This document shows, piece after piece, positions 1-64,000 of a DNA stretch of 64,000 nucleotides. Each line of letters opens with the position of its first letter. The stretch's first letter is position 1. The notes beneath the pieces were generated by a model. It did no database searches and was not told the DNA's origin. It saw nothing but the letters and a program-made list of their open reading frames with translations. The stretch lies in contig JALTXX010000003.1 in the NCBI GenBank assembly GCA_027046625.1, positions 1 through 64,000 of the forward strand, in the 5' to 3' direction. This stretch comes from Candidatus Micrarchaeota archaeon. Lineage in GTDB: Archaea; Iainarchaeota; Iainarchaeia; JAADDC01. The position numbers and the translations under genes are program-made.

Positions 1-2046
1 ACCATATACCTCTACTACGGCAACCCCTCCGCAACCTCCGAATCCAACGGCTACCAAACCTTCCTCTTCTTCGACGACTTCGAAGGCAACACCCTTAACC
101 CTCAATGGGATTACAATGCGTTTCAGGGACAGGCAATAATGGGGGTTAGTGACGGATTTCTAAATATTTGGATATCCTTCTGGGGTTCGTCTTCTCTCTG
201 GATGGGTAAACACATATACTCCTCCTACAGCCTTCCAGCCTCAAACATTGCCATAGAAACAGTTACCTATAGAAGCAGCGGTTATTGTAACGGTGAACCT
301 GGGCCTAACATAGGTGTTGTAGAGAACTATCCTCCCAATATAGGACCCTACTACGGATTTCCTGATGATAATAGGATAACAATGTTTCCTAATTACTGTA
401 ATACCTCCTATGGTCATACAGTAGCTATAAGTGGGTTTATAGATGGTGTGAAATATCAAGATACAGGGACGGGCGCCAATGTATTCGAATTTGTCAGAAG
501 CACTCTTTACATCTATGACACAAACGTGTGGTACGAAGACAACAGAGGAATCTCCCTTTCTATTGCCCTTCCACGTAGGCTATCCTCTTTCTATCCATAT
601 CTTGGATACGGGGACTATCAATACTATAGGTATGCACTTTTTGACTTTGTGGCCTACAGAAGATTTGTATATCCAGAGCCCGTTCCTTCTGTAGGAGCCG
701 AGGAGAATAATCCACTATACGACCCTGTATATCTAAGTATTGCTTCTGTTTCCTATCCTAACATTACTACAAATTCTTCTGTGTACATTACAGTAGATAT
801 AAACACTAATACAAGCTTTAATTATAGGATCTACCTTGATGGAACGGTAAGCCAGTCCGGAACGTCTTCTAGTACTACACTAAACCTATCTGTAAATCTA
901 CCGCACTTCGGAGACAACAATGTATGTATAGAGATTTACAAGGGATCTATGAAGCGGATTGATTGTGTAAACATCAGGTACGTAGCTCCTTCCACAGCTT
1001 TGTGGCTATCGGGCTGGTCCTACAGAAAGCCTATAGACATAAACACTCCTATGAACTATCCAGCTGGGGTAGTTAAGCTTACTATTGATACCGCCTCTCT
1101 TATCTCATCCGGTAAGATGAATGCAGACTGCTCAGACATCAGATTCACCCTTGATGATGGAACCACCACCATCCCCTACTGGATAGAAAAGACATGTAAC
1201 ACTACAAACACTATCGTATGGGTAAAAGTGCCCTACTTCCCTGCAAGGATTTATATGTACTACGGCAACCCCTCCGCAACCTCCGAATCCAACGGCTACC
1301 AAACCTTCCTCTTCTTCGACGACTTCGAAGGAGGGCTATCCCCACTGGCTGGATGGCAGGACCTCTCTGTGGTGGATAATGTATGTTTTAACATGGGTCC
1401 CAGATCGCCCAATTATATAGAGACAGGTGGTTCTATTTCCTTCTCAGGGAGCTGGATAAACATTGTTGTGAGCGGATATGGACTCCATACTCTAAGGAGT
1501 AAACCTTTGGACATGAACGATGAGCTGAACTACGTATCCATTATAAGGGGGTCTGGAACCCCTGTAGGGGCAGAAAATACGGCACTGGTTGATATAGGTG
1601 TAATATCCGGATACTGTGGAAGAGAGAATCTAGGTTACTGGTATCCACTCTGGTTGGAGGCTAGGAGGGTTTTCTATGAGAGAACATCTAATGTAAGGAG
1701 AGAGACGGTATTCCATCCTGCGAGAACACCCCAGTGGGTACATCTAACAGCCTACAATTCTCAGGCAGGCGGTACCTATCAATCATGGTATGACTATATC
1801 GCCATTGACATGTATCCAACTTATACGCTTTCTATAGGGGCGGAAGAGACAAATGCGTCTCTATCACCAACAGTCTACTACACCCACAACCTCTCCTTCA
1901 GCGAGCCAAATCCAGACAGATACACATCCATCCTCTTCACCGGGGACCACAATACCGCAACCTTCTCTATCTCCAACACAATACCCCACCTCCACAACTC
2001 TCTCCTCAGGAGAAGCTTACGTAGGAAAGGTATCAGAATCGGGTAG
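1..2046 (+). CDS. DUF2341-family modular surface/S-layer-associated protein (5' partial; frameshifted near 1981)
   Basis: Frame is open from base 1. DUF2341-like motifs WSYRKPI, DCSDIRFT and YWIE..VWVKVP; YYGNPSATSESNGYQTFLFFDDFEG occurs twice. Confidence 0.75.
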   Translation, partial: TIYLYYGNPSATSESNGYQTFLFFDDFEGNTLNPQWDYNAFQGQAIMGVSDGFLNIWISFWGSSSLWMGKHIYSSYSLPASNIAIETVTYRSSGYCNGEPGPNIGVVENYPPNIGPYYGFPDDNRITMFPNYCNTSYGHTVAISGFIDGVKYQDTGTGANVFEFVRSTLYIYDTNVWYEDNRGISLSIALPRRLSSFYPYLGYGDYQYYRYALFDFVAYRRFVYPEPVPSVGAEENNPLYDPVYLSIASVSYPNITTNSSVYITVDINTNTSFNYRIYLDGTVSQSGTSSSTTLNLSVNLPHFGDNNVCIEIYKGSMKRIDCVNIRYVAPSTALWLSGWSYRKPIDINTPMNYPAGVVKLTIDTASLISSGKMNADCSDIRFTLDDGTTTIPYWIEKTCNTTNTIVWVKVPYFPARIYMYYGNPSATSESNGYQTFLFFDDFEGGLSPLAGWQDLSVVDNVCFNMGPRSPNYIETGGSISFSGSWINIVVSGYGLHTLRSKPLDMNDELNYVSIIRGSGTPVGAENTALVDIGVISGYCGRENLGYWYPLWLEARRVFYERTSNVRRETVFHPARTPQWVHLTAYNSQAGGTYQSWYDYIAIDMYPTYTLSIGAEETNASLSPTVYYTHNLSFSEPNPDRYTSILFTGDHNTATFSISNTIPHLHNSLLRRSLRRKGIRIG
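13..86 (+). repeat. 74-bp exact direct repeat, copy 1
   Basis: tactacggcaacccc...gacttcgaagg is identical to 1258-1331. Confidence 0.95.
1258..1331 (+). repeat. 74-bp exact direct repeat, copy 2
   Basis: Identical to 13-86. Confidence 0.95.
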
Positions 2047-2644
2047 ATTCAATTGTGCAGAGGTAAACATTCCAGATGCAAACTTTACCATCCCCTCCTC
2101 AAAGGATATCCTCATCTCCATAAGGTTCAGGGATCTCAACACAGGAAATCTACAGCCAAACAACGATTTCCACATTACTGAGGTAAACGGAGGGTATGTG
2201 ACAACGTTTTACAAGCCCTTTAGGTTAACACCTGGAAGTTGTAGCTTTACGTACAGAGTGGAAGGAAACCATTACATCATGGTAGAAGAGGGAAGCGATT
2301 GTCTTGATTGGATTTACGGAGTGTACAAGTGTGTGGAAGGAAATTACCTCTACATTGAGTGGAGGGATGGAGGACAGGTCTTCTACGCAATGCCAAGGTT
2401 CTTCCTTACGGTGGATTGGCGCTACCCACACTCTCTTTACTTTAGCCTAGATAGATGGGATAACAGCATAGCCTATCTTCACAACGGAGGAACAGGAGCG
2501 GGAAGTGGATACGTCTATATAACCGAGGATGAAAACATTTACATCGGAGATTTTAACGGCCCTGTGGTGGTGTTTGCTCACATATTGGATGAGTGGGCAG
2601 CTACCTATAATTTGTTTGCAGAGGCAAACATATATGTAACTTAA
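1982..2644 (+). CDS. Frameshifted C-terminal part of the DUF2341 surface protein
   Basis: Removing one A at about 1981 joins ...TFSISNT to YPTSTTLSSGEAYVGK...; the continuation has a beta-rich extracellular composition. Confidence 0.6.
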   Translation, partial: YPTSTTLSSGEAYVGKVSESGRFNCAEVNIPDANFTIPSSKDILISIRFRDLNTGNLQPNNDFHITEVNGGYVTTFYKPFRLTPGSCSFTYRVEGNHYIMVEEGSDCLDWIYGVYKCVEGNYLYIEWRDGGQVFYAMPRFFLTVDWRYPHSLYFSLDRWDNSIAYLHNGGTGAGSGYVYITEDENIYIGDFNGPVVVFAHILDEWAATYNLFAEANIYVT

Positions 2645-2654
2645 ATAGGGGTTT

Positions 2655-3230
2655 ATGTCTTCACATAGTGTGAGGAGAGAGGTTCTGTTACTAGCAATGG
2701 CTGCCTTTCTCTCCTACATGGCAGAGGCCCTATACTCTCCTATCTATGCAATCTATGTGGAACAGCTAGGAGGAGGTGCAAGGGAGGCTGGTATTGCGTG
2801 GGGAGCCTACATGCTAACCCTTGGAACCTCTGTGTTTGTTTTGAGTAGGGTAATAGATAGAATAAAACGTCATGTGTGGATTTTATATACAGGTTTCTTT
2901 GTGGCAGGTATTCTATCATTTTCGTACCTTCTCATCCAAAATGTGACCCAACTTATAATCCTACAAATACTTATGGGACTTACATGGGCAGCTACCAATC
3001 CTGTGTGGGATGTGTACTATTCTCTCTTTATGGATAGAAGGTATGCAGCATCTCAGTGGGGACTCTTCGAAGGAGGCAGCAGAATGGCAGTGGGGCTGGG
3101 TTCTATGTTAGGAGGGCTAATAGTGTCGGTCTTTGGATTTAAGGCAGTCTTTATACTTGCTGGTATGCTTAATGTAATCGCATCCGTGGCACTTTTCTTG
3201 CATAGAAAGGAGCTGGGGGTGGTATACTGA
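2655..3230 (+). CDS. Half-size (about 6 TM) MFS-like transporter
   Basis: 191 aa, hydrophobic; MFS motif-A-like SRVIDRIKR, and GSMLGGLIVSVFGFKAVF. Confidence 0.75.
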   Translation: MSSHSVRREVLLLAMAAFLSYMAEALYSPIYAIYVEQLGGGAREAGIAWGAYMLTLGTSVFVLSRVIDRIKRHVWILYTGFFVAGILSFSYLLIQNVTQLIILQILMGLTWAATNPVWDVYYSLFMDRRYAASQWGLFEGGSRMAVGLGSMLGGLIVSVFGFKAVFILAGMLNVIASVALFLHRKELGVVY

Positions 3231-3280
3231 AAGAAGAAAAAGAGCTAATATCACATCTTCTTCCAGAGAAAAGACCAGAG

Positions 3281-4003
3281 GTGTATAGAGATAGGGTGAG
3301 AATGGTGTGGGAGAACGTGAAAAGAACCCATTCATCCCTTCCAATGAAGAGGGTAACCCTGAGAAGGCTAAGAGAAATACTGAGAAAACATTTCCCTAAC
3401 CATGATAAAGCTGTTTTCTGGGGTCCCTATAAGGGGGCATGGATGGAGCTTTTCCAGAAGACCAGACACTTCAAGGAGATAGTGCCTGTAGATGCCTCCT
3501 GGTTTTACCTTGCACCTTATAGGCCAGTGCTAGATCCTTATAGCAAAAGGAGGAAAAAGCAATGGAACTCCATACAGGATGACATCCTTCATGGGGTGTG
3601 GGATCAATATGTAGACAAGAACTCCATTATACTGTCCTATGAGTTTACTCCCCTTACTTTTCTAGATCCTTCCCATGCTCTGAAGGCCTTAGTTAGATTA
3701 CTTTCCTTCCCTGGAAGTGTTCATATAGTAGAGGGCACATGGAAGGAGCCTCATGAAAAGATGAAAAAGGCGTTGAAAGCTATAGGAGTTAATTATAGGG
3801 TATACGAGATGCCTGCTATGTTTCCAGATGGAAGGGAAGCCAAAGTGAAGGCGTACATTATAAAACCAGATAGAGATATCCAGAGGAGGGCAAGAATCCT
3901 AGCAGGACTGACACGATCTACACCTCTCTCTAGAGAGGTTAGGATAGAGGATAGGAAAGCCCTTGAGATGGGATTAAAGCTATTGAATGCCATAAAAGAA
4001 TAG
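3281..4003 (+). CDS. Hypothetical protein, possibly a degenerate class I SAM-methyltransferase fold (start may be CTG at 3227)
   Basis: 240-aa ORF; VFWGPYKG, IVPVDAS and IQDDI are spaced like MTase motifs I-III. Confidence 0.55.
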   Translation: MYRDRVRMVWENVKRTHSSLPMKRVTLRRLREILRKHFPNHDKAVFWGPYKGAWMELFQKTRHFKEIVPVDASWFYLAPYRPVLDPYSKRRKKQWNSIQDDILHGVWDQYVDKNSIILSYEFTPLTFLDPSHALKALVRLLSFPGSVHIVEGTWKEPHEKMKKALKAIGVNYRVYEMPAMFPDGREAKVKAYIIKPDRDIQRRARILAGLTRSTPLSREVRIEDRKALEMGLKLLNAIKE

Positions 4004-4078
4004 GGCCCCGTGGCCCAGCCTGGACAGGGCGTCGGCTTTCGGAGCCGAAGGTCGGGGGTTCGAATCCCCCCGGGGCCG
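4004..4078 (+). tRNA. tRNA-Arg(TCG), intronless, CCA not encoded
   Basis: Acceptor stem GGCCCCG/CGGGGCC, D stem GCCC/GGGC, anticodon arm TCGGC-TT TCG GA-GCCGA, T arm GGGGG-TTCGAAT-CCCCC. Confidence 0.97.
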
Positions 4079-4088
4079 TGGTGATAGA

Positions 4089-4841
4089 ATGGATGTGAAA
4101 AGGTTCTATCTAAAGGAGTTTAAGGTGAAGGATGCTATAAAATTTGTCCTAAGACATGATGAAAATCCAGTGTTTGCCATAAAGATAAAGGATAATCCCC
4201 CTCCATATCTGAGGAAGTATAGAAGAAGGGGCATAAGCATCCTCTATCTTGGACCTCTTCTATCCTATTATAGCGCCCAAGAGATTAGAAAAATTTTTGC
4301 GCATATGGAGCCAGAGGGGGTATACTATTGGAGGAACAGGGTGAAGGACTATGATGTATGTAGAAGATGTCCTTACAAGAAGAGAAGAGACTATGTAAAG
4401 TGTTTTAGTTGTTCAAATTTCAGGGGGCAAGAACTAGCATTTGATATAGACTTTGATCGTGGAGTAGATTACGCAAAGAGGGGAAGGAATACTATAGAAA
4501 AAAGGTTACCTTTCAGGGAAAAGGTGAGTGTGTTTAGCGGAGGAGGATACCACGTACATGTGTTTGACGAGGAGGCGTACTATCTATCACTAGAAGAAAG
4601 AAAGTGGTACGCTCGTATATTTGAAAGATTTATAGATCCCTGGGTTACTGCTGGTAATGCCACTCTCATAAGGCTGCCATATACTTATAACCTACGAAGG
4701 ACGGCCCTTGTAATACCTCTCTACCACTCCTCATCCTCATCCCAGTCAAAGTCCTCATCTTCCTCGTCGAACCACTCCTCTTCCTCTTCCTCATCCCAGT
4801 CAAAGTCCTCCTCGGGCCACTCCTCCTCAAGCCCTTCGTAG
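4089..4841 (+). CDS. PriS-like archaeo-eukaryotic primase paralog
   Basis: AEP motifs ELAFDIDFD, SGGGYHVH and IDPWVT..LIRLP; CxxC..CxxC zinc motif. Confidence 0.8.
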   Translation: MDVKRFYLKEFKVKDAIKFVLRHDENPVFAIKIKDNPPPYLRKYRRRGISILYLGPLLSYYSAQEIRKIFAHMEPEGVYYWRNRVKDYDVCRRCPYKKRRDYVKCFSCSNFRGQELAFDIDFDRGVDYAKRGRNTIEKRLPFREKVSVFSGGGYHVHVFDEEAYYLSLEERKWYARIFERFIDPWVTAGNATLIRLPYTYNLRRTALVIPLYHSSSSSQSKSSSSSSNHSSSSSSSQSKSSSGHSSSSPS

Positions 4842-4891
4842 TATTCCTCTTCCTTCTTCTTTTTCTTCTCCTCTTCCTTTGTGGGTGCCAT
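4721..4891 (-). CDS. 56-aa acidic, Trp/Phe-rich micro-protein (not in ORF track)
   Basis: ATG 4891 to TAG 4721: MAPTKEEEKKKKKEEEYYEGLEEEWPEEDFDWDEEEEEEWFDEEDEDFDWDEDEEW; purine-rich coding strand as in other genes here. Confidence 0.7.
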   Translation of the reverse strand: MAPTKEEEKKKKKEEEYYEGLEEEWPEEDFDWDEEEEEEWFDEEDEDFDWDEDEEW

Positions 4892-4956
4892 GCTTTTACC
4901 TATAAAACAACGCTTAAAAACAATACAGAGCCACCTTTAAATAGGGAAGCCACCTA

Positions 4957-5658
4957 ATGATTTTTATGTCTTTGCTGAAGCTGGCAAAGGGAGCAGCAAA
5001 GGATCTTATAGACCCAGTAATATTGCTATCTGCGCTTCTTTTTGGCTATCTATCCTATATGATGGCCGATGCTCTTACATTTCCTATGGCATTATTTCTT
5101 GAGGAATATATGGCATCCTATTCTATAGGAAGAGCTTTTTGGGCAGCCATATTTTCGATGGACGTTATCTCATGGCTGGCATTGGTAGCTCAGTTTATTA
5201 TAGGAGTATATTTAGCTTCTCTTATTGTTTTGAGGGTATATTACCGGGAGAAGGGAGAGAAGGTGAATGTGTTTGTGGAAGCTTGGAAAAAATGGGTCCA
5301 CGCATTTTTAGGACTCATTCTTCTCTTATCCGTGCCCTTTGTTCTATTCTTTGTATCCTTTTCTAACTCATCTCTCTGGTGGATAAATATCCTCTCCCTT
5401 CTCTGGGTAGGGGTGTGGTTGCCCGTGCTTTCTGCTTTGGTTGTGTACAAGGGCAGAGGCAGAGACAGAGTATATGAAGGATTACTGGCAGGAAGGGTTA
5501 CATGGTGGAAGATCATAGTGATTCTCATTGTGTTTGGCCTCTTCTTCGGGGTGCTAACGTTGTATCTTCCATTCATAGGGTGGGTGTGGGAGACGCTGAT
5601 GGGAGCGGTGCTCTATATTGTTTCGGCGAGGAGCCTCCTCCTCTTTGAGGGTGAATAG
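4957..5658 (+). CDS. Multi-pass membrane protein of unknown function
   Basis: 233 aa, about 6 hydrophobic segments. Confidence 0.7.
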   Translation: MIFMSLLKLAKGAAKDLIDPVILLSALLFGYLSYMMADALTFPMALFLEEYMASYSIGRAFWAAIFSMDVISWLALVAQFIIGVYLASLIVLRVYYREKGEKVNVFVEAWKKWVHAFLGLILLLSVPFVLFFVSFSNSSLWWINILSLLWVGVWLPVLSALVVYKGRGRDRVYEGLLAGRVTWWKIIVILIVFGLFFGVLTLYLPFIGWVWETLMGAVLYIVSARSLLLFEGE

Positions 5659-5659
5659 T

Positions 5660-7852
5660 ATGGAACGTATCTTTAACAATATGAAGGAAAGCAGACACAG
5701 GAGACTGTTCTTTGTGGCTGGTGAGGGAAGGGAGGTTGTGGATAAAACATCCGAAATACTTAGGATGGCTGAGGATAGTCTAGGAACAAAAGAGTTTTTG
5801 TACATGGCAGAGTTTCCTGAATATTCTACGGGTGATGAAGAACGGTATGCCATGCTATCTGATGAGTTTAAGCTAAGAAGGTATCCATATGCGAGGGGGA
5901 AGGAAATACTAGGCAAAACCTTCGAAGGACTCATTCTAGATGCACACGAAAACTTCCCTGCAAGGGAGGTAGGTATTTCCATAGAAACGGTTAGAGGACC
6001 GGGAGTAATAATAGTAATGATGCCGCCTATAGAGGAGTGGCTGAAAAGGAAGCTATTCCTGCATAAGCAGTACGTAGTTACACCGCCATATAGGTTAGAA
6101 GATTGCAGGAATGTATATCAGAAGCGAGTGATAAAGAAGGCCATTGAACTTCCGGGTATTTATATTTGGGAAAAAGAGCTATCCGGAAAGGAACCCGAGA
6201 CTAAGAAGGAGAGGAGAAAAAGGATAAAGATAAAGGAGGGGAGATTTCCCCAAGAGCTGTATAAGATGGCCTACACAGAAGATCAGTATAATGTTCTTAG
6301 ACGGTTAGAGGAGACGGAGGATGAAGCCGTTGTAATATTGGCAAACAGGGGAAGGGGCAAGTCAGCAGTGCTGGGTTTGTATATAGCTGGACTGGGGTCC
6401 CTGGGGGAGAAGAAGAAAATCGTTGTTACAGCCCCTACGGAGGACAGTGTTGACGAACTGTTTAAGTTCATAAGGTTAGGAGGGGAAAAAGTAGGTATCA
6501 AGGTTAGAGGAAGTAGAAGGAAGTTGAAGGTAGGATCAGCCAAGGTGCTTTTCAGAGAGCCATTGGAGGTAATGGGGTTAAAGGGAGACATACTTGTTGT
6601 GGATGAAGCTGCAGGTATCTATGTTTCCATCCTTAAGGAATATCTAGACAGGTTTGATACCCAGATTTACTCTACTACAGTGCATGGATATGAGGGGACA
6701 GGTAGACTATTCCAGTATAGATTTTTACCCTCCCTAAAGGAGAAGAAGAAGGTAGAGATCCTTAGAATGTCCGAGCCTATACGATATGGGACTGACGATC
6801 CTGTAGAGAGATGGTTGTACGAGGTGTATCTACTTGATGCAGAGCCTGCAAAGGTAAAGGATGTAAAAGGTTTGTCCTTTGAAAGACGGGATATAGAGTC
6901 GTTATTTTTGAGGGATGAAAACATCTTGAAGGAGTATATAGGTATATACGTGTTTGCACACTACAGGAACAATCCGAGAGATATAACAATACTGGCTGAT
7001 GCACCCAATCAAAGGGCTTATATGGTATTTGGAGACAAACATGTGGTATCCTCTCTCCAGGTAGCGGAGGAGGGCGGACTGGGAGATGAGGATATTTACA
7101 GATTCTTGGAGGGGGATATCGTCTATGGCAACATCATACCTGATATCTTTGTGAGATACTATGAGTTTGCAGAGTTTGCGAGGGAGAAGGGTCTGAGAAT
7201 TGTAAGAATAGCCACACATCCAGATTTACAAGGAAGAGGTATTGGTAGTTTTGCCCTGAAGAGTTTGGAAAGTGAAGCAAAGAAGGAGGGAATGGCTTGG
7301 ACGGGTGCTGGTTTTGGGGCCTCCTATGAGGTGGTGAGGTTCTGGAAGAAGAACGGGTATACCATGGTGCACGTTTCTCCCAAGAGAAATCCTGCAAGTG
7401 GTGAATATACTACCATCTTTGTAAAACCTCTCAAGGAGAAGATCAAAAGATACATAAATATTGCGAATATGGTGGCAAGGAGACGGTTGTTAGAGGAAAT
7501 GGACAACTATTACAGTGGTATGGAGCCCTCTGTTGCGGTAGAGTTGCTAACATCGGGAAGGAAGATAAAGATGGAGCCTGATATAACAGAGGCAGAGATG
7601 GTGAAGCTGAGGAGGTATATAGAAGGGTATTTAAACTATGATACGGTGTCAGATATTGTAAAAAGAATTGTAACATGGTACTTTATGGCGGATGGAGAGA
7701 CTCTGCCCCAGACGGATGCTATGTTTCTGGTAGAAAAGGTGTTAAAGAAAAAGAACTGGACGAGGGCAGCAAAAACATTTAATATGGAACCGTCCAAATT
7801 CTCAAAGAAGTTTGATAGTATTGTAGAGAGGTTGTATGAGGTGATTCGTTGA
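5660..7852 (+). CDS. tmcA: RNA cytidine N4-acetyltransferase TmcA/Nat10
   Basis: ANRGRGKSA, VVDEAAGI, STTVHGYEGTGR, PIRYGTDDPVE, HYRNNPRD and GNAT motif RIVRIATHPDLQGRGIGS. Confidence 0.95.
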   Translation: MERIFNNMKESRHRRLFFVAGEGREVVDKTSEILRMAEDSLGTKEFLYMAEFPEYSTGDEERYAMLSDEFKLRRYPYARGKEILGKTFEGLILDAHENFPAREVGISIETVRGPGVIIVMMPPIEEWLKRKLFLHKQYVVTPPYRLEDCRNVYQKRVIKKAIELPGIYIWEKELSGKEPETKKERRKRIKIKEGRFPQELYKMAYTEDQYNVLRRLEETEDEAVVILANRGRGKSAVLGLYIAGLGSLGEKKKIVVTAPTEDSVDELFKFIRLGGEKVGIKVRGSRRKLKVGSAKVLFREPLEVMGLKGDILVVDEAAGIYVSILKEYLDRFDTQIYSTTVHGYEGTGRLFQYRFLPSLKEKKKVEILRMSEPIRYGTDDPVERWLYEVYLLDAEPAKVKDVKGLSFERRDIESLFLRDENILKEYIGIYVFAHYRNNPRDITILADAPNQRAYMVFGDKHVVSSLQVAEEGGLGDEDIYRFLEGDIVYGNIIPDIFVRYYEFAEFAREKGLRIVRIATHPDLQGRGIGSFALKSLESEAKKEGMAWTGAGFGASYEVVRFWKKNGYTMVHVSPKRNPASGEYTTIFVKPLKEKIKRYINIANMVARRRLLEEMDNYYSGMEPSVAVELLTSGRKIKMEPDITEAEMVKLRRYIEGYLNYDTVSDIVKRIVTWYFMADGETLPQTDAMFLVEKVLKKKNWTRAAKTFNMEPSKFSKKFDSIVERLYEVIR

Positions 7853-8157
7853 GACTTCACCTTGATCCCCGATTTGTAAGGGATGTATTGAGGGGCAGAA
7901 AGAAAGCCACCGTAAGGTTAGGGAAGAGGGACGTAAAACCTGGGGATGTGGTATTTCTTACATCGGATAGAGGCCCCTTCGCTAAGGCAGTGATCATAAA
8001 GGTTAAGAGAACACCCCTGAAAAAGTTAACAAAAGAAGAAATAAGAAGGGAAGGATCAAGGAGTTTGGGGGAGCTGCTTGAAACATTGAGACACTTTTAC
8101 CCTGGTATTACGGAGGATACTGAAGTTACCTATATTGAATGGAAGTTGGTTAGATAG
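7849..8157 (+). CDS. ASCH-domain protein
   Basis: GRKKATVR signature and EEIRREG..L..FY motif; TTG start overlaps the tmcA stop. Confidence 0.9.
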   Translation: MRLHLDPRFVRDVLRGRKKATVRLGKRDVKPGDVVFLTSDRGPFAKAVIIKVKRTPLKKLTKEEIRREGSRSLGELLETLRHFYPGITEDTEVTYIEWKLVR

Positions 8158-8278
8158 ATTCTATACCAAGTTCCATGTGCTTTATTCCTTCTAGGCGGGC
8201 GCTGACGTCTATGAGGAGGTTCCTTTCTCTCTTTCCCCCTACCATAGCCAGTGTAACCAATCTATCTATCTCCTCCAT
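8150..8278 (-). CDS. Small hypothetical protein (42 aa)
   Basis: MEEIDRLVTLAMVGGKRERNLL...; TATA-like element about 25 nt upstream. Confidence 0.4.
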   Translation of the reverse strand: MEEIDRLVTLAMVGGKRERNLLIDVSARLEGIKHMELGIESI

Positions 8279-8336
8279 GGGGGTATGAGGCAGGGAGGAT
8301 TTTAAGTTTTGCGGAAGTGTATATTTCCGGTAACCC

Positions 8337-9356
8337 ATGTACATTAGAAGGTTTACAGGGGAGGAACGAGGTATACTGCTCAATCCCCAAGTATTTGACC
8401 CTTCCTATATTCCAGAAGAGCTTCCCTTTAGAGAGGAGCAAATGGAAACTATCGCATCGGAGATAAACATGTACATAAGAGAAGGAAAGGCAACACATCT
8501 TCTCCTTTACGGTCCGCCTGGCACAGGAAAGACTGTTACGCTGAAAAAGCTTTTATCTGAGGCAGAAGCGGTATATTCTGTCAAAACCATCTATATAAAT
8601 GGATGGAAGCATAGAACCACAACCTCTATACTTACAGAGATGGCAACAAAACTGGGAGTAGGAGTATCTGTGAGGGGAATGTCCACGGGTAGGTTATTAT
8701 CTATTGTAGAGGGAGGGATTGAAGGTCCTCTCATTGTGGCACTTGACGAAGTAGACAGGGTATCGGATCAAGAAATACTATATGAGCTGAGTAGGATGGG
8801 TATCATGTTTATAGGGGTTGCCAACCAGCTATATTTTATCTATAGGCTTGATCCTCGTATAGTATCTACACTTTATGGTATTAAAATAGAGTACAAACCT
8901 TATACAGTCCCCCAGTTAACAGAGATTCTCAGAAGGAGGGCAGAAGCAGGCTTATATCCAGGAACTTGGAATGAGGAGGTGTTGAGAGGGTGTGCTGCGG
9001 TAGGGTTTAGCAGAAATGGGGATGCGAGAATTGCCATCGAGTGTTTGTATACGGCTGCTCGCATAGCAGAGAGGGAAGGAGATGTTATCACTTTGGATCA
9101 TGTGAGAAGAGCAAAAGAAATGGTAGGCAGACCGCTGGATTTGGATCCCAAGTATATGAAAATCGTGGAAATTTTGAGGGCAGAAGGCCCTCTTACTGTA
9201 AAAGAGTTATACCAGAGGTATGTAAAGTATAATCCCATTAGTATAAGAGCCTTTAGGAACTACATAAGGGAACTTGAGCGATTAAATGTTATATCTGTCC
9301 AGAGGTTAAACAGAAGGGGTCAAGTAAGAGAGGTAAGATTGGTAGAGTACCTTTAA
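8337..9356 (+). CDS. cdc6: Orc1/Cdc6 replication initiator
   Basis: YIPEELPFREEQ, Walker A GPPGTGKT, LDEVD, GDARIAI, C-terminal winged helix. Confidence 0.93.
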   Translation: MYIRRFTGEERGILLNPQVFDPSYIPEELPFREEQMETIASEINMYIREGKATHLLLYGPPGTGKTVTLKKLLSEAEAVYSVKTIYINGWKHRTTTSILTEMATKLGVGVSVRGMSTGRLLSIVEGGIEGPLIVALDEVDRVSDQEILYELSRMGIMFIGVANQLYFIYRLDPRIVSTLYGIKIEYKPYTVPQLTEILRRRAEAGLYPGTWNEEVLRGCAAVGFSRNGDARIAIECLYTAARIAEREGDVITLDHVRRAKEMVGRPLDLDPKYMKIVEILRAEGPLTVKELYQRYVKYNPISIRAFRNYIRELERLNVISVQRLNRRGQVREVRLVEYL

Positions 9357-9380
9357 ATAGGGGAAAGCCCTTCTCTACTT

Positions 9381-9566
9381 ATGGATAACAAGGAGGTGGC
9401 TCTTGAACTGTTGAAGATGTACCTCCAACATCATAGAGGCGAGATCTCCCTAGAAGAGCTCGTAGAGGCCTATCTTGCAATTGTTGAAATGTTGGAAACT
9501 CCTATACCAAAGGAAAAGTCCCCGGACTACTCAGCTCCTCTATCCCTTTCAGATAAAGAGGCCTAG
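9381..9566 (+). CDS. Small hypothetical protein
   Basis: 61-aa helical ORF behind a TTTAAATA promoter-like element. Confidence 0.6.
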   Translation: MDNKEVALELLKMYLQHHRGEISLEELVEAYLAIVEMLETPIPKEKSPDYSAPLSLSDKEA

Positions 9567-10291
9567 CCTTCTACGGGATATACGATCATTCCCCTTTCCC
9601 TTGTAATCTCTATGGGATGTATGTTGGTAGAGTGGTTAGTGCCTCTCATCTTTCTTATGTGGAGAGTTCTTGTGGTGGGGCCTCCGCCTCCCAGATACGA
9701 AAGTATGATTACCCCATCAGCTACAAACTCCTCTACTCCATACTTAGAATAGAAGTTGGAGTTTTCTGGAATTTCAGATGTTATAATAGAGGTTAACCCA
9801 CTTTTCATGAGGGCATAACTCATCTTTAAAATAGCCTTTCTAATATCGTTCTCGCTTTCGTATCTAAATCCTAGTGCAGGCAACGAATCTACAGCCACTC
9901 TTTTGGCTCCCATTTCTTTGGCAGCTTTTATAATCTCCACGAGCAGCCTATCTATGTCAAAACCGGTTTCTGGCATGTGGTACACTTCTTCTGAAGGAAG
10001 TCCAACCTTTGCAATGGAGGCATCTATGATGCGTATCATATCCTTTTCTTCCTCCCTCTTGAAGTCCCACCCAAATTGTAGCATATCTTCCCTTATAAGG
10101 TTGGGCCTCTCATCGAGGGTTACCAAAATACCGGGTTCGTCGTAGTCTACGGCACCTTTATATATAAACTGGCTGCAGAAGATGGTTTTACCGGTACCCG
10201 TAGCTCCTGAAACGAGTATCATCCTTCTCCGGGGAAAACCCCCTTCTATGAGCTCGTCCAATCCCTCTATACCGGTTGGTACTCTGTCCAT
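9563..10291 (-). CDS. KaiC/RAD55-family single-domain ATPase
   Basis: RVPTGIEGLDELIEGGFP, GATGTGKT, EEFVADGVI, IRKMRGT. Confidence 0.93.
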   Translation of the reverse strand: MDRVPTGIEGLDELIEGGFPRRRMILVSGATGTGKTIFCSQFIYKGAVDYDEPGILVTLDERPNLIREDMLQFGWDFKREEEKDMIRIIDASIAKVGLPSEEVYHMPETGFDIDRLLVEIIKAAKEMGAKRVAVDSLPALGFRYESENDIRKAILKMSYALMKSGLTSIITSEIPENSNFYSKYGVEEFVADGVIILSYLGGGGPTTRTLHIRKMRGTNHSTNIHPIEITRERGMIVYPVEG

Positions 10292-10341
10292 GTTCTAATA
10301 ATACACCCCCATCTAAATAACCTTTTCCCCCATATTATGAG

Positions 10342-10680
10342 GTGGCACGGAGGCCATCTGCAGAGGAAACATATGTGAAAGATATAGCAGAAGAGGGCAA
10401 GCTGTATGCTGTAGAGGGTGTTATAGTGTCTTCTGACCCGACAAGGGGTGAAGGTGTATTAGATGATGGTACAGGAACTCTCAAATTTGTATTGGATAGT
10501 ATGATATTTGCGGAAAGGATAAAGGAAGGAACGTTTGTGCGTCTTATAGGGAGGGCATATCTAACGGATGATGGTATTGTTTTAAGAGCAGAGGTAGTAA
10601 ACAATCTTAACGTAGGAAGTGATATGTATAATAGGGTAAAAAGGTTAGAAAGGAGGGTTTATCATGAGGGTGGTGTTTGA
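10342..10680 (+). CDS. Small OB-fold RPA subunit
   Basis: LDDGTG..VRLIGR OB motif; first gene of the replication operon. Confidence 0.75.
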   Translation: MARRPSAEETYVKDIAEEGKLYAVEGVIVSSDPTRGEGVLDDGTGTLKFVLDSMIFAERIKEGTFVRLIGRAYLTDDGIVLRAEVVNNLNVGSDMYNRVKRLERRVYHEGGV

Positions 10681-11401
10681 AGGAGCGGATGTGTTCAAAA
10701 AATCCATGAAAGCCATTGGAAATATCGTGGATGAAGGGGTATTTACCTTTGATGATGAAGGTATGAAGCTCAGATCTACTGATCCATCAAAGATAGCCAT
10801 GGTGGACTTCCTTTTGCCTAAGCACGCCTTTAGAGAATATGAGGTAGAGGGTGAGACAAAGGTAGGACTCAACATAGACGAGGTTATGAATGCCTTGAAG
10901 AGGGTGAAGAGTAGTGAGGAGGTACACCTCTCCCTAGAGGATGGGAGATTTATAATAGAGCTTGTGGGAAAGGCAAAAAGAAGGTTTGTGCTTCCTGTAC
11001 TTGACATAGGGGGGTCAGAACTCCCCACACCGAAGCTATCGTTTACAGCAAGCTCAAAGGTAATATCAGAGGTGTTACAAAACGCATTCAAAGACGCAGA
11101 GGTATTCTCTAGCCATGTTACGATAGAAATGGACTCAGAAACCTTCAAGGTGAGTGCTAGTGGTGCGAGGGGTGAGTATGTGTTGGAGCTAAAGAAGGAT
11201 GTACATGATTCTTTGCTGGATCTAGCTGTTAGCGAACCTGCAAGAGCTTCCTATCCATTGGACTATCTCCAAGACATGTTAAGTGAGGTGAGTAAAACAG
11301 CAGCGGTTACCATAGCAATAAAGACAGACGCACCTCTTAAACTGGGGTATAACATAGGGGATGCAAGCTTTGTGTACTATCTCGCTCCCCGCATTGAGTG
11401 A
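10664..11401 (+). CDS. pcn: DNA sliding clamp PCNA (canonical copy)
   Basis: STDPSKIAMVD, YPLDYL, C-terminal YYLAPRIE. Confidence 0.95.
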   Translation: MRVVFEGADVFKKSMKAIGNIVDEGVFTFDDEGMKLRSTDPSKIAMVDFLLPKHAFREYEVEGETKVGLNIDEVMNALKRVKSSEEVHLSLEDGRFIIELVGKAKRRFVLPVLDIGGSELPTPKLSFTASSKVISEVLQNAFKDAEVFSSHVTIEMDSETFKVSASGARGEYVLELKKDVHDSLLDLAVSEPARASYPLDYLQDMLSEVSKTAAVTIAIKTDAPLKLGYNIGDASFVYYLAPRIE

Positions 11402-12135
11402 TAGATATGTTAATATTCAGGGTGTCTCCCAGAGATACAAGGGCTTGGAAGACAACCTTTGATGTAATATCCCAATTTATTACGGAGGGTATACTTCAGT
11501 TTAGAGAAAGGGGCATCGAGTTCGAAGCTCTCGATCCTTCAATGATACTCTTTGTGAGAATGTTTTATCCAAAGGAAGGATTTTCTGTCTATGAACTGAA
11601 ACACCCAATCGTGAATGTGCCCCTCCCGCTCTCGGAGCTCCAGAGAATACTCGGAAGGGTACAGCAGAGCGCAAATCTTATTTTAGAGCTGCATGGGAGT
11701 ACCTTGAAAATCTATATAGAGGGAGAACGCTCAATAAAGGAGTATCTCTTGCCTGTTATAGATATGGAACCATCTCCTGTAGCCATAAATCTACCTCAGG
11801 AAGGAGCCAAGATAATTGCTTTGGCGGAGGACATAAGGGACGCCCTGAGAGATGTGGGTGTGGTATCCAAGCAGGTAACTGTAGGAGTGAAGGATGGCAA
11901 ACTATATTTTGAGAGTGTGGAGGGAAACAGCAAGGCAAAGACTGTGATAGAAAGAGCAAATGTGGACGCATCTTCTAATGTAAAATCCGTATACCCTCTA
12001 GATTACCTTTCAAGTATTGTGAGGGGGGCGGAAGATGAGATATCTATGGTGGTGGGAGAGGATTCTCCCATAAGGATAGATTATAGAACAGGTGACGCCA
12101 GGCTTATGTTTGTTCTTGCACCTATACTATTATGA
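11398..12135 (+). CDS. pcn: Second, divergent PCNA paralog
   Basis: ALDPSMILFV, SVYPLDYL, FVLAP; same length (245 aa) as copy 1. Confidence 0.88.
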   Translation: MIDMLIFRVSPRDTRAWKTTFDVISQFITEGILQFRERGIEFEALDPSMILFVRMFYPKEGFSVYELKHPIVNVPLPLSELQRILGRVQQSANLILELHGSTLKIYIEGERSIKEYLLPVIDMEPSPVAINLPQEGAKIIALAEDIRDALRDVGVVSKQVTVGVKDGKLYFESVEGNSKAKTVIERANVDASSNVKSVYPLDYLSSIVRGAEDEISMVVGEDSPIRIDYRTGDARLMFVLAPILL

Positions 12136-12950
12136 TGTATAACTATGTACCCTTTCTTGCCATAAAGGAAAAGAGAAAGGACTTACTACCAGAACCATCA
12201 AAGATAGAAAAGTCAGAGGTGGAAGCGGTTGGAAATAGACTGAAAACCATTCTTTTCAGGGGAAAGACCCCTCCTTCCAATCCAAAAGTGTTTTTCATAG
12301 AGGCAAACATTGTATCTCTGTCTCCCTCGTCCTTTCTAAAGGAGCGATGGGCTAAATACTATGCAGATCTCGCTCTTCATATTTTAAGGGAAAGAGGTAT
12401 CTACGATGTAGGTGATAGGATAAAGATTGGGGATTTTCTTCGCATAAGGAGGCCGTATAACGAGCTGAAGCTCTATCACCTTGAGGTGGAGGGGGGAGAA
12501 GTAGATGTTTCGAGGGTAAGACATCTACTAGAAGCTTCCATACTGTTTACTGAAATATTGGAATGGATAGAGAAGATTCAACCACTTGCGTCTCAGATAG
12601 AGGTATTCAGAGAGGCTACAAAGTACCTCCAACCTCCTACAAGAAAGAGGGGAAACAAGTTTATTCAGACCCTTCTTGAGGCTGTAGGCATCCCAGATGG
12701 AAGAAAGAGGATACTGTACTATTGGCTGATACCCTACTGGGTTACTATTGAGGGGAAGAGCAATGACGAGGTATTAGAGTCAGCCCTTGAGTGGTTGTCT
12801 AGGCAGGGAGGAGCCAAGGTGTACACATCCTGGATACTCTCAGAGGCAGACAATGTAAGAACAAAAGGAATAAAACCTTGGAGCTTGGGGAAAGTGGAAA
12901 AGGTAGATAAAGAGCTAGTAAATATTCTGCGGGAGATGAGAATAGTATGA
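12132..12950 (+). CDS. priL: Primase large subunit N-terminal domain fused to a PriX-like C-terminal domain
   Basis: YVPFL and LKLYHLEVEGGEV are PriL-N-like; IPDGRKRILYYWLIPY is PriX-like; located between pcn and priS. Confidence 0.75.
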   Translation: MMYNYVPFLAIKEKRKDLLPEPSKIEKSEVEAVGNRLKTILFRGKTPPSNPKVFFIEANIVSLSPSSFLKERWAKYYADLALHILRERGIYDVGDRIKIGDFLRIRRPYNELKLYHLEVEGGEVDVSRVRHLLEASILFTEILEWIEKIQPLASQIEVFREATKYLQPPTRKRGNKFIQTLLEAVGIPDGRKRILYYWLIPYWVTIEGKSNDEVLESALEWLSRQGGAKVYTSWILSEADNVRTKGIKPWSLGKVEKVDKELVNILREMRIV

Positions 12951-14149
12951 TGGAGCTACTAAGAGATGCCATAAAAAAGTACTATACCTCTACGAGGATA
13001 TCAGCCCCTCCAGAGATAGAAAAGAGAGAATTTGGGTATAGTAAGGAGGTGGGCCAGAAGATTAGAACAAGACATGTATCCTTCCAAAGTGAAGAGGAAC
13101 TGAACAAATTTCTCAGAGCAGAAAGCCCCTTTTACATCTCCTACTCTGTGGGGTATTTCAAGTACCCCTCTGCCACACCCATGGAGAACAAGGTGATGTT
13201 GGGGGCAGATATGGTGTTTGAATTTGATGCAGATGAGGTAGGCGTTTTCACGGAAAAGGATGTGTGGATATGTGACAACTGCAATCTAAAGGGATTTGGA
13301 TACAGAGAGACCTGCCCCAAATGTGGAAAACCCGTTAGAATGGAGCTGTTTCCCTCTGAAGAGCGGGAAAAGAAACTGAAGGAGATGGTACACTCTCTTA
13401 TAAACGATGTACTAATAGGTGAGCTGGGATTCTCAGAGAGGGAGGTAGAGGTGAACTTTTCAGGTAATAGAGGATACCATATACACCTTAGAAGTGATGT
13501 AGTGAGAGAGTTGGATAAGGATGCAAGGATAGAGCTAGCAGAATATATTACAGGGCAATCTATAGACCCTAGGTATCTATTTTCAGAACCTATTAGATGT
13601 GGGAAGGAGTTTTGTATAAGAGGGCCTAAACCAACAGACAAAGGCTGGCCTGGACGGATAGCTAGGGCTGTATACGAGATTATAAAGGAGGGGAGGGAGG
13701 AGCTTCTGAAGGAAGTGGGCGTAAACCCGTCGGAGATAAGAAACTACCACCTCTATATTGAAAGGGGTGAATGGCCGGCACCGCAGAGATACCCTCTTAG
13801 GGTATGGATAGAGCTTGCAAGAAGGATGGCTCCTCTGAGAGGATATACTATAGACACATCCACAACGGTTGATATACATAGACTGATAAGACTTCCAGAT
13901 AGTATACACGGAAGTACCGGCTTATCTGCCAAAAGGGTGTCCTCATTGAGCACCTTTGACCCCTATAGAGATGCGGTGGTGCTTCCCTCTGTAGAGGTTA
14001 CGGTAAAAGTAGATATATCACCATCCTTTAGGATGAAGAGGAGAGAGTTCGGACCATTTAAAAATGAGGTGGTGGAGCTACCTCTTTATGTTGCTTACTA
14101 CCTAATAGGTAGGGGGGTGGCCCAATGGCGCTTGACTTCCAGCGCATAA
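12947..14149 (+). CDS. priS: DNA primase catalytic subunit
   Basis: DMVFEFDAD, FSGNRGYHIH, IDTSTTVDIHRLIRLPDSIHG; inserted CxxC..CxxC. Confidence 0.95.
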   Translation: MMELLRDAIKKYYTSTRISAPPEIEKREFGYSKEVGQKIRTRHVSFQSEEELNKFLRAESPFYISYSVGYFKYPSATPMENKVMLGADMVFEFDADEVGVFTEKDVWICDNCNLKGFGYRETCPKCGKPVRMELFPSEEREKKLKEMVHSLINDVLIGELGFSEREVEVNFSGNRGYHIHLRSDVVRELDKDARIELAEYITGQSIDPRYLFSEPIRCGKEFCIRGPKPTDKGWPGRIARAVYEIIKEGREELLKEVGVNPSEIRNYHLYIERGEWPAPQRYPLRVWIELARRMAPLRGYTIDTSTTVDIHRLIRLPDSIHGSTGLSAKRVSSLSTFDPYRDAVVLPSVEVTVKVDISPSFRMKRREFGPFKNEVVELPLYVAYYLIGRGVAQWRLTSSA

Positions 14150-14658
14150 AAAACGTGCATCTTGCAGAAAAGAGCAGCGCAGACCTAAGTAAGGTAGAGC
14201 CGGACTTTTATGAGCAGCTGGCCAAGTTTTTACAGGAGGAGAGAAAGAAATTTTATGAAATGGTGGAGAAGAGCGCTGATAATCTAGATCCTGCAGATGT
14301 ATACTATTATAAGAACCTTTCCACCATAGTAAGGGAGATTATTCTTATGAGATCTGAAAAGGTGGTAAGAAGGGCTGTTCAAGAAGTAAATAGTCCAGCC
14401 TCTTCTGAAAATATGGTGGATTGGGAGAAAGAACTATACTGGCATGTTAGAAAAGAGGTGGAATCTAGATTATCAAGTGTGGTGGGAGAGGGGAGTCATT
14501 TAAATCTTGTGCGTGTGAGGATTCTTACAGATATACCCATGTTTGTGGGGCCGGATCTAAAGGAGTATGGGCCCTACAGAATGGGTGAAGAGGTCCCCCT
14601 TCCTAGGGAGGTGGCAGAACTCCTGAAAAGTAAGGGGCAGGCGGAGGTGATAGAATGA
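14125..14658 (+). CDS. GINS subunit (Gins15/Gins51)
   Basis: DFYEQL and C-terminal B domain [20 protein letters not shown]; conserved position after priS. Confidence 0.85.
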
Positions 14659-14843
14659 AACTACCCATACCAGTTCCTAGATCAAGGTTTCTTAGGGTAA
14701 AGTGCCCTTCCTGTGGTAGTGTTAACATTGTGTTTGACCGTGCATCCACTGTGGTGACGTGCCTATCCTGTGGGGAGGTGTTGGCAGAGCCTACAGGAGG
14801 AAAGGCGAAGATATTGGGCGAGGTTGTGGAGGTACTCACATGA
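14655..14843 (+). CDS. rps27e: 30S ribosomal protein S27e
   Basis: [24 protein letters not shown]. Confidence 0.96.
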
Positions 14844-15598
14844 AGGCACCGGAACAGAACGATTATGTGGTGGTAAAGGTAACGCGCATCATCCAGTACG
14901 GAGCGTATGTAGAGCTTGAAGAGTTTCCCGGCTGGACAGGGTTTATACATATATCTGAGGTAGCTCCTTACTGGGTAAAGAACATAAGAAGCCATGTTAG
15001 AGAGGGACAAACAAGGGTAGCCAAGGTATTGAAGGTATACCCAGACAAGAAGAGTACAGATCTTTCTCTGAAAAGAGTACCTCAAGCTATAGCCAAGAGA
15101 AAGATGGAAGAGCTTAGGAGATCAAAGAGGGGAAAGTTCCTTCTTGAGCTTGCCGCAAAGTCTATGGGGAGAGATCCTAAAGAGGTGGAAGAGGTATTGG
15201 AAAAGGAGTTTGGAGATGTGTTTGGAGCCTTTGAAAATGCAGCTCTCTATGGAAGGGAAGTATTAGAGAGTGTGGATATAGATGAGGAGTGGAAAAGGGC
15301 TATTGTAGAGATTGCAAACAAGTATATAGAGATTCCAAGGAAGAAAGTGATGAGAACCCTTGAAATAACAGTTCCTGGCCCCTATGGAGCCAAGGTAATA
15401 AGAGAATCTCTTCTATCTATTATTAAAGAGAGCAAGCCAAACACAGAGATAAGGGCATATGTGGCAGGTGTGCCAAGATACACAGTTGAGGTAATTTCCC
15501 ATGACTATAGAACGGCTGAGAAGGTAATAGATGAGATGGTGGAGCGTATAAGGGAGGGTGTGGAGAAGGAAAAGGGAAAAGTTGAGGTGGTAGAATGA
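14840..15598 (+). CDS. eif2a: Translation initiation factor aIF2 alpha
   Basis: S1 domain [30 protein letters not shown]; ATG at 14840. Confidence 0.95.
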
Positions 15599-15768
15599 GA
15601 TTTCTTATGAGGAAGTGTGTAAAGTGCAAGATATACACATTCAAGGATAGGTGCCCCTCTTGTGGAGCGGAAACAGCATCGGCCCATCCTCCGAGGTTTT
15701 CCCCTGAAGATAAGTATGGAAAGTATAGGAGACTTGCAAAAAAGAAATGGGGGTTGGTAGATGTTTGA
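15595..15768 (+). CDS. nop10: H/ACA RNP protein Nop10 (not in ORF track)
   Basis: [40 protein letters not shown]. Confidence 0.95.
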
Positions 15769-16525
15769 ACTAAAAGAGATAAGGAGGGTAGAAGCTGAAG
15801 TTTTGGTAACAGGGTTGCCCGGATTTGGACGTGTGGGACACGTTGCAGCAAATTATTTGGTAGATAAGCTAAACCTAGAGCCTGTAGCAATACTACATTC
15901 ACATGTGTTTCCCCATGCTGTGGTGGTGGATGAAAAAGGGGTGTTAAGATTATTGAACAACACATTTTACTATGTGGAAGCAGAAAGACCCTTCATTCTT
16001 CTTACGGGGGATGTACAACCCTCCATAGATCCCAACGCATCCCCAGAGCCCCATCATCTTTATGCAAAATTTGTACTGGATTATGCTGAAGAGAGGGGCG
16101 TAAAGGAGATATACACTATGGCAGGGATGGATATTGGCCCCTCAAGGTTTACAGAGGGAACAGGTACGGTGTGCGCAGCTACCCATGAAGATATTATAAA
16201 ATCATTCACAGATATGGGCTGTGATATAGACAGGGGAGGCACCATTACGGGTATTGCAGGACTCTTGCTTGGTTATGCAAAGGAAAGGGGAATGAGAGGC
16301 GCCTGTATTATGGGCAAAACCTCTGGACAAATGACAAACCATGGGGATCCTGGTGCAGCAGCAGAGGTATTAAAACTTATGCAGAAGATTCTCGGCTTCT
16401 CAGTGGATTTAAAGGATTTAGAAGAGGCCAACAAAGAGATAGAGAAAGTAGTGAGAGGACTCATGACCGGCCCGCCAAAAGTCTCTGAAGAGAAGAAGAG
16501 AGAGAAGCTAGACTATATACAGTGA
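15761..16525 (+). CDS. PAC2-family proteasome assembly chaperone homolog
   Basis: [20 protein letters not shown]-terminal YIQ (HbYX-like). Confidence 0.88.
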
Positions 16526-16922
16526 TAGGTGTGAGAAAGAGTACTAATAACCTGTTTTCTAATAGAAGGAGAAGGGAAACCGCTATGGGTGTAGTAAAGA
16601 TGGGAAACGAGAGAGAGGAAAGTAAAATAGCTGTGTAATTGTCTCCTCCTAGAAGTATGTGCAGGAACGATGCAGCAATACCTTTTATAAGATGAGTTTC
16701 CAGTCTCTCTAGATCTCCCCTTCTGGCATACTCGTTATAGGCGGAGGATGTGAATACAGAGAGGGATAACACAAGATTTGGAATGATGGTAGAGGGTGAA
16801 ATAATTTTTAGGGAAGCAAAAAGCGACAAATATCCTACTACTAATAGGGAGAAGGCGTAACTTGATACTAGTACTATCACACACTGTGATAGAACGGACG
16901 GTTTTAAATGTATGGTGCCCAT
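16461..16922 (-). CDS. Hypothetical membrane protein
   Basis: Hydrophobic ORF filling the gap between two + strand genes. Confidence 0.5.
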   Translation of the reverse strand: MGTIHLKPSVLSQCVIVLVSSYAFSLLVVGYLSLFASLKIISPSTIIPNLVLSLSVFTSSAYNEYARRGDLERLETHLIKGIAASFLHILLGGDNYTAILLSSLSFPIFTTPIAVSLLLLLENRLLVLFLTPITVYSLASLSSSLQRLLAGRS

Positions 16923-18137
16923 TACCTTAGTGTGATAGAATTAGCGTATACCACAATATTGGGAATATTCTTGCTTATATCCCTTTTGTACTATGTTATC
17001 ACGGCTGCAAGCCTATCAATACAGAGGAAATACTATCCATCTAGTAGAAAAAAGCCCTTTGTAAGCGTCCATGTACCTGTATACAACGATATTATAGTTG
17101 GAAGGTTGTTGGATGCCCTAAAGAGGCAAAAGTATGAGCATTTTGAGGTTATCGTGGTGGATGATAGCGATGATCCTGAAACGAGACGTGTTATTGATGT
17201 ATATGAAAAGGATCCAAGGATTAAGGTTATAAGAAGGGATAGGAGGGAGGGATATAAGGCAGGAGCCCTTAATGAGGCATTAAAACATTCAAAAGGAGAA
17301 ATTATAGTGGTATTTGACTCAGATTTTGTACCTAGGGATAACTTCTTAGAGGAAGTAGTAAAACCCTTTGAAGACCCCTCTATTTCCTATGTTCAGGCCA
17401 GATGGGACTTTGAGAACCTTGATGAAAACCTTGTAACTGTGTTTGCAGGTGTTCCACTCCTTATGTATCACTATCTCTTCTATCCTCTTATGGACAGATT
17501 TGGAGTTCCCTATCTATCAGGTACTGCTATGGCCATAAGAAAGAAGGCACTTGAAGATGTGGGAGGTTGGAGGAACGGTACCCTAACAGAGGATGGGGAC
17601 ATGAGCATGAGACTTATTATGAAGGGTTACAGGGGAGCCTACCTCCATTCTCCAGAAACACCTAGCCAGCTTCCGAGGGGATTGAAAACATTTTGCGTGC
17701 AGCAGCAGCGTTGGAGTACAGGAATGTTAGAAGCGTTATACCTTAATGGGAAGGCCCTTATCTATTCTAAGAAGATAAACTTCACACAAAAGATGCTAGC
17801 CCTCGTTATACCCCTTCTAAACCTTATATTTCCTGTCGTTGCAATTATTGTGGTAGTGTCCTTGTATCTATGGGGTGTAGGAGTTTCTCCTATCACACCT
17901 GAGATGGCACCCATCTTATTGTTGTTAGGTTCTGGTTATGTGGTGGCCGGTCTTGTATCCCTTTATAAGAAGGGAAAACTACACCTTTTCCCTCATTTTA
18001 TCCTCTCTACCTACATTGTGGGACCGGTGTTAGCGTTCTACAATACCTTAGCCATGGTAAAGAGAGCAATAACCGGTCACTTACACTGGGTGGTAACTCC
18101 CAAGGAGGTTAGAGCAGCAAATCCAACATACAGGTAA
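16908..18137 (+). CDS. Processive GT2 glycosyltransferase (cellulose-synthase-like)
   Basis: VDDS, KAGALN, FDSD, TED and QQQRW motifs plus TM helices. Confidence 0.9.
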   Translation: MYGAHYLSVIELAYTTILGIFLLISLLYYVITAASLSIQRKYYPSSRKKPFVSVHVPVYNDIIVGRLLDALKRQKYEHFEVIVVDDSDDPETRRVIDVYEKDPRIKVIRRDRREGYKAGALNEALKHSKGEIIVVFDSDFVPRDNFLEEVVKPFEDPSISYVQARWDFENLDENLVTVFAGVPLLMYHYLFYPLMDRFGVPYLSGTAMAIRKKALEDVGGWRNGTLTEDGDMSMRLIMKGYRGAYLHSPETPSQLPRGLKTFCVQQQRWSTGMLEALYLNGKALIYSKKINFTQKMLALVIPLLNLIFPVVAIIVVVSLYLWGVGVSPITPEMAPILLLLGSGYVVAGLVSLYKKGKLHLFPHFILSTYIVGPVLAFYNTLAMVKRAITGHLHWVVTPKEVRAANPTYR

Positions 18138-19047
18138 GTGCATTTGGGCATGCGCCTGTAAGGAGAAGCACTGATAACTTTCCAAGGGTAAAGAACATGT
18201 AAGAAAGGAATAGCATAATGGGTACCAAGGACATAGCATCTACCATTTTCCCTGTTCTAATTAGAGCACCTACAGCACCTGCTAATACTGCTTGAATGAG
18301 TACATACAAGGTTAGAATGTTATTTATAACCTCCGAGGTGGCAACCTTCTGTTTAAAAAACTCCTCTGATTGCATGCCACTTTTCACCATGTCCTCTCCA
18401 ATTTTCATCATGAAGAGCTGTATACCCATGGACATACCCACTATTAGAGGTCCAAGCACAGCTGCAGACACAAATATAAACATAAACTGCATAGAAACTC
18501 TAGCCTTTCTCTCTTTCCTGATCTGATAAGTCTTCCTAATGTCTTCTGCAATCTCATCCAGTATATCTGCTACCCTTCCACCCGTTCTTAACGAATCTGT
18601 AATAATGAGGACCGCCTTTCTCAAGAAATCGGAATCTATCCTCATGGATAAAGAGTTTAGAGCTGCAATGAAGGATTTACCAGCCTCAATCTCCTTTAGC
18701 ATAAGGGAGAACTGCTTTGATAGCTCTCCATACTCAGATGCTATCACCTCTTTTATGGCTACCTCAAAGGTACCCCCAGATCTCAACACGGCTGCCATCT
18801 CCCTTAGTGCATCACCCAGATTTTCCTCGATGCTCTCCACAATCTGCTTTCCTTTTTTGTAGGGTGTAAACACAATAAACATTCCCACAATAAGTATGAC
18901 AATACCGAACAGATAGTAGCCAGTGAGTATGAGAGCTATTCCTATAAGAGAGACCACACTACCAAGGGTTAGTATAAAACGGGCGTTTAGCTTGGGAAAC
19001 GCTAGCTTTACCACATTCTCATAGTGTTTTATCCATTCAGCTGGCAA
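18109..19047 (-). CDS. Type II secretion F / TadC-like pilus platform protein
   Basis: LGDALREMAAVLRSG, GGRVADILDEIA. Confidence 0.88.
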   Translation of the reverse strand: MPAEWIKHYENVVKLAFPKLNARFILTLGSVVSLIGIALILTGYYLFGIVILIVGMFIVFTPYKKGKQIVESIEENLGDALREMAAVLRSGGTFEVAIKEVIASEYGELSKQFSLMLKEIEAGKSFIAALNSLSMRIDSDFLRKAVLIITDSLRTGGRVADILDEIAEDIRKTYQIRKERKARVSMQFMFIFVSAAVLGPLIVGMSMGIQLFMMKIGEDMVKSGMQSEEFFKQKVATSEVINNILTLYVLIQAVLAGAVGALIRTGKMVDAMSLVPIMLFLSYMFFTLGKLSVLLLTGACPNALTCMLDLLL

Positions 19048-20185
19048 GGGGATCAGACCTCCTTACAAAGATTGCTAGCACCAACATAAAGAAAGGAATG
19101 GCAACCAGGTATATAACCCTCAATGTCTCTGGTGGCATGCCAAAAGCTTGTAGAATGTTGTTCTGCATGGGGGCGTTGCCTATACCTGCTAGCATGGATA
19201 AAATAGCTGGAAACACAATACCTGCAAACATAAATACAACTCCGATCATGTTTAGCTTTTCAGCAAATTCCCTTACTCTGTTTCTCTGTTCAAATGACAA
19301 GTCCTCTGCGATACGCTTTATAGCGTCTGAAAGGTTTCCACCAACTCGAAGTGATCTTAGGATCTGGGATATGGCCAGCCTTACCCATTTTGACCTGGAT
19401 CTTAGTGCGAAACTCTCAAGAGCCTCTTCCGTTGTTTTTCCCTGGGAAATTTCTCTTAGTGTTCTTTTAAATTCCTCTGAGAGTACCTTATACCTTGCAG
19501 CTGCAATAGACTCCATGGCATTGTAGAGGCTCATACCAGAGCGGATAACAACCGCCAAATGTCTAAGGGCAAAGGGTAGCTCCTTTTCCATAACGGAGGC
19601 TCTTTCATTGGTTTTCATGCGGGGGTAGGAAAGAGCAGCCCCAAATGCTATTATAAAAACTATTAGAGGTGTTAGAAACGTGTTTAAAGCTGCAACAATA
19701 GGGTTGGAAGCGCTAATTACCATGAGTAATCCAACCGCAACAAGGGAAAGCAATGCCATAACGCTGGCAAATACAAGGGATATGATGACGTACTGTCTTG
19801 CTGTAAGCTTTATATTAGCTGCGTAGAGCTCAAAATCCAATTTTCTTAGCAATTCATTATTTGCCAGCTTTTCTAGTAGTCTATCATAGAGATTTTTGTA
19901 CTTTTCATAGATTTTTCCAAAAAATCTTATGATATCCGAGGGGTGTTCAGTGAGAGGGACCGTAATCCTTGACATAATGGATCGTACAGTTATAATGTTG
20001 TGCACCGCAGTCTCGGCCTTTTCCTCTTTTTCCTCCATAACCTCTACATTCTGCTTCTCTCTGTATTTCTCTATAATCTTCTCCACTACTTCCTCCGGAA
20101 GTAATTCATCTATCTGAACGCTTTTCTTTTCCTTCTTCTTTTTCCTCCTAAAAGCGTCCTTTATGCTGTCTAGGATTTTTGCCAC
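19037..20185 (-). CDS. Type II secretion F / TadB-TadC-like pilus platform protein
   Basis: ELPFALRHLAVVIRSG, GGNLSDAI. Confidence 0.88.
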   Translation of the reverse strand: MAKILDSIKDAFRRKKKKEKKSVQIDELLPEEVVEKIIEKYREKQNVEVMEEKEEKAETAVHNIITVRSIMSRITVPLTEHPSDIIRFFGKIYEKYKNLYDRLLEKLANNELLRKLDFELYAANIKLTARQYVIISLVFASVMALLSLVAVGLLMVISASNPIVAALNTFLTPLIVFIIAFGAALSYPRMKTNERASVMEKELPFALRHLAVVIRSGMSLYNAMESIAAARYKVLSEEFKRTLREISQGKTTEEALESFALRSRSKWVRLAISQILRSLRVGGNLSDAIKRIAEDLSFEQRNRVREFAEKLNMIGVVFMFAGIVFPAILSMLAGIGNAPMQNNILQAFGMPPETLRVIYLVAIPFFMLVLAIFVRRSDPLAS

Positions 20186-21756
20186 CGCTTCTTCCCCTCC
20201 TCAAAGTATCTCTGAAGCTCCTTTTTCAGACTTTTCATACCCTTTATATTTCTCTTTACTAGCTCTCTAATGAAGTCTGCCCTTCTCTGTATTTCGTCCT
20301 CCAGATCAGAAATCTCGAGGGCGGTATAGTCCTTTAGAGTATTAAGATACGCTACATGAGAGTCTACCTGTATCATAGTGTCCTCTTTGGGCTCCCACAC
20401 AAAAATTGTCTTTATTTTAGCCTTTTCATCCTCCTTTATTACCTCTGCAATCTCTGTAACCCTTCTTATGCTTCCCTTTCTTCTATCGTGGATCCTGTGT
20501 TGCACTATAATGAAGTCCAGCGCTCCCACCATGATCTCTGGCACGTTCATGGGAGGGGATGTGATACGTATGATGGTTTCCTTTGCAGAGTTTGCGTGTA
20601 TGGTGCCCATGCTCCCATCATGACCTGTGTTCATGGCGGTAAACATGGTGGCAGCCTCTTTGTGTCTGACCTCACCTACTATAATTCTATCCGGCCTCAT
20701 TCTAAGAGCATTTTTCACCAGTACGTCCATATCAACCTCTCCAGTACCCTCTATGCTTGGTGGCCTGGTTTCTAATCTTACCCAGTGTTCTAGAGGGAGG
20801 TTAAGCTCTGCGGTATCCTCTATGCTTATAACCCTCTCGTAGGCAGGTATGAAAGCAGCCATTACGTTGAGGGTGGTGGTTTTACCGGAGCCTGTGCTAC
20901 CCGCTATGAGTATATTTGCTGGTTTTGCACCCATTCCATCCACTGCCAGCCACATAAAGGCAGCAATATCAGGGTTGAACGTGCCAAACCTAATGAGATC
21001 TATGATGGTGTAAGGATCTTTTCTGAACTTTCTTATGGTAATGGTGGAACCATCTACAGAAATGGGGGGTATGGTAGCGTTAACTCTGCTTCCGTCCGGC
21101 AGTCTTGCATCAAGAAGCGGATTTTGTATATCGATTCTTCTCCCCACATCCCTTGCGATCTTGTCTATAATGTCTCTTATCTCCTTATCATCTACAAAGA
21201 CGATGTTGGTAAGCATCATACCATATTTCCTGTGAAACACGTATACAGGCCTGTTAGGACCTATTACCATGATCTCTTCCAACTCGTCGTCATAGATAAG
21301 GTAATCTATGAGACCATATCCGATCATTTCTCTTACTACAATGTCTGCGTAGTATTCCTTTCTTCCTGGCGGTACACCAAGCTCAGGGAAATTCTCTATA
21401 ATCTCAATAACCTTTCTTCTGTAGAAGTTCCTTCTTGCCTCGTAATCTGTGAAGGTAGTTCCTCTAAGGGATACGAGGCGGGTTGTAGCATCCTTTAGAA
21501 TGTTTATAATCTTTCTTTCGCTCTCTGTGGGCTTAGGAATAGGAACCTTGTAGATTAGAAGGGGCTCTCCTTCCCTTTTTACAATCTTTACATCACCATA
21601 CTCTGCAATTACCACCTCGGGTGCTTTAGCCTCCTCTTTTTCGGGGGCAATCTCTTCATGCTCTAAGGACTGTTTTTCCTGCTTCTTCTGGGTTGACTTG
21701 GCAGCCTCTATGAGCTCCTCTAAGTATCCCATCCCTTTTAGTAGGCTATTCTGCAA
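20170..21756 (-). CDS. CpaF/TadA (VirB11-family) pilus assembly ATPase
   Basis: DARLPDGSRVNA, GSTGSGKTT, LRMRPDRIIVGEVR, MNTGHDG. Confidence 0.95.
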   Translation of the reverse strand: MQNSLLKGMGYLEELIEAAKSTQKKQEKQSLEHEEIAPEKEEAKAPEVVIAEYGDVKIVKREGEPLLIYKVPIPKPTESERKIINILKDATTRLVSLRGTTFTDYEARRNFYRRKVIEIIENFPELGVPPGRKEYYADIVVREMIGYGLIDYLIYDDELEEIMVIGPNRPVYVFHRKYGMMLTNIVFVDDKEIRDIIDKIARDVGRRIDIQNPLLDARLPDGSRVNATIPPISVDGSTITIRKFRKDPYTIIDLIRFGTFNPDIAAFMWLAVDGMGAKPANILIAGSTGSGKTTTLNVMAAFIPAYERVISIEDTAELNLPLEHWVRLETRPPSIEGTGEVDMDVLVKNALRMRPDRIIVGEVRHKEAATMFTAMNTGHDGSMGTIHANSAKETIIRITSPPMNVPEIMVGALDFIIVQHRIHDRRKGSIRRVTEIAEVIKEDEKAKIKTIFVWEPKEDTMIQVDSHVAYLNTLKDYTALEISDLEDEIQRRADFIRELVKRNIKGMKSLKKELQRYFEEGKKRWQKS

Positions 21757-21770
21757 TAAAAGGTTGACGC

Positions 21771-22943
21771 ATGGTAAGTGTGATCAGTCCTCGGTTATGT
21801 ATAAGATGTAAGGGGAGGTTGTGGTGCGGACTGAGCAAATGCCCTATTCTAGAGGCAAAACGGCTGATAAAAGGGGTAAACAAAAGGGAATTGTCCGGCT
21901 ATTCTCCGCCCTCCCTCCTAATAGGGTGGAGGGGATACCCAGAGGTAAACGTTACACCTATATTATCTGAGGAGCGATCAGATATAGCAGAGAACCCTTC
22001 TTATTGGGCTGGAAAGCTCTCTATTGAGGAGATACTAGATTTGAGAATGAATATGGGTGGTGGCTCCCAGAGAAGACATGTTAAAAATATTCCAGAGGAT
22101 ACTATCTTGGATATAGCTCTTAGCAAGAAACCTATAGCTCTGGATGTAACCTTTAAACAACCACCAAAGAGTAGTGTAACATTTTCCAACCTATTTCCTC
22201 CCATTGGGTTTAGGGGAGAATTGGAACGTTTAGAAATAGCGGAGAATCCCAAAATAGACAAGAGGGCAGAAAGCCTTTACTATGACGAAGTAAAGGCTAA
22301 AGATGCAGTTATATACCTGTATGAAAAAGGAAGGGATGTGTATGAGCTCTCCCGTTATCTATCATCAGGGATTTTTGGTAAGGAGAAACGACTAGTGCCT
22401 ACAAGGTGGTCCATAACAGCGGTTGACGACATAATCTCGAATTATCTCCTTGAAAAAGTATCTACATTCCCTCCTATAGGCAGGATAGAGTTGTATACCT
22501 CTTCTCTCTATGATAACCACTTCTTTATCTTGTTTATTCCCGGTCCCTGGGCCTTTGAGCTTGTGGAGGCCTGGGCCCCAAAATCCTTCTGGAGTAGGGG
22601 AAAGGAGATTATAGTATCAGACTACGAGTTCGGAAGAAAAAGAAAGAACTACGCCTCTAATGTGGGTGGATCTTACTACGCCTCTAAGCTTGCAGTACTG
22701 GAAAAACTCTACGAGAAGAGGAGGGTGGCATCTGTTCTTATCTTAAGAGAAGTCAGGGAAGGGTATTATGCGCCTTTAGGGGTGTGGCAGGTAAGGGAGA
22801 ATGTGAGACATGCACTAAGAAGAAACCCCCTCTACTTTGACAGCCTGAGAGATGCTTACAACTATATACTTTCTCGTAGTAGGGTAAAGAAGTGGAAGGA
22901 ATACAGCATTCTTCTCAAAGGTGTTCAACAAAGAATAATTTAA
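21771..22943 (+). CDS. nreA: Nre-family DNA repair protein
   Basis: CIRCKGRLWCGLSKCP, LVPTRWSITAVD, PLGVWQVRE. Confidence 0.92.
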   Translation: MVSVISPRLCIRCKGRLWCGLSKCPILEAKRLIKGVNKRELSGYSPPSLLIGWRGYPEVNVTPILSEERSDIAENPSYWAGKLSIEEILDLRMNMGGGSQRRHVKNIPEDTILDIALSKKPIALDVTFKQPPKSSVTFSNLFPPIGFRGELERLEIAENPKIDKRAESLYYDEVKAKDAVIYLYEKGRDVYELSRYLSSGIFGKEKRLVPTRWSITAVDDIISNYLLEKVSTFPPIGRIELYTSSLYDNHFFILFIPGPWAFELVEAWAPKSFWSRGKEIIVSDYEFGRKRKNYASNVGGSYYASKLAVLEKLYEKRRVASVLILREVREGYYAPLGVWQVRENVRHALRRNPLYFDSLRDAYNYILSRSRVKKWKEYSILLKGVQQRII

Positions 22944-23177
22944 GGGCAGCGGGCCGTAGGCCGCCTTCTGTATTGAGACGGGATTAGACTTAGCGGGCAT
23001 TCGCCCTTGCACCCAACCCGGACCGTTTCAACCACACCACACATCATGGGTAGGGGTACCTCATCCCTCCGTGTGGTGGGTGTCGTTTCTGTTCCCGGGA
23101 GTCCCTCACGGGACTTGTTTTTAGCGGGTGGGCGGACCTTCCTCAGGAGACCCCCGAGACCCGTCTGCCCGCTGCCC
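22944..23177 (-). ncRNA. rnpB: RNase P RNA (reduced, about 234 nt, type-M-like)
   Basis: P1 GGGCAGCGGGC/GCCCGCUGCCC; CR-I GAGGAAGGUCCGCC; CR-V ACAGAAGGCGGCCUA; ACAGAAA and UGAAACGG loops. Confidence 0.93.
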
Positions 23178-23180
23178 ATA

Positions 23181-23230
23181 TCGGTGTAGGTGACACTCAT
23201 CACCACTCAGAGGAAATATCTCCTCATCTC
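23181..23230 (-). ncRNA. Box C/D methylation guide sRNA
   Basis: C GAGAUGA, 13-nt guide, D' CUGA, C' GUGAUGA, 12-nt guide GUGUCACCUACA, D CCGA. The D guide pairs 11 nt with 16S at 37656-37666. Confidence 0.85.
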
Positions 23231-23661
23231 CATATACATAGGGTGAGATTTGTTTTATTACAGTTTCTCGGATCGTTGTTGGTAATACACAGGGAGAAAT
23301 CCTTCTTGAATAGTATGTCTGCATCGATGGGACAAGAAGTGGAACATCCTATGTTATTTGCTATAATACTGCCTTCTATAGCGCAGTTAAGCGTTTCTGG
23401 CATGAAATCTTTCTTATTTGCACTAAAGAAGGATTTTATGCATCCTGGAATCCTAAAATCCCCAATTTTACACGCCCACACTCCGTCGTCTACAGCGAGC
23501 TTAAAGATGGTGTGATAAGCAGCCAGCTCAATCCTTCTATACAGAAGATCCTCCGAAACAGCAGATGTAACACCGTACGCTGCTGTAAGGGCAAAGTGGG
23601 AGGCTGCTATAAACAACAACAGTGCCACAAGTACATCCATGGTAAATATCTGACCTTTCAA
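23224..23661 (-). CDS. Class III signal peptide (pilin-like) protein
   Basis: TTG start, MKGQIFTMDVLVALLLF; Cys-rich C-terminus. Confidence 0.8.
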   Translation of the reverse strand: MKGQIFTMDVLVALLLFIAASHFALTAAYGVTSAVSEDLLYRRIELAAYHTIFKLAVDDGVWACKIGDFRIPGCIKSFFSANKKDFMPETLNCAIEGSIIANNIGCSTSCPIDADILFKKDFSLCITNNDPRNCNKTNLTLCIWR

Positions 23662-23924
23662 CAGCTCACCTCCCTGGATACAATCCAAATAAAGATACCT
23701 TCTCCGCTTGTATACCTAATACCTCCCTCCTGTATATTGTCTATGACGACTCCTCCCACATCTGAGGCAATGTCCATGAAGTAGCTGTTTGCATCTGTTA
23801 GGTAGGAACATATGGCCACCCTCGTAGCATCCCTCACCTCTTCCCAGTCTGGTGCCACTGCTCCAATAAAGGTTGTGAGCAGGAAGAGGGCTAACACCAT
23901 ATCTACGGAGAACACACCCCTCAT
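23658..23924 (-). CDS. Class III signal peptide (pilin-like) protein
   Basis: MRGVFSVDMVLALFLL. Confidence 0.75.
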   Translation of the reverse strand: MRGVFSVDMVLALFLLTTFIGAVAPDWEEVRDATRVAICSYLTDANSYFMDIASDVGGVVIDNIQEGGIRYTSGEGIFIWIVSREVSC

Positions 23925-24202
23925 TATCCCGCCCTCACATTGATACCTCTTGCTCTTAGCCTATCAATGAGCTCATTCGGACCTCTCAATACTAATCCTC
24001 TATCATAATAGAACCTTTCTACCTCATAAATCTTCATGCTTTCCTGTTCGAGGGCTACCTCCTCCCTTATCAGTACAGGAGTAGCCTTTATGAGAGCCCC
24101 TCCACCCTCTAGCGTGTCTAGCATGATGTTTATGGATATAAGAGCTCCTAGCACTACTGCAAGCACAAGTATAAGGAACTCTCCCCATACCTGGCCTTTC
24201 AT
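23924..24202 (-). CDS. Class III signal peptide (pilin-like) protein
   Basis: MKGQVWGEFLILVLAVV. Confidence 0.8.
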   Translation of the reverse strand: MKGQVWGEFLILVLAVVLGALISINIMLDTLEGGGALIKATPVLIREEVALEQESMKIYEVERFYYDRGLVLRGPNELIDRLRARGINVRAG

Positions 24203-24582
24203 GGTATCCCACTCACCTCTCCGCCACTTATTTTTATCCTTGTAAAGGTGTTTATGGTGGGTCCGGAGGTAAATACCCTGTCAAGCGTTACAATACACTC
24301 GCCCCCGCTACACAGATCCGTTGTAACCCTTGCCTCTAACCTCCTTAGGTCTATTGTGGTGTTTGGCGGTACCCACACACCCATCTTTACCATACCATCT
24401 GATACATCCGTAAATTCCCCAGCTGCCTTTACCCTGAGTAGACTCACCCTTGCAGAGAGAACATTCCTTATATCGTCCTGCATGTTAATAACATCGTTTA
24501 TATGGATGGTTGTGAGAGCTATGTACCCTCCCAGCAACACCATTACTAGGATACCATACTCTATGGCTATAATACCTTTCAC
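24199..24582 (-). CDS. Class III signal peptide (pilin-like) protein
   Basis: MKGIIAIEYGILVMVLLG. Confidence 0.8.
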   Translation of the reverse strand: MKGIIAIEYGILVMVLLGGYIALTTIHINDVINMQDDIRNVLSARVSLLRVKAAGEFTDVSDGMVKMGVWVPPNTTIDLRRLEARVTTDLCSGGECIVTLDRVFTSGPTINTFTRIKISGGEVSGIP

Positions 24583-24740
24583 TTTAGTCCCTCCAGTATG
24601 ACGTCCTTCACGTCAAGCGCTTTTAGTATCTCTGTTTTCATGGCGTTGGCAAGTGTAAATAGTCCCCCGGCAGCTATAAGAGCCAGAAGGACTCCAATAC
24701 CCACCATGATAAGATACTCTATATGAACCTGAGATCTCAT
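24579..24740 (-). CDS. Small class III signal peptide pilin, 53 aa (not in ORF track)
   Basis: MRSQVHIEYLIMVGIGVLLALIAAGG...EGLK; overlapping start/stop junctions on both sides. Confidence 0.8.
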   Translation of the reverse strand: MRSQVHIEYLIMVGIGVLLALIAAGGLFTLANAMKTEILKALDVKDVILEGLK

Positions 24741-24889
24741 GGCAACCCCCTAAACACAGACACTTTCACTTTATTTTCTACTGTTGCCACAATGGCCGCC
24801 ATCCCCGTTATGGCACCGGCTATGATGAGCACTATCACTAACATGCCCATGGAGGACAGCATGTACTCTGTTGCGGTCTGGCTCTTCAT
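24737..24889 (-). CDS. Small class III signal peptide pilin, 50 aa (not in ORF track)
   Basis: MKSQTATEYMLSSMGMLVIVLIIAG...GLP. Confidence 0.75.
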   Translation of the reverse strand: MKSQTATEYMLSSMGMLVIVLIIAGAITGMAAIVATVENKVKVSVFRGLP

Positions 24890-24937
24890 CCGAACAAATA
24901 ATGGCATCTAAGGTTATATAGATTAGCATGGAAGAGT

Positions 24938-25945
24938 GTGTTAGTGCTGGATGTAGAAGCCCTTATATATGTGGGTGCAATCCTCCTTTATATTCTTCTT
25001 AGGCCAGTGTATACAGGTATTGCGAAGAGGATAGTTTCCCTCACAAAGGGAGATATAGATGATAAGCTATATGATGCTTTGGAGAGGCCTATATGGTTTG
25101 CAATTTTGATATATCTAGTATTTCTTGCTCAGGAAGCTATCTTTCCCCATACCTTACTTTCCAATATCCTTCTAACGGCTGTGGTAGCTCTTATAGCTAT
25201 AGCCCTCATTAGGACGGGAAATATCCTGATAAAGGACGTAATAGGGCCCACCCGTTTTGTACTCACAGATCCTAAGATAAAGCAAACGATTCTTACCGTA
25301 ATAGATAATGTAGTAAAGGCTGCCATTATATTCTTTGCTCTAATGTATACTCTTTCTATCTGGGGCGTTGACGTAACACCTATTCTTGCCTCTGCGGGTA
25401 TAGTGGGTATTGTAGTAGGTCTTGCACTAAAGGATCCCCTGGAAAACCTTATTTCGGGCATACTTATGTTGACGGATCCCCCCTTCAGGGTAGGAGATGT
25501 GGTAAGGATAGGGGACACCATGGGGGAGGTAAAGGAGATAGGCCTGAGAAATACCAAGATACTTACCTTTGATGGAGATGTAGTAACCATCCCTAACAGT
25601 TCTATTATACGGATGGATGTGGAAAACTACCACATGCCTTCAGAGAAGGTAAGGGTGAGGGAAAGGATAGGAGTGTCCTACGATACGGATCCGGAGCATG
25701 CAAAGAAGGTACTTATGGATATATTAACCTCTCATCCGAAGATATTGGATGATCCAGCCCCACAGGTACTCTTCCTTGAGTTTGGGGACTCCGCCCTTAT
25801 TATGGAGATTAGATTCTGGGTACATATGCCGGATAAAATGAGTACCATAGACGAGGTGAACACCACAATATGGAAGAGATTTAAGGAGGAAGGGATAGAG
25901 ATACCCTTCCCCATAAGAACGGTTTATCTAAGGGATGAAAGATGA
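24938..25945 (+). CDS. mscS: Small-conductance mechanosensitive channel
   Basis: GLALKDPLENLISG, PFRVGD, IPNS, EIPFP. Confidence 0.93.
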   Translation: MLVLDVEALIYVGAILLYILLRPVYTGIAKRIVSLTKGDIDDKLYDALERPIWFAILIYLVFLAQEAIFPHTLLSNILLTAVVALIAIALIRTGNILIKDVIGPTRFVLTDPKIKQTILTVIDNVVKAAIIFFALMYTLSIWGVDVTPILASAGIVGIVVGLALKDPLENLISGILMLTDPPFRVGDVVRIGDTMGEVKEIGLRNTKILTFDGDVVTIPNSSIIRMDVENYHMPSEKVRVRERIGVSYDTDPEHAKKVLMDILTSHPKILDDPAPQVLFLEFGDSALIMEIRFWVHMPDKMSTIDEVNTTIWKRFKEEGIEIPFPIRTVYLRDER

Positions 25946-27378
25946 TAGAGGGGCTTACAAAGAAGCGCTTTGTTGATGGAAAGATAAGAATAGCCCTTGT
26001 GTATCCGGGTACTCTAAAAGAAGCCCTTTCCTCATTAGGATTTATGATCATTTATGACATCCTGAACAGGGATGAGGAGACGGTGGCCCATATTTTTACG
26101 GTTGAGTCGCCCCTTTCAGTAGAAGAAAACCTACCATTGAAGGCCTATGACTATATCTTATCATCTATTCACTTCGAGCCTAGAGTAACAACCCTCATGC
26201 AGTACCTTGAAAGGATGGGAATACCCCTAGAGAGAGAAAAGAGGGAAAAACCTGTATATGTGGGTGGACCGGGAGTATGGAACCCACTGCCACTGTACAG
26301 ATTTGCTGATGGGGTGTTTCTTGGAGACGGAGAAGAATCTCTCCCCTCCTTTCTTGATGTGATACACGAAAGGAAAGATATTCATTTGCCAGGTTTTTAC
26401 AACCTCTGGAGTGAGAAGCCAACATCCTTCTCCTACCATGATATGAGCTTTATGTACAGACATCTAATGTCGGATGAGACCACATATGGAAGACGACCCA
26501 TCTTTATGGAGGTAAACAGGGGCTGCCACTATGCATGTAGATTTTGTCTTATTGGGTGGGCGATGAGGCCACCAAGAGAGAGACCTCTGGAGGATGTATA
26601 TACCATACTTCATCATCATGTTGATAGAGGGGGGAGAAAAGTGGTATTTGTAGGCTCCGATGTACTCTCTTATCCTCACATAGAGGAAGTGATAAGGGAT
26701 ATTATAGGTATGGGATTGGAGGTTTCAGTACCCTCCTCAAGGGTGGAAAGGTTGGATGACCCCTTTTTCCTGAGAGTTCTTGCAAAAGCGGGTGTGAGAA
26801 CCCTTACAATTGCTCCAGAAGCTGTAGACGAAGGAAGGAAGGCCTTTATAGCAAAGCCCATATCCAATGAAAAGGTATTAGAAATAGTGGAAAAGGCAAA
26901 GTGGGCGGGTATAAAACGTATAAAACTTTACTTTATGATAGGCTACCCCAATACAACCGAGGAGGAGGTACAGAAGATCATTGACCTTTATAGAAGGGTG
27001 AAAAATATATTGCCAGCCGAAGGGACAGTTTCTGTCTTCATTCCAAAACCCTACACACCCTTCCAGTTTCTTCCCATGGAGCGCATAGATAACACAGAGA
27101 AATATGTAAAACTTCTCAGAAAGGAGACAGATCTAAACGTGATGCATCCAAAGAGGGCTGTACTGCAAGCTCTACTATCTATAGGAGATAAGAGGATAGG
27201 AGATTTGCTAATGAAGGTCTACCACAACTTTAACTACCATTTGTGGATAAGAAAGGCCAGAGATATGGGGATAGATATAGACAGCTATCTATACCAGAGG
27301 GATACACCTTGGTTGAAGATTATTTCCACCTCTATGCCTGCCTCCTTGCAGAGGAAAGGATTTGAGGTGGCCCTATGA
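25942..27378 (+). CDS. Radical SAM protein (B12-binding-like N-terminal domain)
   Basis: EVNRGCHYACRFC (CxxxCxxC), LTIAPEA, KLYFMIGYP, FIPKPYTPFQ. Confidence 0.88.
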   Translation: MIEGLTKKRFVDGKIRIALVYPGTLKEALSSLGFMIIYDILNRDEETVAHIFTVESPLSVEENLPLKAYDYILSSIHFEPRVTTLMQYLERMGIPLEREKREKPVYVGGPGVWNPLPLYRFADGVFLGDGEESLPSFLDVIHERKDIHLPGFYNLWSEKPTSFSYHDMSFMYRHLMSDETTYGRRPIFMEVNRGCHYACRFCLIGWAMRPPRERPLEDVYTILHHHVDRGGRKVVFVGSDVLSYPHIEEVIRDIIGMGLEVSVPSSRVERLDDPFFLRVLAKAGVRTLTIAPEAVDEGRKAFIAKPISNEKVLEIVEKAKWAGIKRIKLYFMIGYPNTTEEEVQKIIDLYRRVKNILPAEGTVSVFIPKPYTPFQFLPMERIDNTEKYVKLLRKETDLNVMHPKRAVLQALLSIGDKRIGDLLMKVYHNFNYHLWIRKARDMGIDIDSYLYQRDTPWLKIISTSMPASLQRKGFEVAL

Positions 27379-28088
27379 GATATGTAGTGCTGTTCAAAGG
27401 AAATGAGGAGATATTTGGAGAATTCTTTGAAGAGGAGCAGATTAGAGGCTTGGGAAGAGTATATGTGTACAGAGACGGTGTAGAGGTGGTATTTTTACCT
27501 AGTATAGAAGATATTAGATTCAGGGGAAAGGAATACGAGGAAAAAATCCTTGAATCCTTTGGAAAGGTAAGGGGGTTTATTGGCCTTGTGTATGGAGAAA
27601 GGGTTGAGATATACCCCCCTGGCAATCCTACCAACAAAAATCCTCTCCTTCATCCATCCTATACCCCTAGAACGCTGGCTCCTGCTGATGCAGATCTCTT
27701 AGGCAGTTTATTTCTTTCTATGAGAGCTGTTGGTATGGAAGTTGATATAGTGGCAGTTCACGACCCTCCCGTAACGGTAACTCAACCTTTTCACATAATA
27801 TCGCTCCCACCTTCTATGATAAAAAGTGTAATACCGCCTCTTCTGGCTGGCCTAAGAAAGAAAAAGATGTTTATACCCTATATGACGGTTTCTAAGGAAT
27901 ATAGGGCATCATATTTCTACTCTCTTCTAAAGAAACGATTTCTCCCTCTGTATCACATACCATACTATTGGAGACATTTTCTAGATGATTATTTGTTGGA
28001 GGAGGCTAGGAAAAAGGGAAGGGTTAGGGGTATACTATTAGAGAAGGGATTAGAGCTGCCAGGGGAACTTCCTCACAAGGAAGTGTGA
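27375..28088 (+). CDS. Degenerate D-aminoacyl-tRNA deacylase (DTD2/DtdA)-like protein
   Basis: EIYPPGN, LAPADA and VAVHDPP resemble DTD2 TVHxxGN, LAxADP and EATHHGP. Confidence 0.45.
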   Translation: MRYVVLFKGNEEIFGEFFEEEQIRGLGRVYVYRDGVEVVFLPSIEDIRFRGKEYEEKILESFGKVRGFIGLVYGERVEIYPPGNPTNKNPLLHPSYTPRTLAPADADLLGSLFLSMRAVGMEVDIVAVHDPPVTVTQPFHIISLPPSMIKSVIPPLLAGLRKKKMFIPYMTVSKEYRASYFYSLLKKRFLPLYHIPYYWRHFLDDYLLEEARKKGRVRGILLEKGLELPGELPHKEV

Positions 28089-29387
28089 CAGAAATTCTCT
28101 AAAATCATCATTTTTAGTAAGTTTTAATACTTCCATCCCCTCAATAACCTCAAAACCTCTTTTTAATCCTTCCAGTACCTCACCACCCACACTCTCATTC
28201 TCCACAATCTCCATAACAGAATCCATGACCTCCACAAGGAGAGACTTTTCTTCCTTCATGTAGAAGGAAACAAGTCTATCCTCCTCTACAAAAGGACCAA
28301 ATTCATCCTCCTTATGTATTTCTACGAATCTGTCAGCATGTTCTTTGTTATAGACTGGGGGGCCAATCCTTTTGTGTATAAACGCTGTGTATCTACCAAC
28401 TATTTCCCCTACGAATACTCCAATACCTTTTTCGTCCGTCCACACATCCCACTGTAGCATGATATTATTCTTTGCCCTCAAACTTCTATCCAATAATCTT
28501 CCAAACCTCTTTAGCTGGGCCCAAATGTTATCGGGGGGACCGTTGACCTTCATTACAACGGCTACTAGTCTGCTATTTCTTTTTAGTAGGATATTCCTTA
28601 TCTCTCGTGGAGACAGGAGCAATCTATTTGGAAAGAAAAACGACAGCGACGGTTCTTTGAGAAACGACCTAGAAGCTGTTATAAATATGGCTAGAGACTT
28701 CTTTGACACAGTGTGAGCTACATTTCTATAAGGATCCACGGGATCTACTACAATGAGGGGCCTCCTTTCCCTCACTCTTCCATTTCCCTCAATGTCTATG
28801 TACTCACCGTACTTCCAATGCGATGCCGCCCTTAAAACATCAAGAAAACTTCCATACTTTACTATAAGCAGCTCACAAAGATATCCTGAGAACCCCTCCA
28901 CTTTTACCTCCGCTCCATACACTCCTATACCCTTCATAAAGGCCTTTAGCAGCCTGACCTCATCCTTCTGATGGTTCTTAAGATGAGATTTTACATACTT
29001 GTTATGGAGGGGGGTTCTGTCCGTTGCTGAGATAGGTCTTTCACCCTCCTCTATTTTATAAGCAGGTACAATCTCCACGTCTCCTATCCTAATGTAAGGA
29101 TGTTGGGCATAGTTGACCTCTCCCCCCAGGAGGGAGGCTAACTTCTTGACCTCGGCCTCTATTTTTTCAAAGGGCACATCTTTTGGATAAAGGAGAAAGA
29201 TATCTATATCGGAGCTCCCTCTGAGATGGGTATCTCTTGCAAAGCTGCCAGCAGGGTACACATCCACAAAGGAAAACCCCTCTATTTGTTTTAGCTTTTC
29301 TTCGAAGAACCTCTGAATCTCTAATAGTTTCTTATTTTCCTCTTCGGTAGGCTTTATCCTTCTGAGAACCTCCTCAAGTATCTCCAC
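28050..29387 (-). CDS. cca: Archaeal (class I) CCA-adding enzyme
   Basis: GSFARDTHLRGSSDIDIF, DRTPLH, GFSGYLCELL, DPVDPYRNVA. Confidence 0.96.
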   Translation of the reverse strand: MEILEEVLRRIKPTEEENKKLLEIQRFFEEKLKQIEGFSFVDVYPAGSFARDTHLRGSSDIDIFLLYPKDVPFEKIEAEVKKLASLLGGEVNYAQHPYIRIGDVEIVPAYKIEEGERPISATDRTPLHNKYVKSHLKNHQKDEVRLLKAFMKGIGVYGAEVKVEGFSGYLCELLIVKYGSFLDVLRAASHWKYGEYIDIEGNGRVRERRPLIVVDPVDPYRNVAHTVSKKSLAIFITASRSFLKEPSLSFFFPNRLLLSPREIRNILLKRNSRLVAVVMKVNGPPDNIWAQLKRFGRLLDRSLRAKNNIMLQWDVWTDEKGIGVFVGEIVGRYTAFIHKRIGPPVYNKEHADRFVEIHKEDEFGPFVEEDRLVSFYMKEEKSLLVEVMDSVMEIVENESVGGEVLEGLKRGFEVIEGMEVLKLTKNDDFREFLSHFLVRKFPWQL

Positions 29388-29419
29388 GCTAATTTAAAGA
29401 GGTAACCCCATTTTAATAG

Positions 29420-30814
29420 GTGTTGGATCCCCTTCAATATCTTCGGATAGTAGGCAACGAATACCATATCCAACGTCCCCGCCTATCAGAGGAAGAACGA
29501 ACATTGCTGAACATCCTATCTATGCTTATTGAGGGAAGAACGTACCTTGAGGCGGTAAAAACATTACCCATCAGCCCAAGGGATGACTTCGAAGAACTTA
29601 TGAGGGATTTCTTGCGGGGAGTAGACCCTAATAAGTTATACTCTTTGGACGAGCTTTTAAGGATGGGGGAGGAGCTGTACGAAACACTCAAGGTATTGGG
29701 TGTAGACAATGAGTATATCTCCCTTTACAGTGTGTTTGACGCTATAGGTCTAGGAGAGGTAACATTCTATCTCTATGATGAAAAGGTGGAGGAGGTGATG
29801 GTGAACGGATACAGAAATCCTGTATTTGTGTACAGGGCTGCCATGGGAAGCCTGAGAACCAATGTGGTTCCAGGAGGTAGCTTGGATAGATGGGTTAAAA
29901 GATTGAGCGGAAGAAGCAGAGAGAAGATCATAGATACCTCCCTGGATGATATGAGGATCAGTATAGTAAGGGAGCCTCTATCAGATGAGGGACCAGCCAT
30001 AACTATAAGAAAGCATAGAAAGGTACTTCTAGATCTTGTAGAGCTTATGAGAAGAAACACCATAACTCCAGAGTTAGTATCCTATCTGTGGCTCCTTCTT
30101 GAAGGGTTGGAGGTGTCCCCCTTCAATATGATAGTGGCCGGCAACACAGGTGGCGGTAAAACCACTACGCTAAACGCACTGTTATATCTTGTTCCTCTTG
30201 ATGAGCGGATCGTTGTGATAGAGGACACCAGAGAAATTGTGGTACCCCACCCCAACAGGGTTTACCTTACAACAGAAGGAACAGACAATAGCTTAATGGA
30301 CCTCCTTATAGCCTCTCTTCGTATGAGACCAGACAGAATTGTGGTGGGTGAGGTGAGGGGTAAGGAGGCAGTCACCCTATTGGCTGCTATGAACGTGGGC
30401 CATAGGGCCATGGGAACCATACATGCAAACTCCGCAGCTGATACACTAAACAGGCTTGAGAATCCCCCTATGAATGTCCCTGAGAGTATGTTAGGCGCTC
30501 TTAACCTCGTGGTGGTTCAGCATCGTATAAGAACTCCAAGGGGAACCATAAGAAGAGTTACAGAGGTGGCAGAGCTGTACAACATAGGAGACAGAATAAA
30601 TATGGGTGTAACCTTTTCATGGAACCCGGACACTGATAAAATAGAGAGGACAACCATACCCTCTCACCTAATAGACAAGATGGCAGAATATACACACATT
30701 CCAAAGAAGCGGCTGTTGGAGGAACTAGAAAGAAGAGAATCCTTCCTTGATGGGGTTGTTAAAAGAAATGGCAAGCCTGAAGATATACTAAGGTATCAGG
30801 GTGACATTGTATGA
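29420..30814 (+). CDS. Second CpaF/VirB11-family ATPase
   Basis: GNTGGGKTT, IEDTRE, LRMRPDRIVVGEVRG, GTIHANS. Confidence 0.9.
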   Translation: MLDPLQYLRIVGNEYHIQRPRLSEEERTLLNILSMLIEGRTYLEAVKTLPISPRDDFEELMRDFLRGVDPNKLYSLDELLRMGEELYETLKVLGVDNEYISLYSVFDAIGLGEVTFYLYDEKVEEVMVNGYRNPVFVYRAAMGSLRTNVVPGGSLDRWVKRLSGRSREKIIDTSLDDMRISIVREPLSDEGPAITIRKHRKVLLDLVELMRRNTITPELVSYLWLLLEGLEVSPFNMIVAGNTGGGKTTTLNALLYLVPLDERIVVIEDTREIVVPHPNRVYLTTEGTDNSLMDLLIASLRMRPDRIVVGEVRGKEAVTLLAAMNVGHRAMGTIHANSAADTLNRLENPPMNVPESMLGALNLVVVQHRIRTPRGTIRRVTEVAELYNIGDRINMGVTFSWNPDTDKIERTTIPSHLIDKMAEYTHIPKKRLLEELERRESFLDGVVKRNGKPEDILRYQGDIV

Positions 30815-31179
30815 TAAAAATAAAAGTGTATGCACGTTTGAATCCTACAGAGGACGAAGAAAAGGTAATTAATGCCATAAAAAACATTTTTCCCACCCTA
30901 AAGGTGGAGAAAAGAGGAGATGTGATAGTAGGAGAAGGGGAAGGGGAAGAAGCTTTAAGCAGGTTTATACATATTATTGGAAGGGAAGAGGTGGCTGCCA
31001 GAACCCTTAACCTCCTTAAGTCAAGGAGGAGGGGTAACAGGATAACCTTCCCCCTTGACAGGGAGGTGGCCCTCGTAGAGAGAATATCTTTCGGTGAGGA
31101 AAGTGAGTTGGGTCCTATCTGGGTGGAAATTGAGGGCGACGTGGATACTGTTATTGATAGGGTTGCTTCCCTTCTCTGA
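30811..31179 (+). CDS. UPF0201/DUF54 putative RNA-binding protein
   Basis: PTEDEEKVINAIKNIFP..LGPIWVEI. Confidence 0.85.
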   Translation: MIKIKVYARLNPTEDEEKVINAIKNIFPTLKVEKRGDVIVGEGEGEEALSRFIHIIGREEVAARTLNLLKSRRRGNRITFPLDREVALVERISFGEESELGPIWVEIEGDVDTVIDRVASLL

Positions 31180-31846
31180 GGCTGCTACCCAAATGTACTA
31201 CCCATTAGCCCTTGTACTAAAGGACGGAGATACCATATACATTGGAAAGGTGGGACCCCAGCATGTGGTGAGGATTATTCTAAACGGAGAAGATCCTGTT
31301 CCTATTCTTGAGGTAAACACGAACCTTCCATCCATTGTAAGTAGTTCCTCTGGCAGAATATGGATAGACTTCAATGCTCCCTCGAAAGAAGGGCCGTTTA
31401 CCTTCTGTATGGATGTGAAAAAAACCAAGGGCTTGGAAACCCACTGCCTAGCCTTTGATGTGGATAAGAATGTTATTGAGGTGAGAACGTCCGACGTGAG
31501 GGGAAGGGAGTTTGAATATTCCTCCCTTAAGGCTGTGCTGCGAAACAAGGGAAATGGTATCGCGCGTGTAGATGTGTACTGTGATTTGTGCAACAAAAGA
31601 AGTGTTACTTTGTATCCTCATGAGATAAAGGAAGTTGTTTTAGATGTAAGAATGCCAGTTGCAGGTAGTTATACTGTAAAATTATATGTAAACGATGGAT
31701 TGAATGCCTCAGAAGCTTTCTTTAGGATCCTCTCCACCCCCACGGTAGAGGGACGTCTGTTTACTTCCAAATTATACCCAGATCTTCTACACCCTCTTCT
31801 CTATCCTATAAAGGTGATGTGGAGGTTGTTGGTATGGAAGATGTGA
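31094..31846 (+). CDS. Hypothetical secreted Ig-like protein
   Basis: Signal-peptide-like N-terminus, beta-rich body; exact start uncertain. Confidence 0.6.
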   Translation: MRKVSWVLSGWKLRATWILLLIGLLPFSEAATQMYYPLALVLKDGDTIYIGKVGPQHVVRIILNGEDPVPILEVNTNLPSIVSSSSGRIWIDFNAPSKEGPFTFCMDVKKTKGLETHCLAFDVDKNVIEVRTSDVRGREFEYSSLKAVLRNKGNGIARVDVYCDLCNKRSVTLYPHEIKEVVLDVRMPVAGSYTVKLYVNDGLNASEAFFRILSTPTVEGRLFTSKLYPDLLHPLLYPIKVMWRLLVWKM

Positions 31847-32121
31847 TGACATTCCTTGAGTACCCTTGGGTAAAGAAGGCAGCCCGCTCCAAGTATATGG
31901 CTGACCTGATAAAGTTTTTATCCACGGGTAGAAAGGTATCTTCTATACTTGCGAAGTTCCATGAATTGCCTGAGGAGTATGTTTTGGGGGCTCTCGAAGC
32001 CCTCGAGAGTTTAGGTGTAATAAAGAGTATTGATGTGAGAGGAGAGAAGTACTACGTTCTCACCTCAAAGGGAAGAATTATAAACTCCTTTATACAGGAG
32101 CTCAGACGGCGTAGAATCTGA
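31819..32121 (+). CDS. Small winged-helix protein
   Basis: LEALESLGVI..YYVLTSKG wHTH pattern. Confidence 0.7.
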   Translation: MEVVGMEDVMTFLEYPWVKKAARSKYMADLIKFLSTGRKVSSILAKFHELPEEYVLGALEALESLGVIKSIDVRGEKYYVLTSKGRIINSFIQELRRRRI

Positions 32122-33076
32122 TGCCTACCATTCCTCCCAACTTCTTAATGATTTCTGAGCCCTGAAAGTCATCTTTCACAATATAAACATCTCCTCCACT
32201 ATCTTTTACCTCTCTAAGTAGTGTTAGAGCGTCCTTTACCTTTTCTTCATGCACTAATAATACTTTTAGGTTTCCAATATCCTCCGTAGGGTGGAGAGAC
32301 GCCAGTCCATCCTCCTTTGAGAGGTGCATAAGGAACTCGTCTATAATGCTTTCCACCTTTTGTCTCCTCAGGGCTTCCAGTATTTTAGGGGCCCTCTTTC
32401 CTATGATATCTCTTAGCCCTTTTTCCCCTTCAAGAGGTGTAACTACAAAATAAACCTTTTTATCCTTTGGAATAAGTTGCTTTACTTCGTCCAGTATGAT
32501 TTTTGGCCCGCCTACAATATTCAGCTCTCCCATTTCCTTTACAACCTCTCCAAGAAAGGGACGTAAACTATCCTCAGACCCCCTTCTTATTCTTTTTACT
32601 GGACCAAGCCTCCTCTTGTACTCCGATACTAGGGCTTCCTCATCGCTTATAAGGATAAGAGTAACGGGAGGAAGCCTTGATTCTTCTTCATACTCCTTTG
32701 CATACTCAAGGAATGTCTCATTCCACTCATTTTTTTCTATCTCTATCTCCTGCCCTGGTAATATTGTGATAGATTGGTGTTTTCCTCTCCCCGTAACATC
32801 TTCCGGTCCCTCTAATAGTATGCCCTTTACCTTAAGATGGGAACCTCTTACTTCTGCGTCTTCCACCTCTATAGTACCCCTGAACCTTACCACTCTTCCG
32901 CTACCTCGCTCGTCTTCCCTCTTTACTCTTCTCTCTATAACACCTCTTACCCTGTCGCCCCTCTCAAGAAAGCTACCTATGAGCCATAGGTCCTCTGGAT
33001 CCTCTGGAATGATTCTGAGTTTCTTTTCCTTTCTGCTGAACCAAAGTACTTTCATGTTTTTAAACATGTTGAGCAC
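32102..33076 (-). CDS. pelA: Pelota/Dom34 ribosome rescue factor
   Basis: PEDPEDLW..GDRV, GKHQSITI, C-terminal LGGMVGIRF. Confidence 0.88.
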   Translation of the reverse strand: MLNMFKNMKVLWFSRKEKKLRIIPEDPEDLWLIGSFLERGDRVRGVIERRVKREDERGSGRVVRFRGTIEVEDAEVRGSHLKVKGILLEGPEDVTGRGKHQSITILPGQEIEIEKNEWNETFLEYAKEYEEESRLPPVTLILISDEEALVSEYKRRLGPVKRIRRGSEDSLRPFLGEVVKEMGELNIVGGPKIILDEVKQLIPKDKKVYFVVTPLEGEKGLRDIIGKRAPKILEALRRQKVESIIDEFLMHLSKEDGLASLHPTEDIGNLKVLLVHEEKVKDALTLLREVKDSGGDVYIVKDDFQGSEIIKKLGGMVGIRFYAV

Positions 33077-33087
33077 ATTTTAAAGGG

Positions 33088-33279
33088 ATGGAGAAGGATG
33101 TAATACTATCCTTCCTTATAGGTGTTGTATTGGTGGCAATATCCATAGTTTGGAAGCTTTCAGAGGTGGGTAACCCTCTGACTGCGGCGGTAGAGCTGAT
33201 ACTGGAAGGTATACGCTCCCTATTCCTTGGAGTAGGATTGTTATTTTTGCTGGCGGCTCTTCTTATGATGAGGGAATGA
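33088..33279 (+). CDS. Small two-TM membrane protein
   Basis: 63 aa, two hydrophobic helices. Confidence 0.6.
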   Translation: MEKDVILSFLIGVVLVAISIVWKLSEVGNPLTAAVELILEGIRSLFLGVGLLFLLAALLMMRE

Positions 33280-33283
33280 TAGA

Positions 33284-34978
33284 ATGAGGGTAGCAGTAAT
33301 AGACTACAAAAAGTGTAGACCAGACAAGTGCGGTTTTCTTTGTGCAAGTGTGTGTCCTGTAAACAAAACAGGGGAAGAGCCGGTAATATACATGGAAGAG
33401 GGAAGTGTAAGAATATCGGAAGAGCTTTGTATAGGGTGTGCCATATGCATTAAGAAGTGCCCCTTTGACGCCATCACCATCATAAACCTCCCAGAGGAAT
33501 ACGGTACGCCAGTCCATCAATATGGGCCCAATATGTTTAGACTGTACGGACTTCCATATCCAAAGGAAGGTATTGTGGGTATTGTAGGAAGAAACGGCAT
33601 AGGCAAGACCACAGCCCTAAGAATACTCTCTGGTAATCTCATTCCTAATCTTGGCAACTTTATGAAACCTCCATCGTACGACGATGTAATAAACTTTTTC
33701 AAGGGAACAGAGTTGCAAGGGTATTTTTCCCTGCTAAAGGAGGGAAAAATACGCCTAATATACAAGATACAGGCTGTTGATGTTATAAGAAAGACTCTTA
33801 AAGGGCCTGTAAAAAACCATTTGACAGAAAGAGGGCAAATAATTCTTTCTGAGATGGGAGGGGAATACATTCTTGAAAAGGAGATATCTACCCTTTCCGG
33901 GGGAGAATTGCAGAAAGTGGCCATAGCGGCAGCTCTCTCAAGGGAGGGGGATGTATACTTCTTTGATGAACCATCCTCTTTTCTTGATATAGGGGAGAGA
34001 ATACGTATAACCCGCACTATAAGAACCATTTTGGAGGGAAAGCGTGTAATGGTGGTAGAACATGATCTGGCGGTGCTGGATTACCTTAGTGATTATATTT
34101 TTGTGGTATACGGAGAGCCTGGAGTGTATGGTAGGTTTTCCGGCATAAAAGGGGTAAATGAGGGTATAAACCAGTTTCTTACAGGATTCTTAAAGGAGGA
34201 AAATATTAGAATAAGAGATAAAGAAATAATATTTGAAAAAAGGGCCCTATCTTCTAAGGAGCCGTCCAAACCTTTCCTTGATTATCCCTCCTTTTCTGCT
34301 AAAAAGGGTGATTTTTCCCTTGATGTGGAGGGAGGAACCCTCTATGAGGGGGAGGTGGTGGGTATTGTAGGAAGAAACGGCATAGGAAAAACCACCTTCG
34401 TGGAAGAGCTTTCAAGGCGATTGGATGTGAAGGTAAGCTATAAACCCCAATATATAGAGCTTCCTTCTAAACCTGTGGCATCTCTACTTGAGATAAATGA
34501 GGATACATCTAGAGAGATTCTGAAACCCTTGGAGGTGGATAAGTTGTTGGAGGCGGATGCCTCTGTTTTATCTGGAGGAGAGATGCAGAGAGTAGCTGTG
34601 GCTGCAGCTCTCTCCCGCGAGGCGGATATATATTTGCTGGATGAGCCTAGTGCCTATCTCGATGTGGAACAAAGGGTGAGATTATCTAAGGTTATAAATA
34701 GGATTATTTCTCAGAGAAAGGCTGTTGCCATGGTGGTAGACCATGATTTGGCCTTTGTAGATTATATATCTGATAGAATAATTGTATTTTCCGGAGAACC
34801 TGGCAAACGAGGGATTGCCTCTCCTCCTATGGATAAGAGAAGGGGTATGAACGCTTTATTGAAGGAGCTTGATATAACCTTTAGGAGGGACCCCCAGACG
34901 GGAAGACCAAGGATAAACAAACCTGGATCCCAAAAGGATAGGGAACAGAAGAAAAGAGGGGAATACTACTATGAGTAA
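33284..34978 (+). CDS. ABCE1/RLI ribosome recycling ATPase
   Basis: N-terminal Fe-S Cys motifs, two NBDs (GRNGIGKTT, LSGGE), TFRRDPQTGRPRINK. Confidence 0.97.
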   Translation: MRVAVIDYKKCRPDKCGFLCASVCPVNKTGEEPVIYMEEGSVRISEELCIGCAICIKKCPFDAITIINLPEEYGTPVHQYGPNMFRLYGLPYPKEGIVGIVGRNGIGKTTALRILSGNLIPNLGNFMKPPSYDDVINFFKGTELQGYFSLLKEGKIRLIYKIQAVDVIRKTLKGPVKNHLTERGQIILSEMGGEYILEKEISTLSGGELQKVAIAAALSREGDVYFFDEPSSFLDIGERIRITRTIRTILEGKRVMVVEHDLAVLDYLSDYIFVVYGEPGVYGRFSGIKGVNEGINQFLTGFLKEENIRIRDKEIIFEKRALSSKEPSKPFLDYPSFSAKKGDFSLDVEGGTLYEGEVVGIVGRNGIGKTTFVEELSRRLDVKVSYKPQYIELPSKPVASLLEINEDTSREILKPLEVDKLLEADASVLSGGEMQRVAVAAALSREADIYLLDEPSAYLDVEQRVRLSKVINRIISQRKAVAMVVDHDLAFVDYISDRIIVFSGEPGKRGIASPPMDKRRGMNALLKELDITFRRDPQTGRPRINKPGSQKDREQKKRGEYYYE

Positions 34979-35904
34979 TACACTAAAGTGGGTATAATAA
35001 GAAATCCAAACAATGCAGAGGGAGGATCCTCCTTTGATATAAGAATGGCAGCTACGGACAGTATAAGCAACAAAAGGTTAGGAATGCCGCTCCAAACCGC
35101 GTGAGCTATTAGTACTCCGATGGTAACCTCTTTTGGGAGAGAAGGGATCTCCGCGATGTTAAAGAGGGATAGCACAAGTATAAGAGCTACAATATACGAC
35201 AATCCTACAAGGATAATTATCTCTGGATAGGGATAACTTATAAAGGCAGACATAGCACTTCGTGTCTTACCATATAGCAGTGCTACTAGTGAGAATATGG
35301 GAGCAACGGCAGCTCCTACCCCTATACTGCCTCCTCTAAGTAGGGAAGCCCATAACGAAGGAGGAAGAGCGGGCACGTAACCGGTTAGAAATCCTGAGAG
35401 CACACCTCTTACTGTGTCCTCTTTTCTTTCCAGAGGAAAGGGTTGAAGAATAGCCTTGGATGCAAAAAGATAGAAGAGCCCGCTTGCGAGGGGTGCATAC
35501 ACATCTACGGACATCCTTAGAGCTATAACACCTAGTATTCCAGACAATAAGAAGGAAGGATACTTCATAAGGGGAAGGGACATAAGGAAGAGAATAAGAA
35601 AAACCAGAGAAAATGGAATTTCAACACTGTATAGAACTAATGCAAGAGGGATAAGAAGGATAGCTAGGATAACACCCTTCAGAACCTCTACAAGAGCAAC
35701 TCCTTTACCTCCTGCGGTGTCCGGGTGGTATATGTGATGTTTGGAGAGGTATATGGCGGCTCCTGTAAAGCTCCCGTATAGCACCCCTAAAAGGAAAGGT
35801 TCCTTCCACCCCAGTAGCATAGGATGTAAGCCAGGTATGAGAGCCAGTAGAATTCCCTCTATTATACTGTTAAGCGTCTGAAAGGATAACAAGCTCTTTT
35901 TCAC
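34969..35904 (-). CDS. TctA/DUF112-like membrane protein
   Basis: LIPGLHP, GYVPALPPS and GKTRSA motifs; hydrophobic. Confidence 0.55.
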   Translation of the reverse strand: MKKSLLSFQTLNSIIEGILLALIPGLHPMLLGWKEPFLLGVLYGSFTGAAIYLSKHHIYHPDTAGGKGVALVEVLKGVILAILLIPLALVLYSVEIPFSLVFLILFLMSLPLMKYPSFLLSGILGVIALRMSVDVYAPLASGLFYLFASKAILQPFPLERKEDTVRGVLSGFLTGYVPALPPSLWASLLRGGSIGVGAAVAPIFSLVALLYGKTRSAMSAFISYPYPEIIILVGLSYIVALILVLSLFNIAEIPSLPKEVTIGVLIAHAVWSGIPNLLLLILSVAAILISKEDPPSALFGFLIIPTLVYYS

Positions 35905-36160
35905 CTCTGTACATCTCTAATCTACCATACACGCATCTATATCCTGATATGCATTGTCCATAGAAGGATACACCCTTTATTTCGCCACTTTCATCCAAAA
36001 TCCTATATAAACACCCTTTTTCCAAAGCTTTTACAGGCAAAAAGGTGGCGCAAACCTTGTATAATCTTCCAAAATCTTTCAAATCCTCTATACTGCTTTC
36101 TACAGGTTCTATTAGTGAGAGAAGAAGTAAGGCAATGAGGAACACACCCCACCTCCACAC
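35870..36160 (-). CDS. Small membrane-anchored OB-fold protein
   Basis: N-terminal TM, then LDESGEI..VYGRLEMYRGEKEL. Confidence 0.6.
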   Translation of the reverse strand: MWRWGVFLIALLLLSLIEPVESSIEDLKDFGRLYKVCATFLPVKALEKGCLYRILDESGEIKGVSFYGQCISGYRCVYGRLEMYRGEKELVILSDA

Positions 36161-36987
36161 ACAATAAAAAGGGCCAAACTACATATAACACCCAGTGTGA
36201 TGAAGGGTATGAAAGGGATGGAAAGATGAGCCCTTATACTATTTATTCCCATCTCCTTCAACCTCTTCACATCTTCCTCTGTCAGCCCATCCGCTCCTAT
36301 GTTATGGACAGGAAGGATTTCACCTTTCTGAATCTTTAATAGTGTATTAATGTTTAGATCATACCTTTTACCCTCCTTATCTATTACTTCTGCTGGTATA
36401 ACCCCCTCTTTAACTGTTTCCTCGTACCTAAGAAGCTTTTTTATCCTAAGGAGATAAATAACTGCAGAAAGCAGAACTATGGCAAGAAAGAAGTTCAGAT
36501 TAAAGCTAACTACTCCAAGGGGAAGAAACAGCAAGTAATACCTCTCTGGCAGAAACACCCATGCCAGTATTCCAAGAAAAGGATGTATGGAGAAGGGAAT
36601 GGCGAGAAGCACAGATTTCTTCATGTGACTTAACAGCTCATGACTTTTCTTTCTCAACACAACAAACATACCGTACAGCCCAGACAGTAATATGGCAAAA
36701 GTAAGAGAAAGAAGGGATATCGGCACTCCAAACAATGTATAGGGTATTCCAGCTCCGATAATAAGAAGTATCCATACATCTCCCAGCGCAAATGCGCCCA
36801 TAGCATAGAGTAGTACCGCTATAGCGGCTGTAACAATCAGACTATATAGGAATGTTTCGTGGGAAACACCAAGAAGCACAGCCACCCCATAGGAAATGTA
36901 TACCAGCTCATCCGGAATTTCCCGTTTCTTTATATCCTCCAAAGAGAAATAAAAGAGAAGAGGTAACAATATCAAAACTTCCCACAT
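36112..36987 (-). CDS. A24 prepilin peptidase (PibD/EppA-like)
   Basis: DIKKREIPD, ALGD (GxGD-like), IPFIPFI. Confidence 0.85.
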   Translation of the reverse strand: MWEVLILLPLLFYFSLEDIKKREIPDELVYISYGVAVLLGVSHETFLYSLIVTAAIAVLLYAMGAFALGDVWILLIIGAGIPYTLFGVPISLLSLTFAILLSGLYGMFVVLRKKSHELLSHMKKSVLLAIPFSIHPFLGILAWVFLPERYYLLFLPLGVVSFNLNFFLAIVLLSAVIYLLRIKKLLRYEETVKEGVIPAEVIDKEGKRYDLNINTLLKIQKGEILPVHNIGADGLTEEDVKRLKEMGINSIRAHLSIPFIPFITLGVICSLALFIVCGGGVCSSLPYFFSH

Positions 36988-37008
36988 ATCACTCCCCGAA
37001 TAGAAAAA

Positions 37009-37197
37009 CTATCCGCCAAGTTGGTTTAGCTGCTGATTTATCTCTTTTTGTAGTGTAGATGTAGTTTGTTGAATAGATTGACCTGCTGTGGTGGCACCCT
37101 GCTGCCCTGCCTGGAGCAGACTGTTGGCCAATATTAGTACAACTATAATTACTCCACCCAGCAGCAACATGTACTCAAATGTACCCTGGCTTCTCAT
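37009..37197 (-). CDS. Class III signal peptide pilin (candidate major pilin)
   Basis: MRSQGTFEYMLLLGGVIIVV; GGTGA SD; directly upstream of the prepilin peptidase. Confidence 0.85.
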   Translation of the reverse strand: MRSQGTFEYMLLLGGVIIVVLILANSLLQAGQQGATTAGQSIQQTTSTLQKEINQQLNQLGG

Positions 37198-37270
37198 ATC
37201 TATCACCGCTCTAATAATGCATTTCCCCTTTATTAAGTTTTCTATCACCTTCGCCGCTTACCTAAGTTGG

Positions 37271-37304
37271 TGACGCGGGCAGCCATTGGAGCGACCGGAG
37301 AACC
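37271..37304 (-). other. 3' strand of the 16S bulge-helix-bulge processing stem
   Basis: GGUUCUCCGGUC-GCUC-CAA-UGGCUGCCCGCGUCA pairs with 38903-38936. Confidence 0.9.
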
Positions 37305-37327
37305 TCCCTCTGGTTCTGACCTCCCAG

Positions 37328-38828
<1,501 letters not shown>

Positions 38829-38902
38829 TGGCCGCAAGGCCGGCGGGGTTCCGCCGTACCTTGCTTCATCGGTTTCCCTCTGAGTCAAGCCAGGTGGTCA
38901 TC

Positions 38903-38936
38903 GGTTCTCCGGCCTTTGCTCTGGCTGCCCGCGTCA
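38903..38936 (-). other. 5' strand of the 16S bulge-helix-bulge processing stem
   Basis: UGACGCGGGCAGCCA-GAGC-AAA-GGCCGGAGAACC. Confidence 0.9.
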
Positions 38937-38967
38937 GACCCGAGAAATATGAGCTCGGATCCCCATG

Positions 38968-39042
38968 GAATGTGGCCGCAACCGGATGGGGTAGTTCATC
39001 GTGGGGTTACCCCCTCTCCCACCCTAACGCCATGCGGCCAGC
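38968..39042 (-). ncRNA. H/ACA pseudouridylation guide in the pre-16S leader
   Basis: Lower stem GGCCGCA/UGCGGCC followed by ACA; pocket UGGCGUU / AUCCGGU; upper stem with GA/GAUGA K-turn-like motif; pocket matches 16S at 37885-37900. Confidence 0.85.
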
Positions 39043-39062
39043 ATAATGTAAATAGCGTGAAG

Positions 39063-39069
39063 ATTAAAA
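39063..39069 (-). promoter_or_regulatory. Putative TATA box of the 16S transcription unit
   Basis: TTTTAAT about 21-27 nt upstream of the start of the GC-rich leader at 39042. Confidence 0.55.
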
Positions 39070-39115
39070 GGGTGACGCTGCGCAACTCTTAAAAACCCCA
39101 TTTCCTTCTTCTTCC

Positions 39116-41113
39116 GTGAAACGTGTATTAAAGGAGTTTAAGGAACTTCTGAAGGAGAAGCCAGAGGGATTTCTAGATGCAGAAAAGTTTCTTAAAGTAG
39201 CGCTTGGCACCATTACCAGGGCTGTGCATAGAAATATAGGCAGAGGATTAGGGGAGGAGGGGAAAATAAAGTTTAATTTGGAAGCTTATGATAAGGAAGG
39301 GTATAATCACATATCAGAGGCTAGGATACACGAGAAAATATCAGATAGGGTGGCCAGCCATCCAGAGATAAGGAAGATTTTGTCTATTATAAAGAAACCA
39401 AGGCTGGTGTTTGCTCCGGAGAGAGAAATTGATATCTACGATATTTACAGTGATAGACTTCCGAACATAAAAAGATATGTAGTGTTGGACAATGAAATAA
39501 TAGAGCTGTTCAAAATGTATGGCACGTACAACCCTCATTTGTTAGAAAAGGATGAACATGAACTACTATCGTACTTGCTAGCAGAAAATGAAGGAGAGGA
39601 AGAGATTATCCGCCATCTTATGTATAGATTACCAAGAGAGGAGCTGTTGGAGCGATGGGAAGATATAAGGAGGAAATTCTCTGATGAAGAGCTAAGGTCT
39701 CTCCTTGTAAGGTTTAGAGGGGACGATATACGTAACCTTCTGGATAGGAAAGAGGAGGAGCTGAGAGGTGCATTACCTTTCCTAAGGAAAGTAGGTATTT
39801 TCAACGAAAAGGTGTTGGAATTGGCCACAAGACTATCTAAACATCCGGCCTCCCATCTCCTTATACCCCACTTCAACAAGATTATGCTATTCTCTGTAAG
39901 GGAACCAGAAGAGATGGAACGATTCTTGAAGGTTGTACGGGATAACCCAGATATTTTGACCCATGTAAGGGGTCTGGATGATATAAAAAGAGTAGCTCAG
40001 GCGGAAAGGAAGGGCCTTGATCCCAAGAAGATAGAGCTCCTGCTAGAACATAATATGGATCTATCAGATGCGCACCTTTTAGATATAGAGTGGTTTAGGA
40101 ATGGGTTGAAGAGAGGAATGAGCGTGGGTACGTTGAAGAATGTATATCTCCACCCTGTGAAAAACAAAAAAGCCCTTCTAGAGCTGATTAGAAAGGTAGG
40201 TAGAGATATTTTAGAGTATGATGTGAGCGACAGGGATGTAAGCAAGCTTCTCCAGGCAAAGATAGTAGACCTAGATGCTGCTGTAAGCTTATCAAAGCTG
40301 AATATACATCTTCACCCGGAGTTCCAACGATTATATAGGGAAGGTGTGCCCCCAGAGAGACTGAAACAGCTAGAGGAGATGGGGGTAAATCCAGATATAT
40401 TAAGGGGGATACCTCCTCACAAGGTGGAGGCCATCCTATCCTATGTGGGCAATAAAATATCTGCTAAGGATGTGGAGAGCCTTCTCACCTTTAAAACGGA
40501 TGTTATAAAGAGGGGTGGAAGAAAGGAAAGAACCTCCCTAAAGGATCCGGAGAAATATGCACAGAATCTGTTGAAACATTTAAGGGTTACAAAGGATGGA
40601 TACAGGTTTAGGGGAGGCAGTGTGCCTAAGGTGTTGAGGAAGAAGGTATATAAGAGTGTAGAAGATCTCTTAAAGGATATAAAGGCTCATCTATACCTAA
40701 AATATAGTAAAGAGGATGCAGAGGAGGTTATTTCCATCTTACAGAATAAGGTGCCGTCTCTGCTACCAAATAAGGTGGTAAAGGAAGAGCAATATGTAAG
40801 GGAAAATTATGGGGATGTGGTTCCTGTCCTAAGAAGTTTATACAGATCATTACCTCATATAAAGATAAGTAGAGAAGGGGAATACATAATCTTCAGACAC
40901 ACAAAAAGCTTCCACGATAGCACTGCCCTCTTCAGTCCTAAGTTTCTAAGGATACTAAGAGAGGTTGGAGGGAGTATTAGTATTCAAAAGCCCTATGAAA
41001 AGGGAGAAAACAGGTTAAAAGTACACAGAGACGTTTTATCCTATCTTCTATCCCATGATAGTATTTCCAACGTAAGGGAGGTAAAGGAGCTAAGGAAGAG
41101 GCTCAAACTATAA
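39116..41113 (+). CDS. Hypothetical helical-repeat protein (665 aa)
   Basis: Long ORF, charged and helical; no family recognised with confidence. Confidence 0.75.
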   Translation: MKRVLKEFKELLKEKPEGFLDAEKFLKVALGTITRAVHRNIGRGLGEEGKIKFNLEAYDKEGYNHISEARIHEKISDRVASHPEIRKILSIIKKPRLVFAPEREIDIYDIYSDRLPNIKRYVVLDNEIIELFKMYGTYNPHLLEKDEHELLSYLLAENEGEEEIIRHLMYRLPREELLERWEDIRRKFSDEELRSLLVRFRGDDIRNLLDRKEEELRGALPFLRKVGIFNEKVLELATRLSKHPASHLLIPHFNKIMLFSVREPEEMERFLKVVRDNPDILTHVRGLDDIKRVAQAERKGLDPKKIELLLEHNMDLSDAHLLDIEWFRNGLKRGMSVGTLKNVYLHPVKNKKALLELIRKVGRDILEYDVSDRDVSKLLQAKIVDLDAAVSLSKLNIHLHPEFQRLYREGVPPERLKQLEEMGVNPDILRGIPPHKVEAILSYVGNKISAKDVESLLTFKTDVIKRGGRKERTSLKDPEKYAQNLLKHLRVTKDGYRFRGGSVPKVLRKKVYKSVEDLLKDIKAHLYLKYSKEDAEEVISILQNKVPSLLPNKVVKEEQYVRENYGDVVPVLRSLYRSLPHIKISREGEYIIFRHTKSFHDSTALFSPKFLRILREVGGSISIQKPYEKGENRLKVHRDVLSYLLSHDSISNVREVKELRKRLKL

Positions 41114-41138
41114 AAAGGACCACATCCTTTGAATAGGG

Positions 41139-41939
41139 ATGAGATACGTTGTGGATACTTCCCCTTCCAAGTATGAACTACCCGAAGAAGTAATCAGAAT
41201 ATGGAGAGAGGAGGATGTGCCAGATGTTTATAGGGTAAATGGAATGTATGTAGTGGATCTGCAGTTTGGAGAGCGGCGTATTATGATTGTTCCCACGGAG
41301 GAAACGGTTTATATTTTCCATAGGGATGCAAAGGAATTTCTACGATGGCTAAGAAATGTTCAAAAGAAGAAGAGGAAGTTCCTTGAGGATGTGAGAGAGT
41401 TCCTTTACCATGCCATCCAGACAGAGCTTGACAACGTTAATAACATTGTCGTTGAGATACATAAGGAAGTTTCCCGTCTTGAAAGATTTATACTGAAGGA
41501 TCTCGGAAAGGAGAACGAAGGAGCCGTTATTTCTATGTATAGATTGACATCTCTGCTTCTCCAAATAAAGAGAGACCTTACTTACTTTAACCTGTCTCTT
41601 TCCAAACTTAGAAAGCTCTTCCCACCAGATGAGATAAACGAGCTCCGTCTCTCTATAAAGGAAACACTTACTCTTATTAACCTAACACTAAACACGGCTG
41701 GTTCGCTTCTTGATGTGCACGACAAAGCTCTATCCATGGAGTTAAACCTTTTAATAAAGAGGTTGACAGCAATTTCAATAATTTTAGCTGTTATAACGAT
41801 AATTACTGGAATATACGGTATGAACTTCAGGGTTATTCCGTTGGCCGATCATCCGCTAGGCTTCTGGATTATAAACGGCTTTATGGTTATGCTATTCTTC
41901 CTCATGCTATGGTGGTTCAAGCGTATAGGATGGATGTAG
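41139..41939 (+). CDS. corA: CorA-family Mg2+/Co2+ transporter
   Basis: ITGIYGMNF signature, two C-terminal TMs. Confidence 0.93.
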   Translation: MRYVVDTSPSKYELPEEVIRIWREEDVPDVYRVNGMYVVDLQFGERRIMIVPTEETVYIFHRDAKEFLRWLRNVQKKKRKFLEDVREFLYHAIQTELDNVNNIVVEIHKEVSRLERFILKDLGKENEGAVISMYRLTSLLLQIKRDLTYFNLSLSKLRKLFPPDEINELRLSIKETLTLINLTLNTAGSLLDVHDKALSMELNLLIKRLTAISIILAVITIITGIYGMNFRVIPLADHPLGFWIINGFMVMLFFLMLWWFKRIGWM

Positions 41940-41970
41940 CTTTAAAGCAGCTACAACACATTATTTTCCC

Positions 41971-42111
41971 ATGAGAGGACAGGGTACCTTCGAGTACATG
42001 CTCCTTCTACTTGCGGTAATCGTAGTGGTTGTTATCCTCTTTTCTAATATGTTCAGCGGAGCAAGGGAGGTAAAGGGTGGCATTGAGGAAGTTGCCTCCC
42101 AGCTTAGGTAA
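41971..42111 (+). CDS. Small class III signal peptide pilin, 46 aa (not in ORF track)
   Basis: MRGQGTFEYMLLLLAVIVVVVILF...; paralog of the pilin at 37009-37197. Confidence 0.85.
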   Translation: MRGQGTFEYMLLLLAVIVVVVILFSNMFSGAREVKGGIEEVASQLR

Positions 42112-42142
42112 GCTTTAAATGGGAAAAGTATAAGAGTATAGT

Positions 42143-44659
42143 GTGAGGCTTCAAACATCCTTTGAGTATCTCCTCACGGCGGGAGCAGCCCTACTAATTA
42201 CGCTGGCTGTAGGAACCCCAGTCATCCAATCCCTCTCAAATATCCAGACCACAACAGCCCTTCCTCCCACTCCTCTCGTTGAAGGAAAAAGATATATCAC
42301 CCTTGCCTATGTAGATCCACCAAAGGGAACTACAAACACATTGTTTACCTTCTACTGTGCTGCAAAGAACGCAAGAACCATCTATTTGTATGTGGACGGA
42401 AGCTTTATTCATAGCTGTAGCGATATATCCTACTGTCAAGCAAAGAAAAGAGGATTCGCTGGCTCCGCCTCTGGAAGGGAACACCTTTTCAAGTGTAGAG
42501 TTTATACAAAGAATGGAATAGTAGAGGAGTACACCATCCCCTTCTATGTTTACAACAGGGATGTAGAGCCTCCCAGCGTAAGTGTATCGGTTAACCCCAA
42601 TTCGGGAGATCCATCCACCGTGTTTAACATTCTTTGTACAGCTACCGATAACATAGGCGTTAAAACCATCAAGATATTTGTTGACGGACTGTTAAAGCAA
42701 ACATGTAACGATTCTACCACATGCCAGTACTCTGGTGCCTTTTCGGTGGGAACTCATACTGCACAATGTGAAGCCGCAGATCTATCAGATAACACAAACT
42801 CCGCCTCCGCTACCTTTACAGTAACAGAGGCTGGTTCTACCCCTGGCGGAGGGACCTCCCCAGGCGGCGGTGGAGGAGGCGGAGGAACCACCCCTAGTAA
42901 TAATAACCCACCGGGAGGAACTCCCCCAGGTGGAGGCACCTCAGGTTCAAAACCTAAAATAAGTTGTAGCTTGCAGAATGATTTTAGTGGTAAAGTAACT
43001 GTAATATGTACTGCTGTAGTTCCGGATAAAAGTAAGTTTATTGCAGATTTTGATGTAAAGGAAGCATCCCTTCTCAATGAGGGCTATTATATCCATACGC
43101 AGTTTCCTGGAAACAACTTGGAGCTTTGTAGAGGTATACAGGGATTCCCCTCATATTGCAAGAAGTATCCAGCACCCTATACCTTTACACCATCAGATAA
43201 CTTTGTAAAGCAGGCCTTTGACACAGAGAAAGGAGTTAGGGTAGAGGTAGCATACGGAAGTTATTTGGCAACAGTAATGCTAACATATGATAGGGATGAA
43301 CTTGTGTGTAGAGGATTGACCTGGCAAAATGGCAAAGGATATGTCCGCCTGACTTTAATAGCGCAGAATTCATCTGCAATAGTGTCTAATGAAAGTGTAA
43401 CCAAAGAAACTATTATGCTACCCAACACGTTAGGCAATTGTCCCATAAGAACCGACGCGCAGCTTCTATATTATGTGGATGTAGACGGAGATTTCTCATC
43501 CGATGGCATATATACAGCATGTAAGGGATCCACGGATGATGGTCTGAAACAGATAGCTGTGAGCACCTTCCCTTTGTATAGCGTTTATGATGGAGAGTAC
43601 AGGGTTTGTAACACTAAAAGATCCATGACTAGAGGATGGTACAAGGATGGATTCTATGAGAGCCTTTCTGCTAAAGGGAAACAAAACGTAGATAAATCTA
43701 TCCGTATAGTACCCATACCATACTTTATAGATAGTGGTAAGGTAGTGGAGGGTGCTTGTGGAAGGTTTATACCTAAGAGCATGCTGGTAACCCCTGATGG
43801 AAGACCAACCACAGGCAAGGTATTTGTAAGGTGCCAATATGAGTCCTTAACCGGTGGTAGAGTGGAAAGAACATTCACATTCGATGGAACGTTGATATGT
43901 AAAGCCCTAGGAGGTAGCAACTGTACCTCATCGCCGAGAGGACCCACTCCTCCATCCGCACCACCTCCGGGCTCAAGCCCTACAACCGGAGGGTCTTTTA
44001 GTGTAGCCCTTGACGTATCCCCACAAACAGGCTACATGGGAGACAGATTCAGAGTAACATGTACCACCATAAAGGATGCAACCATTACAAAGATAGAAGC
44101 TAGGGGCGCATGGGGCTACTACAGAGAAGACCTCACAAGAGGGATGGTGTGCGACATAAACCCAAACTATCCATTCCTTCAGACATGTATCGTAAACTAC
44201 TACCCCCCAGACATAGGAACCTACACTTTAACCTGTGTAGCTGACTACCAAGGCCAAACAGCCTCCGACACCAAAACCATAATCGTTCAAGAGAGGCCAC
44301 CCAATGTTTCTCTGTCTGTATATCCAGAAACCGTAGAGTACCCGGGTAGTATCCGTGCAGAGTGTATAGTTTCTGCCACACCACGTACACATGGGTATAG
44401 AGTGGATGACGTAAGGGTGTACTTTTCGATAGATAATGGTGTTGCACGCTATGCATATTGTACTAAGGAATCTCCGGACATGAAAAGATGCAGATATTAT
44501 ACTACTACATTTACTACATTACTGAGTGTGGGTAGCCATACGGTTTCATGCATAGCCATTGGACCTGAAGGTGGTAGAGCAACCGACTATGCCACAGTAG
44601 TGGTGGAACCTCCTCCAGAGTATAGACGACCCTCCTATAGGAGAGTACCCTCTATATGA
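42143..44659 (+). CDS. Large pilin-type adhesin with Ig/PKD-like domains and Gly/Pro linkers
   Basis: MRLQTSFEYLL class III-like N-terminus; repeated V.P..G....F...C.A Ig-like units. Confidence 0.8.
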   Translation: MRLQTSFEYLLTAGAALLITLAVGTPVIQSLSNIQTTTALPPTPLVEGKRYITLAYVDPPKGTTNTLFTFYCAAKNARTIYLYVDGSFIHSCSDISYCQAKKRGFAGSASGREHLFKCRVYTKNGIVEEYTIPFYVYNRDVEPPSVSVSVNPNSGDPSTVFNILCTATDNIGVKTIKIFVDGLLKQTCNDSTTCQYSGAFSVGTHTAQCEAADLSDNTNSASATFTVTEAGSTPGGGTSPGGGGGGGGTTPSNNNPPGGTPPGGGTSGSKPKISCSLQNDFSGKVTVICTAVVPDKSKFIADFDVKEASLLNEGYYIHTQFPGNNLELCRGIQGFPSYCKKYPAPYTFTPSDNFVKQAFDTEKGVRVEVAYGSYLATVMLTYDRDELVCRGLTWQNGKGYVRLTLIAQNSSAIVSNESVTKETIMLPNTLGNCPIRTDAQLLYYVDVDGDFSSDGIYTACKGSTDDGLKQIAVSTFPLYSVYDGEYRVCNTKRSMTRGWYKDGFYESLSAKGKQNVDKSIRIVPIPYFIDSGKVVEGACGRFIPKSMLVTPDGRPTTGKVFVRCQYESLTGGRVERTFTFDGTLICKALGGSNCTSSPRGPTPPSAPPPGSSPTTGGSFSVALDVSPQTGYMGDRFRVTCTTIKDATITKIEARGAWGYYREDLTRGMVCDINPNYPFLQTCIVNYYPPDIGTYTLTCVADYQGQTASDTKTIIVQERPPNVSLSVYPETVEYPGSIRAECIVSATPRTHGYRVDDVRVYFSIDNGVARYAYCTKESPDMKRCRYYTTTFTTLLSVGSHTVSCIAIGPEGGRATDYATVVVEPPPEYRRPSYRRVPSI

Positions 44660-44711
44660 GGGAGGGCTTGGCGGGGGATACCAGCTTCCTCTTCCCTTCT
44701 GGGGTAGATAG

Positions 44712-45815
44712 TCACCTTGCGGAAACGATCTTTATTACATCTAGATGGTTTAGGGGTTGATCCTTGGGAATCCTAATGAGTTTTCTGGCATCTATCGCGG
44801 CTACAAAGTGCTTCGCTAGGTCTGAATGTATCTTCTCTGCAAGGTCAAGAGGTGTAGACCCCTTCTCTAGTATAATAGCGTCTGGTAGTACTCTTCCGGC
44901 ACTATCTGTCCAATTATGCTCGTTCTGAACAGGAAACACCACAATATGGTTTGATAAAACAGCCTCGTTTATAGCCCTTTGAACACCGGTGGAGCTCCAT
45001 CTGGATAGCACCTCCTCTGCTATAGATAGTGCTTTCTCTTGTTGGGGTGAAAGAGGCTTCAAAACCCGGAAGGAGTCATCCCCAGGAATATAATCTATGT
45101 AGCCTGACTTTGCAGCCCTTCTAAGTATGAGTTCTGAGAGGGAGGAGGTAGGGATTACATCACCATAACGCTTTTGTAGTTCCTTTACCCACTCCTCAGA
45201 GGAGGGGATATCCACCTTATTGGCCACAATAACCCTTTTCTTCCCCTTCAATATCCTATCTACAATCTCCTCTATCCCCATATCGTAGCTTATCTCTAAT
45301 GATCCAAAGGCGCTCAGCTGTTGGATGAGCCTTTCCTCCCTTTCCTCGGGAGGATAGTTTCTCACCTTCTCCAAAGCCTTCTCCACAATACCTTTTATCC
45401 ATAATCTTAGTTCCCTCTCTAGAAAGGCAACTTCCTCAACGGGATTTCCCTCTCCCTCGTTTCCTTCCATATCTGTCCTTCCAGAAGCATCCACAACGTG
45501 AATATACACTTTTTCCTGTCTTATCTGGTCTAGAAACTTGTTGCCCATCCCCCTCCCCTCATGGGCACCCGGAACCAGCCCCGCAATATCTGTAATCTTT
45601 ACAGGTACAAACCGGTTACCCATAATACAAAATCCCTTAGAAGGTTCGCAAACTCTACCCTTTTCCTGATGGGGACACGGAATCCTTATCCACGTAATCC
45701 CTATGTTTGGATCTATGGTGGTAAAGGGATAGGGAGCAGTTTTTACATTGAGCTCCGTGGCGGCATTGAAAAAGGTACTCTTGCCTGATGAGGGCTTCCC
45801 TATGAGTCCTATCAT
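44712..45815 (-). CDS. YchF/OLA1-family (Obg superfamily) GTPase/ATPase
   Basis: [41 protein letters not shown] domain. Confidence 0.93.
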
Positions 45816-46651
45816 GTTCTCACAATCCTACAATAATCCACATACTTAGGGGTTGAGTAGTTTTTCCGCGCAAAGTACTCTACATACGGGGCGTTTTCAT
45901 CAAGGATGGTGTACCCGTCAATACTTATTCTAACCATTGCCTGATATGAGGTAACGGTATACTTTGCTAAGGTTTCCTCTTTTGTTCCAGTGTGGCACAC
46001 ACAGTAATAGTTTTTTGTTACCTCTTTCCAGTCCCTTGAAACGGAGAATGTAATGCTTTTATTTGTGCTTCTTGTAATTGTGGGCGTCTCTATGGTGCAG
46101 TTATAGGAAAAGATCCATGTATCTCCAGATCCGGCAATACCGTATGAAGAGCAGGAGAGCTTTACCCCCAATACATCCAACGCATTTCTAAGATCGTTGT
46201 AGAGCGTATCCAGAGTATTCTTTACATTTACGGAACTTACGTTAGGGGTAGAAGGAAATGGAGAAAGATAGTAGCCTACAACATTAGGGCATGGATCTAT
46301 ATCACTTCCTCCTGAGAGGTTCCATATGGTACATCCAATATTATTGTCAACGGATTTGCATGTTGCAGTGGTTCCACCGGGTGGAAACTGATAGAAGGAA
46401 GGAACATTCCATTTTTCGCTGCTGTCATTGCTATAATCGCCAGGGTCGAAGTTGTTGGCAAGCACCTTGTAATACTCATAGGCATAGGCTTCTGCGGCAG
46501 CCTTTACAAGTTGGAACTCTGCTACCGTAATGTGGAGGGCATGGTAATACCCAACCCACATAGGAGCCACAAAGCCCAGAGAGGAATAGTACAGACCCAC
46601 CAAATTCATGAGGGTTAATACCCCTTCAAGGGGAGAGGCAATGGTTAACAT
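45812..46651 (-). CDS. Hypothetical Cys-containing secreted protein in a pilin-like operon
   Basis: Hydrophobic N-terminus; overlaps the upstream pilin-like gene. Confidence 0.65.
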   Translation of the reverse strand: MLTIASPLEGVLTLMNLVGLYYSSLGFVAPMWVGYYHALHITVAEFQLVKAAAEAYAYEYYKVLANNFDPGDYSNDSSEKWNVPSFYQFPPGGTTATCKSVDNNIGCTIWNLSGGSDIDPCPNVVGYYLSPFPSTPNVSSVNVKNTLDTLYNDLRNALDVLGVKLSCSSYGIAGSGDTWIFSYNCTIETPTITRSTNKSITFSVSRDWKEVTKNYYCVCHTGTKEETLAKYTVTSYQAMVRISIDGYTILDENAPYVEYFARKNYSTPKYVDYCRIVRT

Positions 46652-46881
46652 CCTATCACCTCTGGTCTGTCAAGTACAGATAGATCTCCAAAGGTTTCTA
46701 TGTTTACGGTGCATATATCGGGATTTCCTCCCTTCCCCATCTCTATGGATGCTATATCACCTACCATGGTAGGCAAATCTTCGTGGGGCGGGATGTTTAT
46801 GGATCCTATAACTTGGGAAATGCCATACATAGTTAGTATGAGGAGCACAAGGTATATGGTGGAGAAGAACAAGCCCCTCAC
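46645..46881 (-). CDS. Class III signal peptide (pilin-like) protein
   Basis: MRGLFFSTIYLVLLIL. Confidence 0.65.
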   Translation of the reverse strand: MRGLFFSTIYLVLLILTMYGISQVIGSINIPPHEDLPTMVGDIASIEMGKGGNPDICTVNIETFGDLSVLDRPEVIGC

Positions 46882-47261
46882 CCGATCACCTCCAGAGAGG
46901 AGGGGGTTACCCTAATGGCAGAGCTACCCCTTGATAGTGTAGTAGTGGTACACCTTACGTTGAACCCTGGTAATTGGATGAAGTATTCGTTACTACCCCA
47001 CCTCATAGACACACTGCTACCATTGCATGAAAGCTCAATACCATTTACAGGTACGGTAACTACTGTATATTGAGTTCCAAGGATGGTGGATCTGTAGAGA
47101 GCCATCTTTATCTGAGAAAGGGACATCCTTACATAGGTTAGCACAACTGTTTCTTTGGAAACATTTTTCGTACTGTTTACCATGCCTTGGGCAAGAGGAT
47201 AGAACATTCCTAATAGTACCAGTGCAATGAGTAATACCTCAACACTTACAAACCCACGCAT
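46878..47261 (-). CDS. Class III signal peptide (pilin-like) protein
   Basis: MRGFVSVEVLLIALVLLG. Confidence 0.8.
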   Translation of the reverse strand: MRGFVSVEVLLIALVLLGMFYPLAQGMVNSTKNVSKETVVLTYVRMSLSQIKMALYRSTILGTQYTVVTVPVNGIELSCNGSSVSMRWGSNEYFIQLPGFNVRCTTTTLSRGSSAIRVTPSSLEVIG

Positions 47262-47299
47262 TAATAACTTATTAACACCTTCCTCTCAAATACCTATCG

Positions 47300-48508
47300 A
47301 TGTTATGGACAAAGAAGTATAGACCAAGAAGGGTGGAGGACTTCTTAGGAAATGACGAGGCAAAGAAGATTGTAAAGATATGGGCAGATAGTTGGAGGGA
47401 GAATAGACCCCAGAAGCCTCTCCTGTTCTACGGTCCCCCAGGAACTGGGAAGACCTCTATGGCCTATGCGGTGGCAGAGGAGTATGGATGGGATATTATA
47501 GAAATGAACGCCTCTGACACAAGGGACAGTAGTACAGTGGAGAGGGTACTAGGATCGGCGTCCCAATCACTTTCTCTATTTGGAACAAGAAAGCTCATTC
47601 TCATAGATGAGGTAGACGGCCTCTCTCCAAGGGAGGATGCAGGAGGCTTAAAGGTGATACGAGAGATACTTGAGAAGTCCAAGAATCCTACTATTCTTAC
47701 AGCTAACGATGCGTGGAATCCTTCAGTAACACCTCTCCATCCTTATGTGAGGATGGTGGAGTTTAGGAGAGTACCTCCTTACCAGTTGGCAAAGTTCCTT
47801 ATGAAGATTCTAGAAGAGGAAGGAATCCCCTATGAAAAAGAGGCCATCGAGTATCTTGCCAGGAAGGAAAGTGGAGATGTAAGATCAGCGTTGCTTGATC
47901 TTCAAGCTGTTGCTAGATATGGGGTGAAGATAACCCTGGAGATAGTGAAGGATTTAGGTTACAGGGATAGAGAGGCCAATATCTTTGAAGTGCTTGCTCG
48001 TATCTTTAAGAGCGAACATGTTATGAGACCGTTCACCCTCCTTTCAACCCTTGATGTGGATCCTGATATTCTCCCCTTCTGGATAGCGGAAAACATACCG
48101 AGGGAGTATGAGAGACCTGAAGAGATAGGTGAGGCATTTAGATGGGTTTCTAAGGCAGATGTTTATAATGGTAGAATATTAAGGAGACAGTACTGGGGAT
48201 TTTTGGCATACGCGCAGGAATTGCTTATAAACGGGGTTATAATAGCTAAAAAGAGACCCTACAAGAAGTTTACCAGGTACTCATACCCAGAATGGCTTAG
48301 GTTGCTGTCGAGGTATAAAGATAAACTTCAAAAGAGGAGAGAAGCTGCCAAAAAGCTGGCAAAACTGTTCCATACATCTTCAAGGAGAGTACTTATGGAT
48401 ATTATGCCGTATCTACCTCTTATCATGAAGAACGAAGCGTGGAAGAGTACTATTATGAGGAAAGCAAGATTAACAGAGGAGGATTTAAAAGCGTTAGGTA
48501 TATCTTAA
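47300..48508 (+). CDS. rfcL: Replication factor C large subunit
   Basis: WTKKYRP, GPPGTGKT, EMNASDTR, LIDEVDG, WIAENIP. Confidence 0.94.
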   Translation: MLWTKKYRPRRVEDFLGNDEAKKIVKIWADSWRENRPQKPLLFYGPPGTGKTSMAYAVAEEYGWDIIEMNASDTRDSSTVERVLGSASQSLSLFGTRKLILIDEVDGLSPREDAGGLKVIREILEKSKNPTILTANDAWNPSVTPLHPYVRMVEFRRVPPYQLAKFLMKILEEEGIPYEKEAIEYLARKESGDVRSALLDLQAVARYGVKITLEIVKDLGYRDREANIFEVLARIFKSEHVMRPFTLLSTLDVDPDILPFWIAENIPREYERPEEIGEAFRWVSKADVYNGRILRRQYWGFLAYAQELLINGVIIAKKRPYKKFTRYSYPEWLRLLSRYKDKLQKRREAAKKLAKLFHTSSRRVLMDIMPYLPLIMKNEAWKSTIMRKARLTEEDLKALGIS

Positions 48509-49066
48509 GAGGTGCTTCAGAAGATCCTCCTCTTCTTTTAGCTGTTTTTCTACCTTTTCAAGGAGCTTCAACTTGTTTGTTATAAGGGTACTTTTAACCC
48601 TTCTTGTTTCATCTATGAAGCTGCCAACAGAAGATTTTTTGTACACAGGGCTATTCTCTATCGCTTCTCTAAGCCTCTCCCTGTATTCTCTGTCCTTTTG
48701 TAGCTGTTCAAGGATTTTTCTGCCCCTTTTGTCATCTAATAATTTTTTCACATCCAAGGAGTCTGTAATGTCTTTGTAGTCCCGATCCACCATTCTCAGA
48801 AGTAGGTGTCTAAGGTAAAGGGTATCAAGAGATACACTTCCTTTGTTGAGGGAGGAAACCTTTTCCTTCTCCCTTTTTATACGCCTTAATTCTTCCCTTA
48901 TCTCCGAAAGCCTCTCCTTTATTTGTTGCTTAGAAGGGTAGATAATCTTTACCGAATCTTTTTCTATCTTTAGCCTTAATATCCCTCCTCCCTTTACATA
49001 CTTCTCTACTTTCTCGTCGTTCAGATATTTTTTCAGCTGTTGTGCGGATGCTATGAGTACCTCCAC
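48494..49066 (-). CDS. Hypothetical coiled-coil protein
   Basis: 190-aa K/E-rich ORF downstream of AMP phosphorylase. Confidence 0.65.
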   Translation of the reverse strand: MEVLIASAQQLKKYLNDEKVEKYVKGGGILRLKIEKDSVKIIYPSKQQIKERLSEIREELRRIKREKEKVSSLNKGSVSLDTLYLRHLLLRMVDRDYKDITDSLDVKKLLDDKRGRKILEQLQKDREYRERLREAIENSPVYKKSSVGSFIDETRRVKSTLITNKLKLLEKVEKQLKEEEDLLKHLLRYT

Positions 49067-49080
49067 CCTATAATAACATC

Positions 49081-50553
49081 TTACTCTATTTTAACTACAC
49101 CCTCTACCATCTCAAGAGCCGCCTTCAACTTTCTCTGACTGTTGGAGTACAATGTAATTATGGTGTCTCCCCTGGAAACAACGCTTCCAACACCTCTTTC
49201 TATCCATATACCCGCTCCCTTGTCCACAGGAGCTCCCAACATCCTACTGAGGAGGGAAATTTTAGAGGGAGATATGTAGGCCACTCTTCCATCTTTCGGA
49301 GAAGAAACACTTTCCCTATACTTTCCCGGTGTTAGATCCTCCCATTTTATGTCAGGATCACCTCCCTGTGCTTCAATTATGCTTCTAAGCTTCTTCTCAG
49401 CCTCGCCACTCTTAAACGTATCCAGGGCCAATTTTCTAGCCTTTACAATAGGAACCTTTTTCAAAAACGCCAGCATCCTGCCTGTTATCTCTATACCCTT
49501 TTCCAAAAGATCCTTTGAGCCGTTTCTTTCATATGTCTGTAGAATGTCTATCGCTTCAAGGACAGGGCCTACACCTCTCCCAATAGGTTTCACACCACTG
49601 GAAATGAACCCTATCACCTTTATACCTAGCATGTCTCCTAGCTTCTTGAAGTGTTCTTCCCATTCCTTTGCCTGGGAAAAGGATTTCACTTTGGCCTCTG
49701 GACCTACGGGAATATCAAGCACCATGTACTTAGACGATACTGCGTATTTCTTGGCCATGATAGATGCCAACACCAACCCGAGAGGATCCAACCTCAACGG
49801 TCTTCTTATCTGGATGAGTTTATCATCTGCAGCCGCAATGTTGGCTCCCCCACCCCACGCTATTACACCACCCACACTTTTTACAATCTCCTCTATTTCC
49901 TCTGCAGTTAGATCCACCCTTGCAAACACCTCCATAGTGTCTGCTGTCCCAGAGGGAGATGTGATGGCCCTGGAGGATGTCTTAGGAACTAAATAGCCTA
50001 GGGATGCCATAATGGGAACATAGAAGAATGTAATCCTATTACCTGGAATGCCTCCAATGCTGTGCTTATCTACCACTTCACCCTCAAGGAACACTCTATT
50101 TCCACTCTCTGCTATGGCAACAGTAAGATCTCTTACCTCCTCTTCTGATAGACCATTAATTTGGCAGGCTGTAACAAAGGCAGATGCCTCTGCGGGGAAG
50201 AGGTATCCGTTTACAACATCCATAATGATGGCCTTTATCTCTTCAGCGGATAGGGTTTCGCCCATAATCTTCTTCCTTATATATTCCACACTGATAGGTG
50301 GTTCCTCGGGGAATACTTCTACCTCTTCCCCATTCCTAACACCTAATATCTCTGCCACATCCTTGAAGACACCCACCTCATCTTCCTCTATAAACGTGTT
50401 GGTGGTGTTGATGATGGTCACAACAGATTTATCATTCTTTGATATGAGAAGCCTTCCATCTGGCCCTTCTCCCATTTTTGACGCAGTCTTTTCATTTAGC
50501 ACAGAAATATATCTATGTGCATCCATGTCAAGGATCTTTACCCTTAGCTTCAC
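49081..50553 (-). CDS. AMP phosphorylase (archaeal thymidine phosphorylase family)
   Basis: DKHSIGGIPGNR, PKTSSRAITSPSGTADTME, GRGVGPVLEA. Confidence 0.95.
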   Translation of the reverse strand: MKLRVKILDMDAHRYISVLNEKTASKMGEGPDGRLLISKNDKSVVTIINTTNTFIEEDEVGVFKDVAEILGVRNGEEVEVFPEEPPISVEYIRKKIMGETLSAEEIKAIIMDVVNGYLFPAEASAFVTACQINGLSEEEVRDLTVAIAESGNRVFLEGEVVDKHSIGGIPGNRITFFYVPIMASLGYLVPKTSSRAITSPSGTADTMEVFARVDLTAEEIEEIVKSVGGVIAWGGGANIAAADDKLIQIRRPLRLDPLGLVLASIMAKKYAVSSKYMVLDIPVGPEAKVKSFSQAKEWEEHFKKLGDMLGIKVIGFISSGVKPIGRGVGPVLEAIDILQTYERNGSKDLLEKGIEITGRMLAFLKKVPIVKARKLALDTFKSGEAEKKLRSIIEAQGGDPDIKWEDLTPGKYRESVSSPKDGRVAYISPSKISLLSRMLGAPVDKGAGIWIERGVGSVVSRGDTIITLYSNSQRKLKAALEMVEGVVKIE

Positions 50554-50585
50554 CTTGAGAGAAAAGGTGGAAGGTTATAAATCCC

Positions 50586-51155
50586 TTGTGGGAACATGTA
50601 GACGTGGTGGTGAAGAAGTATCTCATGGTGAAGGGAAATTTCTTAGATGCTATTCTAAAGGGAAGAAAGAGGATTACAATTAGAAGAAGAACGCGATTAA
50701 AGGCTGGAGATAAGTTTTACATACATTCTATGGGAAAGATATGGGGAATAGGAGAGGTTACAAAGGTGGAAAAAATTATGAAGGATGAGATCGGAGATGA
50801 GATAGCAAAAGAGGAGGGTATGACGCTGGAAGAGCTAAAAAAGTATTTGGATAGGTTTTACGGGAAGAAGAATGTGCCCCTCTATGTCATACATTTTCGT
50901 GTTGCAGAGGTGTTTCCTGAGCCCAAAGATCCAGAAAAAGATGTGTATGGAGGTATGCGACCGGGAAAGATTGCTGCTTTAGCACTAAAATACCTTCACC
51001 TTGATGAGGAAGCCATGAAGATACTGAGGAGGTTGAAGGAGACGGATAGTATAAGAGCGGTTGCCATTGAAATGGGTGGACTAAATAGGAGGAAGAAGGT
51101 GAGGGCAATCTTAAGAAAGGCAGTAGAGATGTTAAAAGAAAAAGGAGTTATTTAG
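50586..51155 (+). CDS. ASCH-domain protein with C-terminal HTH-like extension
   Basis: GRKRITIR, IAKEEG; C-terminal SIRAVAIEMGG. Confidence 0.85.
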   Translation: MWEHVDVVVKKYLMVKGNFLDAILKGRKRITIRRRTRLKAGDKFYIHSMGKIWGIGEVTKVEKIMKDEIGDEIAKEEGMTLEELKKYLDRFYGKKNVPLYVIHFRVAEVFPEPKDPEKDVYGGMRPGKIAALALKYLHLDEEAMKILRRLKETDSIRAVAIEMGGLNRRKKVRAILRKAVEMLKEKGVI

Positions 51156-51588
51156 ACTTTCTCTTCCTGCCCCTTCTGGTCTTCTTTTCCTCTTCTTCTT
51201 TTACCTCTATGGTTCCTGTAAACTCCAACAGCTTACCTGTCTGGTAGAGGAGGAGTGAGACAACCAGAACAAATACCCAAAATACCCACACACCAGATTT
51301 ATATGCAAGTACTGCGAACTTATCAAAGTAGTCCACTCCTGTAGGGAAGGGGTACACACCGGCTGCTACCGCCTTTACGGAGCAAAGCAGATACTCATTC
51401 GTGCTGTTATAGTTTTTCAGGCACGTTTTCACATCTTTTATCTTATCCCAAGACACTACCAAATCCATGGTGGCTCCAAGGAAGAACAGTACAGACATGA
51501 GTGCCAGTAGCAGGCCAAGGAGTTTTGGCACCACCACATACCGCTTTCCTATCCTAAGTATCATACACTGTATGAAGAACTTTCTCAT
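51148..51588 (-). CDS. Hypothetical two-TM membrane protein
   Basis: Two hydrophobic segments and a basic tail. Confidence 0.6.
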   Translation of the reverse strand: MRKFFIQCMILRIGKRYVVVPKLLGLLLALMSVLFFLGATMDLVVSWDKIKDVKTCLKNYNSTNEYLLCSVKAVAAGVYPFPTGVDYFDKFAVLAYKSGVWVFWVFVLVVSLLLYQTGKLLEFTGTIEVKEEEEKKTRRGRKRKSK

Positions 51589-51596
51589 ATTTAAAT

Positions 51597-52562
51597 GTGG
51601 CGTCCCAACATTTTCACATGATATATTTCCTATCCTTCATACTTACCTTTCTTCTTATCAAGTACTGGATAGAGCTTGCAAAACAAAGAGGACTTGTAGG
51701 AAGGGACATGAATAAGTTTGAGGAGGTATATGTAGCAGAGGGTGGGGGAGTTCCCTTTCTTATGGGGACAATACCTGTAATTATCCTATTATCTCTCTTT
51801 TACCCGGAAAAATCCCTGGAAATTCTTGCTATTTCATCCTCCATTCTTTTGCTTGGGATGATAGGTTTTGTGGATGACGTTCTGGGATGGAAGAAGGGTC
51901 TTCCCCAATGGGTAAAGCCAGTGCTAACTATATTGGCAGCCTTACCTATCTCCGTGGTTGTGTATATGAGGGGTTTGTCCGGCCTTTCATTGGATCCTTT
52001 TATCTATGCATGGATAGCGGTACCAATAGGTATTGTGGGTGCATCCAATGGATTTAACATGCTGGCAGGCTTCAATGGGCTGGAAGGAGGGCTGGCACTA
52101 ATTATATTATCAACCCTTGGTGTGAAGGCGTTTATGGAAGGAAATCTTTGGCTTTTTGATATAATTTTAGTGTTTATTGCAGCATTGCTAGCATTCCTAT
52201 ACTATAACTGGTATCCCGCTCGGATATTCCCAGGAGATAGCTTTACATACGCAATAGGAGGACTTATTGCTTCCATTACCATCTTTGGTGGAATGGAAGT
52301 AATAGGTGTTGCACTCTATACATTGTTTATCTTAAAACTCATATTATTCCTAAGAGCAAGGTTTTTGGACAAGAAGAAAAAGGTAGAAGCCTTTGGAATA
52401 CCACAGAGGGATGGTACCTTGAAAAAACCTTACGACAAATGGTATGATACCACTCACATTGCTATGGACATATTAGGAAAACATTCAACGGAGCGTAATG
52501 TGGTGCTTTTGATACTAACGGCTCAGTTAATAATATCTACGCTGGTATTGTTGGTAATGTGA
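51597..52562 (+). CDS. UDP-GlcNAc:polyprenyl-P GlcNAc-1-P transferase (AglH/TagO/MraY family)
   Basis: GFVDDVL, NMLAGFNGLE, YNWYPARIFPGDS. Confidence 0.92.
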   Translation: MASQHFHMIYFLSFILTFLLIKYWIELAKQRGLVGRDMNKFEEVYVAEGGGVPFLMGTIPVIILLSLFYPEKSLEILAISSSILLLGMIGFVDDVLGWKKGLPQWVKPVLTILAALPISVVVYMRGLSGLSLDPFIYAWIAVPIGIVGASNGFNMLAGFNGLEGGLALIILSTLGVKAFMEGNLWLFDIILVFIAALLAFLYYNWYPARIFPGDSFTYAIGGLIASITIFGGMEVIGVALYTLFILKLILFLRARFLDKKKKVEAFGIPQRDGTLKKPYDKWYDTTHIAMDILGKHSTERNVVLLILTAQLIISTLVLLVM

Positions 52563-53923
52563 GGCGCCTAGCAAGGATTTCTGCCATATTGGTAGTTACC
52601 TTCCTCCTTTCCTACGCAGCTCTTTATATCTTTCGAATAGCAGCGGGTAGAATCCTTCAACCAGAGGATTTTGGTTACTTTATGTTCCTCTGGGGTACAT
52701 CTGGAGTATTAGCCTCCTTGTCTATTTTGGGGATGGAAACAGGGGCTGCGAGGGAAATAGCAAGAAGAATAGCAGAGGGACATACGTATAAGGACATTGT
52801 AGGAGCTGCTACATTAGCTTCTATCCTATTTTCGGTGTTTCTATCCCTGCTAACAGGTATTCAAGAGCTACTGATTATAGTACCCTTCTACGCTCTTTTC
52901 CTCCTCTATACAGGCATACTAAGAGGATCGGGGAGATTCCGTGAAAGGGCGTTAGCAGACGTTGTAAGGGCTGCGGTTCTCCTCATTTCTTCCCTGTATG
53001 TTATCTACAATCCATCCCTTTATGTGGCTGTACTACTTTTCTCCCTCTCCTTTATCTTCCCCCTTCTTTTGGAGATTCTTGTAGAGCCCCCCGGAATCCC
53101 CTCTCTGCGAACTGTTATAGAAATTGTTAGATCTTCGATTTCCTATCTTCTCATGAGTGTTTCCTTCAGAATTATGCAGTGGACAGATCTGATATTGGTA
53201 AACGTGTTGCTTGGTAGTCTAAAGACGGCCATCTACGGAGCGGCATCCACGGTAGTAGGAATATTTGCCGTTATATACAATGTGGCCGGTTATGTTTCCC
53301 TACAGAGGCTTACCATATACTATGAGAAGGGGATGCTAAAGGATATGTTCGAGTTCTTTAGGAGGGTAAATAAATGGGTACTTCTCGTATCCCTGCCGCT
53401 GATTCTTTTGCTACTCATATATCCTTCCACCGTTATAGAGATGTTGTTTGGGAGGTATGGAGAAGGAGGCACAGCACTCATTATACTGTCTCTTTCTCTC
53501 CTTGTTCAACAGCTTGGAGGCATTCTGGGAACGCTTTATACTGCTGTTGGAAGGCCAGATATGTGGAACAGGGCAGCCATCATAGCGGCAATCCTAAATG
53601 TGGTTCTAAATATGGTGTTTATACCTATCTGGGGTTTGGTGGGGGCAGCCATTGCTACAGGTATAAGTATCGCTCTTAGAACGTTGCTGGCGGTGCTGGG
53701 TATATACAACATGTGGAAGGAACTTCCTCTTGATAAGGGAAGTCTTTTTGTGATAATATCCTTTATCCTTACAGTTGTGGCAGATAGAACATTTCTATCC
53801 CCCTTTCCACCTCTTCAGGAGGCTATAATATCGCTCCTCTTGTACGGAGTGTTGCTGGTTGTTTTAAGGGCTTTTGATAGGGAAGATATTAGAATAGCGA
53901 GGGAGTTGATCCATGGAAGGTGA
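52559..53923 (+). CDS. Wzx/AglR-type glycan flippase
   Basis: RILQPEDFG, DLILV..GIYGAA-like, IPIWGLVGAAIAT; many TMs. Confidence 0.88.
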   Translation: MRRLARISAILVVTFLLSYAALYIFRIAAGRILQPEDFGYFMFLWGTSGVLASLSILGMETGAAREIARRIAEGHTYKDIVGAATLASILFSVFLSLLTGIQELLIIVPFYALFLLYTGILRGSGRFRERALADVVRAAVLLISSLYVIYNPSLYVAVLLFSLSFIFPLLLEILVEPPGIPSLRTVIEIVRSSISYLLMSVSFRIMQWTDLILVNVLLGSLKTAIYGAASTVVGIFAVIYNVAGYVSLQRLTIYYEKGMLKDMFEFFRRVNKWVLLVSLPLILLLLIYPSTVIEMLFGRYGEGGTALIILSLSLLVQQLGGILGTLYTAVGRPDMWNRAAIIAAILNVVLNMVFIPIWGLVGAAIATGISIALRTLLAVLGIYNMWKELPLDKGSLFVIISFILTVVADRTFLSPFPPLQEAIISLLLYGVLLVVLRAFDREDIRIARELIHGR

Positions 53924-54647
53924 ATGTAAACTATGTGGTATAACGTTTAGAACTAGGAAGGAGGATGTAATAAGGATCCCAAAGGACTACATCCCTCTCT
54001 ATACTATAAGCCTTGATCACATGTGGTGGATTCTTAGATGGGATGTATATAAGGATGCCATTAGTAGGGGGGTATGTACGGCAGACGGCACATGGATAAA
54101 ACGGCTGATCCAGCTGAAATGTGGTAAGAGGGTTGATAGACTAGCTGGAAGCAGAATAATATATGATTTTCTCTCCCTTGCAAAGGAAAACGAACTAAGA
54201 GTAGCCTTTGTGGGCGGTACTCAAGAGGTCTTGAGAGAGGCCTCAGAGCGTATAAAGAGGGAGTATGGGCTGGAAGTATACACAATGGATCCGGGATTGA
54301 TATCATATCCGTTTCACGAAGTAACCATAGAAAATGTTTTGTCGTTTGTGGAAGATAAAGAGCCCCACTTTGTGTTCTTTGCTTTGGGAGGTGCTCCTAA
54401 ACAAGAGTTATTTATGGATAGTTTAAATGATGGGTTAAAAGACAGAGGGGTACTCCTTTCTATGGGTATTGGAGGAACATTGGATATGATTGCAGGAAGA
54501 ATCAAACTTGCACCAAAATGGGTATCAGATATAGGGTTAGAGTGGTTATGGAGGGGTATGGAAGGATTTCACAGACTTACAAAGATAAGAAGGGGATATA
54601 CGGCGCTATTTAGAGTATTACTAAGGCTCTTAAGGGGTAAGTGTTGA
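53913..54647 (+). CDS. WecB/TagA/CpsF-family glycosyltransferase (GT26)
   Basis: TADG, RLAGS, LGGAPKQE, GIGGTLD, APKW...GLEWLWR. Confidence 0.92.
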   Translation: MEGECKLCGITFRTRKEDVIRIPKDYIPLYTISLDHMWWILRWDVYKDAISRGVCTADGTWIKRLIQLKCGKRVDRLAGSRIIYDFLSLAKENELRVAFVGGTQEVLREASERIKREYGLEVYTMDPGLISYPFHEVTIENVLSFVEDKEPHFVFFALGGAPKQELFMDSLNDGLKDRGVLLSMGIGGTLDMIAGRIKLAPKWVSDIGLEWLWRGMEGFHRLTKIRRGYTALFRVLLRLLRGKC

Positions 54648-55670
54648 GTATATCTCTTCTAACATATCAACATGTTTTTCCCATGTTAGGGGAGTTACAT
54701 CGCATAAGCAAGGGGAGGATTGAAGGATTAGGTTCGCCGCTTCCTCTATCGAATCGAACAGCTTTACACACCTACAATATCTTTTTATAGTTCTCGGCCC
54801 GGGACTGTCCTTTACGATGGGTACAAGGCCTCTCGCAAGCGCTTCTACTACTACGATTCCAGACGCCTCATATGGGGATGGCAGAAGCAGGAAATCGTGC
54901 TCATCCAACACCTTCCACTTTTCTTCTCCATAAACTGGTCCTCTAAAGGTTACCCGTTTTTCAACACCTAATCTTGTTGCTAACCCTCTCAAATGATCCC
55001 TATATCCAGAAATTGCCTCGGGGCCCACAATACTGAGTGTGTATTCCTTTGGAAGTAACGCAAGTATTCTAATGGTATCGTCTACGCCCTTAAGAGGATC
55101 CAGCCTACCAAGATATAGGATTTTTGTGCCATACTTCTCCCTTTGTTTTATATTCTCAGCGCTTACGTTCGCAGTAGGCAATACAATTCCTTTGAAAAAG
55201 AAACGCTCCTCATCGTTTGTCATTATTATATAATCCATGAGCCTCCAATACCACCCCACTGATAGGTCAAATATTTTAACAAACACCCTTTCTATCCCCT
55301 TTCTAGGATGAAAGGGAGAATGAGTCGTCATTATCACCTTTCTTCCTCCTAGTTTTAGTAAAAGAGAAAGAATGGTGTGAGGGTGACGAAATCCATGCAC
55401 ATGGATAATATCGAAATGTTTTGCGACTTGTAGAAAACCTGGCCAAAATCTTGCAAACCTACCCATTCTTAATATTGCGGGAAATCTATACACAGGAATG
55501 CCATCTATGGTTTCTCTTTGGGGAAGAGGTTTTCCATGCGCATTCTCTGCTACTGTTAAAACTGCCACTTCATGCCCCCTTCTTTTTAGCTCTTTCACAA
55601 CGTGATATACATATAGCTCCACCCCACCTGTTTGGGGCAGGAAAAATGGGGTTACATGGACAATGCGCAT
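54630..55670 (-). CDS. GT4 glycosyltransferase
   Basis: PQTGGVE, LGRLDPLKG, EASGIVVVEALARG. Confidence 0.92.
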   Translation of the reverse strand: MRIVHVTPFFLPQTGGVELYVYHVVKELKRRGHEVAVLTVAENAHGKPLPQRETIDGIPVYRFPAILRMGRFARFWPGFLQVAKHFDIIHVHGFRHPHTILSLLLKLGGRKVIMTTHSPFHPRKGIERVFVKIFDLSVGWYWRLMDYIIMTNDEERFFFKGIVLPTANVSAENIKQREKYGTKILYLGRLDPLKGVDDTIRILALLPKEYTLSIVGPEAISGYRDHLRGLATRLGVEKRVTFRGPVYGEEKWKVLDEHDFLLLPSPYEASGIVVVEALARGLVPIVKDSPGPRTIKRYCRCVKLFDSIEEAANLILQSSPCLCDVTPLTWEKHVDMLEEIYSTLTP

Positions 55671-55689
55671 GTAGAATAAAGAATATCAG

Positions 55690-56463
55690 GTGTATATAAT
55701 GGGTAGGGTAGTGTTGTTTAGAGGAGCCTTTGGGTGGAACAACCTAGGAGATGATATTTATGAACAAATTATACGCTCTGATATGAAAAACAAAGCAGAC
55801 CTAATATTAATAGGAAAAAAGTACTATCTAAGTCCTCGTATACTTCTCTATATATGGAAGGCCGATCTCGTGGTGTTGGGGCCTGGTGGGGTGTTTGATG
55901 GAAGACCAGAACGGTTCCTGTCGGATTTGTACATAATATTATTTACCCTGATTTCTAAGATGTTTCGGAAGAGAACTATAGCCTATTGTGTTCAAATACC
56001 AACAAACGGGCTATACACTCGTGTTATAACAAGAATATGGTTGGGGTTACTTGATGCAGTGTATGTAAGGTTCAAGAAGAACCAGGAGGAGGCCTCTTCT
56101 GTTTACAATTATCCATTTCGTCTCTGTGTGGATATAGCGGCTATACTTATGAACAGAATAAGACAGACAGACCCAAGAATTGACACTTTCATAGAATCTG
56201 TATATGTGGTTTCTACCAAAGGGAAACCTTGGAATATTGACGAGATAAAGAATGTTATGAAAATGATTAGAATGGCAAAAGAGGTAAAGGTGGATAGATT
56301 GCATACACTCATGCTGGCGTTGCTTGCTGGGGCCAGGAAAATTAGGGTGATGCCCTATCACTGGAAAATGCTATACTTAATACACGACTATACTGAGAGG
56401 CAGGATGATTATAAACGGGTTGATGATAGATGGGTTGAAGAAATATTATCGCACCTTCCCTGA
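55690..56463 (+). CDS. Polysaccharide pyruvyl transferase-like protein
   Basis: GAFGWNNLGDD, LGPGGVF, VYVR, DRLHTLMLA. Confidence 0.75.
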   Translation: MYIMGRVVLFRGAFGWNNLGDDIYEQIIRSDMKNKADLILIGKKYYLSPRILLYIWKADLVVLGPGGVFDGRPERFLSDLYIILFTLISKMFRKRTIAYCVQIPTNGLYTRVITRIWLGLLDAVYVRFKKNQEEASSVYNYPFRLCVDIAAILMNRIRQTDPRIDTFIESVYVVSTKGKPWNIDEIKNVMKMIRMAKEVKVDRLHTLMLALLAGARKIRVMPYHWKMLYLIHDYTERQDDYKRVDDRWVEEILSHLP

Positions 56464-58326
56464 TATGTTTTTGTCAGCAACTACGGGGTATCCATCAACT
56501 GTGGGAATGTAGGCTGTTACCTTTGTGCCTCTAACTTCCATATTATCCACAGGTATGAATAGAACGGCCCTTCCCTTTATGTCCATACTTTTTTCTATTA
56601 TACCCTTGTACCTGTTACTTCCTTCTTCTATTACGAGCAGGTATCCTCCTTCAGAGAGGGGCTCCACATGCTTTACAACCCCGGTTCTCATGTTGGAGGA
56701 TAGTACATCCTCTATGGTTACTTCCTCTTTCTTCTCTGAGAACATACCTCTCCATTTGGATGTGTCTATGCGTGTAAATAACTTTCCTACTGGGGAGGCT
56801 GCTTCTATCCTAGGGTTATAAACCTCCTCCCAAGATAATTTTACCCCCAATGCTTGTAATACTCTTTCCATACTCCTTGGTAATATTGGAAGAAGCGACA
56901 GCGCCAGAACTTTCACATAGTACAGAGCTGTAATAAGCTCTTTTGATGGGTCCTCCTTTTTCCACGGTTCTGTTTTATTCAGAAATGCATTTCCCTCTGA
57001 GGCTAGCCTGTTTATAAGTGATACAACCTTTGAAAAACCTATAAAGCTCATATAAGCATCCTCTATCTCCTTTACGAAGTTCCTTACCTTGTTCACCTCT
57101 TCCGGATACGGATCTTCTCCCATGTTTATAGGTTTTCTGGCAGAGAGGGACAAAACTCTATGTATAAAGTTGGATATATTATCTACCAGCTCCTTGTTTA
57201 TCTTTTCCTCCATAACGTCCCAGGAAAACTCTGTGTCCTTCTGGGATGGATATAGAGCAGCTAGAAGATATCTCCAGTATTCTACATCCAATAGTTCCAG
57301 TGCATTCTCAAGGTTTAGGCCCACTCCTCTGCTCTTGGAGAACTTTACACCTTTAGCTGTTAGGAACTGAGAGGCAGCCACTATATCCACTAGCTTCCAG
57401 TTGTTTGAGCCTATTAGCATTGCAGGGAAGAGTATGGTGTGGAAGTAAACATTATCCTTCCCCATATACTGAATATAGAACACATCCTCCGCTTGGGGAA
57501 GCTTCCACCACGTATCCCACTCCTCTGTAAACTCCTTGGTTATACCTATATAACCAATGGGAGCGTCAAACCATACATAGAACACCTGATCCTTATATTC
57601 TTCAAGAGGGACAGGAAAGCCAAAGTTTAGGTGTCTGGTAATAGATCTAGGCTTCAGGTTATCAAGGTACCATTTTGTGGTGTTTACAACATACTCTGGC
57701 CATTTGTCCTTTCTCTCCTCAAAGAAAGCTTCAAGTTCCTTCTTAAGTTTTGGTACATCAAAAACCAACTGTTTTATATGTGTAAATTCTATATCATGGG
57801 ATCCGCAATATACACAGCGGGGTTTTATAAGCTGATCTGGAGTTAATACAGCACCGCAGTCGTCGCACTGGTCTCCCCTTGCCAGTCCTCCGCAGTGGGG
57901 GCACGTACCTTCTATCCATCTGTCTGCCAATACCCTTCCACAGGAGTTACATCTTGGCATTACCACTATCTCTTCTTTTATGTATCCCCTCTCCCACAGA
58001 CGATGGAAGATTTCATATGTAAGTTCCCTATTGTGGGGGGAATCTGTGTGTCCCCAATAGTCCACCGATATCAACCACTTCTCCATAAGCTCCTTTATCC
58101 TTCTATGGTTTTCGTATGCCATTTCTCTTACGTCTCTCCCCTCTCTATGTGCAGCTACCTCTAGGGGAGACCCGTGCATGTCAGAGCCGCAGATAAAAAG
58201 CACTTTCTCTCCCTTCAAGCGCAGAAATCTTGCCATCACATCTGCAGGAAATATACTGCCCACGAAGTTACCTAGGTGTGGTATGCCATGAACGTAGGGA
58301 AGAGCTGAGGTTATGAGGTACCTCAT
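56446..58326 (-). CDS. metG: Methionine--tRNA ligase
   Basis: TSALPYV..PHLGN, zinc knuckles, YVWFDAPIGY, KFSKS. Confidence 0.97.
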   Translation of the reverse strand: MRYLITSALPYVHGIPHLGNFVGSIFPADVMARFLRLKGEKVLFICGSDMHGSPLEVAAHREGRDVREMAYENHRRIKELMEKWLISVDYWGHTDSPHNRELTYEIFHRLWERGYIKEEIVVMPRCNSCGRVLADRWIEGTCPHCGGLARGDQCDDCGAVLTPDQLIKPRCVYCGSHDIEFTHIKQLVFDVPKLKKELEAFFEERKDKWPEYVVNTTKWYLDNLKPRSITRHLNFGFPVPLEEYKDQVFYVWFDAPIGYIGITKEFTEEWDTWWKLPQAEDVFYIQYMGKDNVYFHTILFPAMLIGSNNWKLVDIVAASQFLTAKGVKFSKSRGVGLNLENALELLDVEYWRYLLAALYPSQKDTEFSWDVMEEKINKELVDNISNFIHRVLSLSARKPINMGEDPYPEEVNKVRNFVKEIEDAYMSFIGFSKVVSLINRLASEGNAFLNKTEPWKKEDPSKELITALYYVKVLALSLLPILPRSMERVLQALGVKLSWEEVYNPRIEAASPVGKLFTRIDTSKWRGMFSEKKEEVTIEDVLSSNMRTGVVKHVEPLSEGGYLLVIEEGSNRYKGIIEKSMDIKGRAVLFIPVDNMEVRGTKVTAYIPTVDGYPVVADKNISGKVR

Positions 58327-58379
58327 GTTAGGAGGATGAGGGTAGGAACCCTTAAGAAGTATGGCTACACAATGTTAAC

Positions 58380-58658
58380 ATGAAACCCTTCGAGTGTGAT
58401 AAACGTATCAGAAGGGTGCTGCCCCACATAAAAAGGGCTGTCATCCAAGAGCTGTACAGGATGGGCTATAAGGTGAAGGATATAGCAAAACTTATGGGTA
58501 TGACCCCGGCCGCGGTTTCTCAATACATACATGGTAAGAGAGGTAAGGATATTCCTGTGGAGGGTATCAAGGAGCTGGTAAAAAAGATGGAGGAAGGTAC
58601 TATTACCCAGGAAGATGTGTGTAGGGTGTGTGATGCGTTGGCAGGTAAAGTATCCTAA
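58380..58658 (+). CDS. Small HTH transcriptional regulator
   Basis: DIAKLMGMTPAAVSQYIHGKRG; C-terminal CxxC. Confidence 0.85.
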   Translation: MKPFECDKRIRRVLPHIKRAVIQELYRMGYKVKDIAKLMGMTPAAVSQYIHGKRGKDIPVEGIKELVKKMEEGTITQEDVCRVCDALAGKVS

Positions 58659-58730
58659 CATGTTATGTATCATTAAGGATGCAAAGCAAACAACACCTTC
58701 ATATAGGTTGGAGGGATAATACCCCATACT

Positions 58731-61322
58731 ATGAAGGCAACCCTATCAGAGTTAGAGCATATAGCCGATGAGGCAGGCAAGCTCTATGAAAAGGGAATGG
58801 AAGCATTTAAGGAAAAGTTAATGGAGTATGGCTTCAGGGAAGAAGATGCAGAAAGATTATACTATATAGAGGATATGATGAGGCGACCTCACAAAAAAAT
58901 AGCCAGCACTTATCCAAGATCCTACCTAGAGAGGTTCAGAAGGTTATACTACTATCTAACTCTTCTGAGAAGTAGAGGAGAACTCCCAGAGGACAAGGAT
59001 TATCTTGGAGGTAACGAGCTTGCCCAGACCATTCTGAAAAACGCTTACTATCTTAAAACACCAGAGGGGATATACATAGATAGGAGACCGGAGGACCTGT
59101 TCACGCGGGTAGCTGCATTTATAGCCTCTGTTGAAGAGGATGAGGAGAAGGCACGTTATTGGGCAACGAAGTTCTACAGACTGATGTTTGATGGGGTTTT
59201 GTCTCCGGCCGGTAGGGTACGAGCGGGTGCTGGGGATTTGTACCGACTCAAGACTTTATCTAACTGCTACTTCTTACAGATAGAAGAGGACTCCATAGAG
59301 GGAATATGGAAAACATCCTACCAGATGGCACGCACTTATTCCTATGGAGGTGGTGTAGGAACAGATGTAACACCTCTTAGGCCTAAAAACGCAATTGTAC
59401 ACAACGCATCAAATACCTCAACCGGTCCCACATCCTTTATGTACCTATACTCTCTCACAACTGGTATTATAGGCCAGGAGGGTAGAAGAGGAGCCCTCAT
59501 GATAACAATAGATGTAAAACACCCAGATGTTTTGCACTTTATACGTGTAAAGAGGGATCCTGATTGGTGGACCAACATGATTATGGATGAAATGAGATAC
59601 TCAGGCAAGTTTACGGAGGAGCAACTGAAGGAAATTGAGCGTATTGTGGTAAACAATATCCAAATGAGATTCACAAATATCTCAGTGAAGTTTACGGACG
59701 AGTTCTTTATGGCGTTAGAGGAAGAGGACAAATATGGAGGGAACAAAATCCTTGTGTATGAAAAGCTTGATGGAACTGTCGTTATGGACGCCTATCAAGA
59801 CAAAGACATCCACTATTCCCATGGTATTCCATCCAAGGAGCCGGAGAGATATAAGCTGGTGGGAGTCTACGATAGCGTGGAGGGCTTGAAAGAGCTGGGT
59901 ATAAGTATTACAGAAGAGGATCTTAAAGATCCCTATAAAAGAGATATCTACGGAGACCTGCCCGTAAAGGTAAATAACACCCTCTATGCTATAAGATATG
60001 CCGGTGATTTTCTGTTATATTACGGATCACCCAATGTTGGTACCATAAAACGTATAGTAAAGGCTAGAAAGATATGGAACGCCTTTGTAGAGTCTAATTG
60101 GAGATCTGCAGAGCCAGGCCTCATATTCTGGAGCCAAATGGTGAAGTATTCCCCTTCAAACTATGTAGGAGCTCCCATAATGGGAACCAACCCCTGTGGT
60201 GAGGTTCCCCTAGAGCATGGAGGAGCCTGTGTGCTATCATCGCTAAACCTTCTATCCTTTGTGGATAACCCCCTCACGGAGAAGGCTTCCTTTAACTGGG
60301 AGAGATTTGTGGATGCGGTACATACCATTGTAAGGTTCCTGGACGATGTTGTGCAGTGGAATGTATACATGCATCCCCTCGAGGATCAGAGAAGTGCCAT
60401 GGAAAGACTAAGAAGGATAGGAGCAGGCATAATGGGATTGGCTGATATGCTTATAGCAATGGGAACGGAATACGACAGCGAAGAGGCTATATCTATGATA
60501 GAAAAGGTGATGTCTGTTTATGCCAATGAGGCCTATAGATATTCCTCCCTCCTAGCTGAAGAGAAGGGACCGTTCCCCCTGTGGAACTTCCAATCCTATT
60601 CAAGGAACCCCTTCTACAGGGAAGTGCTCTGGGATGATGTAAAGGCCTCTATAGAGGAAAGAGGGCTGAGGAATGTAACCCTTTTGTCTGTGGCACCTAC
60701 AGGCAATACATCCAATTCTACCTTAGCCCTCCGGCTAAATGGAAAAAACTATGTTGGTGTGTCTTCTGGAATAGAACCGGTATTTGCCCTGTACTATACG
60801 AGAAGAACAGAGGCAGTAGATACCAAAGTGTATAGAGTATTCCACCCCATAGCTCAGGCGTATCTTGATATGCACGATTTGTCAGAGGCAGCCCAAGCTG
60901 CAAAGGAGGATGAACTAAGAAACATCCTACCCCCGTACTTCTTCAGAACGGCTCACGTGATAGATCCTCTTATGAGGGTGAGAATACAGGCAACTGTTCA
61001 GAGATACGTTGATGGTTCCATCTCCTCTACTGTTAACCTACCAGAGGATATACACCCAGAAACGGTAGGAAAAATATACAGGGAGGCGTGGAAACAACGA
61101 TTGAAAGGAATAACCGTATACAGGGAAGGCTCCAGATTTGAGATACTCAAAGCAGAGGGGCAAAGAACAGAGTTCCAGGCATACAAGGACAAAGTGTTTA
61201 AGATATATGATGGAGATAGGGTGCTTACATTAAAGGGAGGAGACGTGATAGAGCTGCCAGATGGCAGACTCTCCACCGTTTACCATGCAATAAAGGAGGG
61301 GATATTACGACCGAGGAGCTAA
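58731..61322 (+). CDS. nrdJ: Class II (adenosylcobalamin) ribonucleotide reductase, catalytic part
   Basis: TLSNCY, GGGVG, RRGALM, TNPCGE, VAPTG, ISSTVN, KGITVYR. Confidence 0.93.
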   Translation: MKATLSELEHIADEAGKLYEKGMEAFKEKLMEYGFREEDAERLYYIEDMMRRPHKKIASTYPRSYLERFRRLYYYLTLLRSRGELPEDKDYLGGNELAQTILKNAYYLKTPEGIYIDRRPEDLFTRVAAFIASVEEDEEKARYWATKFYRLMFDGVLSPAGRVRAGAGDLYRLKTLSNCYFLQIEEDSIEGIWKTSYQMARTYSYGGGVGTDVTPLRPKNAIVHNASNTSTGPTSFMYLYSLTTGIIGQEGRRGALMITIDVKHPDVLHFIRVKRDPDWWTNMIMDEMRYSGKFTEEQLKEIERIVVNNIQMRFTNISVKFTDEFFMALEEEDKYGGNKILVYEKLDGTVVMDAYQDKDIHYSHGIPSKEPERYKLVGVYDSVEGLKELGISITEEDLKDPYKRDIYGDLPVKVNNTLYAIRYAGDFLLYYGSPNVGTIKRIVKARKIWNAFVESNWRSAEPGLIFWSQMVKYSPSNYVGAPIMGTNPCGEVPLEHGGACVLSSLNLLSFVDNPLTEKASFNWERFVDAVHTIVRFLDDVVQWNVYMHPLEDQRSAMERLRRIGAGIMGLADMLIAMGTEYDSEEAISMIEKVMSVYANEAYRYSSLLAEEKGPFPLWNFQSYSRNPFYREVLWDDVKASIEERGLRNVTLLSVAPTGNTSNSTLALRLNGKNYVGVSSGIEPVFALYYTRRTEAVDTKVYRVFHPIAQAYLDMHDLSEAAQAAKEDELRNILPPYFFRTAHVIDPLMRVRIQATVQRYVDGSISSTVNLPEDIHPETVGKIYREAWKQRLKGITVYREGSRFEILKAEGQRTEFQAYKDKVFKIYDGDRVLTLKGGDVIELPDGRLSTVYHAIKEGILRPRS

Positions 61323-61870
61323 TACCACGTCTAAGAACGAAGAATCCCTTCTTTGAGGAGGTCAGAAAGGAAACGTTCACTCCACTACTTGAGATACCCC
61401 GATCTACCGAGGCAAAATCTTACAATATAGATAACACTCACATTCTCGTACTTTATGAAGTCAAGGATAACTTCCCCATCATATATTCCATTATCATACA
61501 TGCAAAAAATCCTGAAAAATTAGGAGAACTGAATGTTGTGAGCTCCCTTCTGTCCCTCCTCCTTAGAGCCAGAGTAGATTATGCTGTCATACTTTCTTCT
61601 TTGCGGGATACGGGAGTGGAGTTCTATAACAGACTGGCAGACGTTATACAGGAATTTCTCTCTGAGTATGGAGTAATGGAACCCCCGAGAAGGGATGTTA
61701 CCAAACAGGAAACCATACTTACCTTTACTCTCTCTGCAGAGAAAAAGGAGATAAAGGGCGATGGTGAGCTGTCTGTGTGTCCTGTGTGCGGGGAGCGCAC
61801 ACTTGTAGTGGAAAACGGATGTTACACTTGTATAAACCCAGAGTGTGGTTGGAGCAAATGTGAGGTTTAG
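61307..61870 (+). CDS. NrdJb-like C-terminal part of the class II RNR (start uncertain)
   Basis: Frame is open from 61220; ends CPVCG..NGCYTC..ECGWSKC, typical of the NrdJ C-terminus. Confidence 0.75.
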   Translation, partial: TTEELIPRLRTKNPFFEEVRKETFTPLLEIPRSTEAKSYNIDNTHILVLYEVKDNFPIIYSIIIHAKNPEKLGELNVVSSLLSLLLRARVDYAVILSSLRDTGVEFYNRLADVIQEFLSEYGVMEPPRRDVTKQETILTFTLSAEKKEIKGDGELSVCPVCGERTLVVENGCYTCINPECGWSKCEV

Positions 61871-62925
61871 CGGGTAACCTGCTTTACTATATCAAGTATT
61901 TCGGGGTGTTTTTCTGTGTATTTTCTAACGGGTTCTAGCTTATCTATTAGGTATTCAGCTACAGCGTTTTTAAGATCAAGAGGATGCAGCCTACCTTCCT
62001 TGTAATCTTTTTCCAAATCCCTATATGAGTAGTATGTAACCTCTCCTCCATACTTCTTTGGCCTCTCTATGGTGAGGGTGTGCCCCTCCCTTCTAAGAAT
62101 GATGTGCTTTACAATATCTATGATGGGGTTGTTTTCCGTCTTCTTTTCTGGGCAGTAAGCCCCTCTAACTTTCCTTCTTATGCTTTCAGGATCGTCTGTA
62201 ACAAAGATGGCCGAGTCCGGAACACTCTTACTCATCTTAAACTCCATCATTACATCTTCAGAGCTGTAGTCCATTCTTCCATCTACCTTTAACCCCATGA
62301 GAAGATGGTGATGGATAAGTACGGGTTTCTTCCATCCAAAGGATGGGGCTATCTCTCTGTACATTACGTTCACCCTTCTCTGATCCATTCCAAGCTGGCA
62401 TATATCTACATCTAGCATTTTTATGTCTGTTGCTTGCATGAGAGGATATATGAGAAAGGCAGCATGCTGCATTTCAGTCTCCTTTCTACCCATAATGGGA
62501 GCTGCACGCTTAATTCTTGATATTGTCAGCTTCTTTGAAATTTTTAGAAGTGTTTCCCAGTATTCCATATCTTCTACTAGATCGGATGCCCACACTACTC
62601 TTGGATGCCATCCAAGAAGGTTCCATACTTTTACGAAAAACTCCCCCGCTTTCTGAATCCTTTCCATATCACCTCCAAGCTTGTTGTTTAAAAACGCATG
62701 CCAATCGGCTATCAACACTATAAAATCTATGCCAGCTTTCTCCAAATCCTTTCCATATTCAGCCCTCATCAGTCCGGTTCCTATATGTGGTATCCCGGAT
62801 GGTTCAAAACCGTCATATGCCTTTACTGTTCTCTTCTCCTCTAATAGAGATGATAGTTCTTCCTTGGTTACTATCTCCTCTGCTGGGGATGATGTTATAA
62901 GAGACAGTCGCTCCTCTATATCCAT
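61867..62925 (-). CDS. tyrS: Tyrosine--tRNA ligase (archaeal type)
   Basis: YDGFEPSG.PHIG, ADWHA, YPLMQATD, GMDQR, KMSKS. Confidence 0.97.
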   Translation of the reverse strand: MDIEERLSLITSSPAEEIVTKEELSSLLEEKRTVKAYDGFEPSGIPHIGTGLMRAEYGKDLEKAGIDFIVLIADWHAFLNNKLGGDMERIQKAGEFFVKVWNLLGWHPRVVWASDLVEDMEYWETLLKISKKLTISRIKRAAPIMGRKETEMQHAAFLIYPLMQATDIKMLDVDICQLGMDQRRVNVMYREIAPSFGWKKPVLIHHHLLMGLKVDGRMDYSSEDVMMEFKMSKSVPDSAIFVTDDPESIRRKVRGAYCPEKKTENNPIIDIVKHIILRREGHTLTIERPKKYGGEVTYYSYRDLEKDYKEGRLHPLDLKNAVAEYLIDKLEPVRKYTEKHPEILDIVKQVTR

Positions 62926-62951
62926 GGTATACTACGAAACGAAAACCCTTT

Positions 62952-64000
62952 TTATTCATACCTTAGAGCCTCTGAGGGAGGAAGGCTAGCTGCCCACTTT
63001 GCAGGTAAATAGCCAGCCACAATCCCCAATAGTACAGAAAACACCAGAGAACCAAGAATAAGATCCAAACCCATATAAACTCTAAACATAGTGGCACCGG
63101 CGCTGGCTGCTATCTTTTCTACTCCAGTTACAATAATACCTCCTAGCAGGATACCTATTATTCCCCCTATTAACCCAAGAGCAGCCGCTTCAGATAGTAT
63201 TATAAGCATTATCTGGCCATCTGAGGCTCCTATGGCCTTCATAACCCCAATTTCTTTAATTCTCTCAGAAACACTCATGTAGATCGTGTTCATAATGCCT
63301 ATGGTGCCCACAAATAGGGATATGGCAGCAATAAGAAGCAAAATGGCATTTACCACGTTTGTTATGAGGGATATCCTTTCGTATAGCTGTTTGGTGGTGA
63401 GTACAGAAAAGGTGTTCTTTCCCCTAGCCTTTTCCAACGCTCTTTCCACCTTTTTAGATACCCTTTCTACATCTCCGGAGACATCTAATATTATCATATC
63501 GTAGCTGCCTTTGCTTTTACCTATAGACTCTAGGTACTCTTCTGGGATAATAACAGCGGTGTCATCCATTCTATTCCCGACACTCTTCATAATTCCGGAA
63601 ACACGGAACCTTTCCCCGTTAAGTGTAATGTAATCACCCACTCCTATACCCTTTAGATGCTGGGAAGCTAGCAAGTTTCCTAGTACTACTTCCTTTCCTC
63701 TTGGAATTCTTCCTCTTTCAAGTTCAAAGGTGCCATCAAATAGGATCTTTAACTGTTTCTTTGGAATAGCCTCCAATGTGGTTATAAGAGTATTATCCCT
63801 GTAACTGACCCTCACCGATGTGGTAGCAAGAGGTATTACGTGTTTAATACCAGAAATCCGCTCTAGTGTCTTGATATCTTTTTCTCTGAAGTCTTCTCCT
63901 ATGAATGCTCCAAAAAGGGTGGTTTCAGTGCCACCGGGGAGGATGATTATCCTGCTGTATCCGAACTTTTCAAACTGTTGCTCTATAAACTTTTGTGTAC
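62952..64000 (-). CDS. MacB/FtsX-family ABC permease (start lies beyond the window end)
   Basis: GIMNTIYMSVSERIKEIGVMKAIGA, PAKWAASLPPSEALRYE. Confidence 0.93.
   Translation of the reverse strand, partial: TQKFIEQQFEKFGYSRIIILPGGTETTLFGAFIGEDFREKDIKTLERISGIKHVIPLATTSVRVSYRDNTLITTLEAIPKKQLKILFDGTFELERGRIPRGKEVVLGNLLASQHLKGIGVGDYITLNGERFRVSGIMKSVGNRMDDTAVIIPEEYLESIGKSKGSYDMIILDVSGDVERVSKKVERALEKARGKNTFSVLTTKQLYERISLITNVVNAILLLIAAISLFVGTIGIMNTIYMSVSERIKEIGVMKAIGASDGQIMLIILSEAAALGLIGGIIGILLGGIIVTGVEKIAASAGATMFRVYMGLDLILGSLVFSVLLGIVAGYLPAKWAASLPPSEALRYE

Follow-up and report, generated by a model that had tools for sequence, protein, structure and literature searches.

A box C/D guide sRNA gene abutting the RNase P RNA gene in a small archaeal genome, and its likely transcription as a shared precursor

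How are two stable RNAs made when only a few nucleotides lie between them? This question is raised by a locus in a Candidatus Micrarchaeota archaeon, where a box C/D-like unit runs almost directly into RNase P RNA. The window analysed is a stretch of 64,000 nt (contig JALTXX010000003.1, positions 1 to 64,000; assembly GCA_027046625.1), and coordinates refer to it unless they carry the label of another contig of the genome (C6, C7, C11, C16). A preliminary description of the window had proposed a guide sRNA at the end of a pilin operon, within a polycistronic precursor that continues into RNase P RNA. We find that the sRNA itself is an ordinary member of a well-known class, and that the unusual part is its junction with RNase P RNA. 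The explanation that we consider best overall, and probable, is that a working 16S rRNA guide sRNA shares with RNase P RNA a dicistronic precursor that was made by a deletion and is later separated.

Anatomy of the sRNA and its predicted target

The sRNA gene lies on the minus strand at 23181-23231 (~50 nt, with approximate ends), as judged from direct reading, a genome-wide census and homologues. Read 5ʹ to 3ʹ, it consists of a box C region (23221-23230), a Dʹ spacer GAUAUUUCCU (23211-23220; 13 nt if counted from 23223), box Dʹ CUGA (23207-23210), a 3-nt GUG linker, box Cʹ GUGAUGA (23197-23203), a 12-nt D guide GUGUCACCUACA (23185-23196), and the CCGA variant of box D (23181-23184). A UAU linker (23178-23180) then leads into RNase P RNA. 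The preliminary description had placed all the sRNA elements correctly on the minus strand.

The box C region allows two parses, both of which contain the UGA stop codon (23226-23224) of the upstream ORF, whose 3ʹ end reads ...UGG AGA UGA. The parse first proposed, GAGAUGA (23230-23224), was right to place the stop codon within the box; with it, the terminal boxes depart from the consensus twice (AGAUGA for UGAUGA and CCGA for CUGA). We prefer AUGAGGA (23227-23221), paired with CCGA, because it aligns on the stop codon as in a relative of the same genus (G003), where the ORF stop codon likewise forms positions 2-4 of an AUGAUGA box. The preliminary description had also stated that archaeal C boxes often overlap stop codons, and published surveys summarised in a review bear this out: 25% of archaeal C/D genes overlap the 3ʹ end of an ORF, and in almost half of these the stop codon is in box C (PMC7994747).

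Under either parse, both GA dinucleotides of the terminal C/D pair are kept, and the pair would form the tandem G·A pairs of a K-turn. The residues altered in boxes C and D, a U in each case, presumably lie opposite each other at K-turn position 3b·3n, so that a U·U pair would have become G-C. The same UGAGGA/CCGA combination forms the Cʹ/Dʹ motif of another sRNA in this genome (C11:50610-50561), both guides of which match 16S rRNA, and several M. kandleri sRNAs given in supplementary material of PMC4644070 show the variant pair as well. The internal boxes, CUGA-GUG-GUGAUGA, have the short linker of a K-loop. The terminal stem is the weakest element. Relatives have GGCC/GGCC; here only UAUG/UAUG can pair, in a non-standard register that gives a 2-nt rather than a 3-nt bulge, and no short stem closing the C/D K-turn was found at this locus. 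This weakens the case for membership of the C/D class but does not speak decisively against it, since minimal stems are common among archaeal sRNAs.

No Rfam family scores above its cut-off (best sR10 at 22.5 bits and sR43 at 21.4 bits; cut-off 45). Compared with known archaeal C/D sRNAs, such as those of Nanoarchaeum equitans, which has 26-27 (PMC3491384), and the Pyrococcus sR families in Rfam, the RNA belongs to the same L7Ae-Nop5-fibrillarin class but differs in its UGAGGA/CCGA pair, its lack of a canonical terminal stem, its one orphan guide and its lack of an Rfam family.

The D guide pairs with GUAGGUGACAU (37656-37666) in 16S rRNA, which Rfam locates at 37328-38828, also on the minus strand. 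The pairing over 37666-37656 proposed earlier holds, with 10 Watson-Crick pairs and one G-U pair, and the D+5 position faces G37663 (16S nt 1166) through a C-G pair, as had been predicted. The guide thus has the expected ~12 nt with at least 9 pairs including N+5. We take nt 1166 to be ~1197 in E. coli numbering, on the 3ʹ strand of helix 34. The Dʹ guide, with at most 8 pairs, falls short. It had been reported as having no target in the window, and a search widened to 16S rRNA, 23S rRNA and 44 tRNAs found none that is convincing: the best match, a run of 8 contiguous pairs at 23S nt 2148, is not significant, chance alone giving ~0.13 matches of this kind over the ~8.6 kb of targets. Orphan guides are common, making up 28% in Pyrobaculum (PMC7994747). 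The 23S rRNA match itself (C11:18340-22052) spans 3713 nt, against 2987 positions in the model; it is longer than the model and so points to a large insertion or intron, and the contig contains 20 N.

Conservation, covariation and chance controls

Comparisons drew on the family to which this genome belongs, with 14 species-level genomes (0.4-1.0 Mb), and on 27 other relatives of the same class. The Cʹ-guide-D unit is present in 12 of the 14 family genomes and in none of the 27 other relatives, and a control with the reversed pattern gave 0 matches in every genome. In 11 of the 12 genomes that carry it, the unit is upstream of RNase P RNA on one contig, at a distance within 60 nt in eight. In the other three (G008, G009 and G012) the distance is ~640-660 nt, with one gene between, and in G004 the unit and RNase P RNA are on separate contigs.

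Guide and target have changed together. In genus 1 (this genome and G003), 16S GGUAGGUGACAU is opposite the guide core UGUCACCUAC; in genus 2, 16S GGUAGGUCAGUA (G006, G008 and G013) is opposite the guide core ACUGACCUAC, so that both partners differ between the two genera at matching positions. Within genus 1, the 10-nt guide core of this genome is identical in G001, G003, G004 and G005. The comparison with G003 is the most telling: the core is identical at 10/10 positions, amid a flanking ORF (23688-23224) that is 35% identical to its syntenic counterpart and a Dʹ spacer that is unrelated. The Dʹ spacer differs among all genus members. A conserved core amid diverged flanks is the pattern that selection on a working guide would be expected to leave.

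These data bear on the idea that the sRNA is a dead remnant left after a deletion, the region surviving as no more than a leader, through which RNase P RNA is transcribed from a promoter further upstream. The loss of the terminal stem, the two off-consensus terminal boxes and the orphan Dʹ guide are what one might see in a decaying gene. Set against this, the D guide core is unchanged and the Cʹ and Dʹ boxes are perfect, in a neighbourhood that retains just 35% protein identity; the box changes are at paired K-turn positions and produce a variant used elsewhere in the genome; and only two guide letters are unlike those of relatives, both of them the outermost. We regard decay as quite unlikely.

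Could the unit be a chance motif? We took a census of C/D-like loci in the 652-kb genome, requiring four boxes with at most 2 mismatches in total and archaeal spacings, and scored the guides against 16S rRNA, the 23S rRNA match on C11 and the 44 tRNAs. The real genome has 11 such loci, of which 8 have a guide score of at least 9 and 4 a score of at least 10.5. Ten first-order Markov genomes together gave 6 loci (2 and 0 at these thresholds), and the reversed genome gave 1 (1 and 0). The sRNA at 23231-23181 scores 10.5, a value reached in 0 of the 10 random genomes of equal composition, and is not a chance motif. Elsewhere in the genome, two canonical C/D sRNAs stand in tandem, 32 nt apart, at C6:34843-34976; both guides of the first match tRNA-Leu genes, with scores of 11.5 and 10.

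The proteins of the predicted particle are encoded in the genome. Fibrillarin (255 bits), Nop5 (236 bits) and L7Ae (111 bits) are all beyond the Pfam cut-offs, and the fibrillarin and Nop5 genes adjoin each other at C6:51950-53304. Together, these observations support the view that 23231-23181 is a genuine C/D guide sRNA aimed at 16S G1166. We propose that L7Ae, Nop5 and fibrillarin, with the D guide, would direct 2ʹ-O-methylation of this nucleotide, leaving the Dʹ side as an orphan; the methylation is predicted from guide-target pairing.

We presume that the E. coli ~1197 site is the same nucleotide as yeast Gm1428 or the next one. Yeast snR56 and human SNORD25 guide Gm1428 and Gm1490, respectively, in helix 34 (PMC2794176), and the predicted site is in the same helix 34 patch. 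Among archaea, the D guide of T. tenax sR148 ends in GGACCUACG followed by CUGA (PMC4644070); judged from the guide alone, this register would set N+5 on the same G of GUAGG.

A scan of genome contigs with a degenerate pattern gave at least 119 matching stretches. Among the 80 loci listed, most are bacterial chance matches and four are archaeal (L053, L056, L073 and L117); the L053 sequence equals the G009 locus and L056 has the genus-2 arrangement. A 20-base pattern had a single match in metagenome contigs, by chance, inside a coding region. L073 (324-472), from a Nanoarchaeia MAG, is a tRNA, missed by ARAGORN and recovered by Rfam (48.1 bits), whose anticodon loop is interrupted by an insertion of 76 nt. 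The insertion contains a C/D-like unit whose D guide, GACUGACCUACG followed by CUGA, is directed at the 16S site discussed here; in another lineage, then, the same guide resides in a tRNA intron.

In several genus-2 sRNAs, the linker between Dʹ and Cʹ is long and complementary to the Dʹ guide (for example AGGUGGCGUGC and GCACGCACCACC): L165 (G010), L160 (G011), L163, L164 and L166. The linker/Dʹ guide fold of G010 has an energy of -13.6 kcal/mol, equalled in 1 of 200 shuffles, and this Dʹ guide is complementary (8+2 pairs) to the 5ʹ strand of 16S helix 34 as well. We considered whether a hairpin between the C and Cʹ boxes is a conserved family feature, and rejected the idea, because just some of the genus-2 members beat shuffled sequences (the C-Cʹ segment of G010 was matched by 1 and that of G011 by 2 of 200 shuffles), and the segment folds at 0.0 kcal/mol in this genome (G000) and four others.

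The junction with RNase P RNA

The RNase P RNA gene occupies 22944-23177 on the minus strand (~234 nt), with an 11-pair P1 that extends from G23177 to C22944. The match to Rfam model RF00373 (RNaseP_arch), at 23176-22945, scores 128.9 bits where the cut-off is 84, and the gene is the single copy found in a genome that is 94% complete. Stretches invariant across five genus members are intact, and the pairs of P1-P12 are retained, P12 differing from that of genus mates by compensatory changes. A 13-nt hairpin that is present in the other four genus members, with the sequence GGGGAGCAAUCCCC in G001, G003 and G005, is absent at the 23113-23126 region (alignment columns 66-79).

Pfam detects Rpp29 (76 bits) and a weak partial match to Rpp30. 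Pop5 and Rpp21 were not detected by Pfam in the genome, which counts against our preferred explanation of a working, later separated RNase P RNA. No gene was found for HARP, the protein-only RNase P (Pfam PIN_5), and 5 of the 44 tRNA genes are located at most 10 nt downstream of another tRNA gene, so that their 5ʹ maturation needs an endonuclease. RNase P RNA is still needed and intact; lacking the hairpin and with few proteins detected, RNase P here may be a further-reduced version. Position 22943, immediately beyond the 3ʹ end of RNase P RNA, is the last of a convergent gene of 390 aa (Nre_N 288 bits, Nre_C 111 bits); with the two 3ʹ ends abutting, a shared termination region is necessary.

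It is striking how little separates the sRNA from RNase P RNA. A consensus fold of the five genus members starts P1 at G23177, in agreement with the 3 nt between box D and P1 given in the preliminary description. From box D to the Rfam start of RNase P RNA there are 4 nt here, compared with 31-51 nt in the seven relatives that have an adjacent sRNA. The spacer of these relatives contains the 3ʹ half of the terminal stem and then a T4-T5 run overlapping a TATA box.

Promoters were scored with a PWM built from the 38 tRNA upstream regions of this genome. Its motif, nTTWAAAYnT, agrees with the TTTAAA box A of N. equitans (PMC3491384). For 25 of the 38, the highest-scoring site begins between -34 and -28. 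Two tRNA-Val genes (C7:42257 and C16:45365) are without a TATA match at the usual distance and have a common upstream ending CCCAUAUGGA; their tRNAs may mature from transcripts that begin upstream. In each of the 11 relatives examined, RNase P RNA is preceded by a TATA box of 4.8-9.0 bits, usually with the sequence TTTATACAT; it starts at -28 to -31 in ten and at -38 in one. Here, the best PWM score between -50 and -20 of RNase P RNA is -2.3 bits, at -41, and a T-run of at least 4 is absent from 23230-23177. Neither a promoter nor a terminator lies between the sRNA and RNase P RNA, as in a dicistronic unit; the preliminary description was correct that there is no promoter between the two.

An unconventional promoter for RNase P RNA might instead be located inside the sRNA, for example at the AU-rich GAUAUUU (23220-23214), and give independent transcription with a short leader. 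The Dʹ spacer is AU-rich, has no target and is unlike that of all relatives, and a newly recruited promoter might look so. Nonetheless, the negative score at -41 contrasts with the well-placed sites of most tRNA genes, and no match of at least 4 bits occurs between 23250 and 23177. We consider such a promoter very unlikely.

How did the junction arise? Since the spaced form is present in both genera, the abutment is the derived state. Relatives have a spacer with a TATA box, and this genome has 3-4 nt without one, which points to a deletion of ~30 nt that would have eliminated three features at once: the 3ʹ stem half, the likely terminator and the promoter. The abutment is hence not a shared design of the lineage, as might be supposed from the earlier account, but derived by deletion in this one genome.

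An extremely improbable alternative is that the arrangement is a chance motif or an assembly artefact. The genome is metagenome-assembled and the terminal boxes are imperfect, both of which speak for it, but the null models and the conservation with guide/target covariation argue against it, as does an independent contig that spans the junction. This 138-nt contig, from a second sample of the same study, aligns without a gap over 23120-23257 and differs at 1 position; misassembly does not account for the 3-nt junction. Another contig from the second sample diverges from the 5ʹ end of RNase P RNA exactly at 23177, into a TATA-bearing spacer, and we take it to be from a co-occurring relative with the ordinary arrangement. 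The fused state is thus represented by one species-level genome, uncultured and metagenome-assembled, and one short contig of the same study.

Transcription, maturation and related arrangements

Because the junction has no terminator and no promoter, the polymerase should read on from the sRNA into RNase P RNA, and the two are likely to be co-transcribed as a precursor, to judge from the sequence of the junction. We propose that an ancestor, like the relatives, had a T-run and TATA box after the sRNA and transcribed RNase P RNA alone from about the mature 5ʹ end; in relatives, the 5ʹ end of RNase P RNA is probably simply the start of transcription. A ~30-nt deletion would then have removed the 3ʹ half of the sRNA stem, the T-run and the TATA box. 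RNA polymerase would run from the sRNA directly into RNase P RNA, producing a dicistronic precursor on which both RNPs might assemble, each on its own half, and a cut or trimming in the UAU linker would separate the two.

Where would such a transcript begin? The sRNA has no dedicated intergenic promoter, and its transcription may come from read-through of the upstream ORF run or from a TATA-like site within an ORF. The run (19037-24907) contains six small ORFs, with N-termini M-K/R-G/S-Q... followed by a hydrophobic stretch; the last (23224-23688, minus strand, 154 aa) has a pilin-type N-terminus and overlaps the sRNA with its 3ʹ end. The preliminary description called this a pilin operon. The N-termini are indeed of pilin type, but none of the six small ORFs matches Pfam, and "pilin" stays an inference. 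Beyond RNase P RNA and the Nre gene are genes for a T2SSE ATPase and a T2SSF membrane protein, and the gene order around the ORF run is maintained in G003 and G005.

Inside the last ORF, a TATA-like element, AATAAAACAA (23250-23259, minus strand, 5.4 bits), starts 29 nt upstream of the C-box G23230 and is a candidate promoter. It is the single match of at least 4 bits in 23420-23150 on the minus strand. G001, G003 and G005 have sites of 5.5-9.0 bits at -34/-35 of their C boxes (about -30 of the stems), so that a TATA-like site is positionally conserved in all four genus genomes with this arrangement; the one here is weak and in coding sequence. A start at AATAAAACAA is nonetheless suggestive only, because sites of at least 5 bits occur 4.9 times per kb per strand, a frequency that counts against the explanation we prefer, and because the element is located in Lys/Asn codons; its conservation may be due to protein coding. 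The transcript may begin at this weak site rather than at an operon promoter. Of the polycistronic mRNA-sRNA-RNase P RNA precursor proposed earlier, the promoter-less junction stands, whereas an mRNA of the whole operon is not required, given this candidate start. We infer the start site, and likewise the separating cut, in the same manner as the methylation and the co-transcription.

The preliminary description regarded the processing of the precursor as an unknown step. For release of the sRNA this is not so. Citing Tripp 2017, PMC7994747 describes most archaeal C/D sRNAs as being cut from longer transcripts; according to the same source, box motifs alone are needed for release, and RNP assembly shields the body of the sRNA while the ends are trimmed. 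Release by RNP protection and end trimming accounts for the sRNA half of the precursor. The step without a precedent known to us is the putative cut within the linker, which would generate the 5ʹ end of RNase P RNA. Since box D and P1 are only 3 nt apart, the two RNAs must either stay joined or be parted by an endonuclease, and the linker gives little room for two RNPs and a nuclease, which counts against our preferred explanation. We know of no archaeal enzyme that cuts at the 5ʹ end of RNase P RNA. That RNase P itself cuts between U23178 and G23177, at the foot of the 11-pair P1, is speculation.

If no cut is made, the C/D module would be a permanent 5ʹ extension of ~55 nt on mature RNase P RNA. 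Such a natural chimera would be one RNA with a methylation-guide RNP module and an RNase P module, and L7Ae common to both. The 3-nt linker is consistent with this, as is the loss of the terminal stem, with P1 beginning right after box D. The minimum-energy fold of 23240-22935 leaves the sRNA and RNase P parts as separate, independent domains, and P1 need not be disturbed by a 5ʹ extension. However, in relatives the two genes are separate units under individual promoters; C/D sRNPs usually work as free particles of ~50-60 nt; and a bulky sRNP beside P1 could impede assembly of the holoenzyme. A chimera seems to us rather unlikely, and we favour a dicistronic precursor that is later separated.

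Several elements of this arrangement have precedents. Dicistronic tRNA-sRNA units include tRNA-Val/sRNA8 in N. equitans and pairs in I. hospitalis and T. tenax (PMC3491384, PMC7994747), and in T. kodakarensis the 5ʹ leader of the rRNA operon contains snoRNA Tko-19 (PMC4247193). Promoter-less sRNA genes (PMC7994747) and "hijacked" promoters of archaeal C/D sRNAs (PMC5539422) have also been described. As in the tRNA and rRNA units, there would be one transcription unit here with few nucleotides between its parts, and maturation of one part would set the end of the other. Unlike the tRNA-sRNA units, the partner is RNase P RNA, and whereas RNase Z or RNase P, both known enzymes, cuts in those units, none is known for this junction. 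The sRNA is upstream, so it is the other stable RNA that depends on sRNA transcription. A full-text search of the literature found no description of an sRNA-RNase P RNA unit.

A more distant parallel is RPR1 of yeast, the RNase P RNA that is made with a 5ʹ leader which is later removed. The RNA described here would likewise need 5ʹ maturation; it differs in that RPR1, a eukaryotic gene, is transcribed by pol III, has promoter elements in its leader and involves no guide RNA. To our knowledge, endonucleolytic 5ʹ maturation of RNase P RNA has not been described in archaea.

What is the significance of this locus? It indicates that the small-genome lineage of this vent archaeon keeps a guide for a nucleotide in the decoding region of 16S rRNA. 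The junction is a natural experiment, in which the gene for an essential ribozyme lost its promoter and apparently depends on transcription through a guide-RNA gene. If this is true, "hijacked promoter" and dicistronic C/D arrangements extend from tRNA and rRNA partners to RNase P RNA, and maturation of the archaeal RNase P RNA 5ʹ end becomes a testable question. If the precursor is cut rather than chimeric, RNase P or another endonuclease would mature the 5ʹ end of RNase P RNA.

Follow-up and report, generated by a model that had tools for sequence, protein, structure and literature searches.

A putative box H/ACA guide RNA at the 5' end of an archaeal 16S rRNA transcript, with a predicted target in helix 31 of the same rRNA

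Described guides and leader RNAs

In the classic archaeal box H/ACA guide, the target uridine lies 14–16 nt from the ACA. The other features of the classic archaeal motif are as listed in PMC11077068, and one of the closest described guides comes from the same paper: sR435 of S. islandicus, a classic H/ACA RNA that guides the modification of 16S-U930 (yeast 1191), which appears to be hypermodified. As described there, sR435 has the same parts as the hairpin that we report here (a lower stem, a pocket, an upper stem that bears a K-turn (putative in ours), and an ACA), it has the same target position, and it follows the same downstream logic, in which Nep1 acts with or without Tsr3. In contrast to our hairpin, which has one strongly paired predicted rRNA target (7+7 base pairs) and seems to be the first element of the rRNA precursor, sR435 is a small RNA with eight weakly paired targets.

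Tang et al. reportedly described, in 2002, a stable RNA of A. fulgidus (16S-D RNA) that arises from the 16S leader after cleavage and ligation at a bulge-helix-bulge. This RNA is said to have three stems with C/D-like motifs, to bind L7Ae, and to have no known function; no H/ACA motif was reportedly found in it. The likeness is that the leader fragment predicted here would also hold an L7Ae-type K-turn hairpin and a helix that is formed with the trailer. In Haloferax, the intron of pre-tRNA-Trp houses a box C/D guide. Similarly, the intron RNA of N. equitans tRNA-Met is a guide in the precursor of its own target (PMC3491384). In these tRNA-intron systems, as would be the case at our locus, the guide and the target are parts of one transcript and are separated by EndA at a bulge-helix-bulge. 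However, the tRNA-intron guides direct methylation, and ours would be a pseudouridylation guide in an rRNA leader.

Two more related systems come from the Thermococcales. Pf9/Pab160 of Pyrococcus is an H/ACA RNA with one hairpin; the 16S site that it guides is close to the P site, and it was validated in vitro and by CMCT (PMC2094053, PMC2377435). In T. kodakarensis, a snoRNA named Tko-19 sits directly before the 16S operon, with which it is likely to be co-transcribed (Jager 2014, PMC4247193). Within the portions of the literature that we consulted, one sentence in the latter paper is the only description of an H/ACA guide in a 16S leader. Our starting point was a reading of this DNA from its letters (the sequence-only reading), which had left it open whether other archaea have similar arrangements; the 16S leaders of Thermococcales are a partial precedent (PMC4247193). 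The kind of RNA and the target position that we discuss below are already known, and the placement in the leader has a thin precedent.

A conserved H/ACA hairpin upstream of the 16S gene

The window is a stretch of 64,000 nt from contig C3 of a 652-kb genome that is 94% complete (among the listed sequencing runs, the stretch occurs in one DNA run, from a metagenome study of a hydrothermal vent, and in no RNA run). Its 16S rRNA gene is on the minus strand at 37328..38828 (Rfam RF01959, 1456 bits). There is no 23S gene beside it; the 23S gene of this genome is on another contig.

Upstream of the 16S gene, and on the same strand, is a single-hairpin box H/ACA motif (38971..39039). From 39039 to 38971, its letters are GGCCGCA / UGGCGUU A / GGGUGG GA GA GGGG GUAA CCCC AC GAUGA A CUACCC C / AUCCGGU / UGCGGCC / ACA. 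The lower stem is formed by GGCCGCA (39039-39033) and UGCGGCC (38980-38974) and is followed by the box ACA (38971..38973). The pocket consists of the 5' guide strand UGGCGUU (39026..39032) and the 3' guide strand AUCCGGU (38981..38987), whose first base is 14 nt before the ACA. Above the pocket, the upper stem pairs GGGUGG (39024-39019) with CUACCC (38994-38989). A K-turn signature at 38996..39018, with GA (39018-39017) opposite GAUGA (39000-38996), surrounds an apical stem-loop, GGGG-GUAA-CCCC (39014-39003). The sequence-only reading had given these letters and coordinates, and all of them are correct.

Both the minimum-energy fold and the centroid fold (RNAfold) are the H/ACA hairpin. Taken alone, its stability is ordinary: −34.6 kcal/mol, or z = −1.75, with equal or better folding in 7 of 200 shuffles. 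The hairpin strand has no match in an Rfam search at E values of up to 10. (On the opposite strand, there is a match at 38972-39088, with E = 0.54 and 20 bits vs. a gathering score of 88, and another sub-threshold match at 38846-38917.) The K-turn signature is about 6 bp above the pocket, and our alignments of eight and of nine copies show no variation in either its 5'-strand GA or its 3'-strand AUGA. In our own copy, a K-turn would require one extra bulged A, and judging by its letters, the register is unusual in the relative G008.

Seven relatives, which represent two genera of the family, have the same hairpin upstream of their 16S. A covariance model that was built from these eight copies (our own and the seven relatives') gave one strong match each (E = 1e-15 to 1e-19) in 9 of the 14 family genomes, one of which had not contributed to the model; in our own genome, it matched once. 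16S is not assembled in any of the five family genomes without a match, and thus all nine genomes in which the 5' region of 16S is assembled were positive. The sequence-only reading had held that lack of conservation of the pocket and the ACA in relatives would speak against it; both are kept in 9/9 copies.

The pattern of substitutions is that of a conserved structure. In the alignment of the nine copies, 96.1% of the pair cells are standard pairs, and 8 of the 17 pairs that were tested show changes on both sides. The covariation score was 0.529, vs. 0.208 for shuffles (0 of 500 reached 0.529), and sliding the partners gave at most 0.129. The letters that do not vary are GGCGUU (in the 5' guide strand), GA, AUGA, UCC, and the ACA. 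The lower stem is 7 bp long in our own copy and 9 bp in most relatives; 98.8% of its cells are paired, and three of its nine pairs change on both sides, while the five central pairs show no variation across the nine copies. The upper stem is looser in genus g2, where three of the four upper stems are weak and have internal loops, and where guide duplexes are as short as 5+6 pairs.

Could a G+C-rich leader hairpin have come to resemble an H/ACA motif by chance? The single-sequence fold is not significant and Rfam gave no match, as would be expected in that case, but chance is contradicted by the conservation, by the covariation in the stems, and by the covariation of guide and target that is described below. 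We therefore consider that the hairpin is more than a chance likeness; chance seems extremely improbable. All of the sequence-level features of the classic archaeal motif, as given in PMC11077068, are present and conserved (for the putative K-turn, as its invariant letters), and so the identification in the sequence-only reading stands: by its letters, 39039-38971 is a canonical, real, and conserved single-hairpin archaeal H/ACA guide motif.

Beyond the family, the model found nothing in 40 class-level 16S leaders (0/40). With a strict filter, a search of 151 class genomes returned nothing outside the family except for a chance-level match in G045, and a script that scanned the leaders of class relatives gave a single match outside the family, which was false. 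Reading by eye the 16S leader of G015, from the other family of the order, we saw no H/ACA motif.

Pairing of the pocket with helix 31

The predicted target site is in helix 31 of the same 16S, at 37885..37900 on the minus strand. The 5' guide strand pairs with AACGCCA (37891-37885) and the 3' guide strand with AUUGGAU (37900-37894), which leaves the target U (37893, about nt 936 of 16S) and C (37892) unpaired. We take the target U to be the equivalent of position 966 in E. coli. The pairing with AUUGGAU-UC-AACGCCA amounts to 7+7 pairs, two of which are G-U, and the letters bear out what had been claimed about the pairing, the unpaired UC, and the 14 nt to the ACA. In the relatives, the guide duplexes have 5-6+6 pairs. 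The distance from the guide base beside the target U to the ACA is 14 nt in all six genomes where both guide and target are visible.

These six genomes also show the guide and the target changing together. (The contigs of three others, G002, G001, and G009, end before the target.) At the pair beside the target U, 16S contributes the base immediately 5' of that U, and the guide contributes its base at −14. Named in this order, the pair is U-A in G000 (our own genome) and G008, G.U in G003, and C-G in G013, G006, and G007. An alignment of leaders from related genomes had been suggested as a check for covariation between pocket and target, and the pair beside the target U does covary, with pairing in 6/6 genomes. 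As far as comparison of letters can tell, no other single argument for a pocket that reads helix 31 is as strong as this covariation, and it is one of the clearest in-silico cases of a guide and its target changing together.

The pairing is also specific. With a relaxed target pattern (5+6 pairs, with wobble allowed), the helix 31 site is the sole match in 16S and there is no match in the 23S locus; one further match, elsewhere in the window, is at the level of chance. The target letters are identical to those given for the stretch at 910-921 in M. jannaschii (GAU-Psi914-CAACGCC), and according to Wurm et al. (2010), M. jannaschii 914 is equivalent to yeast 1191 and human 1248 (PMC2853112). 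This agrees with the claim of the sequence-only reading that the target is the yeast 1191 position. In many relatives from the class (L049-L088), the target position in helix 31 is A, G, or C and not U.

The modification machinery and Nep1

The genome encodes Cbf5, Gar1, Nop10, L7Ae, EndA, and Nep1. Nop10, an H/ACA protein, had been placed in the window by the sequence-only reading, and we found its gene at 15595..15747 on the plus strand (PF04135, 91.5 bits, above the curated cut-off).

Nep1 is informative about the target because it methylates only pseudouridine at the position of M. jannaschii 914 and yeast 1191 (PMC2853112). In our sample of the class, Nep1 is present in 14/14 genomes of the family and in 0/107 genomes from 28 other families. 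Its distribution thus coincides with that of the hairpin, which is in 0/40 leaders outside of the family, although the match involves one clade and hence counts as one event. The co-distribution fits a guide that would make the substrate for Nep1. Tsr3 (PF04034) was not found in our 94%-complete genome, and therefore the target probably ends up as m1-pseudouridine that lacks the acp group.

If the hairpin does act in this way, then it is the likely origin of the pseudouridine on which Nep1 depends in this 652-kb genome. We know of no stand-alone enzyme that pseudouridylates the Nep1 site.

Place of the hairpin in the 16S transcript

TTTTAA (39064..39069, minus strand), 30 nt ahead of the point where the hairpin stem begins, is likely to be the TATA box of the 16S promoter. 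This box is present in all eight upstream regions from the family, and it is 29-36 nt before the stem in the four that we counted (L001, L002, L003, and L005). The sequence-only reading had a TATA-like box here: the part that holds is the conserved TTTTAA at 39069-39064, and the part that does not is the A/T-rich stretch directly before the hairpin. The promoters of N. equitans carry TTTAAA at a distance of 26 nt from the start (PMC3491384). Given the conserved box and this spacing, transcription would start within about 6 nt of the hairpin stem.

From the ACA to the mature 5' end of 16S is 142 nt (38971 to 38828). Directly 3' of the ACA is a second module, a C/D-like K-turn hairpin (38934..38966, minus strand) of the form AUGGGGA-hairpin-CUGA. 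Its pattern AUGRGGAUCCGAG..CUCGGRUCUGAYG is kept in all eight family upstream regions, and it may correspond to the L7Ae-binding leader RNA that was reportedly found in A. fulgidus. The same two-module leader is found at L117:340-395 and at about L250:165-105 (minus strand), in a Nanoarchaeota MAG and a Thermoplasmatales MAG.

The leader then enters a processing stem with the trailer, which we identified as an inverted repeat (I1) and in which we read the bulge-helix-bulge by eye. The leader strand (38903..38936, minus strand) has a helix at 38936-38922, GAGC at 38921-38918, a bulge AAA at 38917-38915, and a helix at 38914-38903. The trailer strand (37271..37304, minus strand) has a helix at 37304-37293, GCUC at 37292-37289, a bulge CAA at 37288-37286, and a helix at 37285-37271. 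Together these give a 15-bp helix, a 4-bp central GAGC/GCUC helix with 3-nt bulges on opposite strands, and a 12-bp helix. The same arrangement, with compensatory changes, is in G003 and G006, which belong to two genera. By its letters, the stem is a canonical bulge-helix-bulge site, 55 nt downstream of the ACA. The accepted pathway in archaea is that EndA cleaves such motifs and that ligation follows (PMC8339473, PMC10351888). Because the bulge-helix-bulge is downstream of the ACA, the guide would be expected to be cut out of the precursor as part of a leader fragment of about 125 nt, and so the release by cleavage that had been suggested is what the structure leads one to expect.

A first alternative to a guide within the 16S transcript is that the hairpin is a separate small RNA gene that is driven by the TTTTAA promoter and ends shortly after the ACA, with 16S transcribed from a second promoter downstream. 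Most of the archaeal H/ACA RNAs that have been described are treated as stand-alone RNAs (PMC3491384, PMC11077068, PMC2377435), and in genus g2 there is a run of three to five T about 20-25 nt after the ACA (L005, L006, L007, and L016), which might be a leaky terminator. However, our own sequence has only TTT at this position, and the run is within the loop of a conserved hairpin. Nor did we see another conserved A/T box after the ACA and ahead of the processing stem. The leader strand of this stem begins 35 nt after the ACA, and it has to be transcribed if the conserved bulge-helix-bulge is to form. Finally, the snoRNA in the same place in T. kodakarensis was read as co-transcribed with the 16S operon (PMC4247193). 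Overall, a separate gene seems unlikely.

A second alternative is that the hairpin is a folding or processing element that times the assembly of the 30S subunit via helix 31 without any pseudouridylation, which would be comparable in principle to the non-modifying snoRNAs of eukaryotes. Non-modifying archaeal sRNPs are not known, according to a review (PMC8339473), and the niche would be free. There is a potential basis for such a role: 39029-39040, which comprises the 5' strand of the lower stem and part of the 5' guide, is complementary at 11 of 12 positions to 38829-38840, just before the mature 16S (both on the minus strand). The minimum-energy fold of the whole leader prefers this long-range helix to the H/ACA lower stem, and the H/ACA fold therefore has a competitor; on this folding model, the two could form a structural switch. 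The invariance of the five central pairs of the lower stem also hints at a second constraint. On the other hand, the hairpin has exactly the geometry of a guide that modifies its target (UN left unpaired, a spacing of 14 nt to the ACA, and a K-turn signature), and in the class, Nep1, which needs a pseudouridine at the target base, is present wherever the hairpin is found. Also, a role as a chaperone is compatible with catalysis. An element that does not modify its target at all seems quite improbable.

Two other features of the leader were seen. First, 38967-38981 (minus strand) is 80% complementary to 37959-37973 in 16S. Second, CUUGCGGCC occurs a few bases before the mature 16S in our own family and also in a Desulfurococcaceae MAG, Hadesarchaea-type genomes, and a Woesearchaeota MAG (L125, L240, L291, and L298); from this comparison of letters, it is a widely conserved junction element.

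Proposed mechanism

On the strength of the conservation, the covariation, and the placement, we think that the 16S primary transcript very probably opens, at its 5' end, with a working box H/ACA guide. Transcription would start a few bases before 39039, and the hairpin would be the first part of the transcript to fold. Its K-turn would bind L7Ae, and its lower stem and ACA would bind Cbf5-Nop10-Gar1. The pocket would then open helix 31 and place U37893 in the active site of Cbf5, which would convert it to pseudouridine, and Nep1 would methylate N1 of that pseudouridine. Finally, EndA would cut the bulge-helix-bulge 55 nt after the ACA, to give a fragment of about 125 nt with both the guide and the second K-turn hairpin.

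The guide might act on its own transcript before the cut, on other precursors after the cut, or both. One point that counts against the proposal is that the ACA is internal in the precursor and away from any 3' end. Archaeal H/ACA RNAs that have several hairpins tolerate an internal ACA (PMC11077068), so action before cleavage is feasible. If the guide does act in cis, then it offers a simple model for the timing of modification relative to rRNA processing.

Leader hairpins in other archaea

We ran the family covariance model on 16S leaders from public genomes in two scans. The second scan covered 67 of 80 loci and then 11 of the remaining 13; L228 and L229 were left out as duplicates of L157 and L160. 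All 16 of its matches at E values of up to 1 were upstream of 16S and on the 16S strand. Most of the scanned loci, including five from Methanocaldococcus, had no match to the family model.

Most of the matches were in Thermococci: L157 and L160 (Thermococcus/Thermococci) and 10 of the 13 Thermococci-labelled loci of the second scan, with E values from 0.0006 to 0.27; the place and the strand were the same each time. These matches may reflect common descent with our own hairpin, although any G+C-rich H/ACA motif would have the letters that are shared. The Thermococci hairpin (L157:235-313, L160:230-315, and ten further loci) lies about 140 nt before 16S. It carries an ACA and a K-turn signature, its 5' pocket strand is 17 nt long, and there is a small 5' stem-loop. 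Its pocket (CCUCC and ACGGCGGC) pairs with GGAGG-U-GC..GCCGCCGU in its own 16S. Thus, it resembles our hairpin in being an H/ACA-like element in the 16S leader, on the same strand, that pairs with its own 16S, but it aims at the GGAGG-U-GC site instead of helix 31. We compared the pocket strands of our own hairpin with the equivalent site in our own 16S (GAGGCGG-U-GC-AUGGCCAUCGUC, which corresponds to the Pab 1017 site), and neither strand fits.

Pab19 has target 1017, which was validated in vitro, and it is described as having a 15-17-nt 5' pocket strand, a small 5' stem-loop, and a UGC target context (PMC2377435). As these three features agree with the hairpin in our scan, Tko-19, Pab19/Pfu19, and the Thermococci leader hairpin are probably the same RNA.

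The helix 31 U and the GGAGG-U-type site are 79 nt apart in Thermococci (counted on L219, where the GGAGG-U-GC site is the downstream one) and in our own 16S, and positions 930 and 1009 of S. islandicus are also 79 nt apart (PMC11077068). Pab 922 and Pab 1017, the latter being the target of Pab19, are 95 nt apart vs. these 79 nt, and therefore Pab 922 is not the Nep1 site. We considered Pf9/Pab160 as a guide for the helix 31 U and rejected it, as Pab 922 lies 16 nt 5' of that U (counting on L219). As the Thermococci genome G151 encodes Nep1, a guide for its helix 31 U is to be expected.

The other matches were in a Desulfurococcaceae MAG (E = 1.3e-5), a Nanoarchaeota MAG (E = 8e-4), a Woesearchaeota MAG, two Hadesarchaea-type genomes, and a Thermoplasmatales MAG. 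The hairpins of the Woesearchaeota MAG and of a second Nanoarchaeota MAG have pockets of the helix 31 type, and these two are probably aimed at helix 31; Nep1 was not found in either genome. For the Hadesarchaea-type genomes, such an aim is possible, with weak pairing and no ACA. The pocket letters of the Desulfurococcaceae MAG point to the GGAGG-U site, and the Thermoplasmatales MAG has other pocket letters. We did not count the Hadesarchaea-type hairpins (L240 and L298) as members, given that they have no ACA and fit their own helix 31 weakly, nor the matches at L265 and L238, which have chance-level E values.

Together with our locus, these look-alikes in Thermococcus, Desulfurococcaceae, Thermoplasmatales, and DPANN suggest, at the level of sequence, that archaeal 16S leaders commonly carry guides for their own modification. 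A more speculative idea, which we hold only tentatively and would not bet on, is that the design in which the leader starts with a guide hairpin is ancient in archaea, that this hairpin has been re-aimed among sites in the 3' major domain of 16S, and that it acts in cis, modifying its own 16S before EndA removes it. If this were true, then modification would be coupled to processing, with one guide per precursor, and the conserved L7Ae-binding RNA of the 5' leader, known since 2002, would have a function.

Other observations

In the 16S of a Nanoarchaeota MAG (G153:C14:23999-24607; L220 and L221), helix 31 is directly followed by about 600 nt of inserted sequence (GACGCCGAG, followed by A/T-rich sequence), which is possibly an intron. 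Our own 23S (G000:C11:18340-22052; L095) spans 3713 nt vs. 2987 positions in the model, so it has one or more insertions. In the leader of this 23S, which we read by eye, there are CUGA and GAUGA motifs, and no H/ACA hairpin was seen. Finally, the window contains a tRNA gene (4004-4078, plus strand) and an archaeal RNase P RNA (22945-23176, minus strand), which means that RNase P is retained here, in contrast to what is described for N. equitans (PMC3491384).
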